Below are positions 1 to 64,000 of a stretch of 64,000 bases of DNA, piece by piece. The notes under the pieces were generated by a model, which worked only from the letters and a program-made list of their open reading frames with translations, made no database searches and had not been told where the DNA came from. This DNA is from a virus (lineage: Duplodnaviria > Caudoviricetes), in IMG/VR virus record IMGVR_UViG_3300013280_000006, positions 1 to 64,000 of that record; one strand, given 5' to 3'. The position numbers and the translations under genes are program-made. Positions within the stretch are counted from its first letter, which is position 1; each line of letters begins with the position of its first letter.

Positions 1-409
1 GTACAGCTGCAGGGTCCCCATAAGCGCCGCAGCGTAGCTTTCTATTCTGTAACCACAAAGTTGACGATGGGTTGTCATGCGATACTGCGAGTTTTTTGTA
101 TTTGCCTGCCCTCCAAGTTCTCCAGATATTACTTGGAGCTTGGCTGACAACCACGTAGCAACTTCGATTTTTTCCAGCTCCGGATCCTCGATGCTGGCAT
201 TGCCCACAGATAGACTCGTCAGCGTCTTGCCGAACTGCGTCGAGTGGGTGCATGTCTGCTCGTAAAATCCAGGTTTGTATCATATCTCCAGTTTTCTCAT
301 TACTGGTGGATAGGGTTGCAATCATCACAATCGGTTGATTATCTAAGCAAGATGGGCCTTCGTAAAGAACCAGACCACCTTTGGTGTGAGTGTATTGTTG
401 TAATTCCAT
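1..409 (-). CDS. Conserved phage protein with Cys cluster (LYEGPS-LD-PIV-IAT...N-KTGDMIQTWIL...SICGxC...CYV...GAYGDPAAV), 3' end beyond window
   Basis: Not in the ORF track. Hand translation from ATG at 409 (AGGT RBS upstream) stays open to position 1: MELQQYTHTKGGLVLYEGPSCLDNQPIVMIATLSTSNEKTGDMIQTWILRADMHPLDAVRQDADESICGQCQHRG...RSCYVVV...GAYGDPAAV. I recognise this motif string from an uncharacterised phage protein family. Confidence 0.75.
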   Translation of the reverse strand, partial: MELQQYTHTKGGLVLYEGPSCLDNQPIVMIATLSTSNEKTGDMIQTWILRADMHPLDAVRQDADESICGQCQHRGSGAGKNRSCYVVVSQAPSNIWRTWRAGKYKKLAVSHDNPSSTLWLQNRKLRCGAYGDPAAV

Positions 410-451
410 AGATCAACTACCTAATTCATAACAACTATGAGAACAAGAAAA

Positions 452-2578
452 TCAACAATCCAGAACAGCGAATCCAGTTTTTAATTGCTCTTCATGAGTG
501 ACTACGATCACTTGCATTCGTGCACTAACCGCGAGTTGGTTCGTAACGCTGAGAACATCAGCAACGCGAGCAAGGCGATCGGAGTCAAGACCGTAAGTTG
601 GCTCGTCTAGAACAATAAATCCAACATCATGTGCAAATAGCTCTTTAAGCGCCAAAAGAAAAGACAAAGCAGCACAGCACAACTGCCCACCAGACAACTG
701 CGACACTGTGGCAAACTGATTACCAAATCCAAATAAAATGTTGCCTTCTGTTGACAACTCCGCAGAGAACGGAACGTCAAAAGAATCGAGTAAGGAATTC
801 CACTTAGCGTTAAGTTGTTGAAACTTAGATTGAATAATAGTTAGTGGTAGGTTATTTCTGTGGAACAGCTGCCGAAGCTTGTCCACATCATTTCGATAAT
901 GTACACGTTTCTCGGCTTGCTTATGTCCCTCAATTACTTGTCGTAAATAACCGTGAACATTTGCAAGCTCTGAAGACAACTGTGTCGCCCTGCCAACAAG
1001 GTAGGTGTAGTTTCTCTGGATTTCGTTACACTCGCTGAGAGTTTTTTGCAACCTCTCAGCCTCGCCCTGGTCATAGGTCTTGGCGACAGCGTAGACCTTT
1101 TCGTACTGATCATTGAGCGCATCAAGAAACCCACGCAACTCAGCACATTTAGTTTTGTGTGCATTAAGAACCGCAGTCAACTGTCCTTGTTGTTGGATTA
1201 GACTCGTTTGCTCGGCTATGAGCTTCTTGAGCGAATCCAACACCGGAAGCGTCTGTGCTGGCGGCAGTGAGTTTATCGATAGTGCGATACTGCTTACTTC
1301 ATTTGACCATTTGCTATGCCAACGTTGGTATTCATCGATGCGGGTTCGGGCATCGTTGGCAGCTCGTTGATAGCTTTCGTATACAGTAGCGCGCGTTTGT
1401 AGCTCTCTGGAAAGCTGTTCGTAGTTCCTTCGATGTTCTGGAATACTTTGATTAAGGTCGATTGTACTTCCTGAAACATCGATGATTTTTGTAGTTCCGC
1501 ACGTGGGGCAGCACCCGGAGGCAAAGTTTTCAATTGTTCTTTTACAATGTTCGAGATTACTTCTAATTCGCTCAAGTGCGACTCGTTCAGACTCTGCCCA
1601 TTCGTCTCTGAACTCGAATTGTTCTGGGTTGGCACGTTTTAATCCCTCGGCTTCAAGTTCCCTGGCTCTAGAAAGAAGGAGCTTACGATAACCTTCGATT
1701 TTTTCGATATCCTCATATTTAGCCAACAACTTTTGTGCTTCGTTGTAAGGTGCGGAGTTATTGTTAATTGCTTCTTCGATTTTCTTGATCTCTGCGGAAA
1801 TTTTATTTACTTGAAGTATCTCATTTACTAGAGATTCCTCAAGTGTGGTTTGTTTCAACTGTATGGCACTTGCCGCCACACACTCGTTTGCCGCAACTTG
1901 TTGAGCATTAAGTTTGGCTTTAAGCTCATCGATGTTGTATTTAGCGAGATCCGCAGCTACTTGCTGAATCTGCTGGGCTAGTGTGCTTTGCTCTAATTCA
2001 ATTGCACTGCATTTTGCGGACACTGCCTCGACGGTCTCTAGCGGAGCATCTACGCGAATACCAACAGACACGACCCCAAGCCGCTCATATAAGCGTTCAT
2101 AACGATCGGTACCAAACAGCTCATGAAAGAACTTGATCTGCTCGGCGTTTGTTCGTGTGATATTGCTGGTAAGTTGACCTTGAAAAGAAAATACCAATTT
2201 ATCAAGCAAAGACGGCTTGCTGTCAAGACCTAGCAACTGAGTCAGCAATTGCTTGACCTGCTCAGCCTTGCGTATACGTTCTCCACTTGGAATGGCGAGC
2301 AATACCGTCGCATTGTGCAGATTGCGAGTGATCTGATAGTTGGCTCCATCTACGGAGAAATCAAGCGTTACACCGCCTTCTTCCTCTCCCCACTTTAAGT
2401 TTTGAATCTTAGTTCCTGTCGGATTGTTACCAGTGAGTGCAAAGTAGAGTGCGTAAATGATGGAGCTTTTTCCGCACCCATTAGGTCCGCCGATAACAAT
2501 TACGCCACCAGGCGGAAAAACAATTTCCTTGTCTGCGTGCTGTCGAAAGTTCCGCAGAAGTAACCGTTGAAGTTGCAC
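452..2578 (-). CDS. sbcC: SbcC/Rad50-like (T4 gp46-like) SMC ATPase, recombination nuclease subunit
   Basis: Walker A GPNGCGKS, long coiled coil with central CPTCG zinc hook, ABC signature LSGGQ, Walker B FIVLDEPT, H-loop VVTH. Confidence 0.95.
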   Translation of the reverse strand: MQLQRLLLRNFRQHADKEIVFPPGGVIVIGGPNGCGKSSIIYALYFALTGNNPTGTKIQNLKWGEEEGGVTLDFSVDGANYQITRNLHNATVLLAIPSGERIRKAEQVKQLLTQLLGLDSKPSLLDKLVFSFQGQLTSNITRTNAEQIKFFHELFGTDRYERLYERLGVVSVGIRVDAPLETVEAVSAKCSAIELEQSTLAQQIQQVAADLAKYNIDELKAKLNAQQVAANECVAASAIQLKQTTLEESLVNEILQVNKISAEIKKIEEAINNNSAPYNEAQKLLAKYEDIEKIEGYRKLLLSRARELEAEGLKRANPEQFEFRDEWAESERVALERIRSNLEHCKRTIENFASGCCPTCGTTKIIDVSGSTIDLNQSIPEHRRNYEQLSRELQTRATVYESYQRAANDARTRIDEYQRWHSKWSNEVSSIALSINSLPPAQTLPVLDSLKKLIAEQTSLIQQQGQLTAVLNAHKTKCAELRGFLDALNDQYEKVYAVAKTYDQGEAERLQKTLSECNEIQRNYTYLVGRATQLSSELANVHGYLRQVIEGHKQAEKRVHYRNDVDKLRQLFHRNNLPLTIIQSKFQQLNAKWNSLLDSFDVPFSAELSTEGNILFGFGNQFATVSQLSGGQLCCAALSFLLALKELFAHDVGFIVLDEPTYGLDSDRLARVADVLSVTNQLAVSARMQVIVVTHEEQLKTGFAVLDC

Positions 2579-2587
2579 GGACCCTCC

Positions 2588-3778
2588 TTAAATGCCTAGA
2601 CTTTTTTGGTGATCTTCGAGAACAGCGTCCACTTCCGCAAGTGAACACTTCACTAACTTAAGCGCCGTAGTGCATAGTTTCGAGTTTTGTGGAGATGCGA
2701 GCAAGTTTGAAACAACCGTATCAATAGGAGCTTCTTTTGTCGCAGAGAGTGCTGACTCGAGATGCTTCTTAGCGCTAGTCTCTGCAGAGGTGAAGAAGTT
2801 AACTTGATTTTTAAACTTATCCAGAACCTTGGACAACTCTTTAGTGAGTTGTGAATCGTCACTACTGTATCTCACTATTGCCAGAGGATTCTTTAAATCT
2901 TGGTGCAGATTATCTGGTTGGCTAGAGAGAGCTTGCTGAAGCTCTGACTCAAGCTGCTCGACGTGCTGTAATTTATCTAAAGTCATACGTACACATCTTC
3001 GAGTTGGAATTGGTATGCGCTGAATAGTGGGTTTGTTATTTTGATAACCGAATAAAATAAAGGATTTCGATATCGGTTCGGATGTGGACAACAAAGCACT
3101 CGAGCCACAGTAAGCGTATAGCCGCCCCGATTGATCGTACGCTTCAATTGCTTGATGGTAATCACCCATAAGAATAATGGAAGAGGGTGGTGTATCTGCG
3201 TAGTTGCTCACGCTGACGTTTGCGATCATGTCACCAGTGAGTAATGAGATGAGTTGATGACTGATGTAGATATCCGGAGTGGCTGCGTTTGTCTCTCGTA
3301 CAAGACTAGTCAATGATGCAAATCTATCAGCTAGCTCAATGTGATTATTTGAGTGCGGTATTCCGTAAATAGCTACCGGCTTTGCTTCTTTCTTGTTGGA
3401 CTTGATTGTAAAAACGGAATTCTCCGACAAATCATGGATATTGTTGTTGTCTAGCGACTGTGAGAGTACTTGGGGCCAAGATGGATTTGATTTGTCATGG
3501 TTACCCTCAAGCCAATACACAGTTGGAACTTTTTTGATCGAGTTAACTGCAGCAGACAGAACCGCTGTACTTGGTCTTGGTGTGTCAAACACATCACCAC
3601 CAAGTACAAGTGGCAGATTGTGAGTCTTGCAGTAATTACAGATAAAGTCAAACGAATGTAGGGTGTCGTTTTTAATGTGTGGTCTACTTACCCATAGATA
3701 CTCTTTTAAGTGATTGTCTGCTGTGAATGCAAATACTGGATAGAAGTTTTGTGTCATGTCGGAGCTCCAAGTCTGCAT
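2588..3778 (-). CDS. sbcD: SbcD/Mre11-like (T4 gp47-like) metallophosphoesterase nuclease subunit
   Basis: GGDVFD, GNHD, SHQ and MGDYH calcineurin-like motifs; directly upstream of the SbcC-like gene. The first metal motif is degenerate (TADNHL). Start may be ATG at 3757. Confidence 0.88.
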   Translation of the reverse strand: MQTWSSDMTQNFYPVFAFTADNHLKEYLWVSRPHIKNDTLHSFDFICNYCKTHNLPLVLGGDVFDTPRPSTAVLSAAVNSIKKVPTVYWLEGNHDKSNPSWPQVLSQSLDNNNIHDLSENSVFTIKSNKKEAKPVAIYGIPHSNNHIELADRFASLTSLVRETNAATPDIYISHQLISLLTGDMIANVSVSNYADTPPSSIILMGDYHQAIEAYDQSGRLYAYCGSSALLSTSEPISKSFILFGYQNNKPTIQRIPIPTRRCVRMTLDKLQHVEQLESELQQALSSQPDNLHQDLKNPLAIVRYSSDDSQLTKELSKVLDKFKNQVNFFTSAETSAKKHLESALSATKEAPIDTVVSNLLASPQNSKLCTTALKLVKCSLAEVDAVLEDHQKSLGI

Positions 3779-3830
3779 AGTTGTACAATTGTGTAATTAT
3801 ATAATTATACGGGTCTTGAGAAAAGGGAAG

Positions 3831-4067
3831 CGGGGGTCCGGGGGCGCAGCCCCCGCCGGGTCCCCCGAAGGGGGCCCGGTGAGCCCTTCTTCTTTTTTTG
3901 CTCGAGAGTGGCATGCCACGAACGAGCCAAAAAAGAAGAGTAGGGCGAGTGACGGTAGTCAGCGTACCAAGCGTAAGCGCGGTACGCTGACTAAATACAG
4001 CATGCGAGCTCTATCACTTCAGTAGGAGTGCCGAAGGCACGACCTACTGCATGCGCAGCATGCTGTA
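3831..4067. other. Cluster of nested GC-rich hairpins, putative replication origin or ssDNA signal
   Basis: gggggc-GCA-gccccc (3840-3854); ccgggtccccc-GAA-gggggcccgg (3856-3879); long imperfect stem ~3882-3945 containing palindrome gtggcatgccac; perfect 12-bp IR agtcagcgtacc/ggtacgctgact (3957-3968/3981-3992); 10-bp IR tacagcatgc/gcatgctgta (3996-4005/4058-4067) enclosing gtgcc-GAA-ggcac. Confidence 0.6.
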
Positions 4068-4075
4068 TTAGTCTT

Positions 4076-4188
4076 AGTGATAAAGAGCCACAAAACAGTT
4101 TTCTAAATTGAATAAAAGGGGTTCTGACCAGTGATAAAGAGCCAAACACCACAAATAGGGGGCCCCGATGTTAATCAAATAAAAGGGG
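4076..4188. repeat. Imperfect tandem direct repeats (iteron-like)
   Basis: agtgataaagagcca at 4076-4090 and 4130-4144; aataaaagggg at 4111-4121 and 4178-4188. Confidence 0.8.
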
Positions 4189-4191
4189 TGC

Positions 4192-5073
4192 TCAAATCTT
4201 TTTATTTTTTGTTAAGTGTGTGAAGTGATTTGTACTGTGTTCTCCGAGTAGGTATGTGATAAACGTATTACTAAATCCATACTCAGGAACACATATTGGT
4301 GGAAAATAGTATAGTGTTGGCAGTATCGTATTTAAAAATAGTTGTTTGTCCCGCACCACCGCCACTTGATCTTGCAGTGACGGGCTGCTATCATCTGGGT
4401 GTACTCTAAATAAGTAGTTTTGACAGTCTTCCAAGATAATTGTTGTGGTTACTGCTCGTTTCTTGTGTATTAGTCCGTAATTAAAATCTTGTCGTGTGAA
4501 TAGTAGCGCTGACTTTAAATCAACAGATCTTCGAATTATTCTAGAGATGTATGCAGACCAACTTGTGGTTTTGTTCGTTTTTGTATTTGGTATGTACGCG
4601 CCTATACCTTCTTTAGTAATTACTCTGTAACTTAACTGACCAGTTGTTTTTTCGAGCAATCTGTATATTTCTACGAATCGACGGTAATGACACCACGGAC
4701 ACCACCTTGAATTACAGATCGTATTCCAGCTATGTGATTTAAGTTCTGCATTGTTGTCTTTTGGTTTAATGACAGGTAAAACACCAATAGGTCTACAGTT
4801 GGCCACACTTTGTAACAAATTTGTTACTTTGTGTGGTGTTAGTTGTCTTAGGTTAATTGAGTTCGGAATTCCTAATTCCTGCAAAGATCGAACATTAACG
4901 AGACTGCTTTGCACTTCCGCACAAAAGCCTCTAAGTAATCCGTACATTGTACGAATGTTATTTGCGTTATTTTTATCTAGTGTTGTGAGCGTGCTTTCTA
5001 ATGCTGATTGAAGTGCGGCAGCTTGTATAGCGGACTTTGTAAGTCGTACTACAAGTTGTGATGGGTTTATCAT
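4192..5073 (-). CDS. Hypothetical protein with Rep_1/IS91-type Zn-binding motif
   Basis: CNSRWCPWCHYRR resembles the CxSRxCPxCxxR motif of rolling-circle Rep and IS91 transposase Zn domains, but I see no HUH motif. Start placed at ATG 5073 because it forms an ATGA overlap with the stop of 5070..5315; the track start is 5187. Confidence 0.55.
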   Translation of the reverse strand: MINPSQLVVRLTKSAIQAAALQSALESTLTTLDKNNANNIRTMYGLLRGFCAEVQSSLVNVRSLQELGIPNSINLRQLTPHKVTNLLQSVANCRPIGVLPVIKPKDNNAELKSHSWNTICNSRWCPWCHYRRFVEIYRLLEKTTGQLSYRVITKEGIGAYIPNTKTNKTTSWSAYISRIIRRSVDLKSALLFTRQDFNYGLIHKKRAVTTTIILEDCQNYLFRVHPDDSSPSLQDQVAVVRDKQLFLNTILPTLYYFPPICVPEYGFSNTFITYLLGEHSTNHFTHLTKNKKI

Positions 5074-5315
5074 GCTGTGCTTTTTCGAATGCTTGGTAAT
5101 ATACCGTAAGTTGCTTTTTTGTCGACTACTCGAAGCGTTATTTGCTCGCTTCGGATAAGGTAACAAAAGATAAGTACAAACGTACAATTACGTGAATAGT
5201 TATTGATAGCTAGTTTAGTGAAGGTGTCAGTTATAGTTGATGGTATGTTGTTATTGTGTATAAATAGTTCTGGCGAATGGCAAATAGCCCTACTGATTAG
5301 ATTACCTCGTCTCAC
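5070..5315 (-). CDS. Small hypothetical protein (array 1)
   Basis: Co-oriented ORF in a tightly packed array; ATGA-coupled to the next gene. Confidence 0.5.
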   Translation of the reverse strand: MRRGNLISRAICHSPELFIHNNNIPSTITDTFTKLAINNYSRNCTFVLIFCYLIRSEQITLRVVDKKATYGILPSIRKSTA

Positions 5316-5544
5316 TGGCTACCTTTACTGCTGGTAAAATATATTTGTGAATAAAATCCGAAGTGATATTACTTTGCGGAGTTACTTCTATTACTTTATT
5401 CCGTATTTCGTTGTATGCCATGCGGTGCTTTCTTCTATTTTTTGCGTAATTGTGGACATGGTGATCTAGGGTTGCCCCGTTACCAGATGTCATTTGTGGG
5501 TTGATTGCTGGATATAGGCCAGGAAACAAGTCGCTTCTACGCAC
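5302..5544 (-). CDS. Small hypothetical protein (array 1)
   Basis: Packed minus-strand ORF with basic N-terminus MRRS. Confidence 0.55.
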   Translation of the reverse strand: MRRSDLFPGLYPAINPQMTSGNGATLDHHVHNYAKNRRKHRMAYNEIRNKVIEVTPQSNITSDFIHKYILPAVKVASETR

Positions 5545-5791
5545 TAGATTTCTCCCACAGTTTTTTAACTTTTCCGTCTGATATCTGTCGTATGTCTAAG
5601 AGCCGAGAATGATCGTTGCCGAGTAGCAATTCGGAGGCTGCCCTGGGGTGTTTTGTGTTCTGTGCGTACCTATGCAACATGGCGTCAATATCGGAATATA
5701 TATACGATTCTATCTTTGCGGCAGCGAGCCGTATTGAGTAACGTACGGAGTAATCTACAAAGAAGTGTTCGGGTTCTGTTCTTCGTTTCAA
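5537..5791 (-). CDS. Small hypothetical protein (array 1)
   Basis: Packed ORF, MKRR start, short overlaps with both neighbours. Confidence 0.55.
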   Translation of the reverse strand: MKRRTEPEHFFVDYSVRYSIRLAAAKIESYIYSDIDAMLHRYAQNTKHPRAASELLLGNDHSRLLDIRQISDGKVKKLWEKSSA

Positions 5792-6009
5792 TTCTTGCCA
5801 CCTAGCAGCTGCCCGACGACATCTAGTCTTGGTTTAGCGAATAACGGATATACCTCGGGAAATGTCCTATAACATCTTATAAATAGTTCATCAACTAGAC
5901 GAATATCGTCAGAATCCTGAATTAATCTAGCAGTCCATGTGTGCCGCAAGTTAAGGCATAAATCACGGTAGCTATATCGCGGCGACTCGACTTTACTTAT
6001 TCTTTTCAT
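5788..6009 (-). CDS. Small hypothetical protein (array 1, MKRI type)
   Basis: Start reassigned to ATGAAAAGAAT at 6009 (MKRISK), matching four other array genes; the track start is 6036. Confidence 0.6.
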   Translation of the reverse strand: MKRISKVESPRYSYRDLCLNLRHTWTARLIQDSDDIRLVDELFIRCYRTFPEVYPLFAKPRLDVVGQLLGGKN

Positions 6010-6247
6010 ACTCTTTAAGTCGATGATTAATTTCAAGTATGTCTACGGATGTTGGTAAATGCCACACAGACCTTGATAAATCAGATTCAGTAATAAAGCA
6101 AGGTCGGGCTATCCCGCTCTCTACCATGTGGCAATACCTGAGATTTTGTGCTGCGTAGCATACAGCTCTGTTTAGTTCTCCCCAGTTTGGAGTACCCAGG
6201 TACGAATCTGAACAAAATGGATGAAGTTTTGCGGGAATTCTCTTCAT
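5993..6247 (-). CDS. Small hypothetical protein (array 1, MKRI type)
   Basis: Starts ATGAAGAGAAT (MKRIPAK). Confidence 0.6.
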   Translation of the reverse strand: MKRIPAKLHPFCSDSYLGTPNWGELNRAVCYAAQNLRYCHMVESGIARPCFITESDLSRSVWHLPTSVDILEINHRLKEYEKNK

Positions 6248-6284
6248 TTGGCTTCGGTACTCACTTGGGCTACAGTACAGACAC

Positions 6285-6584
6285 TTACTTGCATTCGATT
6301 TTTCCTTCTGCTTGATTTATGTCAGGTATCACCGCAAAAGTCAAAATACGAAAGTTAACATGACTATATTGACTGGTGACAGCGTCCAGTAACTCTACGT
6401 ATATTTTATATACGTCGATATCGTGACGTGCATCGTTGCGAATAAGTCTCTGCATAATGTTACATATACTATAGTCATCATTAATTGAGGTCAGCCACGG
6501 GGTGGGGTTTAGTGATAAGTAGGGCAGTTTTTTACGCTTTACTATGCGCATGTTCTGACTACACCGGACTGGGACAGCAAACAA
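6285..6584 (-). CDS. Small hypothetical protein (array 1)
   Basis: Packed ORF; likely starts at internal MRIVKRKK, which overlaps the upstream stop. Confidence 0.5.
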   Translation of the reverse strand: MFAVPVRCSQNMRIVKRKKLPYLSLNPTPWLTSINDDYSICNIMQRLIRNDARHDIDVYKIYVELLDAVTSQYSHVNFRILTFAVIPDINQAEGKIECK

Positions 6585-6802
6585 TTACGTGCAACCATAG
6601 ACACCGTAGCACCTACTAAATCCACGAACCGAGGCTCGCTATCCAAAAAGGGGGTTTCTATTCTTGCTCTTGTATCAATTGTTATAACGCGTGGCAGCGG
6701 AAAAAACGGCTCACGTATCGCACTTGTTGTACTGTAGATAGATTTGCCATAAATTAAATAGCCTTGGTAGTTTGTCATCCCCTTTAGGTAAATTCTCTTC
6801 AT
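6542..6802 (-). CDS. Small hypothetical protein (array 1, MKRI type)
   Basis: Starts ATGAAGAGAAT (MKRIYLK), ATGA-coupled to the upstream gene. Confidence 0.6.
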   Translation of the reverse strand: MKRIYLKGMTNYQGYLIYGKSIYSTTSAIREPFFPLPRVITIDTRARIETPFLDSEPRFVDLVGATVSMVARNCLLSQSGVVRTCA

Positions 6803-7074
6803 GTGACAACCTTTGGCTTTGTAGCCTGTTTGGATTCATTTAGAGACTGAAAAATCGGAAAAGCCAGCATACTAACCCATATACGGGAAATATTACTTTG
6901 GGTATCTGTAAGCGGATCTCCTACTCTAAAGTAAATGTCTGATAGCACATGCTGGATGCCTACCAACACCGGCCAACTAACTGGAAAAGAGGCAACAAGT
7001 TTAACCGCTTGACAGGCTTCATCCGTATAAACCCCAAACCGACGGTCGCAGTGGCGCATGTTTTTGGTTTTCAC
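6799..7074 (-). CDS. Small hypothetical protein, paralog family A copy 3
   Basis: Shares DRxxG..C.....V..FP......LS.IY..V..P......NI..IW...L.FP with 7114..7341 and 7338..7607. Confidence 0.7.
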   Translation of the reverse strand: MKTKNMRHCDRRFGVYTDEACQAVKLVASFPVSWPVLVGIQHVLSDIYFRVGDPLTDTQSNISRIWVSMLAFPIFQSLNESKQATKPKVVT

Positions 7075-7113
7075 AGTGTGACAACTCTGGTTCGAGTGAA
7101 CTGGCTGAATTCA

Positions 7114-7341
7114 TCACAGGGGCGGAAAAGCTAGCCACTTATCCCATATATTAGAAATATTGCTTTTATCGGATATAATTGGATTTCTCACACTAAAATA
7201 AATTCTTGACAGAGTGTCCTCTAAGGCATACTCCAGATCCTGGCTGTATGGAAAAGCGGTAACCCATACGATCTCCTCACATTTTGCGAAAATCTGATCC
7301 CCTAGCCATCGGTCAATGTTACTTATATTTTTAGTTCTCAT
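7114..7341 (-). CDS. Small hypothetical protein, paralog family A copy 2 (C-terminus frameshifted)
   Basis: MRTKNISNIDRWLG...; aligns with 7338..7607. The homologous tail QFTRTRVVTL continues in another frame after the early TGA. Confidence 0.7.
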   Translation of the reverse strand: MRTKNISNIDRWLGDQIFAKCEEIVWVTAFPYSQDLEYALEDTLSRIYFSVRNPIISDKSNISNIWDKWLAFPPL

Positions 7342-7607
7342 CGTGTGCCACCTTTGGTTCGAGTGAACTGTTTAGAGTTGTCTAGAGTCGGAAAATCTAG
7401 AGATTTATCCCATGTACGTAAAACATTATTTTTGTCGTGTAAAACCGGATCTCTTACACTAGAATAAATGTTTGCCAGAGAGTACTCTGTAGCTAGTGGC
7501 AGATACTGAGTATCTGGAAACAGGTCAACCCACCTAATTGCTTTACATTTTGTATCAATACGAGATCCTAACCAACGATCGACGTTGCGTGCGTTTTTAG
7601 CTCTCAT
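7338..7607 (-). CDS. Small hypothetical protein, paralog family A copy 1
   Basis: MRAKNARNVDRWLG...FPTLDNSKQFTRTKGGTR; ATGA-coupled. Confidence 0.7.
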   Translation of the reverse strand: MRAKNARNVDRWLGSRIDTKCKAIRWVDLFPDTQYLPLATEYSLANIYSSVRDPVLHDKNNVLRTWDKSLDFPTLDNSKQFTRTKGGTR

Positions 7608-10318
7608 CGTGTGCCAACTTTGGGTCGGTTGGGTCGGTTGGGTTGTTTGAAGGTTTGTATCTTAGGTAATTAACAGCAAATGGTATGATCTGGGAGATAA
7701 GTTTATCTTGAGTTATTTCAGTAAGCGGCATCCCCACTCTTTTCACTATTGTTCCGTAGAACGTAAAACCTAGACCTAGGATCATGTGATCAGAAATAGT
7801 CGTACACGCATGATCCAACTTTCTGACAAGCTCGCGTGATGTTTTAGTTTTGTTGATGGTGGTCCTCAGGTTTTAGGTATATACAGGCTTTATTTTGTAA
7901 TTGCCTAACTACGTTACTAGGGTGAAGTGAGAAGGATTCAACTTCATACAAGATACGTGTAGGTAAAACCTGCGCAAGTTTATTTTTTACAGGATCGTCA
8001 CGCATAGAAATTCCTGTTTTCGGATCAACGATAAATTTAACGTTATTTAAAAGATGCACATAAAACAAGGTTTCGACAGAAATAATGCTGTCTGCGTCGT
8101 CAACACTTCTCCGTTTGATGTTATCTCCTCAATCCAAGTGACCTACCGAGCTCGATAAGTTCTGGGCTGTTACAGTTTATAAATTTATCAATTGAATGGT
8201 AGAGCACGATAGGTCTGATAGTGGTTCTAAGTCTACTGAATGCCTCTATGGTCGCACGGTTATGTCGAAACGCCCTCTTTACCACGTTGTGTGCTGGTGT
8301 AACTATCTTTACAAATACTTTTTCTCTTATGCCTTGTGAGTCGAACGCATCTTCGTGTTTTAGCTGAGTTGTTTTACCGCGCACGTTTCGACCTTTTTGG
8401 GTTGGCTCGCTTTAGTGAATATATGTGAATAGCGAAACAAACCAAGAGTTACTTCCATCCATAGCTGTGAAAATAAGAACTTCTGAAAGTTAAGTGCTGG
8501 GTGCGTGTAGATCTTTGAGTTATAGGCGGTCTCATAGTCTTCGAACGTCTTATGGACGCCAATAGGGACAAATCTAGGCGGACGGTGGTTATCTTCTAGT
8601 TTGTTCATTCGTGTTGCGAGTTGTGAATTCTGCTATCGCGTCTATGTTCGGATATAGTGGAAGGCCAGAACTGAAGCCAGCGAAGGACGATTCCACGTAG
8701 GCAACGGACTCACCTTTAAATATACTTTGTCGTGTGTGGAGGAAAACTCCCCATACGACATCGTTGATAGCAGAAGAAATAGCGCCTCGCTCAAAGTACG
8801 ACCTGTGGTCAAATTTCATGGGTTTTATTGTTTAATAGTTAGTTCAAGGAAGCCTACTGTAGGTTTTCTGCACAAACCGCTCTAAAATTGTCATGGGAGT
8901 ACTGTCCCATGTAGTTGAAAAGTCGGGAGCCTGGTCCCAACTTATCCAAAGCCTTTTCTGTCCTTTTAAGTGTGTTTGTATCTTATTGTCTATCGTACTA
9001 TATATTATTTGCTCTTTTGCGCTTATTCCTCGTAACTCAGGGAATAAAGGCATTAACTCAAAATTGTTGGTTTTTCTCATTCTTACTTCTTTTGCGAGGT
9101 TTACGGGATTTACGCCGCAAGAGTTCATCAGTGATGTTTGTAATCTTAGTTTGGTAGTCACAGTGTGACAGAAATGCTAGTGAATTAGTCAGTCCGGTGG
9201 CTATTACTTCTAAGACATCTTGGCCAGACCGTGAGTCAAGTATTACTTTTCCGATATGCTCTGTCGTATCAATAAACTGTTGAGTGTGATCGCAGTGCCG
9301 GTCGAGGCGATCGTCGTTATCAGTACGTTTCACGTATTTTCATCCCCTTTGCTTGTGCGTTAATCGCCAATGAAATAAATCTATTTTTTAGGTCTGCGGG
9401 ATCTATTTTTGGTTCTGGGGTGTAGCGAGAGCGGGTTGGCACTGGTGGCTCGGGCACAAACTGCTCGCGTAAAAAATCTATTCTTCTGTGTTTTATTTGT
9501 TTGTAGAATCGCTCTTTCAGGTAGCACTCAAATAGCTCAAACGATGTGATCATTCGTAGGCAACCGCATGGTCTACTTTTTCTCATGATCTACTTCTGCG
9601 GAACTTTCGACAGCACGCAGGCAGGGAAGTTGTGTTTCCGTTTCCACGTATGCGAGATGTTATAGTCGCAGCCAATACTTAACGGCTCTTCAAGTCTAAA
9701 TGTGTTTCTAATGTAGCTTGCCGCAGCCAGATAACAGCATATAGTGTCGTCTATCGGAGTAACGCAAATACGCATATACGTAGAATGTGACTCAAACGAA
9801 AAAACGTAGTGCTCGTTGCTAATGCGTCTCATTGTTCTCCGGTGTAAATGTGTAAACGTTTGACAGAGCCTTACTGCATAGTCTTTTAAACATTTGCCAG
9901 AGGTCTCTGCTCGAAGTAGTGACAGTTTGAGTATCCGACAGACTATACAGAAGAGCTTGTGCAGGGTATCTTTTACACTCACTAAATATAGATCCTGGCA
10001 TACTATTCATTAGAATGCAACAGATATGAGCATCTGGCGATATATTTGATTTTTCTATGAGTGTTCTAGTCGATAGCGCTCGCATTTGGTTAACTGGGAT
10101 GCCCGTGCTTCTATGTTCACCACAAAGAGAAAGACAGTGCATTCAGTCCGTGGAAACTCCATATGCTTAATGTCAGCGAGCAACTGTGACCGCTTTCCTT
10201 CGAATGTCTGCACTACAGGACCAGCGTGCATATCAGAAATGTCAGATATTATTGAAATTTGTACAGTTTTCATTGAGGCGCTAGTTTCACGCCATCGGCC
10301 ACAGTCGCTAAGCTTCAT
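7597..10318 (-). other. Continuation of array 1: about 11 further short orphan ORFs (7597..7818, 7844..8068, 8121..8384, 8360..8608, 8589..8819, 8844..9161, 9058..9333, 9320..9586, 9590..9982, 9819..10142, 10055..10318)
   Basis: Contiguous co-oriented 73-130 aa ORFs with little intergenic space; no recognisable domains; exact starts uncertain where overlaps exceed 100 nt. Confidence 0.5.
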
Positions 10319-10385
10319 GCTGTTTTCCGTGTTGTACTTTGCTTACAAACGTTGGCACACCACTTATGGTGTGCCAACTATAGTG

Positions 10386-10835
10386 TTATTTAGCTAGCGA
10401 ATTTGCTTCTAGTTGTATGTCTTCAATATTTGGCGGTTCTCCGAGATTCAAGCGCTCAGCCAGAGACTTTACCTGACCTTCAAGCATTTTTTTCTCGATA
10501 GCGAGAGAGTGTGCAGACTGGGCAATCATCGTTCCAGAGTGTTTGGTCAGTGCCTGCGATGCTGCAAACACCTGCATGCACTGTTGAATGGTCAGCGGGG
10601 CGTTGTCTCTTGGAATGATGAGCCCGTTAAACTCTTTTGGGTCAGGCTTTCCAGACTGACTTGGAACCCAGCCAACACCGACAGCGAGTACGTTTATGCT
10701 TGGGTACCTTGACATAAACTGCTGTAAGCTGATACGCAGCTCATCTCGTGCTTTGTCAAAATCCATGCTTGGTTGATCAGAAAATAACATAAGCTGGTTT
10801 GCATCATCTTTTACATTATTTTGCTCTTCACTCAT
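10386..10835 (-). CDS. Hypothetical protein
   Basis: 149-aa ORF with ATG, AAGGA RBS and a short C-terminal coiled coil. Confidence 0.7.
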   Translation of the reverse strand: MSEEQNNVKDDANQLMLFSDQPSMDFDKARDELRISLQQFMSRYPSINVLAVGVGWVPSQSGKPDPKEFNGLIIPRDNAPLTIQQCMQVFAASQALTKHSGTMIAQSAHSLAIEKKMLEGQVKSLAERLNLGEPPNIEDIQLEANSLAK

Positions 10836-10837
10836 AG

Positions 10838-11203
10838 TTATCCTTTAAATGTTTTATGTGGACTTTTGTTGAATTTGCTAGTGATATCGTTGAACGTGTT
10901 GGCCAGTCGGACAACCGCAAAAAACGCAGGCAATAACCAAAGTACAGGCATCAACGCGCACACCAAACAAATACCGCCAACCCAGTGTGATAAACAAAAG
11001 CCGCAGGCGTACACACGACAAAGTAGGTCCGGCCTCCCTACTCTTGTTTTATAGCGCTCCATGAAATCGATCACCCGCTCATCATGACGGAGCCATTCAG
11101 TCATTCCCCACGTCCCTACTGCGGCTATTAGTAGCGATAGTAGTATTGTCATCAGGTTCTCCAAAAATCTTAACGCAGATGAAGCGCAAAACAACCAGCA
11201 CAA
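10838..11203 (-). CDS. DUF1360-like small membrane protein
   Basis: Hydrophobic helices plus CGFCLSHW, matching the CxxCxSxW motif of DUF1360-like phage proteins; likely starts at internal MTILLSLL. Confidence 0.55.
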   Translation of the reverse strand: MCWLFCASSALRFLENLMTILLSLLIAAVGTWGMTEWLRHDERVIDFMERYKTRVGRPDLLCRVYACGFCLSHWVGGICLVCALMPVLWLLPAFFAVVRLANTFNDITSKFNKSPHKTFKG

Positions 11204-11312
11204 CGTACTTTACCAGTAAGAATAAAATTACAGGTATATTAGTGGCCAAGATTAGCAATATGCAATAAAGTAGCGCAAGCTTGTCATCTGTGTCTATGTT
11301 GTCTACTATCAC
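11097..11312 (-). CDS. Small hydrophobic hypothetical protein
   Basis: One strongly hydrophobic segment; overlaps the neighbouring ORF, start uncertain. Confidence 0.35.
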   Translation of the reverse strand: MIVDNIDTDDKLALLYCILLILATNIPVILFLLVKYVVLVVLRFICVKIFGEPDDNTTIATNSRSRDVGND

Positions 11313-11318
11313 TAGTGG

Positions 11319-11510
11319 TTATCTAATTACTGGCATCCGAATTATCGTAGGTCCGGCTTTTCCGACTGGCTCGGTCCTTGGTACGACCGGAACCTCAACT
11401 AATCGACGATGTGTTCGGATACGATTTAGCTGCATCCTATGTGTTTGGAGCTGCGTCGGTAACCATCTCTTGCGCTGTAAATACCTGGTTGCTGTGAGTC
11501 TGAATTGCAT
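11319..11510 (-). CDS. Small basic hypothetical protein
   Basis: Fills the gap upstream of terL, divergent from it. Confidence 0.35.
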   Translation of the reverse strand: MQFRLTATRYLQRKRWLPTQLQTHRMQLNRIRTHRRLVEVPVVPRTEPVGKAGPTIIRMPVIR

Positions 11511-11517
11511 GTATAAT
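11489..11517 (+). promoter_or_regulatory. Putative sigma-70-type promoter for terL
   Basis: TTGCTG (11489-94), 17-nt spacer, TATAAT (11512-17), followed by AGGAG (11524-28) and ATG 11539. Confidence 0.45.
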
Positions 11518-11538
11518 CCTCGTAGGAGTTCTGCTTAT

Positions 11539-13392
11539 ATGTTATCAGAACAATCTACGCAGGGACTAACTGCGTATCAAAAACTCCAGACCTGGAGCCA
11601 GTCACAGAGCACCGACGCGCCCGAGCCATACAGTAATGGTTTAAAATATGTAACAGAGTTTGTAAACACTACACAACTAGAGACTTTGGTGCCTGTCTTA
11701 CCGTTGCTTCTTCGTCTAGAGGGTAAGCCATTTTCTTTGCGAGATCACTTTCCGATGGAGCCCATGTATAAGAGGCTTCGTGTTCCTCCACGGGCAGTGA
11801 TGAAGTGCGCAAGACAGGTTTCCAAGTCCACAACATTAGCAGCTCAAGGAATTACTCGCGGGGCAACATTACCGTTCCTAAATCAGCTATTCATAACTCC
11901 GCTATTTGAACAAGTTAGAAGATTCTCTAATAACGTAGTTAGGCCATTTATAGATCAGTCGCCTATTCGCCACCTGCTCGTGGGTGAAGGCTCACTGAAA
12001 AATCAATCTGTATTTCAAAGAACATTTGCTAATGAATCAAACATGTTCTTCAGCTTCGCGTTCCTCGACGCAGAACGCGCTCGTGGTATCGCAGCCGATA
12101 CTTTGGCGCTGGATGAGTGTCAGGACATCGACATAGACTTTCTACCTATTCTAGAGTCCTGTTTGTCCGCTTCGCATCTTGGGTTAGTTCAGTTTTCTGG
12201 TACACCAAAAACCACAGACAATCCACTGCACGTATTTTGGGAGGATAGCAGTCAAGCTCATTGGATTATTAAGTGTAGGTCGTGTTCGCATTATAATGTT
12301 GCAAGTATTGAGTGCGACCTGGATAAGATGGTACAAAAAGACGGTCTTCGCTGCAGTAAGTGCTGCAAAGACCTTAATGCTCGCGAAGGTTTTTACCATC
12401 ACCTTTACAAAGACAGAATCCATCTTTTTCCAGGTTATCACGTACCTCAACCAATTCTTCCGATGCACTACGAGAACCCAAATAAGTGGTTCAAGTTGTA
12501 TCAAAGTAAATTAAAATGGCCACACTTTCGGTACTTAAACGAAGTTCTTGGAGAAAGCTGTGACGTCGGTACTAGGCTTGTTACGCGCACTCAACTTATG
12601 AGATGTGCGACTCTACCATGGAATCTTAAGCTCCAGGAAGCTTTAGAAAAGTTCTCTGAGCACGGTTACGTGCGCACAGTATTGGGGGTTGACTGGGGTG
12701 GCGGTGGTGGAGGTACGATTAAAAAGAAGCGTAACCAAATTGTTGTTGACGGGGGTACAACATCGTTTACAGTAGCGTGTGTTTTGGGTTTTAAACAAAA
12801 TAGCCCTAATCCAGATGTTATCTATGCAGAACGCTTTTCAATTGGTATGAGTGCAGATCAGGAGACACGTAGAATATTAAGCTTATTTAACATGTTTAAA
12901 TGCGCGATATTGGCGCACGACTTTGGCGGTGCCGGTGCGCTCCGTGAGACACTTCTGGTTCAGGCAGGCTTTCCGTCCGAGCGTATTATGCCGTGCCTGT
13001 ATACCGGTCCAACAAGTAAACCAATAGTCAACTTCCATCCGCCGGATGAGATGGGTAATCGTCGATATTACTCAGTAGATAAAACACGAGCATTAGCGTT
13101 GGTTTGTAGTGCTATTAATGCAGACATGGTACGTTTTCCACAGTGGCCATCTCACACCGAAATAGATCACGTGGTATACGAGGACTTTTTGGCTCTCGTC
13201 GAAGATAAGATTGACAGACCCGGGGCTTCAGATTTGTATCGCATCACTCGTAACCCTAAACAACCTGACGATTTCTGTCACGCCCTTACCTTTGCGTGCC
13301 TTGCGCAGTGGCACGCAGAGTTGGCGTTCCCTGATTTAGCCAGACGTTTCGGGCTTTCGAGAAATGAGGTTGGCGAGGATATACTGAATTAA
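11539..13392 (+). CDS. terL: Terminase large subunit, GpA-like
   Basis: Walker A-like KCARQVSKST, RARGIAAD-LALDECQD Walker B, Zn motif KCRSC...RCSKC, nuclease GVDWG and C-terminal PDDFCHA. Start set by the AGGAG RBS; the track ORF begins at 11281. Confidence 0.88.
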   Translation: MLSEQSTQGLTAYQKLQTWSQSQSTDAPEPYSNGLKYVTEFVNTTQLETLVPVLPLLLRLEGKPFSLRDHFPMEPMYKRLRVPPRAVMKCARQVSKSTTLAAQGITRGATLPFLNQLFITPLFEQVRRFSNNVVRPFIDQSPIRHLLVGEGSLKNQSVFQRTFANESNMFFSFAFLDAERARGIAADTLALDECQDIDIDFLPILESCLSASHLGLVQFSGTPKTTDNPLHVFWEDSSQAHWIIKCRSCSHYNVASIECDLDKMVQKDGLRCSKCCKDLNAREGFYHHLYKDRIHLFPGYHVPQPILPMHYENPNKWFKLYQSKLKWPHFRYLNEVLGESCDVGTRLVTRTQLMRCATLPWNLKLQEALEKFSEHGYVRTVLGVDWGGGGGGTIKKKRNQIVVDGGTTSFTVACVLGFKQNSPNPDVIYAERFSIGMSADQETRRILSLFNMFKCAILAHDFGGAGALRETLLVQAGFPSERIMPCLYTGPTSKPIVNFHPPDEMGNRRYYSVDKTRALALVCSAINADMVRFPQWPSHTEIDHVVYEDFLALVEDKIDRPGASDLYRITRNPKQPDDFCHALTFACLAQWHAELAFPDLARRFGLSRNEVGEDILN

Positions 13393-13567
13393 TAGCAGTA
13401 TCAACAATCTCTATTGGGTCTATGTTTTCGCGGTATCCCAGAGTAAAACCTGCAAAAATTAATCTGCACTTATAGTTCTGTGACCCAACAACAGTCAGCT
13501 GTTTATTTATCGCATATAAACGACTGTATTTATGTTGTTCATTATTGTAGTTCATACGTCGCATCAA
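13286..13567 (-). CDS. Small hypothetical protein, paralog family B
   Basis: SRLYAINKQLTV...IDPIEIVD matches SRLFSINKHMTV...PDPVDIVH of 13780..14034; its C-terminus overlaps the terL 3' end convergently by 107 nt. Confidence 0.6.
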   Translation of the reverse strand: MMRRMNYNNEQHKYSRLYAINKQLTVVGSQNYKCRLIFAGFTLGYRENIDPIEIVDTAINSVYPRQPHFSKARNVWLNQGTPTLRATAQGTQR

Positions 13568-13799
13568 CGTGCTCTTCTGCTTGTTGTTTGGCGCACAAAC
13601 TAAAAACTTTATTGATTCCGTTGTCGTAAATTATATGTTCAGCACCTATCCAAACCATTATCTTGTGTGCTAATTTAATAAACGGTTTACGTGAAAACGT
13701 ACCAAGAACAGGATATGGGTTAAAATCATACTCCCAGGTTGCTTTCATATAACTACAGCTATAGATATATTTTCTGGGCCTACACACGATTCTTTTCAT
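13542..13799 (-). CDS. Small hypothetical protein, paralog family C (MKRI type)
   Basis: Aligns end to end with 13976..14236 (TWxYDxN...PFIxxAHK...GxNKVF...KQQxxEHVDATYE). Confidence 0.7.
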   Translation of the reverse strand: MKRIVCRPRKYIYSCSYMKATWEYDFNPYPVLGTFSRKPFIKLAHKIMVWIGAEHIIYDNGINKVFSLCAKQQAEEHVDATYELQ

Positions 13800-14034
13800 A
13801 GGTCTCCGCGATTATCAAAACAGCAGCTCTGTGCACAATGTCTACTGGATCTGGGTCGTTTCTGGGTATCCGCGTAAAGTCTGGAAAATTTAAGACGTAC
13901 GCAAAGTTCTCTGAATTAGTAACAGTCATATGTTTATTTATTGAGAACAAACGACTGCGTCTATACCCTGCAATCTTACGATTCGTACGTCGCATCAACG
14001 TGCTCTCCTGATTGTTGTTTGTCGCAAAATTCAA
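13780..14034 (-). CDS. Small hypothetical protein, paralog family B
   Basis: Paralog of 13286..13567; likely starts at internal MRRTNRK. Confidence 0.6.
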   Translation of the reverse strand: MNFATNNNQESTLMRRTNRKIAGYRRSRLFSINKHMTVTNSENFAYVLNFPDFTRIPRNDPDPVDIVHRAAVLIIAETYEKNRV

Positions 14035-14236
14035 AAACTTTATTACCGCCTATGTGAGAGGCTATATTTTCATCGTAAACCATGAACATTCTCTTATGTG
14101 CTGGTCTAATAAATGGTCTACTTAAAAAATCACCAATACACTGTTGTGTGTTTAAATCGTACTTCCAAGTTGCTGTACTGAAAACATATCTACAGAGGTA
14201 AAGGTCTCCGATGCGCCTGTTTAAGATTCTTTTCAT
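13976..14236 (-). CDS. Small hypothetical protein, paralog family C (MKRI type)
   Basis: Paralog of 13542..13799; starts ATGAAAAGAAT. Confidence 0.7.
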   Translation of the reverse strand: MKRILNRRIGDLYLCRYVFSTATWKYDLNTQQCIGDFLSRPFIRPAHKRMFMVYDENIASHIGGNKVFEFCDKQQSGEHVDATYES

Positions 14237-14240
14237 AAAT

Positions 14241-14450
14241 TTATCCCATCCACACTCTCCACCTAATTTCTTGATCTTCTGTGTGGCTCTTAACGAGTTC
14301 GTAGTTAGCTGTTACCGGTCTAAACATAAACATCACTGCTAAGTCGGCCGCCGGGCTGCTGAAAACTTGCCATTGTTTTTGTAAAACTAATAGCATTTGA
14401 GTCTCTATATCAATGAGGTTAGAGAAGGGTTTTGTTTTTTTCGTTCTCAT
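14241..14450 (-). CDS. Small hypothetical protein (array 2)
   Basis: MRTKK start, ATGA-coupled to the upstream gene. Confidence 0.55.
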   Translation of the reverse strand: MRTKKTKPFSNLIDIETQMLLVLQKQWQVFSSPAADLAVMFMFRPVTANYELVKSHTEDQEIRWRVWMG

Positions 14451-14929
14451 TTTGTTGTTGTGGTTTTTGTCGCAGTATTAGCCTGTGGCCATACATAGCT
14501 ATACGTGGTTGGTCTTACCCTAGCTTCCTTCCAGCTAAACTGTTTATACCATTCATAATCTTTAACAAGTAATGCAACTCGATGACTTTTATGTAATAAC
14601 TCATTACCAACCCATGCAGGGGTTTGCCTATCCATAAAGTTGTCTAATCTTCGAATCTTATCTTGACAAGTATCTTTAAAACCACGTGCAACCCACTCTT
14701 CACACATGTGATATGCGTAGTCACATAAAGACCCTTCGTAACCTCGCCACATGACAGTTGCCGGATGATTAATCCAACCTTTTGACAATCCAAGTAATGC
14801 TTTAAGTATTTGCAAACATTCAACTCGTTGCTTACCTAGTCTCTTATAGTCCAAAACTCGTGCACACTCAATGTAGTTTTGATCTGGTAAGAACGTCTGC
14901 AATGTTGTTCTCCTTGGTTTGTCGTGCAT
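14447..14929 (-). CDS. MSMEG_6728 family / pyrimidine-dimer DNA glycosylase (T4 endonuclease V-like) protein
   Basis: QTFLP...ARVLDYKRLGKQRVECLQIL...GWINHPATVMWRGYE...EW..RGFKDTC...LHKSHRVALLVKD..WY..F is the characteristic motif string of this family. Confidence 0.85.
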   Translation of the reverse strand: MHDKPRRTTLQTFLPDQNYIECARVLDYKRLGKQRVECLQILKALLGLSKGWINHPATVMWRGYEGSLCDYAYHMCEEWVARGFKDTCQDKIRRLDNFMDRQTPAWVGNELLHKSHRVALLVKDYEWYKQFSWKEARVRPTTYSYVWPQANTATKTTTTK

Positions 14930-14949
14930 TGCATTTTAATCGAGCGAAT

Positions 14950-15948
14950 TCACGCAATAAACGGCTTTACCGTTTTAATAATAGCAGTAGAAAATGCGTC
15001 GTGTTCCTGTAAAGTAACTTCATCGCTTAACCTAAAAGCTATATCTGCGCTAACCGTTACTTGTAGTTGCGCTGTTTTAAGGTCTTCGAACGCATGAAGA
15101 GACAAATTTTCAGTACGCGCTGACAAAGCGCACCGATAAAGAGTTCCAATGAAGTTCCACTCAGATTTTAACTTATTAGCTATTTTATAGTGTTGCCCGT
15201 CTTCGAACTCATTGGCTCTGATGGGCTTCATTTGTGTGTTCGTCCTTATGGTATGTGTGGGCGTACTTGTGAGACGGCAACAAAAAACCTATTTAAATGA
15301 TATCGCCATACATTAATGCACGCTAACTCAACCCTCCAAGATTCGTCTGCAAGCCAAAAAAGTTTATCAATACTATACGGTGATGTTGGTTGGAATGCAG
15401 TTCTTATATTATATAACGAACGTTGAGCAATTTGTCCGCTGCTAGTTATGCGTTTCAACCAAGCATCCTACATTTTTTCGCGTGTGTTTTGAATTACTTT
15501 CAACGTGAGTATATGTAGTAAACTTTCCGCAGCCATAAGTCTAGAATGTTGCGCTAACTTGCGAAATCTATAAAAGTTAAAGTTAGGCGGCGTATGTTTT
15601 CTGAAATCATAAAAGCCTTGTTTCATACGCGTAGTCGGTAACTCTGGATCGTCGGTGGGCCAGAATTTGGGTATATTTCTACGCATATACGCGCCCAAGT
15701 TTTTCGCGCCGGATCAAACTTCTATAAAAGATACCTAAGTAATTATTCCATATTAAGCTAGGTTGCAGAAAGTTGTCTGAAATCTCGAAACGTACTTGCA
15801 TTTGTAGTCTACGATCCCCATCCACCCAGTTAAAAAATCTAGAGTTTGATACTTCTATACACTTATCAAATAAAAAACAAATACCGCTTTTTGGGTCGTT
15901 GTACGTTTTTCGCATACTTACCTTTCTGTGTGCTTGTTTATGGTACAT
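14950..15948 (-). other. Four more short orphan ORFs of array 2 (14950..15231, 15246..15458, 15468..15698, 15679..15948)
   Basis: Co-oriented 70-93 aa ORFs with basic N-termini (MKPIR, MKRIT, MRRNI, MRKT). Confidence 0.55.
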
Positions 15949-18579
15949 TTAATCACGAACAATCTCCGAGAAGGTCGACAACCACTCCTGGCGTAACTCT
16001 TCGTAAAGTGCCTTCGTACCCATCCAACCGTTTTCTACTTTAATAACCGCCTGCGTTGTTGGAAACGCCTGCTCAAGTATGATCGGATCAGGAACAAATA
16101 ATCTGGTTTTTTCCAGTGTTTCTCTGAGTCGATCCCAGTCTATTACATATCCAGTTTTTTTCTCCCAGATACCTTGATGTTTCTTTTCTACGCCTAGAGT
16201 TAAGTAACCTTTTTCAATTGCGTAGAAAATTGACCACAGTAGCATATGCCAACAACTTCTTCCGGTGGATTTTATGTTAAGACGCAACTGTGATGCATGC
16301 ACATCAGAGAGTCCGCCATCTTTAAGTACGCTAAGTACACAAGACCACACCGACTCCAATGAACAATCACTCAGCGCAGCTATGCGCGGAAGACAGTAGC
16401 CGAACAGCTCCCCCAGACCCTCCAGCTCTACAACTTGATTTGTTGCGGTGAGTATCAACCAATCAGGGTAACTCGCAACATTACTGATTTGACGAGCTGT
16501 TAATCCACATAATATTGCATTATGCTCTGGTCTATCTAACCACGACTCCCAGTGCTCAGCATCAAACTTCGATGGGTATGTTATTAGCGGCATGTCATGC
16601 TTTAGTTCTAACGTCTGGTATTCTTGCATTCTATCAATATTCATGGCTTTTCTTTGGGCGTAAGCCTGTAACCCGAGCACTGTACCAAGATGCGTTATCC
16701 CGGAAAATTCCTTCGCCCCTAGCGCAATACCTTGTTTTGGTAACCCAAATTTTGCACGAAGTAGATTTAAAAATATATACGTCAGCAAATTCAAATAGAA
16801 ATTAAAAGATTCAACGTTGTTCGCCCAGTTACTAACTGTGGTGTGCGGCGGAAACTGTCCACTTGGTAACAGGTGCGCAGACGGTACTTTAAACATAGAC
16901 CCGTCTTTTGGTGTCGGGGTAAAGCTGTTCACACCTACCTCAAACTGAACAAATCGCCACAACTTCTGTACTGGGTACCAGCCGATTTTAGTAATTGCGT
17001 TAATAATGCGAGGTCGACTCAGATTCATAACAATTGCAAATAAATCTTTTGCCCGCTTCTCATCTATCGACGGAACAAGTCCAATACGAAGACATTGATC
17101 GGTTATCCAGTTAGAGAAGTTTTTTCTAATAGTTTGTTCGGTATCTTTAAATTCGATAACCTTGTCTACGATTGAAATATTTCCAGACAGCACTCTATCT
17201 GTATCAGTTTGCAGTATTTCTGTGAACTCTACGCAGACATCAAGTACTTGAATTTCATTTGGATTTCTAACATCTGTAGATAATTGAAATATACCTTTTC
17301 CCGGTCTATAGCTAAATACCAAGGATCCGTACTGAACTGTCCTGGCAATATCAACCCTGTAGAAGCACGCCGAGATCTTAACCCACTCGCCGTCTGTACA
17401 AGCTTTACGTAGCATTTCCATCTCATCGTACGTAAGCATTGGATCAAGTTGTGTAATGAGTAATTGACGTTGAGTGTGGTCCGGTGTCAGTAGAAGTTGC
17501 TTAAGTGCTAAGACCCAAGGAACAGCACTATCCTTGATCTGCTTCACAACACCGTCAAATTGTGTAGCTACAAACGCCTTTTTAACCTTATCAAATTCTG
17601 GCAGGTTTGGTCGCATTGCGATAAACCCTCTGTCTTTGAGTTGTCTGGCGGCGTTTATTCCGTCTATGTTTATGTTATAGTCCCAGAAAATAATTCGTTT
17701 TGCTTTTAGCGACTGAAACGCTAAAGCTGTTGTTGTTGCATAATATGAACGCGAACGACCGCAGTATGCAAAAAATCCACAATCGTCATCTGTATGATGA
17801 GTGTTAAACCAACGTGAACGTATATATAAAAATAGAATAGGATCAACTAATCCTATTACATCCTCATCTATTGTGGACACAGCAGACAGTCCGAGTATTC
17901 CGCCTTCGGACAGCGCCGGTATACAGTTCAAGTGTTTGAAGGCTGGGGTATTGTCAAGAAGTAATAAACTGGCCAGTTGTCCTGGGGCAATCTCATATGG
18001 AAGCATAAGGCAATCTGCCCACATGAAATCGTTCTTTGTTAGTTTTGAATACAGTAAGCCTGAAAGCTGCCTAGCGCCGGCCCACGATAAAGAACCTCCA
18101 AAGCGACCAAGTGTTGCCTGTAGTTCGAGCTTGGTCTGATTCGACCACAGATCAAGTCTTTCAAGAATATCAATTGTATTGAGCGGTGCATCATTGCACA
18201 CTCTTTGATGTGCGCGCCTGATTACGTGTCCAAGATCGTCTAACCGTTCACGATAAACTACGTACTCAGAAATTTGTGATTCTAGGTTATTTACACCGAT
18301 AGAAAGTCCGATATCATTAATAAGTGAGTAGACGGCAGTCCGAACCACAGGAATGTTCTTCAGCTCTTGATACAATTGGATGGATGTCCAAGCAGCTTTA
18401 CACTTTGCACAATGCCACCGCCAACCAGCGGTTTCAAAGTCGCGATAAATGTTCATCAGCGCAGCATTACATCTTGGGCAAATCGTGGAGCGCACTACGC
18501 CGTCGCGTATGTTAAGATTGAAGTGTCTCGCAATCGCCTCGTAATCAACAAATCGTTCAAAATTTCCCGGAGTAACCAT
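15949..18579 (-). CDS. Large protein with N-terminal Zn finger, possibly primase-related replication protein
   Basis: 876 aa. N-terminal CPRC...WHCAKC spacing resembles the DnaG CHC2-type Zn-binding domain; no convincing TOPRIM or Walker motifs found by eye. Confidence 0.45.
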   Translation of the reverse strand: MVTPGNFERFVDYEAIARHFNLNIRDGVVRSTICPRCNAALMNIYRDFETAGWRWHCAKCKAAWTSIQLYQELKNIPVVRTAVYSLINDIGLSIGVNNLESQISEYVVYRERLDDLGHVIRRAHQRVCNDAPLNTIDILERLDLWSNQTKLELQATLGRFGGSLSWAGARQLSGLLYSKLTKNDFMWADCLMLPYEIAPGQLASLLLLDNTPAFKHLNCIPALSEGGILGLSAVSTIDEDVIGLVDPILFLYIRSRWFNTHHTDDDCGFFAYCGRSRSYYATTTALAFQSLKAKRIIFWDYNINIDGINAARQLKDRGFIAMRPNLPEFDKVKKAFVATQFDGVVKQIKDSAVPWVLALKQLLLTPDHTQRQLLITQLDPMLTYDEMEMLRKACTDGEWVKISACFYRVDIARTVQYGSLVFSYRPGKGIFQLSTDVRNPNEIQVLDVCVEFTEILQTDTDRVLSGNISIVDKVIEFKDTEQTIRKNFSNWITDQCLRIGLVPSIDEKRAKDLFAIVMNLSRPRIINAITKIGWYPVQKLWRFVQFEVGVNSFTPTPKDGSMFKVPSAHLLPSGQFPPHTTVSNWANNVESFNFYLNLLTYIFLNLLRAKFGLPKQGIALGAKEFSGITHLGTVLGLQAYAQRKAMNIDRMQEYQTLELKHDMPLITYPSKFDAEHWESWLDRPEHNAILCGLTARQISNVASYPDWLILTATNQVVELEGLGELFGYCLPRIAALSDCSLESVWSCVLSVLKDGGLSDVHASQLRLNIKSTGRSCWHMLLWSIFYAIEKGYLTLGVEKKHQGIWEKKTGYVIDWDRLRETLEKTRLFVPDPIILEQAFPTTQAVIKVENGWMGTKALYEELRQEWLSTFSEIVRD

Positions 18580-19687
18580 GTTCTCGCACCAGGTAGTTAA
18601 TACTGTTCGTCAAACCTACGGCATGCCCGAATTCGTTAAACAAGCAGAGCTAGACGAGCCTGCAAATAGCCTTGGGTACAAATTTGCTGATCCTGTGAAT
18701 AATAAATACCCTATTCACAACAAGTCAGCATGTTACGTATCCAACGCTATGTTCTGGCACGAAGCTCTAAGCAATAGTACAGGATCTAAGGAAGTCGGAC
18801 AAGCTTTAATCAAGGCTGCCGAATTCTGGGGAATTCTGCCGGATGTGCAAGAACGTATTCTTTCGCAAAGTGTCAAGCAAGCCTCTATGATGACGATGGA
18901 ACAACTTCCTGATTCCTCGTTTGCCTTAGTTCAAAACGATCCAGAGAACCCGGCAGAGAAGATTCGGCTGTATCCAATTCTGGACCCAGAGACAACAAAG
19001 CTTGCTGCTGATAGTCTTTACATGAATCGATTTAACATGCCTCTTGGCTGGAAGAAGCAAGCTGCCACTCGTATTCTTGCAGAGTATGAAAAAATGGCGG
19101 CAGATGTACAGCTGTCGCATGCGTTAAGTGAGCCAGTAAGAGACTATCTAGATAGAGCTGCAGGTTGCGGTATCACAACAAGCAAGACTCTTGCAGTTGT
19201 GTTGGAGAAAAGAGCGCAGATGCTTGCCGCGAAAAAAATGACCAAGGAAAGTCAGGCTCTGAAAGAAGCTGCAAAGGTTTTGCGTAGTCAGAGAAGTACT
19301 CGCACTGTATGCGAAAAGACTGCAGCTTTGTTGGACGAGGTAGACACTCGTACTGGTCTTTATCGCGAATACTCAAGTATGCTCGATCTGCCGGAAGAGG
19401 CTTGTCACGCAGTGTTGACCCGACACGCAGTGAACGAATTGGCTAAGTATGTCAAGACAGCAAGCGGATCTACGTATCGCTTAGATGATTTGGTTAAGGC
19501 TGCACAAGCATTTCGCGTTAACGACGTCAACGTAGAGAACGATCTTGGAGATGTCGATTTTGAAAAGGTTCGAGAGTTCGCGAAGACGGCTAGCGCAGCC
19601 GAAGCAAACAAAGTAGATATCGCGCTGAGCAATCTCGGTATCGAACAAGCAAAACTTCCGTTTGATCTTAATATCTTCACTAAGTAA
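18578..19687 (+). CDS. KxA-motif-rich protein, putative head/inner-head protein
   Basis: 369 aa with GGAG RBS; at least 13 K-x-A motifs; function inferred only. Confidence 0.45.
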   Translation: MFSHQVVNTVRQTYGMPEFVKQAELDEPANSLGYKFADPVNNKYPIHNKSACYVSNAMFWHEALSNSTGSKEVGQALIKAAEFWGILPDVQERILSQSVKQASMMTMEQLPDSSFALVQNDPENPAEKIRLYPILDPETTKLAADSLYMNRFNMPLGWKKQAATRILAEYEKMAADVQLSHALSEPVRDYLDRAAGCGITTSKTLAVVLEKRAQMLAAKKMTKESQALKEAAKVLRSQRSTRTVCEKTAALLDEVDTRTGLYREYSSMLDLPEEACHAVLTRHAVNELAKYVKTASGSTYRLDDLVKAAQAFRVNDVNVENDLGDVDFEKVREFAKTASAAEANKVDIALSNLGIEQAKLPFDLNIFTK

Positions 19688-19689
19688 CT

Positions 19690-19705
19690 TTCTCACGCAT
19701 GAGAA
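19690..19705. promoter_or_regulatory. Palindrome TTCTCA-N4-TGAGAA upstream of start codon 19715
   Basis: TTCTCACGCATGAGAA; the same palindrome occurs at 60122-60137 upstream of the spike gene. Confidence 0.45.
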
Positions 19706-19714
19706 GATCTTACG

Positions 19715-20404
19715 ATGCTCACCGAAACCCAACGGTCACTTATTCGTCACGTTCTTGAAAATCAAGAAACGTTTACATTTACCATCGCTACTATTCTGTT
19801 AGATAACTATGAAACACAGTGGCTCGATTGGGAGATCGAGACGATCGAAAGAGAGTTGTTTGAAGACTTTGGAGCAAGACTTCAAAAGCAAAATCGCGAC
19901 AAGGTTCTTACCGCACAAATTCTTATGACTACTGACCAGTTCTACACAGACTGGCTAGTATTTAATTATGCATGCGAGGTTTTGAACAATGACCCAGTGT
20001 TTCTTGATATCTTCGATCCAGCAACGCCAGATCAACTTTGCTGGGCTGTGATCGAAGCGGCGCTCTTCGAAAGTAAAGAGTCTGCGCCGGAGTTTTCTGA
20101 TGAGGTCAAGAGTTTTGTCGGAGTGAACCTAAGTTACCACGGAATCCACACTCCACCAAAGGTTCTAACGTTTGCAACAATGCCAGATTCGTCTACCCGT
20201 ACGTCAGAACTAGAGCCTGACCCAATAATGATTGAGGCGCTGCAAAGACGACAGATCGACAATCACGATAAGCTCGCTGATTATGTAAACACTAGAATGG
20301 GTGAGTTACTTGCTGAGCTTGAGCGGGTTCCATTGCAGCATAGAGACGACTCGTCATGGAAGCCAATGTACGACAAACTTAGCGGAGCTTTAGCTACGCT
20401 TTAA
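19715..20404 (+). CDS. Hypothetical acidic protein
   Basis: 229-aa clean ORF co-oriented with the KxA protein. Confidence 0.75.
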   Translation: MLTETQRSLIRHVLENQETFTFTIATILLDNYETQWLDWEIETIERELFEDFGARLQKQNRDKVLTAQILMTTDQFYTDWLVFNYACEVLNNDPVFLDIFDPATPDQLCWAVIEAALFESKESAPEFSDEVKSFVGVNLSYHGIHTPPKVLTFATMPDSSTRTSELEPDPIMIEALQRRQIDNHDKLADYVNTRMGELLAELERVPLQHRDDSSWKPMYDKLSGALATL

Positions 20405-20723
20405 TGTTCGCAATATTTATTGTGGTATCGGTCTTGACCAAAGTATAACTATTTTGAAGATTTACCCAATCCACAAGAAGAGCGGTAAGATTTCTAGTAA
20501 TAGCATTAATAGTGTACGAAGTCACCAAGTTAGATAAGACTATATGTCCATATCCGTTGCTAGCCGCTGAAAACCAACGATAGTCCGGTGCGTGCAAACT
20601 ACCCGAAAAATTATACTGTATGTACCTTTTAGACAAGTAAGACAATCGATCAGTAGTCTGTGTTTTAAGTTCTGTGTGAAAATAGATGTTAAAGATGGGT
20701 TTACAAATTTGTCTCATTTTCAA
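20394..20723 (-). CDS. Small hypothetical protein
   Basis: 109 aa, basic N-terminus like the array genes. Confidence 0.5.
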   Translation of the reverse strand: MKMRQICKPIFNIYFHTELKTQTTDRLSYLSKRYIQYNFSGSLHAPDYRWFSAASNGYGHIVLSNLVTSYTINAITRNLTALLVDWVNLQNSYTLVKTDTTINIANIKA

Positions 20724-20786
20724 GCTCCGATTGTTCGACCCCTAAAAATTTTCAATATCGATTTATAAAGCCGAAGTTAAAAAACC

Positions 20787-20864
20787 GCGCTTCACTAGAT
20801 TAGAGGATCGAAGAGTAGGATTATCAAAACCTACGTCTACAAGCCAATAAATCTAGTGAAGCGC
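20787..20864. repeat. Perfect 15-bp inverted repeat with internal hairpin
   Basis: gcgcttcactagatt (20787-20801) / aatctagtgaagcgc (20850-20864); inner gtagg...cctac. Confidence 0.75.
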
Positions 20865-20868
20865 AGTC

Positions 20869-20908
20869 AAACAAAGGCTACCCGGGCACCAGTAATACCC
20901 GGGTAGCC
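20869..20908 (-). terminator. Rho-independent terminator
   Basis: 11-bp stem ggctacccggg/cccgggtagcc (20876-86/20898-908) followed on the minus strand by TTTGTTT, just downstream of 20948..21208. Confidence 0.75.
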
Positions 20909-20947
20909 GCCGAACGTCGTGCACAAGCACAACGCCCAGCCGAGTGT

Positions 20948-21208
20948 TCATTTCTTCTTGGTGGTTTTGTCAGCAGGAGTCTTGGTCTTGGCGCTGGTCT
21001 TGGAGTCGGCCACGGTGGCAGCTGCAGCCTTCGGAAGAGCAGCAGCCGAGACTCGGTGCACAGCATTGCAGACCGTGCAGTACTGTTTCTCTTCGGTCTT
21101 CGCGGCACCGCGTTTTCCGCCGCGCGCCGTGTAGACACGGCGGTTCTTGCCGTAGGTGCGGTCCTGGAACTCGTGCGGTTGGCACGTCTTGCACTCACGA
21201 ATCGGCAT
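20948..21208 (-). CDS. Small Zn-binding basic protein with Ala/Lys/Thr-rich tail
   Basis: CKTC..HEFQDRTYG..RRVY...YCTVC motif typical of a small phage Zn-ribbon family; histone-like AK tail; GC-rich codons. Confidence 0.7.
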   Translation of the reverse strand: MPIRECKTCQPHEFQDRTYGKNRRVYTARGGKRGAAKTEEKQYCTVCNAVHRVSAAALPKAAAATVADSKTSAKTKTPADKTTKKK

Positions 21209-21219
21209 CGTTCACCCTT

Positions 21220-21438
21220 TCACGGTTCGTCGCGAAATTCGTACTTTGTATGCAAAGGCAACGTTGCTGCCCGTGCACCAGTAAGCTTTCTAAAATGATA
21301 CCAGTAACCTGTCCGTGTCTGTGTTGGACTTTTCCAGTAGATCACTGGATTCCAATTATCCGGAGCCCCAGGTATCCGGATAGGAATCCACAAAGCTAAT
21401 GCAATTTTAAGTACTACTATTGGTAGGGTGGTATTCAT
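21220..21438 (-). CDS. Small hypothetical protein with hydrophobic N-terminus
   Basis: 72-aa ORF filling the gap between the tRNA region and 21208. Confidence 0.45.
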   Translation of the reverse strand: MNTTLPIVVLKIALALWIPIRIPGAPDNWNPVIYWKSPTQTRTGYWYHFRKLTGARAATLPLHTKYEFRDEP

Positions 21439-21559
21439 AGCACACCGATTATACTCAGCACAATAATTACAGTAAGTGCAGTGAGTAAACCTGGCAGAAA
21501 ACGCGGATGCTCAAATATTGTTGAAATCAGACTTTGTTCTTCGTCTGCTTTCCACATAA

Positions 21560-21643
21560 AGCCAACGGCAGGATTCGAACCTGCGGTGTGCTCGCGCAAC
21601 AGCATTACAAAAGCTGCCCTTTCAGCCACTCAGGCACGTTGGC
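21560..21643 (-). tRNA. trnT: tRNA with UGU anticodon (Thr) and long variable arm, CCA not encoded
   Basis: GCCAACG-TG-CCTGAGTGGCTGAAAGG-G-CAGCT-TT[TGT]AA-TGCTG-TTGCGCGAGCACACC-GCAGG-TTCGAAT-CCTGC-CGTTGGC-T; perfect 7-bp acceptor stem, 5-bp T stem and TTCGAAT loop. Confidence 0.85.
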
Positions 21644-21656
21644 TATGGGACCCCTC

Positions 21657-21687
21657 GGCGCTGCTCTACCAGCTGAGCTAAGGCGGC
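21657..21687 (-). pseudogene. 5' half of a class I tRNA (acceptor 5' strand plus D arm), truncated
   Basis: GCCGCCT-TA-GCTC-AGCTGGTA-GAGC-A-GCGCC, then no pairing anticodon stem or T arm; ends 13 nt before the full tRNA. Confidence 0.65.
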
Positions 21688-21870
21688 TAAGGAATCTAAT
21701 GATACTCTACTGCAAACAAGAAAAACATACCCATTATTTGAATAGGTAAAAATTAGTAGAAAATGTCTAAGTCGCGGTAACTAGGTTAACTGCAGCTTTT
21801 CATTAATCGAAACAGTGCCTTTGATTAAAAAGCACCGAGTGACGACTAATAAAAAGCTGTAGGTACAAAG

Positions 21871-22164
21871 TCACGGTTTGATCTGCTGAATGTCCTGCAA
21901 GATTTTCTGCAGACGAGCTTGGTAGGTTTGCTCGTCTATCGAGAGAGCTCCAGGCTTGGTAGATGCAGAGATGTCCTCTACTAATTCCCCGACTTCTCTG
22001 GCCCTCTTCAGAAGTTCAGACAAGAGCTCGGTCAGCGAAGCGACCCGCTCTTTCGACGTGTTCAGGTACGTCAAGTCATCCATTTTGCTGCTCCTTCTGG
22101 GCGAGAATGCAAGATCGCACCACGCAGTGTATGTGATGCCAGCTATGTATAGAACCTGTTTCAA
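21871..22164 (-). CDS. Small coiled-coil hypothetical protein
   Basis: Likely starts at internal MDDLTYL (AGGAG RBS). Confidence 0.55.
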   Translation of the reverse strand: MKQVLYIAGITYTAWCDLAFSPRRSSKMDDLTYLNTSKERVASLTELLSELLKRAREVGELVEDISASTKPGALSIDEQTYQARLQKILQDIQQIKP

Positions 22165-22354
22165 GCAGTCGTATATGAGACTCTAGTGCGCTAAACTCTA
22201 TTGAAAGCTTGGAGCCCCACCCAACCGGGACCGGCTCTTCCGAGCTAGCGTACTGGAGGTCTTCAATTTTGGACATGATATTAGTCCAAAGACCGGCCAG
22301 CCTTCTTATGGTTCTAATTCTTCTTTTAGTTGTAGTTCTTCCCTGCCTGGTCAC
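22076..22354 (-). CDS. Small hypothetical protein, paralog family D
   Basis: GAGG RBS; KRRI...W.N...L..EF..L...I.L...G..H...H....RS pattern shared with 22380..22640. Confidence 0.6.
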   Translation of the reverse strand: MTRQGRTTTKRRIRTIRRLAGLWTNIMSKIEDLQYASSEEPVPVGWGSKLSIEFSALESHIRLLETGSIHSWHHIHCVVRSCILAQKEQQNG

Positions 22355-22379
22355 GTTGCCTCATTAATCTACGGAGCGG

Positions 22380-22640
22380 CTAGATTCCCACGCAGCAGCC
22401 CATCGACCGCGCCATGTTGTCTACATGGAGCCTGCAGTGGCTATCCCCTGAATCACGCAACGTTATTCGTGATATCAGTTCTCCAAACTCCGTATAGAGT
22501 TCGGGTGACGACTCATCCTTCGTCAATCTCTCCTGACTCATGTGCTGAGATTTTCTAGCCATGACCACCGCGTTAATCCAAATCTTGTTCAGCTTTGTGT
22601 ACATGATTCTTCTTTTATATCTGTTTCTGTGTTCGGTCAT
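22380..22640 (-). CDS. Small hypothetical protein, paralog family D
   Basis: GGAGGTAAC RBS before ATG; weak paralog of 22076..22354. Confidence 0.65.
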   Translation of the reverse strand: MTEHRNRYKRRIMYTKLNKIWINAVVMARKSQHMSQERLTKDESSPELYTEFGELISRITLRDSGDSHCRLHVDNMARSMGCCVGI

Positions 22641-22672
22641 GTTACCTCCGTAATCTACTGGGCTGACTCTCG

Positions 22673-23278
22673 TCAGCTCAGTAGTGTTGTTGTGGTTTGG
22701 AGAGCTCGAACGAGCTCTGTCATGAGACCAGCTACAGCGGAGTCCACGACTTTCGTGCCGGGAGTTGCCTGGTAGAGCAGAAGTGACGCACCTTCTGGTA
22801 CATCCGGATTAAACGCTAGATAACGTTTAGACACCTGAAATTCCGACGTCCCGTTGAGCAGAAACGCCGTATGTTCGTCTAGAGCCGCTCGTTCATACTG
22901 CTCTTTTTTTGCCACTTGAAACATTGTGACTCGTGCGAACACGTCAAGATGCCTCGACTGTGTTTTCGATAGAGCGCCGAGTCTTCCCTCAAGGATTATG
23001 CAGTAGTCTACCAGTGTGGGCCAGAACTCCCAGCTGACGTGGTCTCCTGCTAGTGACAACAGGTAGGCTAACCAGCGCGGCATCAGCTCCTCTGGGCAGT
23101 TGCCTGGACGAGCATGAAGATCTCCGGCCATCGCCGGATACAATCCGATCAGCTGTCGCCCATTTAACCCTACGTCACCCCATCTGCCTCGTATCAGGCA
23201 TCCTGTGCTTTTTGCATTAGCTAATGTGAGTAGATTGGTGGTCGGGCGACTAGGTCCCATTGCGGTTCTTTTTGCCAT
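22673..23278 (-). CDS. Hypothetical protein
   Basis: 201 aa with GGAGGTAAC RBS. Confidence 0.7.
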   Translation of the reverse strand: MAKRTAMGPSRPTTNLLTLANAKSTGCLIRGRWGDVGLNGRQLIGLYPAMAGDLHARPGNCPEELMPRWLAYLLSLAGDHVSWEFWPTLVDYCIILEGRLGALSKTQSRHLDVFARVTMFQVAKKEQYERAALDEHTAFLLNGTSEFQVSKRYLAFNPDVPEGASLLLYQATPGTKVVDSAVAGLMTELVRALQTTTTLLS

Positions 23279-23338
23279 GTTACCTCCTTCCTAAGAAGTA
23301 AGGAACCACAAGCTAATATGACGCAAAAACCGCAATAA

Positions 23339-23785
23339 TTAAGCACTTATTTTTGGGGTTATTCCATGCAGTATACCGCTTATAGATACGCTAATTGAGT
23401 AAATAGGCTCTGCCTTGTTCGTTTCTGCCCAGGTATCCGAGGTATAGTCATAGAGCACACTCCACCCAGTGACCACCACGTATCTATTGTCTATAAGCAT
23501 CAGAATAAACCCATGACTGGCTACCTCATCCGGATTAGAGAGGTACCCATCAAACGCATGTTTAACCCTACCACCTACAGCATAGCAATGTTCAACAACC
23601 CCATTGAGGGCCTTTATAAGCACGCTATACAGAACCACGTAACCGGCCTCTTTAAAGGTTAAAACCGCATCTTGCTCGGGTGGCTCTTCATTTAAAGCGT
23701 ACTTAAAAAAAGCGCGGACTTTTCCGAAGTCCGCGCTCAAGTCGTATAGCAGGTTAGTTAGCTTTACAGTGTCGGTTGGACCCAT
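23339..23785 (-). CDS. Hypothetical protein
   Basis: 148-aa clean ORF at the end of the long minus-strand operon. Confidence 0.65.
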   Translation of the reverse strand: MGPTDTVKLTNLLYDLSADFGKVRAFFKYALNEEPPEQDAVLTFKEAGYVVLYSVLIKALNGVVEHCYAVGGRVKHAFDGYLSNPDEVASHGFILMLIDNRYVVVTGWSVLYDYTSDTWAETNKAEPIYSISVSISGILHGITPKISA

Positions 23786-23786
23786 C

Positions 23787-24338
23787 TTAAAGCCCTCGGG
23801 TTAACTGGAAGACAGACCGATAAATCGTGGCTTTTTCTAGTCCCTTGATTGCGGCAAATGCGGACGGTGGATTAGCGTTAGGTGTTAAGGCTGAACCGAG
23901 CACAATGACCTGAATTCCAGCATCTGGCATATTGAGGGCGTGCCGATAGTTAAAGGCTAACTGTTTGCTTGAGTAGGCGTGAGCCTTCTCGACATTCACC
24001 GTATCCACGTATACCATGACATTTCCGTTGTCGATATACGCACCGACTTTACATTCTGGATCGTTCGGAATCTGAGATAGAGCTGCTAGGGTAGCCGGGT
24101 CAAGGTTAGGCTTAATTGGTGTGATCTTTACTACGGTTGAGTCCTCTTCGGACAACTCAGGAATGAAGGCATTTTTAGCCTCTTCCTTCATCGGTTTCAT
24201 ACTGTCCTGCGTTGGGTTAGCCAGAGGGTTCGGAACTAGCTGGTTGGTGGTCATATCAAGCATAAAATTAGCTGGAGCTAATGGGTTTGGAATTGGTTGT
24301 CCGCTCATCATATCGGTTGTGAAATTTCCGTCGTACAT
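23787..24338 (-). CDS. Hypothetical protein with short internal PNPLA repeat
   Basis: MMSGQPIPNPLAPANF / MTTNQLVPNPLANP duplication near the N-terminus. Confidence 0.7.
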   Translation of the reverse strand: MYDGNFTTDMMSGQPIPNPLAPANFMLDMTTNQLVPNPLANPTQDSMKPMKEEAKNAFIPELSEEDSTVVKITPIKPNLDPATLAALSQIPNDPECKVGAYIDNGNVMVYVDTVNVEKAHAYSSKQLAFNYRHALNMPDAGIQVIVLGSALTPNANPPSAFAAIKGLEKATIYRSVFQLTRGL

Positions 24339-24649
24339 CAGATTTCTACCTTTACTAGGGATGTTCCCTGCTTTAAGTAAGTTCTAAACTTTCGCGTTGT
24401 TGGTATATTAAGCAAAGTTTTAAGTTTTTCTATATCAGCCTGCCTCATGTTCATTAGATGGTTCTTGATCTTGGTTGCAACTGTTGCTCTGTTCGTAACA
24501 GCAACCCTGTTACATGTTTGACAGCCTTTGGAGTTTTGTAGGTTTTTGATAACCTCACCAAAATAGCTGAACTCTCCCTGCACTGCCTTATTCGAGGCAA
24601 GTGAAAGCAAGAACTCCTCGTTAAGAACTATTGGAGAATCTGATGACAT
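24338..24649 (-). CDS. Hypothetical protein with CxxC
   Basis: GCQTCNR; 1-nt stop/start coupling on both sides. Confidence 0.65.
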   Translation of the reverse strand: MSSDSPIVLNEEFLLSLASNKAVQGEFSYFGEVIKNLQNSKGCQTCNRVAVTNRATVATKIKNHLMNMRQADIEKLKTLLNIPTTRKFRTYLKQGTSLVKVEI

Positions 24650-25089
24650 TAGTTGACTATGACCGTTTCGTCAGTTCCTGTCGCCGCTATCAGTCGTTTA
24701 TGGTGTGCGACTAGAGAAGCTACGTCTTTCTGGATCTCATCCCAAATGTACTCAGCCTCGGTTAGTGAGCGAGTATATGCCTCAACTTTATGGTATCTGA
24801 AGAACGTTCCATTCCAACTAGCGCTTGGAATTCCTTCTGGGATGTCCTGTAAATCATAGGTGGAAGCAACATTAGAGAAAACAGCATAACGATCTGTAGT
24901 GTTGTCTTCATTTACGTAAGGCTCAATCTGAAATACGAATAGGTTTAAATTCTGACTAGCTGAGGTTTGTGCTGTGATTTCAATGTAGTGCGAAAATTGT
25001 TCGCCAAAACGAGCGTTGCCAGACTGATATTGGTCAGGAATCAACGTCCTGTGAAGTCTAACAAAGGTTACTAGATTCAATGAACTCAT
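24649..25089 (-). CDS. Hypothetical protein
   Basis: 146 aa, ATGA-coupled to the upstream gene. Confidence 0.7.
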   Translation of the reverse strand: MSSLNLVTFVRLHRTLIPDQYQSGNARFGEQFSHYIEITAQTSASQNLNLFVFQIEPYVNEDNTTDRYAVFSNVASTYDLQDIPEGIPSASWNGTFFRYHKVEAYTRSLTEAEYIWDEIQKDVASLVAHHKRLIAATGTDETVIVN

Positions 25090-26357
25090 ATGAATTTATT
25101 TACTCGTACATTCATATCCTGCGACGCGAATTTTACTCGGTATCTGTGAGGTCCATTAATGTCATCTTTACTACGTAATTGTACAGGAAGTCGCCACGTA
25201 ACTCCATGTTTTTCATTTACCCCGTGAATCCATTGCACAGGTTCAGCGTAGTAGCCACCTTTGTTATACAGATACTCATCTGTTGCTTTCCACGAGCCGT
25301 TAATGATCGACTCACCAACCGTGTTCTGCATCATTACTGCAGTATGCCAGTGACCCATGACCTTATAGTGAATAGTTTGATTTTTAGCGCTGTGAATCGA
25401 CTGTAGTCTTCTGTTTCGCCTTTCGATACCATACCAAGGAATTCCAGCTACTGCGTTAATGTCGTCCCCGTGTGCGATGTTAAATGTGTACCCTTCAATC
25501 TCTACGTTTACGCTATAGGAATCTGGAATCAAGAATTCTACGTTGGTTAGTTCACGGCACAACGAAGCTGAGGTCTCTCCTACAAGATAGTCCAAGTTTC
25601 GCAAAGCCTGTGCGTACTCTTTGTACTGGGCTTGCCGCCCGTGGTTACCAGGTACATAAATACACTTAACCTGTTCGAAATGCGAAGCTAAATCTCTGAT
25701 AGCAAGCGCATGCAACTGCCCCACAGCCATAGCATTGGCAAAGTCATTTCTTAGTGTGCTCTCGTTTGTTCCTCCGTGAATGGCTCCGTTCACGTGATCA
25801 CCGTAGAACAAAATCCATAGAGTTGGAAAGTTGTAGTTGTTAAGTGTATTCTTAGCGAAGTCTAAAGTTCTCTGTACGTAGTTCTCAGCTCGACGCAAAG
25901 CAACACTGAGGTTGTAGTTCTCTAGGTTATTCACTCTGTGCGGAAGCACCACCTGATCAGCGTGCTCGTCACTCCAGTGCATCACCAGAGATTCGGTATG
26001 AGTCTTTCCAGCCGTGCCTAGGTTTAGAGCAGACGGTAGCGCCTTCATGGGCGCGCAGTACTCTGCGGCCACCTCACGAATTGTGTCGACCGCGTTCTCG
26101 TACCGCAGCGTGTTCTTGCGCTGGGCCTCTAGCGACTTGATCTTGCCTTCCTTCTCTAACAGCAGCCGCTCTAGTAGGCGTATATGTGCGTCTTTGCCTT
26201 CAATAGATTCTGGAAATAAATGACTTTTTAAAACTGCAACAGAGCACTTAACTTTGCCAGCAATCAACTTCAGATCAACTTCAGTTGGTTCATGACCTAA
26301 AGAGGCCACCAATTTTGCAATGTACGACTTGTGTCCCGCAGAAAGTTGGGTGATCAT
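25086..26357 (-). CDS. Calcineurin-like metallophosphoesterase with N-terminal coiled coil
   Basis: HWSDEH, YGDHVNG, PGNHGR, AHGDD, MGHWH and NGSW motifs. Confidence 0.85.
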   Translation of the reverse strand: MITQLSAGHKSYIAKLVASLGHEPTEVDLKLIAGKVKCSVAVLKSHLFPESIEGKDAHIRLLERLLLEKEGKIKSLEAQRKNTLRYENAVDTIREVAAEYCAPMKALPSALNLGTAGKTHTESLVMHWSDEHADQVVLPHRVNNLENYNLSVALRRAENYVQRTLDFAKNTLNNYNFPTLWILFYGDHVNGAIHGGTNESTLRNDFANAMAVGQLHALAIRDLASHFEQVKCIYVPGNHGRQAQYKEYAQALRNLDYLVGETSASLCRELTNVEFLIPDSYSVNVEIEGYTFNIAHGDDINAVAGIPWYGIERRNRRLQSIHSAKNQTIHYKVMGHWHTAVMMQNTVGESIINGSWKATDEYLYNKGGYYAEPVQWIHGVNEKHGVTWRLPVQLRSKDDINGPHRYRVKFASQDMNVRVNKFI

Positions 26358-27664
26358 TTTCTATCTTTCATTGCGACTGTACGCCCTGTTTCGAGCTGGT
26401 AGCCGACCCATAGATCAGAGCCTGGCTTTTGGTACAGTCTTGCTGATATTCGTGGATGCGCCAAGATGGTGATACACAGCTTTTCGCCATTATGCTCTAC
26501 ACGCCAAGAGTTCTCAAAGTGAGAAGCGCCAGCTCCAATAGTACCATCTGGTCTAAACTCAAGTATTCTTGACCTACCGTCAACAACGTACCAGAAGTGC
26601 TTGTATTTGTTGATGCGCGCCCGAAGCGCAACAGCAGATGGTTCCTCATCTGGGATACCCTTAAACACTATACCATCCCACTTAGAACGAAGTTCTTTGA
26701 CGTACTGCAGACCATCACTTTCGTACAAGAATCCCGGTATCTTTATGTTGACTCCGTCGTATCTCCACTTATCGAGATTACGGTGTTGAAAGATCCGACG
26801 ACCATCGAAGTCGTGCTGACACATCGTGAGTGAATTCCCGGTTACTGGAAGCTGTTGAATGGGGAATGGAACCATGGAGTACTTCGAATCGTACATCCTC
26901 CAGGCCATATGGTATGTCTCTTTATCACCCCATACATGCCGATAGTAGAAGTCGCTATGTTCGTTGAGGTGCATAGTGAGCGCGAGCTCTTTCCATCGTC
27001 GAGCTTTGTTAACCACGATCTGACCACTTTCAAACTCTTCCTCATCTCTGTACTCAACCCGACAGATCTTCCATATTGAACGATCAGGGGCGAGGCGTAA
27101 GTAGTCGGGCCAGAAGATAGCCCCGGTCTCTTTGTACTGCGGAGTATCGAACAAAAATTCTGGATTTACTAGTGGAAAGTTATCAGCGTCAAGAAACAAT
27201 ACTTCCTCAAACCGACTGTGAATAATCGAGTATGGGTTTAGTTCCCAGCCATTCAAGATACGGCAAGGGTGCTCTTTACGCTTTTGGTAAGCATCAATGC
27301 AAGTAACGCCGAGAGGTCTTACGAGCTCGACCATTTCTTTGTTCATTTCATATGGACCAAGATACCAGAACTCTACTGGTAATTTGCATCCAAGTTCTCT
27401 AAGGCGACGCACTGCAACGTAGGCACACGTAAAGTACGTCTGACCACCAGCACACATCACGATACCGCGTCCTTTATACTTATTTCTAGGGTACGGAGAC
27501 GTCGAGCGCATGACCTCTTGGGCTTTGTTTTGGTAATCCTGAAAGATCTCCTCTTGTGTTTTTGTTGCTGTAGAAGACGTCATGGTAGCCTTTCGCGCTG
27601 CTTGTGCGCCCTTTCTCTCTAGGACCTGTAAATAAAAACGAGAATTTCTATTTTCAACAGACAT
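26354..27664 (-). CDS. GT71-like alpha-mannosyltransferase (MNN2/Mannosyl_trans3 type)
   Basis: RGIVMCAGG, RELGCKLPVEFWY, HSRFEEVLFLDADNFP (DxD), GAIFWPDY, ESGQIVVNK, WGDKETY. Confidence 0.85.
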   Translation of the reverse strand: MSVENRNSRFYLQVLERKGAQAARKATMTSSTATKTQEEIFQDYQNKAQEVMRSTSPYPRNKYKGRGIVMCAGGQTYFTCAYVAVRRLRELGCKLPVEFWYLGPYEMNKEMVELVRPLGVTCIDAYQKRKEHPCRILNGWELNPYSIIHSRFEEVLFLDADNFPLVNPEFLFDTPQYKETGAIFWPDYLRLAPDRSIWKICRVEYRDEEEFESGQIVVNKARRWKELALTMHLNEHSDFYYRHVWGDKETYHMAWRMYDSKYSMVPFPIQQLPVTGNSLTMCQHDFDGRRIFQHRNLDKWRYDGVNIKIPGFLYESDGLQYVKELRSKWDGIVFKGIPDEEPSAVALRARINKYKHFWYVVDGRSRILEFRPDGTIGAGASHFENSWRVEHNGEKLCITILAHPRISARLYQKPGSDLWVGYQLETGRTVAMKDRK

Positions 27665-28653
27665 TAGATGCTCTCGAATATACGATCAAAAAAAGATAAA
27701 CAAGCACCATCATCAATCTCAGGTCTTAATGAATCGTTGATTAAGTACGGCTGCCTGAACATCTCGTCGTACTTAGCTTTATTGTTGTCTAATTCAATGA
27801 TGTGTTCGATTAGGTCTTGCTCGTCACGATAATTTGGGTAGAACAAAAATGATTTTGTATTAAAGTGTTTTCCTATATTTGGGTCACCCCAGTAAATGGG
27901 CATTGTGCGAGACATCATTGCATCTACGATTTTTTCTGACGTATATCCAGGAACACTGGTATTCTCAAAACAGATATTAAACTTAAATTGCCTCAGATAC
28001 CGTCGCTTTGATTCGCTATGTGTCTCGCCTTCCAGCGTTCTAATGATAGGTGTGTTAACGTATCCGTGACGTACAAGATTACCAGGACAATGCACGAACT
28101 TATACTTCATCAATTTTTCAAAAAACCTAATTCTAAACTCTGCCATATAGTTACTGAATACTATGCAGCAAAACTCCGGCCTGTCCCATGAGGAAGACTC
28201 GTCAGGCTTTTTTACGATAGCTCTAAATCTATCAGCAGACTGCCATCGCAGATATACGGACCATGCCGGAATATTGAAGTGACGGTCATTTGCAATTCCG
28301 TCTGGTGTGTTCTCTGAATTCGATAGGTAGTAGTCAAACATACCGATGCATGGAACACCAACTTCTAAGGTATATAGCACCTTTATAGAGTCTTTGGGTA
28401 TTAGATGATAAATACCGGCTACTCCGCGCGGGGCTTCAGGTGGCAGCACATGCCCATCTGCGTACACAGAACAGAGCGATACCTGTGGCTTGTCGCTAAG
28501 CACTAATTCATACTTATCCTCTAAATACGGATGCATACGGAGAAAATCGTCCGGAACAAAAGGCTTAAAGTAGCATCCACCCCACCAACCATAGTAATTT
28601 ACAAGGATTTTTTTACGTGCCATTACGATCTCCAAATTGCTTACACAGCTCAC
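27664..28653 (-). CDS. GT10 alpha-1,3-fucosyltransferase-like protein
   Basis: FKFNICFENTSVPGYTSEKIVDAMM..TMPIYWG is the GT10 alpha3-motif. Confidence 0.88.
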   Translation of the reverse strand: MSCVSNLEIVMARKKILVNYYGWWGGCYFKPFVPDDFLRMHPYLEDKYELVLSDKPQVSLCSVYADGHVLPPEAPRGVAGIYHLIPKDSIKVLYTLEVGVPCIGMFDYYLSNSENTPDGIANDRHFNIPAWSVYLRWQSADRFRAIVKKPDESSSWDRPEFCCIVFSNYMAEFRIRFFEKLMKYKFVHCPGNLVRHGYVNTPIIRTLEGETHSESKRRYLRQFKFNICFENTSVPGYTSEKIVDAMMSRTMPIYWGDPNIGKHFNTKSFLFYPNYRDEQDLIEHIIELDNNKAKYDEMFRQPYLINDSLRPEIDDGACLSFFDRIFESI

Positions 28654-29719
28654 GTACAGCGTTTATGACGTGATTTTGTTTATCTCGCTCAAGTGTAGGG
28701 TACGACGGCAGCATTACACACTCTCTTGAAAGTAGTACTCCGGTCTCTTCGCCGTTTACCAGTTGGTAGCGATTAGTCATACACTTGTGCACACTCACTG
28801 GATAGAACAAAGGTCTGCACTCAATATTTTGAGAGTTTAGATAATCTCGAATTGCTGCATAGCTTGGAGACCCTAACAACCTAACAGCAAAAATCCAGTT
28901 CTCACTAACTGTGTCAGCCTCTTGGAGTTGTAGCTTAATTTGTGGGTGATCGTGAAAGGCTTGCTTATAGTGATCAAACACGTTCTTCTTTTGTTCTCGT
29001 ATTATCTTAATGTCCTCTAGCTGTCCACACAACAACGCAGCTTGGACATTTGTCATTCTGTAGTTGTACCCCTGCTCTGAATGAATGTAGCTTTGTTTCG
29101 ACTGACCCTGTCCGTGTAGTAACTTGGCGTATTCATAGATGTCGTAATTATTGGTGACCAGAGCCCCGCCCTCACCACTTGTTATTGTTTTATTTGCAAA
29201 GAATGACAACGCGCCACAATCCGCATAACTACATATTGGAGTATTTTCGTAAGACCCAGACAGCGCTTCGCACGCATCTTCAAATATATGGATATCTGGA
29301 CGACAACGAAGTATTCTGCGAATATTTACCGTATTTCCGATATTGTGTACAACGAGCAGAACACTATTAATCGGAATGTGTGTCTCGGTTGGTAGTCTAT
29401 TCCATGTCTGCGGATCCACTTGCTCAATATGTAGTTTTTCTTGGTGATCAATGAAGCCGTTCCAAGCCGCTACATACACGTTATTTGGTGCAAACACCGA
29501 GCTTGATGGGTACAGTTTGTTTGCGATTTTGCCCATCAAGTAGCAGGCAGCCGTTCCGCTGTTAAGAACTAAGGCATGCTTAATCTTGAGTAATTCGCAC
29601 AGCAGATCTTGTGCTTTTTCTCGGTATTTACCTAGATAAGATACATAGCCAGATTCAATAGCCTCAATTGCGTATTTCTTAGATCTTTCAGTTAAGCTTG
29701 GAATATAGATAGGTATCAT
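28613..29719 (-). CDS. DegT/DnrJ/EryC1/StrS PLP aminotransferase (perosamine synthase-like)
   Basis: NSGTAA, EDACEALSG, SFFANKTITSGEGG (PLP lysine), GYNYRMTNVQAA; start set at ATG 29719 by ATGA overlap (track start 29773). Confidence 0.92.
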   Translation of the reverse strand: MIPIYIPSLTERSKKYAIEAIESGYVSYLGKYREKAQDLLCELLKIKHALVLNSGTAACYLMGKIANKLYPSSSVFAPNNVYVAAWNGFIDHQEKLHIEQVDPQTWNRLPTETHIPINSVLLVVHNIGNTVNIRRILRCRPDIHIFEDACEALSGSYENTPICSYADCGALSFFANKTITSGEGGALVTNNYDIYEYAKLLHGQGQSKQSYIHSEQGYNYRMTNVQAALLCGQLEDIKIIREQKKNVFDHYKQAFHDHPQIKLQLQEADTVSENWIFAVRLLGSPSYAAIRDYLNSQNIECRPLFYPVSVHKCMTNRYQLVNGEETGVLLSRECVMLPSYPTLERDKQNHVINAVRELCKQFGDRNGT

Positions 29720-30282
29720 TTCTTTCTTCCGACGACCCCAACTGTGACGATATTGTGAATATTTCCATCGCAATAGGCAACTATGTTAAGATCAAACAAA
29801 TCAGAAAAAAGTAACTCAAAGCCATCTGGGCTAATACGCCATAGATCTGGTTTTGGGCTGTGCCATATGAACTTAAATGGGGTTGTCACGAAAAACTGTC
29901 CACCAGGTTTAAGTAACGTATGCCAAAGCTTTGGGACTTCCCAGATCTTAGTTGTGTGTTCTAGAACCTCTAAAGCAATTAGACTATTAAAGGTATTCTT
30001 TAATTGCTTCGTGTCAAGATCCAGCATATCACATGAATACGTTAAATTGGGGTCTTGCATCCGATCCACAGAACTGTACTGCCCACCTCTGGCTGTGACA
30101 TAGTCACGAATTGGAACAACCAGACTAGGTTCTGGTGATAGTGACGGAATAGCCGGACCTACTTCTAGGGTGTTGCCAGTCACCAGCGGCTTAATAAATT
30201 CACTGGAAAAATCGTAGACGTTTTTCCTGAGATCGTATATTTCGTTATTTGTGCGAGCCATCATTCTTACGTCGAGGGACAT
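29716..30282 (-). CDS. Class I SAM-dependent methyltransferase
   Basis: LEVGP, FNSLIALEVLEH, LKPGGQFFVTTPF..HSP..DLWR. Confidence 0.85.
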   Translation of the reverse strand: MSLDVRMMARTNNEIYDLRKNVYDFSSEFIKPLVTGNTLEVGPAIPSLSPEPSLVVPIRDYVTARGGQYSSVDRMQDPNLTYSCDMLDLDTKQLKNTFNSLIALEVLEHTTKIWEVPKLWHTLLKPGGQFFVTTPFKFIWHSPKPDLWRISPDGFELLFSDLFDLNIVAYCDGNIHNIVTVGVVGRKK

Positions 30283-30610
30283 TTATCTTCCTTTGCACTT
30301 TTTTCCATGAAGTAAATTGTACAGCTCTATCGTCAACAAAATACTCAGCCTGCGGCTTACCACACATCAGCATGTCATATTTAAATTTATGGTGTTTTAG
30401 CCAGCGAGTAGTCGAGCGCCACTCGCTCCAGCAACGTGCTGTGTAGAAGATGATATAAAACTCACGATAGAGCCTATTGCACGTTACAACAGCGCTCTTT
30501 ATCGGTCTTAGGCGAGTTCCAAGTTCTTGTCGTTTTCTGTAGGAAACTTCGGAACAGACCGTACCATCAAGGTCAATCACTAGTCTCGGTAATTTGGCTC
30601 TCGTTGACAT
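30245..30610 (-). CDS. HAD-superfamily phosphatase (capsule-biosynthesis type)
   Basis: IDLDGTV, FYTAR, GKP.AEYFVDDRA. Confidence 0.88.
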   Translation of the reverse strand: MSTRAKLPRLVIDLDGTVCSEVSYRKRQELGTRLRPIKSAVVTCNRLYREFYIIFYTARCWSEWRSTTRWLKHHKFKYDMLMCGKPQAEYFVDDRAVQFTSWKKVQRKINVPRRKNDGSHK

Positions 30611-31556
30611 AGTACTCTGAATGGTACCGAATCATACGCACTCCGCCTACCCCCACGTCAAAAGTTCTAGGCGACTCTTCGTACAGAACTTGGTTAATGT
30701 ACTTAGCTACATTCAGCCCTACATGAATGCTCAAAACAACTCCGCCTCCGAAGCGTGCATTAATTTCGAACACTTTAAATGAATCACTCAAATGAGACCC
30801 GAAAAACTGTACACAAAGTGGTCCGACGACCTTCAGCTTTAGACCTAGTTCGCTGAGGAACGAAAATAAGGCTTTAAACTGTCTGGACTTCCGGTTGTTG
30901 AACACCGGGCATGTCTTGCTGTCTACGACTTCGCCGCCCTCTACGCGCGTTCGTTGACGAACACACAAACCCACAATTTGATTATCGATACCGAAAAAAA
31001 CATCACAAGACATTTCTACTAATGCACTATCTACGCTGCAGTCTAATTGTACGACGTTGTTTTGGTCTAACTGTAAAAGATTCAACTCGTCTTTTGTAAC
31101 ATTTGCTTTATACACCCCTCGACTGCTTCGACCGTAGCGCGGTTTGACGACTACAGCCCCGGGAGCAGCTTTTGGGTAGTATTCCTCGAACTCCTGAAGC
31201 ATGAAACGTTCGAATTCTCTCTTGTCGTAGGCTGTAACCGTGCTCTCGTGTGACCCTACCAACGGAATTACATTTTTATTGCAATTTGTTTGTTTTTCAT
31301 TTGCTAGTAATACTGTTAAGTTATCCATAAGAGGGATGACACAAATTTTGTTATTTCGCGTATTCGCTAGCAACCTTTTGATAAAGGTTTTGTCGTCATT
31401 ACCGTAGTGTGCTGAATTGTGAACTTTACAGCTATCAATTACATCTAATGGAGTATTATCCGAATTCTCCAGAGACTCAACCTTAAAGTACTGGGACAAA
31501 TACCGTGCAAACGACACCCGTCTACCGGCACCTAAAAGTAATACCGAGTCTCTCAT
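30573..31556 (-). CDS. ATP-grasp domain protein
   Basis: LLLGAGRRV, DKREF, VKPRYGRSSRG, FEINARFGGG (CarB-like ATP-grasp). Confidence 0.85.
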   Translation of the reverse strand: MRDSVLLLGAGRRVSFARYLSQYFKVESLENSDNTPLDVIDSCKVHNSAHYGNDDKTFIKRLLANTRNNKICVIPLMDNLTVLLANEKQTNCNKNVIPLVGSHESTVTAYDKREFERFMLQEFEEYYPKAAPGAVVVKPRYGRSSRGVYKANVTKDELNLLQLDQNNVVQLDCSVDSALVEMSCDVFFGIDNQIVGLCVRQRTRVEGGEVVDSKTCPVFNNRKSRQFKALFSFLSELGLKLKVVGPLCVQFFGSHLSDSFKVFEINARFGGGVVLSIHVGLNVAKYINQVLYEESPRTFDVGVGGVRMIRYHSEYYVNESQITETSD

Positions 31557-31558
31557 GA

Positions 31559-32443
31559 TTAATCCCTCGTGTGACAGTACACAGCATCTAGCATTTTTTG
31601 TTTATTGTGTACTGCGCATACGTCAAACAAAGGATTTGGTAAAACGGAATTTAAACCAAAGTCATGAATTCCGTTCATGTTTGAGTCTGCTAAACTTAAA
31701 AAATATACCTTATTATCAATCGAGAGCTTGTTGATACCGAAGACCGCAGCTCCGGAACATCGATGAATGACAAGTCTAGACTTCGTGATTAAATAACCAT
31801 TTTCATTCAAATCAAACCGAAGTTCTCCACAGTACTTTCTGATTAATTGACGCGTGTAGATTACGTTATCTAACTTGAGTTGATCTTCAAAATTAGACAC
31901 TAGAAAAGTAATTCCGGGAAACTCATTAGCCAGCTCTGTAATGGTAGGATTCATGTCAAAGTTATTAGATTGTCCACTATTCACTTCTCCATTGGAGATG
32001 AATACCAGCTTTCTACTCTTGATCCACTCATCAAGACCAAATACGTTCAAAGCATTGAAATCTATGTAAGGCACGTATTCTGTAATATTTCTTAGGTTGA
32101 ATCCGTATTGTTTCAACTCTGAAAATAGATTGTACAAACAACTGATGGTTGTTCCGTGGGCTCCGTAGTGTCGTCCATGGCTAGCGCAGTACCAGGTATT
32201 TATATACAATTTTCCAGAATCCACCCAACTCCCACGACTTTCTACCCCTGGCGTCTTGAGTTCATCTAACAACCCATAGTACGACTTTAGTTGTTTTATG
32301 TCCTTGAGTACATCTGGGTGATTGCGGTGCCAGTACTCGTACGACATATTTGGAAACTGTGCAATAATATCACGAACAAATGTTCGAGAGACATGCACGT
32401 CTCCGTTATGAAAATGACTGTAGAAAATAATCTTGCTAAACAT
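31559..32443 (-). CDS. Hypothetical glycan-related protein (possible divergent glycosyltransferase)
   Basis: FYSHFHNGDVHVSR N-terminus resembles the GD-containing start of GT-B/GT9-like proteins; position inside the GT cluster. Confidence 0.45.
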   Translation of the reverse strand: MFSKIIFYSHFHNGDVHVSRTFVRDIIAQFPNMSYEYWHRNHPDVLKDIKQLKSYYGLLDELKTPGVESRGSWVDSGKLYINTWYCASHGRHYGAHGTTISCLYNLFSELKQYGFNLRNITEYVPYIDFNALNVFGLDEWIKSRKLVFISNGEVNSGQSNNFDMNPTITELANEFPGITFLVSNFEDQLKLDNVIYTRQLIRKYCGELRFDLNENGYLITKSRLVIHRCSGAAVFGINKLSIDNKVYFLSLADSNMNGIHDFGLNSVLPNPLFDVCAVHNKQKMLDAVYCHTRD

Positions 32444-32444
32444 A

Positions 32445-32747
32445 CTAATATGTCTTATGTTGATCTTTAGGGTAGTTGCTTAGGTCAGCCCCCGCAACTG
32501 CAACTGCGATCAACTTTAGCAACTCTCTATCAATCTCTGTAATAAGATCATTTCTCTGAACATTTAAATCGCATGCTTTTTTTAGTGTCGTATGCAGTTT
32601 TCTAAGCTTTTCATCATCTCCGCTATACGCTTTTTTAAACTCATCAAAAGACATTCGTCTGATTTGATAAATGTCCTCTTGAGCATTCCACATCTTGGTG
32701 TCTACTGTAAATAGTTTATCGATCAATTGTCCGACTGTATCTGCCAT
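32445..32747 (-). CDS. DUF4254-like helical protein
   Basis: TVGQLIDKL..VDTKMW.AQE...NVQRNDLITEID pattern, usually found beside GT9 genes. Confidence 0.6.
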   Translation of the reverse strand: MADTVGQLIDKLFTVDTKMWNAQEDIYQIRRMSFDEFKKAYSGDDEKLRKLHTTLKKACDLNVQRNDLITEIDRELLKLIAVAVAGADLSNYPKDQHKTY

Positions 32748-32765
32748 CGCTATGTCCTTTATTTG

Positions 32766-42753: not shown

Positions 42754-43692
42754 TCACGTCAGGATGAACCCGGTTGCAGCGATGGCGTTAGCCAGGGCTT
42801 GCATCTGTTGTAAGTTATTCTCGAGTTTTTGCTGTGCGAATCCCTGTGTTCTTACGTCCGTAGTTAGAGAGTTTAGATCAGAAATGATCTTATTTATATC
42901 TTCAACTGTGCAGCATGGTTCTGAGCAGACATCTTTAATCGTCAAAGCGTTATTTCCTGTTTGCACTGTAATACAGTTTACTCCGGTAAATTGGATATTG
43001 CCTTGACTGTTAGCTTGCTGCCCGTTGATCCGACGAATGCACGGGGCCTGCGTTCTATCCGCAGTAGACAAGCACCCGCAATCTTGATTGAGGTTGGCTC
43101 CGTCGATTGCGTTAAAGGTAATTTGGTTTCCAGAGACCGTAATTGTCATATTTGTTCCGGCGACAAGTTCTACTACTCCATAGATTGGATCCGAGACATC
43201 GCCTCCGTTTCGTACTCGTAGCCTGCTCACACCTCGAATGTCGGGGCGTATTACCGTAGACACGAGTCGACCGCCAGCGCGGTCAAAAGTAAATACTCCA
43301 GCCGTAGCGAGGGTTTCTTGAATGTCTCCGATCGTCACGCGCGCAATCACATCCGAAAACGCACCAGTGCCGTACATAAAGTACGTGGTATTTGGAGTAT
43401 GTGTCGAGGATACAGATATTCGACCAACTTCTGTAAATGTTGAATTATCTGCTGTGTATGCAAACGTAACCACGATTCCAAGACCGAAGACAGCAACCTC
43501 GCGGAGAACAAAACCATCTGGGTCGTATTGAGTGGCCGAACTGATAGGTATTACCAGGTCAACAATAAGACTATGTGGTAAGTTAAACGTATTCGTTACG
43601 TCTGTACCTGAAGCATCGTCTGCAAGTGGGTACTTGCGGAGGCTGTTCTGGTTATACCACTCAACCCCAACAACAGAAGAAAATGGAGGCAT
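42754..43692 (-). CDS. Baseplate/fibre-base paralog family E member 1
   Basis: WYNQNSLRKYPLADDAS..D....LP..LIVDL; GVVELVAGTN; CIRRINGQQANSQGNI; CSEPCC followed by a coiled coil. Confidence 0.6.
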   Translation of the reverse strand: MPPFSSVVGVEWYNQNSLRKYPLADDASGTDVTNTFNLPHSLIVDLVIPISSATQYDPDGFVLREVAVFGLGIVVTFAYTADNSTFTEVGRISVSSTHTPNTTYFMYGTGAFSDVIARVTIGDIQETLATAGVFTFDRAGGRLVSTVIRPDIRGVSRLRVRNGGDVSDPIYGVVELVAGTNMTITVSGNQITFNAIDGANLNQDCGCLSTADRTQAPCIRRINGQQANSQGNIQFTGVNCITVQTGNNALTIKDVCSEPCCTVEDINKIISDLNSLTTDVRTQGFAQQKLENNLQQMQALANAIAATGFILT

Positions 43693-43705
43693 TCACGAAG
43701 ACTCC

Positions 43706-45364
43706 TTAGACGGCGTCGACTCTCCAACGCATACCAATCAAACCGACATCGCCGCTATACCCGCCAGTGCCGTTTCTAGTGATCTTGAAGTATACGATAT
43801 CACCAGGGTTGATGGTTGGTGGAAGAGCAATGTCCGCTCGATAGTATTGGTTTGCCGTCAAGGCTACGCCCGTAACAGAGCTGGCAGCTGAGAAAGAAGT
43901 CGGTAATGCTGATGGGCTGTTTACAGACGATTGTCTTGGTATTACCAGATACTCTACAGCAAGCGTTGGGGTCGTACCGTTCACCCTGCCCAGTACACTA
44001 ACGTGTAGAGTCATGGTCATAGATGTCGGCAATCCAAGTACTGGTAACTGAACTCGCCCAAGAACAACTCCAGTCACTGTTTGCTTGAGTGCGAGATAGT
44101 AGACGTTGTTGTATTGATCAACGTCAACGTTATTCAACTCGACAAAGTCAATAGGGCCCTCTCTCGGAGCAGACCCGGACAGTACACTGAGTGTCAGTGC
44201 GCCTTTTCTGTAGGTTGTGCCACCGATCGATACTGTAGAGCCTCCGGTGATGGTGACATAATCCGGCGTAGTTGTTCTCAGCCCGTCCACGACAGGACCA
44301 AGCTTTGCGGTCATGCCGTCGATCTCTTTGACAGCCTGTCCGTTGAGAGATGACTCCTCGGATGCGACTGTAAACTTTAACTTGATACGCAGATCGCCAG
44401 TGGTTGCCGCGTTACCTTGAGAGTTCTTGATCTCCAGAGAATCTGAATCAGATGTCAGCGATGTCACTACGCTCGCATCTGTCTTAAAGGTCATCCTAGT
44501 AAAGTAGAAATCGTGCCTGACTGTAGACAGATTGGAAACACTCTTCCACCAGATTCCTTCGTCATTCACAAGCACAGTATCATTTGCAATCAAGTCAGCT
44601 GCAATACCGTTCACATCGTAATGAACAGCGCTGATTGGGATGGGCGGCCAAAAGAAGTCTAGAACCGGATCGTCTTCTATCTTATACCGATAGAGTGCAC
44701 CAGCCGGTACTGTGTAGCCATTCAGCGACGCAGCCGCCGGTGTTTCCCACGCGTTCAAGCTCGCGGTAAGCTGTCGGTGGTAGTGGACGTGACCCTCTAA
44801 TGGGTCTTTCCATCCAATATTTACCATCAAATATACATTGCCACTTAACGCATCGTTGTAGAGTGTTCCGATGGTTACACCAATCGGTGGGCGTCTCTGC
44901 GTCACGAATCCATCATTTCCCGTGGTGGCTGACAAAAACACAGGACCGTTCGTTGGTCCAGCAGTTTCACAAACCGCTGCAAGATCGCTGGAGGAAAATC
45001 TAAGGACTCCGTGAACGACAATGTTACCGAGCGTGTTATTGATCTTGCTCTGAACGATGCCCCATACGAACGACTTCTCTGCCAACGCACCAAAGTTAGA
45101 ACCTGTCGTTGGGTTTATTGCGGTTAATGCTGGGCGGAATACACCGTCAGATCCACGGTACAGTGACATGCCCGGAAGGACGTTGGCTCCTTCCATTGGC
45201 ATCTCTCGAAGAATAACAGCCGAGCCAATCATGGCCTCTGTTATTGCTTCGTTCAACGCTACAGTGCGCTGATCGAGCAAGCGTAGTGGGTTGTTGACCA
45301 CACCAGCTTGTACTGGCTGCCCGTCAGATATCAATGGAATATTTGCAGGAAACTGTAAAGTCAT
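43706..45364 (-). CDS. Putative tail fibre base / baseplate structural protein
   Basis: N-terminal VNNPLRLLDQRT resembles the N-x-P-x-x-x-L-x-x-RT start of phage tail fibres; beta-rich body. Confidence 0.55.
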   Translation of the reverse strand: MTLQFPANIPLISDGQPVQAGVVNNPLRLLDQRTVALNEAITEAMIGSAVILREMPMEGANVLPGMSLYRGSDGVFRPALTAINPTTGSNFGALAEKSFVWGIVQSKINNTLGNIVVHGVLRFSSSDLAAVCETAGPTNGPVFLSATTGNDGFVTQRRPPIGVTIGTLYNDALSGNVYLMVNIGWKDPLEGHVHYHRQLTASLNAWETPAAASLNGYTVPAGALYRYKIEDDPVLDFFWPPIPISAVHYDVNGIAADLIANDTVLVNDEGIWWKSVSNLSTVRHDFYFTRMTFKTDASVVTSLTSDSDSLEIKNSQGNAATTGDLRIKLKFTVASEESSLNGQAVKEIDGMTAKLGPVVDGLRTTTPDYVTITGGSTVSIGGTTYRKGALTLSVLSGSAPREGPIDFVELNNVDVDQYNNVYYLALKQTVTGVVLGRVQLPVLGLPTSMTMTLHVSVLGRVNGTTPTLAVEYLVIPRQSSVNSPSALPTSFSAASSVTGVALTANQYYRADIALPPTINPGDIVYFKITRNGTGGYSGDVGLIGMRWRVDAV

Positions 45365-45377
45365 TTATGGTTCGCTT

Positions 45378-45968
45378 TTAACTAAACTGTACACCCCACT
45401 TGATTCCAATCTGCATACCGTCCAGCTTAGTTAACGCTGACGGGAAGTAGAACCGCGCAAATACTATGTCGCCGCTAAATGCGTCTGTTGGCGTGGCTAC
45501 AAGTGCTCCGCCGTACACTTTAGAGCCAGCTCCCTGGCTGAACGCAACCGAATGGTATCCAGCTGTTCCAGCTGTAGCAGAGAAGAACCTTACGATATTT
45601 CCAGTGTATTTTGCAACATCAGACGAAGACCACAGCGGAGTCAAGTCTACCGGAGATCTAATGAAGTCTTGAGATCCAGTTAATCCAGAGTAGTAGCTTT
45701 GTCCTTCGCCAGGTAGAGGTGTGATGGACGGCACTACGCCGTTTGTGTACTCAAAGTACATCGTATTCACAATATACTTCGTGTCGCCACCGAGAAGTCT
45801 GGCAAGGATGTCGGCACCACGGTACAGAATCAAATTCCGAGGTACAGTGAATTGTGGAATCCACAGTCCAGAAGATTCCTGTACGTATCCAATCTCCATT
45901 GGACCGCCAAAATAGCCTTCTACTTTTGTAATTAATTCTTGCATGCTTTGTTCACTTAAACGTAACAC
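45378..45968 (-). CDS. Putative baseplate wedge / tail-collar protein
   Basis: Beta-rich 196 aa, FARFYFP...K....QIGIKW.VQF C-terminus like tail-collar proteins; synteny. Confidence 0.5.
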   Translation of the reverse strand: MLRLSEQSMQELITKVEGYFGGPMEIGYVQESSGLWIPQFTVPRNLILYRGADILARLLGGDTKYIVNTMYFEYTNGVVPSITPLPGEGQSYYSGLTGSQDFIRSPVDLTPLWSSSDVAKYTGNIVRFFSATAGTAGYHSVAFSQGAGSKVYGGALVATPTDAFSGDIVFARFYFPSALTKLDGMQIGIKWGVQFS

Positions 45969-47446
45969 ATTGACGGTAATAGAGTAATTGTACTCAAGTT
46001 GTAGCTTTCTCGCATTGATCCTTGATCAAGCTCCGCAAACAAAGTTGCCCCTACTTCTGTGGTGGCGTTATAGCTTGCGGTATACGACAGCGGAAGAGTT
46101 GCCAGTTCGGTTGCTAGACTCACCTCAACATCAAATATAAACAAAACGTGAGCTGGGGATATCTTGCGTAGAAATACCAGATTACTGGAATTGTTTAGTA
46201 AGAACTCATCGGTACTCTTTAGTTTAATGAGTATCGAGTTTCCAGGAATCATGTAGTCTGTGTAGAAATGAAATGGATTTACTACGGCTTGAACCTGATC
46301 AGATCGAGGCTGCCCTGTGCCTGGTTGAGTTCTTATCGCCTGAGCAACAGACTTTCCAGAAGCCTTGCTGCGTGTGTAAACCTCATCCCAGAATTTATTT
46401 ACGTCTGACTGAACTCCGCTGATTGGAAACGTGACCACGGCAAAGCCGTCATCGTCTTGTGAATAATTAATTGAGTGATTCTCGTTGTCGAAAAACAGAA
46501 AATCCTTAAATTGCACCCCATCAAACACTGGCTGTACGAACACACCAGAGATATCAGCATTCTTAATCTGTGAGTTCTCATAGATCTTTACAGTATCTAC
46601 GAGTATATCTCCGATACTAACCACATCTCCGACCTGAACGGTCGCTATTGCAGAGATTGGAAAACTGTAGCGATTCTTGTCAGTTGATATCACTGTCTCT
46701 TCGAGGTCGTACTCGATCGAGGTCACAGTTTCGCCGTTTGATTTTACTACTGGAATTCCGACAATACTAGCGATTGCCGTTTGAACGCTCAGGCGATCTC
46801 CGGCTTTCATTATCGCATCAAACACAGTATTTACTAACGTTTTGTAGTGCTCTGAGCTTTTATTAGCGTACAACCCCAGCACATAACCAAAATGGTTATA
46901 CACTAACTTTGTGTCGACTTCTAGGTCATTCAGCCAAATAGATAATACACCTTCAGAGTCCACCGAAAACCCGGAGTTAAACGGATCTTTCGTAGTCTCG
47001 ATGAAGTTGAGTTCGCTGTTGTAAGTGAAGTCGACACCTTCTACCCAAGTTACTGTTGGCTGTATCGGTCGATCATGTATGAATTTAATCGATATTACAT
47101 CGTCCGGAACACTAATTCTCCATACACCAATATCCTTAGCTTGCCCGAACACTAACGCACCGCCGAATACATTATCCTCGCCAAACTCATGAAATTGAGT
47201 GCTGGTTTGATCTATCTCTTCGGTGGTTCTTACTAGCTTTTTCCATCGTGTTTTGTGAAACACAGGGATTTCGAATCTTGACAGTGACGCGAGCGCTTCG
47301 GCCGCATCGAGTAGTGTCTGCTCGAATACTTCTACCTGTGCGTCGGATATCGCGGTGAGTGGTCCTGTGTCCGAAAATACCCCGGACCAAAATGATCCGA
47401 GGTTACTGAGCAGAGTCGCTCCAAGATTTGACACATATTCAGCCAT
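45956..47446 (-). CDS. Putative baseplate wedge protein
   Basis: Immediately follows baseplate J; C-terminal LRKISPAHV motif like P2 gpI / Mu gp48-type wedge proteins. Confidence 0.55.
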   Translation of the reverse strand: MAEYVSNLGATLLSNLGSFWSGVFSDTGPLTAISDAQVEVFEQTLLDAAEALASLSRFEIPVFHKTRWKKLVRTTEEIDQTSTQFHEFGEDNVFGGALVFGQAKDIGVWRISVPDDVISIKFIHDRPIQPTVTWVEGVDFTYNSELNFIETTKDPFNSGFSVDSEGVLSIWLNDLEVDTKLVYNHFGYVLGLYANKSSEHYKTLVNTVFDAIMKAGDRLSVQTAIASIVGIPVVKSNGETVTSIEYDLEETVISTDKNRYSFPISAIATVQVGDVVSIGDILVDTVKIYENSQIKNADISGVFVQPVFDGVQFKDFLFFDNENHSINYSQDDDGFAVVTFPISGVQSDVNKFWDEVYTRSKASGKSVAQAIRTQPGTGQPRSDQVQAVVNPFHFYTDYMIPGNSILIKLKSTDEFLLNNSSNLVFLRKISPAHVLFIFDVEVSLATELATLPLSYTASYNATTEVGATLFAELDQGSMRESYNLSTITLLPSMCYV

Positions 47447-49131
47447 TACACACTCACATGGTCAGATGCTTGTACGTTTACCGTTATGAGCGACGAATCA
47501 GTAAAAAAGAATGATGTTCGTGGGCTTAGCTCTTTCGTGTACGCGCTTCCGGATAGTTTAAGCTCGTAATTGTTGAATATCCAGCCATCAGAATCAAACC
47601 ACGTCTCCTGTGCTGTACATACTCTCCACGGTAAAAACACTCGACCACGCATTCCAATTGGAGTTTGTATTCTAGTCCTGGTTGGTAGCAACTTTCTCAC
47701 GGATGATAAAATTGCATCAGCCGATAAAACACCAGACTGGAAATCTACCGCATGTACTGCATCGATGACTGCCTGCTTCACAGCGTCTACATCAACGTCA
47801 GGATCTCCTGGCCCACGTACGATACTTAGCTCAACCCCTACCATACACGGGATCGGGGCTCGTACCACGTAGTCACCGCCTACGTGACGATTTCCTCGAG
47901 CCAGTACGTAGTCGTTGACTTCGGCTATTTGCGGCATATGCAGTACTTCAACAATAAACCTCTTTTGATTGTCTACCATGTCGTCAGCATTTGTTTCTGT
48001 GAAGTACACAGTCATGGTTTGGTATCTCGTGAATACCAGACCACCGCCGTAATTACCATCGACGATAAATCTAGGAGTTATGTCAACTCCTGGAATGCTA
48101 GATACGTCTTCGCTTCTATGTACGGAAAGTATGGTAGAAGTGAGATCAGGTCGACTCTCAGGTTTAATTGATAAGATATGGTAAATACCAGACGGGTCGT
48201 CACCGTCTCTTTGAAATGTCATTGTCCACTGGCCGGTGTTGCTGTCGTAAGTAGCCAACTTGGTCAACTGCGTGGTTACTGGGGCTTTTCTGGTCCTGAC
48301 ATAAATGTCACCGCATCCAGCGGAGTCGATACCTAGAGCGTTCGCCCTACTTCTAACCATCTCACTATCTCCAGCTCCAATGATAGAAACATCATCAACA
48401 GCTGGAAATTGAGATAAGATCATCGCCTTGGCTGCAACTCGACTACCAAGATTTTTCGTAGAGATTCCGCCGACTAGCCGTTCCATCAGCTGTTCATTTG
48501 ATTCAGTATCGGAGCCGCCGTCAAAGTCAGAAACTGCCACAGCCGACACTACGCCAGGGACGTTACCAGATAACGTGAATACAGTATTTGCACTCACGTT
48601 TCCATTTGTACCAGGTTCTACCGCAACTACATCAATGATAAAACTAAACTGATTCACTCCAAACGGTGTGATCAACCGTTGAGTCGGACCTCGCACCTCG
48701 GCTTCAGTTCTGACGCCGCTAAACGACCCCGTAGGAGCAAACACGACTCCATTGGATGAGAAGCGTAAAGAGTCTGCAATAGGCGTAAATCTATTCGCAC
48801 TTAAGATGATGCGAACCTGTCCACCTGCGTTCGTGCCTTGCTTCCTCTCTACAAGATAGTTACTGGCTAGATTATTTAGAGCGGTTTCGTCTGCTAGTGT
48901 TGGATTCTCTGTGGCCGTTTTCAGAGAAGTAGCACTAAGTACACGATTAATGTTTTGCTGATTCAATCCGTGATATTGGGCGGCCAGACGAACTACGAAC
49001 TGAAACAATACCGAACTCGGACTTAAGTCGAGGTTTGGCTCTACAGCTTTTATGAAATCAACTAGAAAGCTCTCAATCTCAGAAACAGTTGTTGGTTCTA
49101 GTGATTCAAAGTCTTCAATGAGTACTGGCAT
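47446..49131 (-). CDS. Baseplate J-like wedge protein
   Basis: DVVAVEPGTNGNV.AN...GGSDTESNE.L..R...K is the typical Baseplate_J core. Confidence 0.85.
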   Translation of the reverse strand: MPVLIEDFESLEPTTVSEIESFLVDFIKAVEPNLDLSPSSVLFQFVVRLAAQYHGLNQQNINRVLSATSLKTATENPTLADETALNNLASNYLVERKQGTNAGGQVRIILSANRFTPIADSLRFSSNGVVFAPTGSFSGVRTEAEVRGPTQRLITPFGVNQFSFIIDVVAVEPGTNGNVSANTVFTLSGNVPGVVSAVAVSDFDGGSDTESNEQLMERLVGGISTKNLGSRVAAKAMILSQFPAVDDVSIIGAGDSEMVRSRANALGIDSAGCGDIYVRTRKAPVTTQLTKLATYDSNTGQWTMTFQRDGDDPSGIYHILSIKPESRPDLTSTILSVHRSEDVSSIPGVDITPRFIVDGNYGGGLVFTRYQTMTVYFTETNADDMVDNQKRFIVEVLHMPQIAEVNDYVLARGNRHVGGDYVVRAPIPCMVGVELSIVRGPGDPDVDVDAVKQAVIDAVHAVDFQSGVLSADAILSSVRKLLPTRTRIQTPIGMRGRVFLPWRVCTAQETWFDSDGWIFNNYELKLSGSAYTKELSPRTSFFFTDSSLITVNVQASDHVSV

Positions 49132-49586
49132 TATTTAGGAGCTCCTACTGCAAGCGGCACAGTGTAGTCTCTGTTTACCCCGTCAGCGGTGAGAAGTCTG
49201 ATCTGCATAATTAGTGTTCCATCAAGTTTAGCAAGCTCTAGCAACTCGGCAGTAGTGATCAGTTCGTCGCTTGGTATATTTCTTACATCTAAGTTGGCGT
49301 TATTCCATTCTCCGATATTTTTAACTGACTCCGCGAATATACCGCGAATTCGATCGTTATCACCAAGATTAGCAAAACGTAGCTGCGTCAGAAATGGTGT
49401 TCCGAATGTTGGGTCAGAAAAAACAGTTCCACGCTCTGTTAACAACTGCGTTAGCCATTGCTGCACAGCTTTCTGAACTCCAGTAACAGAGAGCCCAACC
49501 TGGCCAAACGCCAGATCTATCATCGAAGGCTCCAAAGAGCCGACAACAGGTAAGTTCTGCATGATCAGCAAATCAAGTGACGCCAT
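49131..49586 (-). CDS. Baseplate wedge subunit, gp25/GPW-like
   Basis: LLTERG....DPTFGT.FL motif; position upstream of baseplate J. Confidence 0.7.
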   Translation of the reverse strand: MASLDLLIMQNLPVVGSLEPSMIDLAFGQVGLSVTGVQKAVQQWLTQLLTERGTVFSDPTFGTPFLTQLRFANLGDNDRIRGIFAESVKNIGEWNNANLDVRNIPSDELITTAELLELAKLDGTLIMQIRLLTADGVNRDYTVPLAVGAPK

Positions 49587-49992
49587 TTGGTCCGTCTCCT
49601 GCGAGTCGCTTGGCTGGTCCGGTCACACACATGTTTATCGGCCCATCTGGCTCACTCTGCCGCTGACGCTTGCTTGCCTCTAATGTGATGGCCCTAATTC
49701 GAGTTGTGTTCTCGGCAATGAAGCTTCTTTTCAAGCTGGCAATTAAGTCATTCTGCATCTTGGCAGATGCTCGTCCTGCTTTCGTTGTAGCAGCTAGAAA
49801 CAACTTGCCAACCTCTTCGGTGCTAAAAAACGTATCCGGATCTGCAACAGTCGGAGTCTCATCAGTATGAAAATAGTTAAGAGACGGTCGTTGCTCAGAG
49901 TCTCTTCCGATCAAAGAACCAGCAAGCTGACGATTCGCAGCCATGAGATAATCACCGATGCGTTTTTCAAATACTGAGGATAATCCAGACAT
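49573..49992 (-). CDS. Hypothetical protein in the baseplate operon
   Basis: 139 aa, coupled overlaps on both sides. Confidence 0.6.
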   Translation of the reverse strand: MSGLSSVFEKRIGDYLMAANRQLAGSLIGRDSEQRPSLNYFHTDETPTVADPDTFFSTEEVGKLFLAATTKAGRASAKMQNDLIASLKRSFIAENTTRIRAITLEASKRQRQSEPDGPINMCVTGPAKRLAGDGPNGVT

Positions 49993-50867
49993 TAGATCTT
50001 ACCTTCCATATCCATTCCGCGAGCTAATGCTGCGGCTATTTTATTGCTACGCTGCGATACTGCAGCTGAGGACAACTTTAGTTTCTTGGCTACTTCGATT
50101 ACAGATAGCGGTTTGCCTGCGTACGAGCCACGACCCAACCTCATATTGAAGATCTGCTTATCAACCGGATCTAGGTCATTATAGACATATTCCGCCCAAA
50201 CGTTTTGCCATTCGTTACTATCGACACCTGGAACATACGAAGAGGATTCGCCATCGTTACTGTCAATCAACTCAAATTGACCTTCATTGAGTACTGGAAC
50301 CGCGAGTTTTCTAACGTATGCAATTCTTTTCTTCGATATTCCCGTAGCGTCCGCTACTTCATCATCATCCGGTTCACGATTGTTTACACTTTTAAATTCA
50401 TCTATAGCCCGCAGAATTTTAAAGTTGTCAATCCTAACCCGTTCTGGCAACTTCATCGGTGTAAGCTCTTGCTGATACCTACGTAAACCTTGCATGTTCG
50501 TTGATACCCAACTCTTCAACGACGACTCATTGGCGGGATCGTACGATTTAATGGACTCGATCGCGATCTTCTTTGCGTAGTTTCGCATGATCGGGTTAGT
50601 CACCCCTCCGCCGAACGAAGTTAGCGCATTGTTGATGGTCGGCTGCAGACGCCTGAGAACACTGCTCATAGTCTGCGGAGATGGAGAATACTTCCACATC
50701 TTATATGAATTTAAAACTACATCGTCACCATCGATTTCGGCTGGTTTTGCTTTTGCTGCTGACGCAAAATCGCTGTTATCCGTGCCCTTACGCATGGACC
50801 TAAACCGAGTCAAAATATCGGGCGTATTTGGTTCGAGTGGCATATCAATTCGGCCTGAGTAGGGCAA
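49992..50867 (-). CDS. Sigma-70 family RNA polymerase sigma factor
   Basis: Region 2 AIESIKSYDP...SLKSWV; region 3 REPDDDEVADATGIS; region 4 LDPVDKQIFNMRLG...LSVIEVAKKLKLSSAAVSQR HTH. Confidence 0.85.
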   Translation of the reverse strand: MPYSGRIDMPLEPNTPDILTRFRSMRKGTDNSDFASAAKAKPAEIDGDDVVLNSYKMWKYSPSPQTMSSVLRRLQPTINNALTSFGGGVTNPIMRNYAKKIAIESIKSYDPANESSLKSWVSTNMQGLRRYQQELTPMKLPERVRIDNFKILRAIDEFKSVNNREPDDDEVADATGISKKRIAYVRKLAVPVLNEGQFELIDSNDGESSSYVPGVDSNEWQNVWAEYVYNDLDPVDKQIFNMRLGRGSYAGKPLSVIEVAKKLKLSSAAVSQRSNKIAAALARGMDMEGKI

Positions 50868-52875
50868 ATCCGGTGTTATCGCTGGATTCTGGTTGTGCTC
50901 TAGAGAATACTATTTTATCAGTTTCTGGTTTTAAGTCAGAGTCCGTCAGCCGAACAAGAGGGCAACCTATCCACCGTGATTGAACTGAGTACATTGGGTG
51001 CTCATAATTAAATACTTCGTTATCGATATCTTTATCAGTTCTTACGTGCGATAGCGCTATCAGTGTTGTGCCACGTCCGCTGGGAGCGTCGATCGACACT
51101 TCTACTGAACTGACACATCCGTAGAAAACACTCGGAGTAGTTGTGAATCTGTTTTGCGGTACGTCGAGCCCTTCTAGCTTGATATACGATCCTGGGCCTA
51201 TGTCTAGACGTAGCGGTGTCTGCACAACCATGCTTTTTGGCATAGCGTGTAAATGCGACCAATATGCCCTAGCCAGTAAGCACGACATTTGCTTGTAAGC
51301 AGTTAGAACTTCACCCTTGGCCGAGATTATAGTTTTTTTAAACACGTCATCGACTCTAGAGTCCGTATCTGATGCAGACACTCCTGCGGTCTGTAGTTGT
51401 TGCAACCAATCCGGTAGCTGCATAAGTAGAATTTGCCCGTTGCCTGATCCTATATACGCCGAGTTGATGTTCAGCGGAGAATCAGAGTTTATCTCTACAT
51501 TTCCAGCTGCTGGATTAAGCGCAGTTCCTGGGCTGTTTGCCTTATCAAATAAGTCGGACTCAGTGGAGGATCTTGGCTGAACACCTATAAACACAATTCC
51601 TGAGACTGACCCAGGAAAGTTTACCGTGCTATCAAAACTAAGCACATCACGTCTTGATAGGGTTCTCCAAATAGTAGTAGGGTGAAAAGTTGCATTCAAA
51701 GCAACTGTAGCAATGGATCTTACGTTGGGAATAAAAGCTAGTCGGAAGTTTGGCCCCAACATTAGCATTTTATCTAAAATGGATTGCGATCCAGTAGAAC
51801 TCCAACATGCTCTGCTTATTGCGTCTGCAATACTGTTATACAGTTGCGGGTTGGCCAGCAACAGATTCGCTGGAATGTCAGCTACTGGAATTTCCGCCGA
51901 GTTATTCATGTGATAACTGTAGTCTGGTTTTTTACTAAGTTGGGCGCTGTCTGTCAGAGCGATGAACCTCTCCGCTGGTGATCGGAATCCTATTTCTTTT
52001 GTCAATCGATCGCGAATGAGATACATCTCCGACTCGGATCTACACGGAAGACCAGTAAGTATCTCAAGCGCAGCCGCGTTACCTGGATACGGGCCATCTT
52101 TGTTTAGTGTGATTCCGTAATTGGCTAAAAACTGCGCTTTAGCTTTATCGGACACAGTACATTGATTATTCTGCAGCTGAAATAACACCTCGTTGAATAC
52201 GGATTCATTATTACGTCGATCAGAGTCAAACGGAAGTGCTAGAAGGACAAGAGACGGAAGAATCGCGTTATACCATAAATCCGCAGCTTCACCATCACGA
52301 TTTAAAAGCTCTCCGACTAAGCCGCCAAACGCAGCCGCATTTACTTCCACTGTTTGCTGTGCAACATCTGCCGTCAGAGACAGATTAGGTGCCACCAATA
52401 AGTTCGCAAGATCTGATTTGATAAAACTTTTAGAAATAGCGGCTCCGTAGTCTAAGCGTTTAGACCAGTGGGCGCTGTCGATAGAGATACTTGCCGATGT
52501 TGCACTTCGCTTCGGCTTTACTGCGATAATTTGACCATACCAGATTAGATGGATACCTGGCGGCCATGCGTTATCTTTTGAGTAGTATCCGGTGGCCTCC
52601 AGGTAGACTTCAACAAAAGTAAATTCATCAAGTTTGTCCACGACGTCATGAATTGCTGACGGTTTTTGATTCTTGTCCGCAGCTACACCAATTGCAATCT
52701 CCAGGCGGGCAGACGGCACGGTGCCGAGATCTGAATCAAACTTCATATTGAATTGTGTTACTGGAACCTCGATTCGCTGTCCAGAATCGGAAAGAATGAC
52801 AACTGCGTACAAGCGGTAAGATGCTGGTACTACAGTGGGGGCGTCCTTGGTTTGAGGTTTAAGTATGTTTGCCAT
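50845..52875 (-). CDS. Baseplate hub protein (gp27/GpD-like)
   Basis: LIWYGQI, C-terminal PLRLDIGPGS.I.L.......YG.V.SV...I...G.G.T.I.LSHVR pattern of hub/late-control-D proteins; follows the tape measure gene. Confidence 0.6.
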   Translation of the reverse strand: MANILKPQTKDAPTVVPASYRLYAVVILSDSGQRIEVPVTQFNMKFDSDLGTVPSARLEIAIGVAADKNQKPSAIHDVVDKLDEFTFVEVYLEATGYYSKDNAWPPGIHLIWYGQIIAVKPKRSATSASISIDSAHWSKRLDYGAAISKSFIKSDLANLLVAPNLSLTADVAQQTVEVNAAAFGGLVGELLNRDGEAADLWYNAILPSLVLLALPFDSDRRNNESVFNEVLFQLQNNQCTVSDKAKAQFLANYGITLNKDGPYPGNAAALEILTGLPCRSESEMYLIRDRLTKEIGFRSPAERFIALTDSAQLSKKPDYSYHMNNSAEIPVADIPANLLLANPQLYNSIADAISRACWSSTGSQSILDKMLMLGPNFRLAFIPNVRSIATVALNATFHPTTIWRTLSRRDVLSFDSTVNFPGSVSGIVFIGVQPRSSTESDLFDKANSPGTALNPAAGNVEINSDSPLNINSAYIGSGNGQILLMQLPDWLQQLQTAGVSASDTDSRVDDVFKKTIISAKGEVLTAYKQMSCLLARAYWSHLHAMPKSMVVQTPLRLDIGPGSYIKLEGLDVPQNRFTTTPSVFYGCVSSVEVSIDAPSGRGTTLIALSHVRTDKDIDNEVFNYEHPMYSVQSRWIGCPLVRLTDSDLKPETDKIVFSRAQPESSDNTGFALLRPN

Positions 52876-53345
52876 TAGACAGCCGCTGAGACAAGAGACA
52901 TTCGAAACTTAGCTATTCTTGTAGCCGGATCATCAATTGTTAGTTCCATGCCAACTAAGAAACCTGTTAGTACTTCTCCGGCCATATTGACCTGAACTTG
53001 TGGAATTGTGCTCTGCTTTAAAGTTATTTTGTTGTTTCTGTAAAACTGAAAAAATTGGGCTATGCCGACTTTGCCGCCGTCACACAGCTCTGGAAACGCT
53101 ATACCTGTAATAGTTATTTCTGTTGGCTTATCTCCGAATGCGAACAGGTAGATCACGTCATCGAGTGAAGGTTCCATTTGGTAATTAGCGGCTGCGCTGA
53201 AACTTATACCAGTGATCACCGCAAAGTCGGCTTCATCAAGATACTGATTGTTATCCAGTTTCAAACGAACACTTGCAGGATACGCACGTGTCGTAGACTG
53301 CACCACTCGTTTAACGCGATATTCTGAATCTAGAAATATGTCCAT
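52875..53345 (-). CDS. Tail tube initiator / gp19-like baseplate protein
   Basis: LFAFGDKP.EITITGIAF...GFLVGM tube-like fold pattern; position after the tape measure gene. Confidence 0.55.
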   Translation of the reverse strand: MDIFLDSEYRVKRVVQSTTRAYPASVRLKLDNNQYLDEADFAVITGISFSAAANYQMEPSLDDVIYLFAFGDKPTEITITGIAFPELCDGGKVGIAQFFQFYRNNKITLKQSTIPQVQVNMAGEVLTGFLVGMELTIDDPATRIAKFRMSLVSAAV

Positions 53346-53355
53346 GGTGTCTTAC

Positions 53356-55743
53356 TCACGTTGCTGGCGGATCGCGTGGTATGGCCGCTACCGGGCCGTG
53401 CATAAGTCCAACTATCTGATTAATCGCCAATAATATCTGTTCAGTATTATCTGACGTTTTTAATGTAGCTTGGCTGACCGCCTTTTCGTCAGCTTCTTTT
53501 TTATCCTTGGCGTCTTTCTCTTGTTTAGCTTTAGTCTCTTCGGCTTTTTCCTTAGCTTCTGCTTTGTCTCTCAACGTCTTAATTATATCTTGAGCAGGGA
53601 TGCCTCCATCCTTAAACTGCTTGATTATCGAGTTCATCTCATCCATGTCACTCGTTGCCATCCCAGCTAACAGACGAGCAACAGCTTGTTTTTCCTGCGG
53701 GGTGCCACTGGAGAGTAGCCTGTTGATCTCATCAAACAAACCGGGATCGTCGTCCCCTCTTTCCAGCAATGTACCGAGCAGAACAGATCTTTGGGCTCCG
53801 CCGCCAAGTAGCGCACGGAAAAATTCTGAACCCGTACGAGCTCTTGCGATATCTGCAAACATTCCTTCGGTAGCGCTAAGTCCGCCGAACAACTTAGTCA
53901 ATCGTCCAGTGATGTTCGATGCTGCATCTACACTAGACAACTCAGATGTTATCTGGTTTCGATACAAATCAAGCAGAGCTTCTTGTGTAGTTCTACCGCC
54001 GCGACCGCCGCCAGAGAAAACCCTAAGCTGGGCTCTGAAGGTGTCTATAGATCTTCCGTCTAGAAACTTAGTTAGGTTATTGTCGTTTAACGCCGCCTCG
54101 AAAGAAGTAACATCGCCTCGACCATAGCCGTAGGCGGCAGATATGTTGAGTAGTGTGTTCAATTCTTCGTCAGTGGCACCCTGCAGCCCGAGAGACGACC
54201 GTAGTCGCGTAGAAATGATGTCTGTGCGTTCTTGCAACTGCATGGCCTGAATACCCTGCGTAATTCCAGGGAACTGAGTTAGTAGACTTTGCGCGGCAGC
54301 GCGGTCAGCGACTAACTGCATAGCAGTACGCTGATCAACACCTGTTAGTCCGCTGAAAGCTGTAGCAACATCTCGCTGGTTGTTGAAAAGACGGCGGTCA
54401 CCGCCAGCAGGTTCGCCTCTTGAGATTCTGACCGCAGCCTCGAGAATAGAATCCCCGGCTGCAATAACATCAATAAACTGACCAGTACATGCGGCACGAT
54501 CAGACAAGGCTCCAACAATGTTTGCTACGTTTGTGGCGAGGAGACTGCCGCTTGCTGATAGCGCTTGTTTTAGAGAGGTGTTCTGGAACGACGTCGCGTC
54601 ACGATCCACCCCAAACACACGACCACCCGATCTTTGAAGGCTCAGCGAATACAAACTTGCTCCAGCCTTTCCTGCGGTGATGCTATTTAACGCGGCATCA
54701 ATAGCGTTGGATTTATTCAGTCCGGCAGATTCGGCTAGACTGGCGGCAGTGTCAATTATGGAAATCAGAGATTCAACCGCGATTCCGGCCGTATCCTCTA
54801 ACTCCTTAAGTTTGGCCACTCTAGCTGTCAGTTGTGTACTGGAGATATTACCCAGTTCTCCGCCAGTAATTCTTTGAAGAAGGTTTGCGGCCTCACCAGC
54901 GTCTGTGACTCCAAGCTGATCACGCACAAGTGACATTGCTGGTAGAAATTCACGAATCGCTGCGGACGCTCTTTCTCCTGCAACTCTTCCGATAAGTGCC
55001 GAGTCAGCAGGCGATCCTGTCAAACTTCGTGCCAATGCGTCGGTGTAATCTAGCGAGATAATACCTCGCGCAGCCAGACGACTTGCGATATCGGCTTGTT
55101 GGTTAACCGAAAACCCTTGCGCTGCTACTGGATCAGAAAATTCGTTATCCCTAAAACCAGCTCCCTTAGCAAAGGCTCTGCTGAACTCAGCGATCATGTC
55201 TGAGTCCACCATTGGTCCACCTCGACCAAAACTTTGATTCATCAATTTTGCCGTTGAGTACGAATACGAGGTGTACGGGAAGATAGAACTGAGATCCAAA
55301 CCCACCATCGACATAATCATTTGTGCATATGGGTTATTTGCAAACTCAGTAACGGCTTTAGCAGAGCCCTCTGGGTCACGGACTTTCGCTAAACGGAGTA
55401 TAGAGGTCAGTCGAGCTGCTTCTATGTCAACGAGATCTTTTCGAGATCTCATGACATTCATCATTTGTTGAGTTTGTTGTTGGTTAAAACTATAGTTAAA
55501 GTAACTAGAGGGTGCAAACGGGTTTCTCATCATTGCATTGCCGCCACCCATCATGGAGTTCATAAATGGGAGCATGCTTTGAATTACTTGATCCCCTTGC
55601 GGTCCTAGGAGACCAGAGAGAAATGATGGAGTAAACGGTATAGAATATCCACGGCTCGAGCCATAAATAGAACGACCATTCGGAGCATCCCAAATTGACG
55701 TTGTTGGTTGGAATGGAGAAAGATATGGATTGTTATCGAACAT
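53356..55743 (-). CDS. Tape measure protein
   Basis: 795 aa, Ala/Gly/Leu-rich helical protein downstream of tube and chaperone genes. Confidence 0.75.
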   Translation of the reverse strand: MFDNNPYLSPFQPTTSIWDAPNGRSIYGSSRGYSIPFTPSFLSGLLGPQGDQVIQSMLPFMNSMMGGGNAMMRNPFAPSSYFNYSFNQQQTQQMMNVMRSRKDLVDIEAARLTSILRLAKVRDPEGSAKAVTEFANNPYAQMIMSMVGLDLSSIFPYTSYSYSTAKLMNQSFGRGGPMVDSDMIAEFSRAFAKGAGFRDNEFSDPVAAQGFSVNQQADIASRLAARGIISLDYTDALARSLTGSPADSALIGRVAGERASAAIREFLPAMSLVRDQLGVTDAGEAANLLQRITGGELGNISSTQLTARVAKLKELEDTAGIAVESLISIIDTAASLAESAGLNKSNAIDAALNSITAGKAGASLYSLSLQRSGGRVFGVDRDATSFQNTSLKQALSASGSLLATNVANIVGALSDRAACTGQFIDVIAAGDSILEAAVRISRGEPAGGDRRLFNNQRDVATAFSGLTGVDQRTAMQLVADRAAAQSLLTQFPGITQGIQAMQLQERTDIISTRLRSSLGLQGATDEELNTLLNISAAYGYGRGDVTSFEAALNDNNLTKFLDGRSIDTFRAQLRVFSGGGRGGRTTQEALLDLYRNQITSELSSVDAASNITGRLTKLFGGLSATEGMFADIARARTGSEFFRALLGGGAQRSVLLGTLLERGDDDPGLFDEINRLLSSGTPQEKQAVARLLAGMATSDMDEMNSIIKQFKDGGIPAQDIIKTLRDKAEAKEKAEETKAKQEKDAKDKKEADEKAVSQATLKTSDNTEQILLAINQIVGLMHGPVAAIPRDPPAT

Positions 55744-56248
55744 TGTTTACTACCGTGGCACCCTCTGGCATATCTTTCTTTGCCAGCATGTTTTTGTATT
55801 CGTTTATTTTCTTCTGTACTGCTGGATCATCTAGTTTCCCGAATGCCGCCTCCCATCTCTTTAACAGATCTTTTGTGTCAGCCTCGTCTAAGTGATGATC
55901 TTCATTTTTACTCCACTCGAGCCACGGGGCGACAATCGTACCAACGCGTTTAAATGCTTCGTTTGCATCGATGGCAATAGCCTTTATCACATCCACAGCG
56001 CGATCACCCTGTGGAGAGAACCCAAGCGCACTGCACTTTCTTAAATATACTAAAGTTGAGAGTTTTTCGTATAGCCGAACTTCCAGCTCTTCAAATATTA
56101 GTTTCTCACGTAAAATATCTCGCAAGTTCAAAGCGTTGAACTTGCGATAATCAATCAGCTTATTTGCATGAGCCTCCATGATCATCCGGAGGACTTTAGA
56201 TTTTCCCAAAAATTTGGAGAAGCGGCCGCCTCCGTCAGCCGAAAACAC
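55733..56248 (-). CDS. Tail assembly chaperone, distal ORF (lambda T-like)
   Basis: Directly upstream of the tape measure gene; overlaps the end of 56182..57144 in the -1 frame; track start is probably not real (alternative ATG at 56185). Confidence 0.6.
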   Translation of the reverse strand: MFSADGGGRFSKFLGKSKVLRMIMEAHANKLIDYRKFNALNLRDILREKLIFEELEVRLYEKLSTLVYLRKCSALGFSPQGDRAVDVIKAIAIDANEAFKRVGTIVAPWLEWSKNEDHHLDEADTKDLLKRWEAAFGKLDDPAVQKKINEYKNMLAKKDMPEGATVVNNVR

Positions 56249-57144
56249 AGAGACTCAAACACAAGAAACTGCTTAAATACAATGTGATAAAGCGACTCGT
56301 GCCAAGACGCAAAGATAGCGTTGTATGCCTGGGCAACGTACGTATCTTTGGAGCTATCAGAGTAGTTATACAGCTTCTGTGCATCCTTACTAAGCACATG
56401 CGGCAACTCTCGACTCATGTTCGCAGCATGCACCAGGCTGCACGTTAGTGTAAGTCTACGTAGACGATCGTGGTAACTCATGAGCGAAACGTTCGGAGGA
56501 GAGGTCGGTATTCTTCCATCAGCTAGCTCTTTTTTGAGTTGCTCTTGAATTTGATTGATTTCGTTCGTCAACCGCGTTCTAAATGTAACTGTGACCTCTC
56601 CGTTGAATAGCTTGTACTGCTTGACAAATACTGTTCCACCAAGAATCGAGCGAAGCCAGTTAGCTTTGTCAAACTCGTCCAACTCTTCTGTTGTGTGGTC
56701 CGTGTTCCAGGCACAGTTTGGGCATAGCTTTGGTTCTGTCAGAGCAGGCTGTGCTGGATCAGATACGTCTTTAATTGTGGTTACCGGCTTCGACTCAGCT
56801 GCGTTATTTTGAGTAGATTCTTCTGTCGTTTTTGTGGTCGTATCCGCAATCTGCGAAATATCCATGGTGGATAAAGCATCCAGTACACGTTGCCGCTCTT
56901 CTGGTGGAAGGTCGGATAGAGTTCTTTGCTGTGCAATATTTGGTTTTATATTTTTAAGCTTGTCTATGGTGGAAGAAGTATTCATTACCTCTTTGAGAGC
57001 ATTTGCAAACTTTTCCCGTACGCTAGCTGGAAGTTTTTCAAGATCAATACTTCCATTTTTAACGGCAAACTCTATCGGAGTTAAACCTGATCCGTCGTCT
57101 TTTAAAATAGTCCCGGTGGGAAAGTCCCTCATATTGGCGCTCAT
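56182..57144 (-). CDS. Tail assembly chaperone (lambda G / T4 gp26-like position)
   Basis: CPNC motif, F.K.Y.LF.GEV.VTFRT.L..E pattern; synteny between tube/spike and tape measure. Confidence 0.6.
   Translation of the reverse strand: MSANMRDFPTGTILKDDGSGLTPIEFAVKNGSIDLEKLPASVREKFANALKEVMNTSSTIDKLKNIKPNIAQQRTLSDLPPEERQRVLDALSTMDISQIADTTTKTTEESTQNNAAESKPVTTIKDVSDPAQPALTEPKLCPNCAWNTDHTTEELDEFDKANWLRSILGGTVFVKQYKLFNGEVTVTFRTRLTNEINQIQEQLKKELADGRIPTSPPNVSLMSYHDRLRRLTLTCSLVHAANMSRELPHVLSKDAQKLYNYSDSSKDTYVAQAYNAIFASWHESLYHIVFKQFLVFESLCFRLTEAAASPNFWENLKSSG
56209..56215 (-). other. Candidate -1 programmed ribosomal frameshift heptamer A AAT TTT
   Basis: X XXY YYZ in the correct phase (CCA AAT TTT at 56217-56209), 9 codons before the upstream stop; the -1 frame is the open distal ORF. 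Confidence 0.55.
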
Positions 57145-57500
57145 AAGATGTCCCTGTTAGTGGCGTTTAACTCATCTATCCAAGCTTTAATTGATTCAGT
57201 TTGACTTTCGTCCACCTGAACAACAATAGGTCTCCAAATATCAGGAGTCTCTAGCAATCCACCACATAATTCAATTTTTGGAGTAATCTCAGCTACGAAC
57301 AAACCTTTAAATCTTTTTAACCTGTATCCCCAAGGTTTAGTTCCTGGATCGTCAGGCTTTACTTGAGACTGGTGAATAACCTCTCTAGACACTAATCCGT
57401 ACGAGTTATCTATTTTAAATGCGATGAGAAAGTAAGAACGTAGTGGCGTTTGTACTAAGTAGACTGGGGACAGTATTGAATTAAAGTCTTCAATTGACAC
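57141..57500 (-). CDS. Hypothetical protein in the tail operon
   Basis: 119 aa, coupled overlaps. Confidence 0.55.
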   Translation of the reverse strand: MSIEDFNSILSPVYLVQTPLRSYFLIAFKIDNSYGLVSREVIHQSQVKPDDPGTKPWGYRLKRFKGLFVAEITPKIELCGGLLETPDIWRPIVVQVDESQTESIKAWIDELNATNRDIL

Positions 57501-60120
57501 TGGTGATAAATCCTTTTTCTAGTGTAGTGGGTGTAACTGAGCCACCACGTGCATCTTCATACAGATCGTAAGACGTGGATTCGCCTGTGTCAAACGACCA
57601 GTATTTGTTTGTTACGTTGTACATCAAAGGTTTCTCTACCCAAGAGCGATACCCTGGGTATGGTAATGTATCTACGTTACCGTCTGGAGACTTAACTGCT
57701 CTTTCGACCCAGCCGCTAGAAGAATACCCAGCGGCCTCGGCTCCTTGCTGCCAACGTGCTTGAACCCAGAACACCTCTGACTCACCATCTTTAAAGTTCA
57801 CTGTGTACTGGTTCAGGTCTTCGTTATCTGTTCTGAAGGTGAATCCCATGGAAGTAATGATAGACTGAAGTCCTATGCCCTTTGTCGGCTCGTAAGGATT
57901 GGAGCCCTTCTGAGGGTCATCTGCCTGAGCGCGTATCTGCTCGATGCGGGAATTCACAGTACCTAAGGTTTGATTTACAGAGTTACGGAATCGGTCACTG
58001 GTTATACCAAGCTCCCCGCCAGCAGAGGATGCCACTTGGTCTCCGCTAATGTCTCCGACAAATACTCCATCGCCCACAGTAAGAATGCTGCCGTTAAATA
58101 CGGTATATCCAGTTTGTCCAAATATCACCGAAGATTCCGAGAACTCCATAGTGGCAGAAGTTGTCGATGTTGTGTCTGGCGTTGTTCCGAACAGTACTCT
58201 CTTGTACTGATCAATATGCTCAATAGTCCGCGCTGCGTACGTTTGCACAGTTCCGGTACCACTCGACGCATCCAGAATTATGTCTGATTTATCCAATGAC
58301 CGCACGTACACTTGCTTGCCATAAATTGCAGCAACACCGTCGGTAGCCTTGAGCACAATTCCAGAACTAGTTACATCTGTGCCGTACTTGTTGACAAAAT
58401 CCATGGTACTGCCAACACCGCGAGACTCAAGTAACAAACCGCCGCTCGATGAGTTGCCAGCAAGCACATGCAGATTTTTATCCGCCTTGATTCTAAGATC
58501 TCCCGCCCCGGCAGAGAACTCAGCATGCTGCCCAGCACGCAAGTGGATATCCTTCGGAGCGAGAACGCTGAAACTTCTCCCATTAGCAACTAACACATCA
58601 CCAGGGCAAGTGAGGATGATGTTACCACGCTCCATGATGATCTGTGATCCCCAGCCGTCCTCGATGACAACACGACCATCGTCTGTCATATGTATAGCTG
58701 ACCGACACTTGTAAAGTTTTCTCGTGTGGTCTGACTTGTGGTCTACGACCACAGATTCAAATGATGGAATGTTCAATCTGAATCTATATTGACTTGGAAC
58801 GTAGATCGACTTATCTATTAGGTCTTGACTGGTTGGTTTCGAGACGTAGAAATCCAATTTCTTAGTAGCTACGTTTTGCAGCGTTAACTTGTGTCTAACC
58901 CATGCGAAGTTATCAAATAGCTGTGCAATTTTGGTATTCTTGCCATCTTGATCTGGATCTTCATCGCGACCTTTAAAGTCAGTACGTTTTGGCGCGTCCG
59001 CCGAACCAAATACACCAGCAAACTTATGTTCGCTGTCTGGGTTGTTTGCTGAATCTCCAGTTGGATCATTTGGTGTCTTGAGTGGCTTAACGACCGGAAT
59101 GTAGCAGTCTTTAACTAGCGATATTGACTTACGTGAAGCGATGGACAATGTACCGTCAATATGGCCAACAACCTCAGCAACACCTACATTATCGGTCTGT
59201 CTGTCTTTGACTTCTATGAATGATTCGGTTTCAAAATCCTTAAATTCCTGCGGAGGTATCGCTATGGTCCAACGAATGAGGTCACCAAGTACGCCGCCTA
59301 ACTTCGTAAGGCGCGAGATAGGAGCTTGGTTAGACTTTGCTATTGGCTCGTATCTGGCTTCTCGGTTACCGTTCACCCATAGTGGATCTGCTACGTTTAA
59401 AGTAGTCGGATCCGGTGGAAACTGCTCTTCCTTGTCTTGAGTTGCAATGGGTTCGGAGTATTTTAGAGAGCCACGCATTTCCCATGGATAGGGAGAGGAT
59501 TGCGTGATCGAGAAGTTCTCACCCTCATCCTCCCCTTCCAAGTGATCCTGAAGAGCAGTCCAGTGCTGGAAGTTATGTCCAGCCAACCTGGTTGTCTGCG
59601 ACAGATAGAATAACCAAAGACCGGTAAGTTCGTCGGCCTTTAGCGTGATGTCTGAAACACCAATATGAAATAGAATTCCAAGTGGATTACTAAATCCGTA
59701 CTCCCCGGCAAGCACGTCATAGGGAGTACCGGCATTGAAATTCATCTTACGAGTCGGAGTCTGCACTGCATTGTTGTGCGCAACGTCTTCTTTAATACCG
59801 ACACCAGAATATGGAGTTACCCACGTAGGCTGAACATTGACCGAGCTCTCAGTTAAGAACGGGGCAGCTCCAAGTATGTAACAATGCGGCGCGTTTGGTG
59901 GTTGATAGCAGACCACCAACGTACCAGGAAGGTAGACGCCGTGAGACCTGACACCGTAACCAATACTAGAGAAGTTAGCGGGAGTGCCGTAGATTGGGGC
60001 ACTAAAGTTAACCGATATTTGGTACAAATTCCAAAACTGCACAACGTCTTCAATTACCCCCAAGAAGACTGTGCGATCTACTTTATCCTGTCCGTGTTTT
60101 CGACTATCTAAGGTATGCAT
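57490..60120 (-). CDS. Baseplate central spike (gp5/VgrG-like)
   Basis: N-terminal OB-fold-like PGT.VV.Y.P....CYILG; beta-helix repeats (AIHMTDDGRVVIEDGWGSQIIMERGNIILTCPGDV...). Confidence 0.7.
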   Translation of the reverse strand: MHTLDSRKHGQDKVDRTVFLGVIEDVVQFWNLYQISVNFSAPIYGTPANFSSIGYGVRSHGVYLPGTLVVCYQPPNAPHCYILGAAPFLTESSVNVQPTWVTPYSGVGIKEDVAHNNAVQTPTRKMNFNAGTPYDVLAGEYGFSNPLGILFHIGVSDITLKADELTGLWLFYLSQTTRLAGHNFQHWTALQDHLEGEDEGENFSITQSSPYPWEMRGSLKYSEPIATQDKEEQFPPDPTTLNVADPLWVNGNREARYEPIAKSNQAPISRLTKLGGVLGDLIRWTIAIPPQEFKDFETESFIEVKDRQTDNVGVAEVVGHIDGTLSIASRKSISLVKDCYIPVVKPLKTPNDPTGDSANNPDSEHKFAGVFGSADAPKRTDFKGRDEDPDQDGKNTKIAQLFDNFAWVRHKLTLQNVATKKLDFYVSKPTSQDLIDKSIYVPSQYRFRLNIPSFESVVVDHKSDHTRKLYKCRSAIHMTDDGRVVIEDGWGSQIIMERGNIILTCPGDVLVANGRSFSVLAPKDIHLRAGQHAEFSAGAGDLRIKADKNLHVLAGNSSSGGLLLESRGVGSTMDFVNKYGTDVTSSGIVLKATDGVAAIYGKQVYVRSLDKSDIILDASSGTGTVQTYAARTIEHIDQYKRVLFGTTPDTTSTTSATMEFSESSVIFGQTGYTVFNGSILTVGDGVFVGDISGDQVASSAGGELGITSDRFRNSVNQTLGTVNSRIEQIRAQADDPQKGSNPYEPTKGIGLQSIITSMGFTFRTDNEDLNQYTVNFKDGESEVFWVQARWQQGAEAAGYSSSGWVERAVKSPDGNVDTLPYPGYRSWVEKPLMYNVTNKYWSFDTGESTSYDLYEDARGGSVTPTTLEKGFITSVN

Positions 60121-60121
60121 G

Positions 60122-60137
60122 TTCTCACACGTGAGAA
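60122..60137. promoter_or_regulatory. Palindrome TTCTCA-N4-TGAGAA upstream of spike start codon
   Basis: TTCTCACACGTGAGAA, 1 nt from ATG 60120; twin of 19690-19705. Confidence 0.45.
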
Positions 60138-60155
60138 TATCAGTATAGTAGCCCT

Positions 60156-60190
60156 AAACAAAAAACGCCAGTCCCGTGAGACTGGCGTTT
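60156..60190 (-). terminator. Rho-independent terminator after tail tube gene
   Basis: Stem aaacgccagtc/gactggcgttt followed on the minus strand by TTTTTTGTTT. Confidence 0.85.
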
Positions 60191-60212
60191 GATAGTATAG
60201 ATAAAGCACATG

Positions 60213-60704
60213 TTACGTATTCGTTTGTTCCATACCGGTAAAGACTAGTGTCAAGTTTTCTGTCAACGCGATCTGGTCTACTGCAATCTGAAATGCAATG
60301 GCGCTAATTAAGCAATTAGAAAACTTCCATCTAGATGCCTGGACTGGTTTACCTGCAATCGTACCACCTGGGCAATCAGCGCCCGGTTTAACAGCTAGAA
60401 CGATATTGTTGTCTTCTACGTTACACACTTTAGAAAACTTTTCAAGAAATACAGCGTTCACAGGTGCCGGGGCCGCTAGGCGAGCAATAGACATTTGACC
60501 CTCTGGACGACCAGTAACATAGTAAGTCGCCTTCGATGGGCCAAGCTCAAACACGCGTTGTACTGGTCGCGCGTACTGCGCCTGAACCGACTGGACTAAA
60601 AATCCAAGACCACCGTCACCAGCGCCACTGATGGTAAATGTCAGCGTAGCGTTATCCATCGAGAATGCTCCGCCGAATGCTGGTAAGCTTCCAAAAATAG
60701 CCAT
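60213..60704 (-). CDS. Tail tube protein
   Basis: 163 aa directly after the sheath gene; VQ.VQAQY.RPVQRVFELG....YYVTGRPEGQMSI.R tube pattern. Confidence 0.8.
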   Translation of the reverse strand: MAIFGSLPAFGGAFSMDNATLTFTISGAGDGGLGFLVQSVQAQYARPVQRVFELGPSKATYYVTGRPEGQMSIARLAAPAPVNAVFLEKFSKVCNVEDNNIVLAVKPGADCPGGTIAGKPVQASRWKFSNCLISAIAFQIAVDQIALTENLTLVFTGMEQTNT

Positions 60705-60715
60705 CTGTTACTCCC

Positions 60716-63493
60716 TTAGACAACCAAGTACAGTTCGACGTTGTTGAGCGGATAGGGCACAACTAGGTCGATAATTATGACAATTCTATCTCTCAACACT
60801 GTATGGGCGCGAAGTTCTCTAATCGCGGTTCCCTCGAGAACTTGACCACCAAGTAATGCACTGAATCCGGCCGCTTTCAAGAAAGAGATGCCGCCATCAA
60901 TTTGAGTTCTGATCACCTCTAAAGTAGTGTCGGTTACGTTAGCACGTCCGATGAACGGCTTGAGACGGTTCAAGAAGAAGTAGCTGATCGCATCAACGTT
61001 CTTAACAATGTTCAACTCTCTTGCATTGAGGTCCACGGTATCTGTAGACAGTTGATGTCTGGTGAAGACGTCTCCAGTCTGCATATCCTGAGTCACGATC
61101 CACACACCAAAACTTGCCAGACGGTCTAGCTGAGATCGAGTAAACCGATCGATGACGTTGCGGGCATCGTCGAATCCGTTGATCTCTACATTCGTCAAGC
61201 CTTGTTGTGGTGCTGAGGATCCGATAAGTCCAGCGATTGCGGCGCACAGATGGTAGCCATCGACGTAAACACCACCACTCTTGATTTTCGATGGATACAC
61301 GTTATACACACGACGGCTCGTGAATCCGCCTACCTTATCGCCGATCTGGTCAACAGAGTCATCAGCCGTTGGCGTCCTCCACACTTCAACCTTAGATGGA
61401 GTCCCGATAACTGGACTTGGTGCCTCGGTCAAAAGTACACGAGATTCACTCAGTACCTCATCGACGGTGTAGGTGTCGTAGGTCGTATTTCCGTAGTTAT
61501 CATTTCCGTAGTTCAGCCGGACAAGATCCCCAGCTCGAACACCTTTAGTGATGAAGCCTACGTCTGCGCTGCTGTCTAGATCCAGGTAGCCACTCGAATC
61601 CGTGGTTGCAAGTACGGCCGAGCTGTCGGAATTTGTCTTGATGAGTGGCTGTGGGTTCTCTTCTTCCGAGCAGAGGAACGCGACTCGCCACAGTCCGATT
61701 TCTGGTGTAGATGTGGACTGCACGTGAGCTACTACAAGATCCTGAATAGCTTTATTGAATGTCAGTGGTACGAAAGTATAGACATCATCTCGGCTTTCAG
61801 CCAGACCAAGTACAAACGTGTAACCAGCCACGTCGTTCGTTGGCACCGCCATCATTCTGATTCCAGTTGATGGTGCAGTCGACAAACCTGAGTTCGCCAA
61901 GGCTTTAGTTGCGGCATACACAAGAGGATTATCTGGGTCAATTTGCGTGTCAAACAGCGTAGTCAAATCACTCAGAGACGTGACCTCATAAATTCTGTTG
62001 GCCCGATCTGTAATTAGCTCTCGCCAGTGAACGTAGATGTCTCCGCCCATGATTGGAAGGGCTTCTGTACCATCTAACCAACTCGAGTCAAACTCACGCA
62101 TACCGGGATCGAACGTAATCGTTGTTGCGTTCTGAGACCAATTCGTCAGCGCTAAGGTAAAGATCTCAGCGGGCAACTCCAGGTTTTTACGAATGTTCAG
62201 AGTTACCGACAAGTCACGAACGTTCGATGCGGACGTTGTGACCATTACATCCGGCAGAGATTTATTCAGTACGATCGTACGCACTGGACCGTCAGCCACA
62301 GCTGTAACAGGGATGTAATACTGATCGCCCGCACACAGTACAGACTGCGCCCAGGTTACAGTAACACCGTGGTTTCCGACAGTAAATGCACCCGAGGCTA
62401 CCGTTCTAGGAGGACTTCCGTCTACCCCCGTAGAAGTTGTGACCTGAATAATCGGACGATCATCCACCGAACCTGCGCCAATGGTTCCGCCACGAGTAAC
62501 CGTGAGAATATACGTAGTATCCGATGGGCCTGTAGTGTAGGTACCTGCAGACGTAGCTACGGGCTTAGTAAATGCCTGAGTTACGGTAACCGTCCACTTT
62601 GCTCCAGCGGGGATCTCGGTAGTGGATGGAGATGGGTTAAACCTGAACAGCAACCCGTTTGCCCCAAGCGGCATAGTGCTTGTATAGTTAGTTGTGGTTG
62701 GTTTGTAACCGAGTACGCTGTCCTTACCAGACGCAGACGTAATATTTACGATCATGGTCGACGGGTCATATCCCGTCGAGCCGCGAATAACCTCAATTGT
62801 GTAGGTTTCGCTCAACACACCGACCTTGACACCGCTATACGTTCCAGTGACTAGGATAGGAATAGAGCCAACTACGGTAGTCGGCGTAGGTCCTGCCGAC
62901 AACGTAGTAGCTTTATTTCCAGATGCCGGAGCTGCCGCACCGACTGTAGCATCCACCTGATCAGCTTCTAGGCCAATGATTACGCCACCTGCGTCATACC
63001 GTACACTGTCCAGCACGATGCTGACCTTAGCGTAATCACCAACTTTTACATCTCTACCTTCTAGGGCAGAGTCGAGCGGATAGTCTGTCTTATCAACTAG
63101 ATTGCGCTCATTGAACCTGATCTTATTCTTTGATCCAATTGGTGTGCTAATGACTGCGTTGCCAAGAGACGCGTTGAATGAACCGTTGATTGACGCGGAT
63201 TGTGCACTTGAAGCATCGTTGAAATACTCAAGAAGCGCGTTTTCCAAATACACCTTTGTGTAGCTTAAATCAACCGACGCGCCTGCCTGCCTTCCAAGGT
63301 CTGACAACCAGTTGAACGAATTACCCAACAGGGGGTCATAGGCCCCGGCTAACGCTTTTTCTGATGCGACGTTATAGCGGTGAAGGCGAAATTCTGGGCC
63401 GAACAGAAATGCGCGAAGAGGTTGAGTCAACTCGGTTGGAGTTGCAGTAAATTGCTGAAAAACTTGCACTTGTGGGAGTACAACTGAAGCCAT
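60716..63493 (-). CDS. Contractile tail sheath protein
   Basis: 925 aa; C-terminal sheath core (GYHLCAAIAGL...QGLTN.EI.G...LD.L...GVWIV.Q...VF.RHQLST...ELNIVKNVD.I...IGRAN...IDL.VPYPLNN..L). Confidence 0.88.
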   Translation of the reverse strand: MASVVLPQVQVFQQFTATPTELTQPLRAFLFGPEFRLHRYNVASEKALAGAYDPLLGNSFNWLSDLGRQAGASVDLSYTKVYLENALLEYFNDASSAQSASINGSFNASLGNAVISTPIGSKNKIRFNERNLVDKTDYPLDSALEGRDVKVGDYAKVSIVLDSVRYDAGGVIIGLEADQVDATVGAAAPASGNKATTLSAGPTPTTVVGSIPILVTGTYSGVKVGVLSETYTIEVIRGSTGYDPSTMIVNITSASGKDSVLGYKPTTTNYTSTMPLGANGLLFRFNPSPSTTEIPAGAKWTVTVTQAFTKPVATSAGTYTTGPSDTTYILTVTRGGTIGAGSVDDRPIIQVTTSTGVDGSPPRTVASGAFTVGNHGVTVTWAQSVLCAGDQYYIPVTAVADGPVRTIVLNKSLPDVMVTTSASNVRDLSVTLNIRKNLELPAEIFTLALTNWSQNATTITFDPGMREFDSSWLDGTEALPIMGGDIYVHWRELITDRANRIYEVTSLSDLTTLFDTQIDPDNPLVYAATKALANSGLSTAPSTGIRMMAVPTNDVAGYTFVLGLAESRDDVYTFVPLTFNKAIQDLVVAHVQSTSTPEIGLWRVAFLCSEEENPQPLIKTNSDSSAVLATTDSSGYLDLDSSADVGFITKGVRAGDLVRLNYGNDNYGNTTYDTYTVDEVLSESRVLLTEAPSPVIGTPSKVEVWRTPTADDSVDQIGDKVGGFTSRRVYNVYPSKIKSGGVYVDGYHLCAAIAGLIGSSAPQQGLTNVEINGFDDARNVIDRFTRSQLDRLASFGVWIVTQDMQTGDVFTRHQLSTDTVDLNARELNIVKNVDAISYFFLNRLKPFIGRANVTDTTLEVIRTQIDGGISFLKAAGFSALLGGQVLEGTAIRELRAHTVLRDRIVIIIDLVVPYPLNNVELYLVV

Positions 63494-64000
63494 TAGGTAT
63501 TCTCCGCATTATTCGCCGCCAACGATATAGCCTTAAGTACAGGTGACTCTTCATATATTACCGTCTCTCGATAATAAGTGTATGTTACTGTGATAGGTAT
63601 TACCCAATTATCTTTATCACCAGATTCTTTTAATTTTTTCATACGCTCAAGTGAGTTTATCTCGAACGTACTCAACGTCAGATCTTTCCTGATCACTTGT
63701 TTAAAGTCTAGCAGATAGAACCAGACCTGTGTTGCAAGCTCTTCACACATCCCAGCTTCTCCAGCGATCACATAAAAAATGTGACCTCCGTCAATTTGAA
63801 GTATCTGCTGATTATTTCCCAGCGTTGCGTTGATATTTGGATCGTGTCCATTACCGAGCAAGTTACTTGGTGTCTGGTACCTGTCTCCAATTGATAGTTT
63901 CTTACCTAGTGCAAACTGATTTCGAGCCACAAGAATTGCTGGAATTTTTCCAGCGATAGCTTCGTTGTATTTAGAGATAGATTCAATTCGAATTCCAGTA
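63493..64000 (-). CDS. Tail completion / terminator-like protein, 5' end beyond window
   Basis: The frame stays open from 63930 to the window end (TGIRIESISKYNEAIAGKIPAILVARN...); immediately upstream of the sheath gene. Confidence 0.55.
   Translation of the reverse strand, partial: TGIRIESISKYNEAIAGKIPAILVARNQFALGKKLSIGDRYQTPSNLLGNGHDPNINATLGNNQQILQIDGGHIFYVIAGEAGMCEELATQVWFYLLDFKQVIRKDLTLSTFEINSLERMKKLKESGDKDNWVIPITVTYTYYRETVIYEESPVLKAISLAANNAENT

Follow-up and report, generated by a model that had tools for sequence, protein, structure and literature searches.

The window, that is, the whole stretch of DNA analysed here, comprises the first 64 kb of an 82,891-base IMG/VR record with a CheckV completeness of about 40%. 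It is marked as a myovirus by its terminase, tail sheath and baseplate wedge proteins, all identified through PHROGs. Megablast and blastn searches with the locus and the tRNA against GenBank phages returned no match; relatives of the tRNA came to light only with degenerate patterns. On the minus strand, at 21560-21643, lies a complete tRNA gene of 84 nt with anticodon UGU and a class II shape. ARAGORN, a check proposed in the earlier note, called tRNA-Thr(tgt) at 21559-21644 on the minus strand as the sole tRNA in the 64-kb window. Rfam RF00005 matched 21560-21643 (minus) over its full model (1-71) with 54.3 bits and an E value of 2.3e-10 (gathering score 29). Both programs thus agree on an 84-nt tRNA with the Thr anticodon UGU, as the earlier note had claimed at this position. 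The entire 82,891-base record contains no tRNA besides this tRNA-Thr(UGU). The gene, its parts and the features upstream of it are as follows:

21560..21643, minus strand: tRNA gene with anticodon UGU and U73 at 21560, without an encoded CCA (ARAGORN, Rfam RF00005)
21637..21643, minus strand: 5' strand of the acceptor stem, GCCAACG, which pairs with 21561-21567 (CGUUGGC) and yields G1-C72 and C2-G71 (sequence)
21618..21634, minus strand: D arm, CCUGAGUGGCUGAAAGG (sequence and ARAGORN structure)
21600..21616, minus strand: anticodon arm, CAGCU-UUUGUAA-UGCUG, with the anticodon UGU at 21607-21609 (sequence and ARAGORN structure)
21585..21599, minus strand: variable region of 15 nt, U-UGC-GCGA-GCA-CACC (ARAGORN structure)
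21568..21584, minus strand: T arm, GCAGG-UUCGAAU-CCUGC (sequence)
21657..21687, minus strand: 31-nt remnant, 5' half of a class I tRNA (sequence, local matches)
21813..21837, minus strand: terminator-like hairpin with T tract, a consensus match only, which follows the upstream ORF 21871-22164 (minus)

Structure and genomic surroundings of the tRNA gene

With a hairpin-forming variable region of at least 10 nt and a D stem of 3 bp, the tRNA shows class II architecture. Its D arm is of the Ser/Tyr/Leu type: C10-G25, C11-G24 and U12-A23 form the stem, G13 stands opposite A22, and the loop carries G18 G19. U8 and G9 precede this arm and G26 follows it. In the anticodon loop UUUGUAA the UGU is centred and followed by A37 and A38, and U31-U39 is mismatched. 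The variable region consists of a U, a 3-bp stem (UGC/GCA) around a GCGA tetraloop and the unpaired bases CACC. All tertiary landmarks are present (U8, A14, G18 G19 and the T loop UUCGAAU), and apart from U31-U39 the stems are perfect. The earlier note had described a Ser/Tyr/Leu-like D arm, a 15-nt variable region with a TGC-GCGA-GCA stem, a centred UGU with A37-A38, the pairs G1-C72/C2-G71 and a U31-U39 mismatch, and each of these elements could be read from the sequence as described.

According to the Rfam alignment, the acceptor and T stems have a 7/5 layout. ARAGORN drew an eighth acceptor pair (A-1 with U73), which we rejected: the closest homologue, located on another viral contig (L002), is unable to form it, and therefore 7/5 is the conserved form. 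L002 was reached with our first search pattern, composed of D arm and anticodon loop, and is the nearest viral relative, 83% identical to the window tRNA. In this relative, pair 31-39 is restored to A-U, G-C replaces A-U at pair 28-42, and the arm stem reads UGA/UCA around GUAA versus UGC/GCA in the window tRNA, a compensatory exchange that leaves the tetraloop within GNRA. A shifted anticodon was discarded as well, whether through a U inserted into a Tyr tRNA or through a loop of 9 nt, since in L002 the stem forms five clean pairs and the 7-nt loop is identical. A sequencing error in the anticodon, for which the earlier note had considered UGA or GUA as the true reading, appears unlikely, given that L002 combines an identical loop (UUUGUAA) with compensatory stem changes.

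In the remnant at 21657-21687, the acceptor strand (GCCGCCU) is followed by an entire D arm and by the 5' side of an anticodon stem; its end lies 13 nt upstream of the tRNA-Thr gene. Locally, the remnant matched best to 5' halves of tRNAs for Lys, Asn, Thr and Phe. As candidates for the 3' half matched only at chance level within the window, we ruled out a split or permuted tRNA. Judging by its sequence, the remnant is probably the leftover of an older tRNA gene that was replaced or recombined, and it probably lies on one transcript with the tRNA-Thr. Folding the tRNA together with its leader revealed no structure beyond chance (z = -0.9). The hairpin at 21813-21837 likely marks the start of a separate tRNA transcription unit; a consensus scan between this hairpin and the tRNA detected no sigma-70-like promoter.

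Neighbouring ORFs matched no PHROGs or Pfam families, and thus no synthetase or tRNA enzyme is linked to the gene. Of the 13 ORFs located up to about 4 kb from the tRNA, none had a homologue in the stretches fetched around other viral carriers, hence the tRNA gene moves independently of its surroundings. For the SbcD-like neighbour no relative was found in IMG/VR, and the terminase relatives (about 40% identity) are too distant for synteny. Adjoining this SbcD-like exonuclease, two adjacent minus-strand ORFs (26354-28653) encode a Mannosyl_trans3 protein (PF11051, E 1.9e-38) and a fucosyltransferase family 10 C-terminal domain (PF00852, E 4e-14). A GC-rich double hairpin at 20871-20934 (minus) gave a sub-threshold Rfam ftsZ-DE match (27.3 bits versus 72.2, E 0.017) that probably reflects chance or a terminator.

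A family of long-armed tRNA-Thr genes in phages and bacteria

In the literature that we searched, reviews included, we found no description of a class II tRNA-Thr. The earlier note had suggested a search of phage tRNA sets for homologues and had named a type already common in phages and charged only with Thr as an outcome that would refute its claim. As to abundance, this is what we observed. A looser pattern (class II D arm, YUYGUAA-type loop, 19-28 nt, T loop), which is biased towards one D-loop length, recovered the long-armed design from at least 50 IMG/VR viral contigs and at least 60 bacterial genome contigs. BLAST with one viral allele returned 107 GenBank phage records, nearly all of T5-like Salmonella or Escherichia phages, in which the 87-nt gene is called tRNA-Thr wherever it is annotated in GenBank. 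The nearest bacterial relative in our sample (L096) shares 73% identity with the window tRNA. By these sequence comparisons, the window gene is a new, fairly divergent member of the long-armed tRNA-Thr family.

We then aligned 61 distinct family members without reference to structure. The cloverleaf was paired in 96.8% of cells versus 67.1% in shuffles, and the covariation score was 0.734 versus 0.196, a value reached by 0 of 500 shuffles. When partners were slid by one column, pairing fell to 41-44%. Both-sided changes occurred in 19 of the 23 pairs. G1-C72 was found in all 61 members and C2-G71 in 60. Pairing within the D stem reaches 99.5% over all members, with covariation at two of its three pairs; all five pairs of the anticodon stem covary, with a non-standard 31-39 pair in 8 of the 61 members, and the T arm is 100% paired. 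Even the variable-arm helix is 77-79% paired, with at least four pair types per pair, despite the sequence-only alignment. Anticodons are either UGU or CGU. An encoded CCA is missing in many members, bacterial ones included. The discriminator is U (25) or A (16), and G occurs only once, on the Ser-type body of L069.

The class II tRNA-Thr(UGU) of T5-like phages, labelled tRNA-Thr in GenBank, is exemplified by bas33_0122 of Escherichia phage HildyBeyeler (Bas33) and by Salmonella phage SP01. It resembles the window tRNA in UG at positions 8-9, in a GAGYGG-type D loop, in the anticodon UGU and in a 3-bp arm with GNRA loop followed by four unpaired bases. However, judged on near-identical alleles (L010, L012, L022, L034, L039), it is less than 66% identical to the window gene. 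It differs further in having A73, an encoded CCA, a proper 31-39 pair and the host-like UAAUCA in the anticodon stem, and it belongs to a group of 20-odd clustered tRNAs, as opposed to the window gene, which is alone in its record.

Most of the genomic matches (at least 60) are from Eremiobacterota (Vulcanimicrobiota), where in many genomes the long-armed tRNA-Thr adjoins a Tyr(GUA)-Gly(UCC)-Thr(GGU) cluster. A covariance model (R1) applied to 121 genomes of this phylum gave clear top matches of 84-88 nt in at least about 18 of them, although the model is unspecific, with Ser tRNAs scoring 70-80 bits. We took a complete tRNA census of one closed Eremiobacterota chromosome (G001, OY970223.1). 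Rfam detected 45 tRNAs, all of which could be typed, and the set is complete. Among these, an 83-nt class II gene has the only UGU anticodon; in acceptor stem, T stem and U73 it exactly matches the class I Thr(CGU) of the same chromosome. Consequently, this bacterium must read ACA as Thr with a long-armed tRNA. A Ser reading of ACA would rewrite its whole proteome.

On an Acetobacteraceae chromosome (G002, OZ241208.1; L163 beside L162) we observed two Thr(UGU) genes, namely an 86-nt class II form that is identical in several Acetobacteraceae genomes and a 74-nt class I form with a D loop that lacks the conserved GG. The chromosomal class II forms of Eremiobacterota and Acetobacteraceae, for which we found no publication, are the bacterial sequences nearest to the window tRNA in our sample and share with it U73, an often unencoded CCA and the arm plan. 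They differ by one acceptor pair (GCCGACG versus GCCAACG in the window tRNA), in the D stem (GGC/GCC versus CCU/AGG) and in being a cellular, syntenic core gene.

A separate case is the L069 tRNA (4159-4248, minus), which stems from a Rhodobacteraceae MAG contig (DNSZ01000180.1). This 90-nt tRNA combines a Ser-type body with anticodon UGU: it has a GGAGGCG acceptor strand, G2-C71, G73, a 6-bp arm stem with one unpaired base after it and the loop CUUGUAA, and is one base away from Ser(UGA). Going by its sequence, it could be a genuine mistranslator that inserts Ser at ACA or a mutated Ser gene.

Identity elements and codon use

ThrRS belongs to the class II synthetases, which approach the tRNA from the variable-loop side. 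In E. coli, the Thr identity set includes G1-C72, C2-G71, G35 and U36, all of which are present in the window tRNA. These match what bacterial ThrRS reads, i.e. the acceptor pairs 1-72 and 2-71 together with the anticodon (PMC9976931). Class I tRNA-Thr(UGU), represented by E. coli thrU and the T5 allele (AY543070, 28667-28741), likewise has UGU, A37, G1-C72 and C2-G71; it is presumed to be charged by ThrRS and to decode ACA, and phage copies of it are known substitutes for the host tRNA. Its body differs, with a variable loop of 4-5 nt, a 4-bp D stem and a AGCUCAGU-type loop, in contrast to the 15-nt hairpin variable region and the 3-bp Ser/Tyr-type D arm of the window tRNA.

To compare the arms, we used the ARAGORN structures of all class II tRNAs in our sample:

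Thr (long-armed family): modal 3-bp arm stem with mostly GNRA loop; 3-4 unpaired bases 3' of the stem; discriminator U or A
Tyr: 4-bp arm stem; 3 unpaired bases 3' of the stem; A73
Ser (22 in the sample): modal 5-6 bp arm stem; 1 unpaired base 3' of the stem; G73 in 18 of 22
Leu (9 in the sample): 4-bp arm stem; 2 unpaired bases 3' of the stem; A73 in 7 of 9

The arm geometry of the window tRNA is Tyr-like and not Ser-like. Bacterial class II tRNA-Tyr, the nearest geometry in the sample, shares the 3-bp D stem and G13 opposite A22 and likewise has a short arm stem, with three unpaired bases 3' of it. Yet tRNA-Tyr has A73, the anticodon GUA and U35, the major TyrRS determinant (PMC9976931), whereas the window tRNA has U73 and G35. 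A tRNA-Leu is contradicted by U73 and by the four unpaired bases. From the Ser tRNAs the window tRNA is set apart by its 3-bp stem, by the four unpaired bases where Ser tRNAs have one, by U73 in place of G73, and by C2-G71 where L069 and the Ser tRNAs from G001 and G002 have G2-C71.

The combination of a long variable arm with the anticodon of another amino acid is shared with the allo-tRNAs, which Mukai et al. reportedly described in 2017 as charged with Ser despite non-Ser anticodons. These and other Ser-charged tRNAs with non-Ser anticodons have been reviewed (PMC7609411). Allo-tRNAs have an 8/4 or 9/3 layout and Ser identity, however, while the window tRNA has Thr identity pairs and no G73, and its 7/5 layout departs from all layouts of allo-tRNAs and tRNA-Sec-like molecules (8/4, 9/3, 8/5, 9/4).

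Codon use was analysed next. ACA is the commonest Thr codon of the phage (32% of Thr codons, 21.9 per 1000). In an alignment of the terminase with 107 homologues, the 14 columns at ACA codons contained Thr at a frequency of 0.35 and Ser at 0.18. Other ACN columns gave similar values (Thr 0.21-0.35, Ser 0.09-0.16), and at Ser codons the relation was reversed (Thr 0.02-0.12, Ser 0.26-0.62). With only 14 columns, this comparison rules out a reassignment of ACA but not low-level misreading. Distant terminase relatives carry class I Thr(UGU) along with Arg(UCU), Ile(UAU) and Met tRNAs, which is mostly the usual phage cargo for A-ending codons. Since ACA is the commonest Thr codon and the tRNAs of these relatives serve A-ending codons, codon supply is the simplest role. 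In seven of the relatives (L181, L183, L185, L187, L188, L190, L230) the tRNAs form a small class I cluster about 5-6 kb from the terminase, placed differently from the gene in the window; their Thr(UGU) has U73, lacks CCA and is usually accompanied by Arg(UCU), Ile(UAU) and Met.

We therefore consider it probable, as far as sequence features can tell, that the window tRNA, for all its unusual scaffold, is charged by ThrRS and decodes ACA in the ordinary way. The transcript would be matured by host RNase P and by the host CCA-adding enzyme, the latter being required because no CCA is encoded. Host ThrRS would then attach Thr by way of G1-C72, C2-G71, G35 and U36, and the charged tRNA-Thr(UGU) would read ACA. 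We infer that charging takes place by the ThrRS of the phage's host and that codon supply is the main benefit. The class II scaffold would be an alternative natural design of tRNA-Thr(UGU) that circulates in phages and is chromosomal in some bacteria. Of the two possibilities raised in the earlier note, a Thr tRNA on an unusual body is thus the one favoured by the conserved ThrRS identity pairs, by the conserved UGU/CGU anticodons and by the sole ACA decoder of OY970223.1.

Possible nuclease evasion and other readings

The earlier note had also wondered whether the unusual body evades host anticodon nucleases. Host tRNA-Thr(UGU) is a target of PARIS AriB (PMC12409363) and of P2 OLD (PMC12445682). 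In E. coli tRNA-Thr(UGU), the AriB cut falls between positions 40 and 41, with U16 of the D loop being read as well; E. coli Thr(CGU) is barely cut (PMC12409363). For P2 OLD, the cleavage site is a CNG pseudo-palindrome of the anticodon stem (PMC12445682). Rescue by phage Thr(UGU) tRNAs has been described for both nucleases (PMC12409363, PMC12445682). Resistant phage tRNAs comprise T5 tRNA-Lys, tRNA-Thr and tRNA-Asn in the case of AriB, and tRNA-Thr6 and tRNA-Thr21 in that of P2 OLD. The window tRNA is the same phage-borne isoacceptor. At the AriB site it has G40-C41, like the barely cut E. coli Thr(CGU), and its CNG/CNG pair is shifted by one base pair. It is possible, though we would not count on it, that the extra arm and the altered D loop make this tRNA a poorer substrate for nucleases that act on the anticodon stem.

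Taken further, counter-defence might be the main role, with the class II scaffold selected for resistance to AriB- or OLD-type nucleases and the tRNA, still carrying Thr, replacing the destroyed host tRNA. This account overlaps with that of an ordinary ACA decoder and differs only in the purpose of the long arm; we regard it as tentative. Beyond the G40-C41 match, it can draw on Bas33 (HildyBeyeler), in which the 87-nt class II gene is the only Thr tRNA and keeps the host-like UAAUCA cut site. T5 tRNA-Lys alone rescued Bas33 from PARIS (PMC12409363), an indirect hint that AriB spares a long-armed Thr tRNA and that such a tRNA is functional in E. coli. Among phage tRNAs, those for Lys and Asn, the remaining targets of AriB, can be long-armed too. 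However, the nuclease-resistant phage tRNAs published so far belong to class I and evade cutting thanks to altered bases in their anticodon arms. Both the T5 Thr allele (75 nt) and the P2 OLD rescue tRNA-Thr6 are class I, and the resistance of the latter is due to its anticodon arm (PMC12445682). The variable arm is mentioned in neither publication (0 occurrences in PMC12409363 and PMC12445682). Moreover, this shape also serves Eremiobacterota and Acetobacteraceae as a chromosomal tRNA of their own, so that it is not a phage-only device and evasion is not the whole story. By analogy with the published systems, evasion is plausible as an add-on hypothesis and not as the explanation.

Several phage tRNAs for other amino acids carry the same short-hairpin arm, namely Lys(UUU/CUU), Asn, Gln and Glu tRNAs (L004:5144-5231, L007:5289-5375, L026, L017, L016). 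On L004, the Lys and both Thr tRNAs have nearly one arm sequence (U-GGC-NNNN-GCC-CAUC), a likeness which suggests that the arm was exchanged or co-selected within that genome. In the HildyBeyeler/Bas33 stretch (L170, MZ501074.1, 66774-90860), the Asn tRNA is long as well (86 nt) and both Leu tRNAs have class I length (77 nt); ARAGORN adds an unannotated tRNA-Ser(ACU)-like gene at 1695-1768. A broader and rather speculative proposal is that the class II scaffold serves as a general, sequence-independent shield of ANN-decoding tRNAs (Thr, Lys, Asn) from AriB- or OLD-type nucleases gripping the anticodon stem and D loop, and that phages spread it as a module which Eremiobacterota and Acetobacteraceae fixed for the same reason. 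If true, the window tRNA would exemplify a hitherto undescribed design that an arms race has brought into the core translation apparatus.

We also considered a gene that is decaying or does not decode, i.e. a pseudogene or a decoy RNA that soaks up a tRNA-binding defence protein without a role in translation. The U31-U39 mismatch, the missing CCA and the neighbouring truncated tRNA may point to decay, a promoter-like site was not detected, and competition is a possible effect of overexpressed viral tRNAs (PMC12409363). But all other stems are perfect, the conserved tertiary bases are complete and the Rfam score lies far above threshold, while a non-standard 31-39 pair and an unencoded CCA recur in otherwise conserved family members; we judge this reading improbable. 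About as improbable is the second possibility of the earlier note, a long arm that recruits SerRS so that ACA is partly read as Ser in a deliberate mistranslation: recognition by SerRS depends mainly on the long arm and disregards the anticodon (PMC9976931), the D arm resembles that of Ser tRNAs, and L069 illustrates that Ser-type bodies with UGU exist, but U73, C2-G71, the short Tyr-like arm, the use of the same design as sole ACA decoder in G001 and the Thr-like ACA columns of the terminase all speak against it.

According to reviews, long variable arms belong to Leu, Ser, bacterial Tyr and Sec tRNAs (PMC9976931, PMC7609411); a conserved long-armed tRNA-Thr is thus an exception to this rule. 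Roughly 100 GenBank genes with this design were already known under the label tRNA-Thr. New here are the complete tRNA census of a closed Eremiobacterota chromosome, the Tyr-like geometry of the arm and the codon-column test. For annotation, some caution is advisable, as isotype callers that weigh the body may label long-armed Thr genes as Ser, Tyr or Leu. The design raises the questions of how ThrRS accepts the long arm, how SerRS, LeuRS and TyrRS reject it and whether the arm protects against nucleases. For the phage itself the significance is modest: one tRNA-Thr, predicted to work, for its commonest Thr codon. The long-armed tRNA-Thr as such is abundant in phages, and at least one bacterial chromosome has no other ACA decoder.
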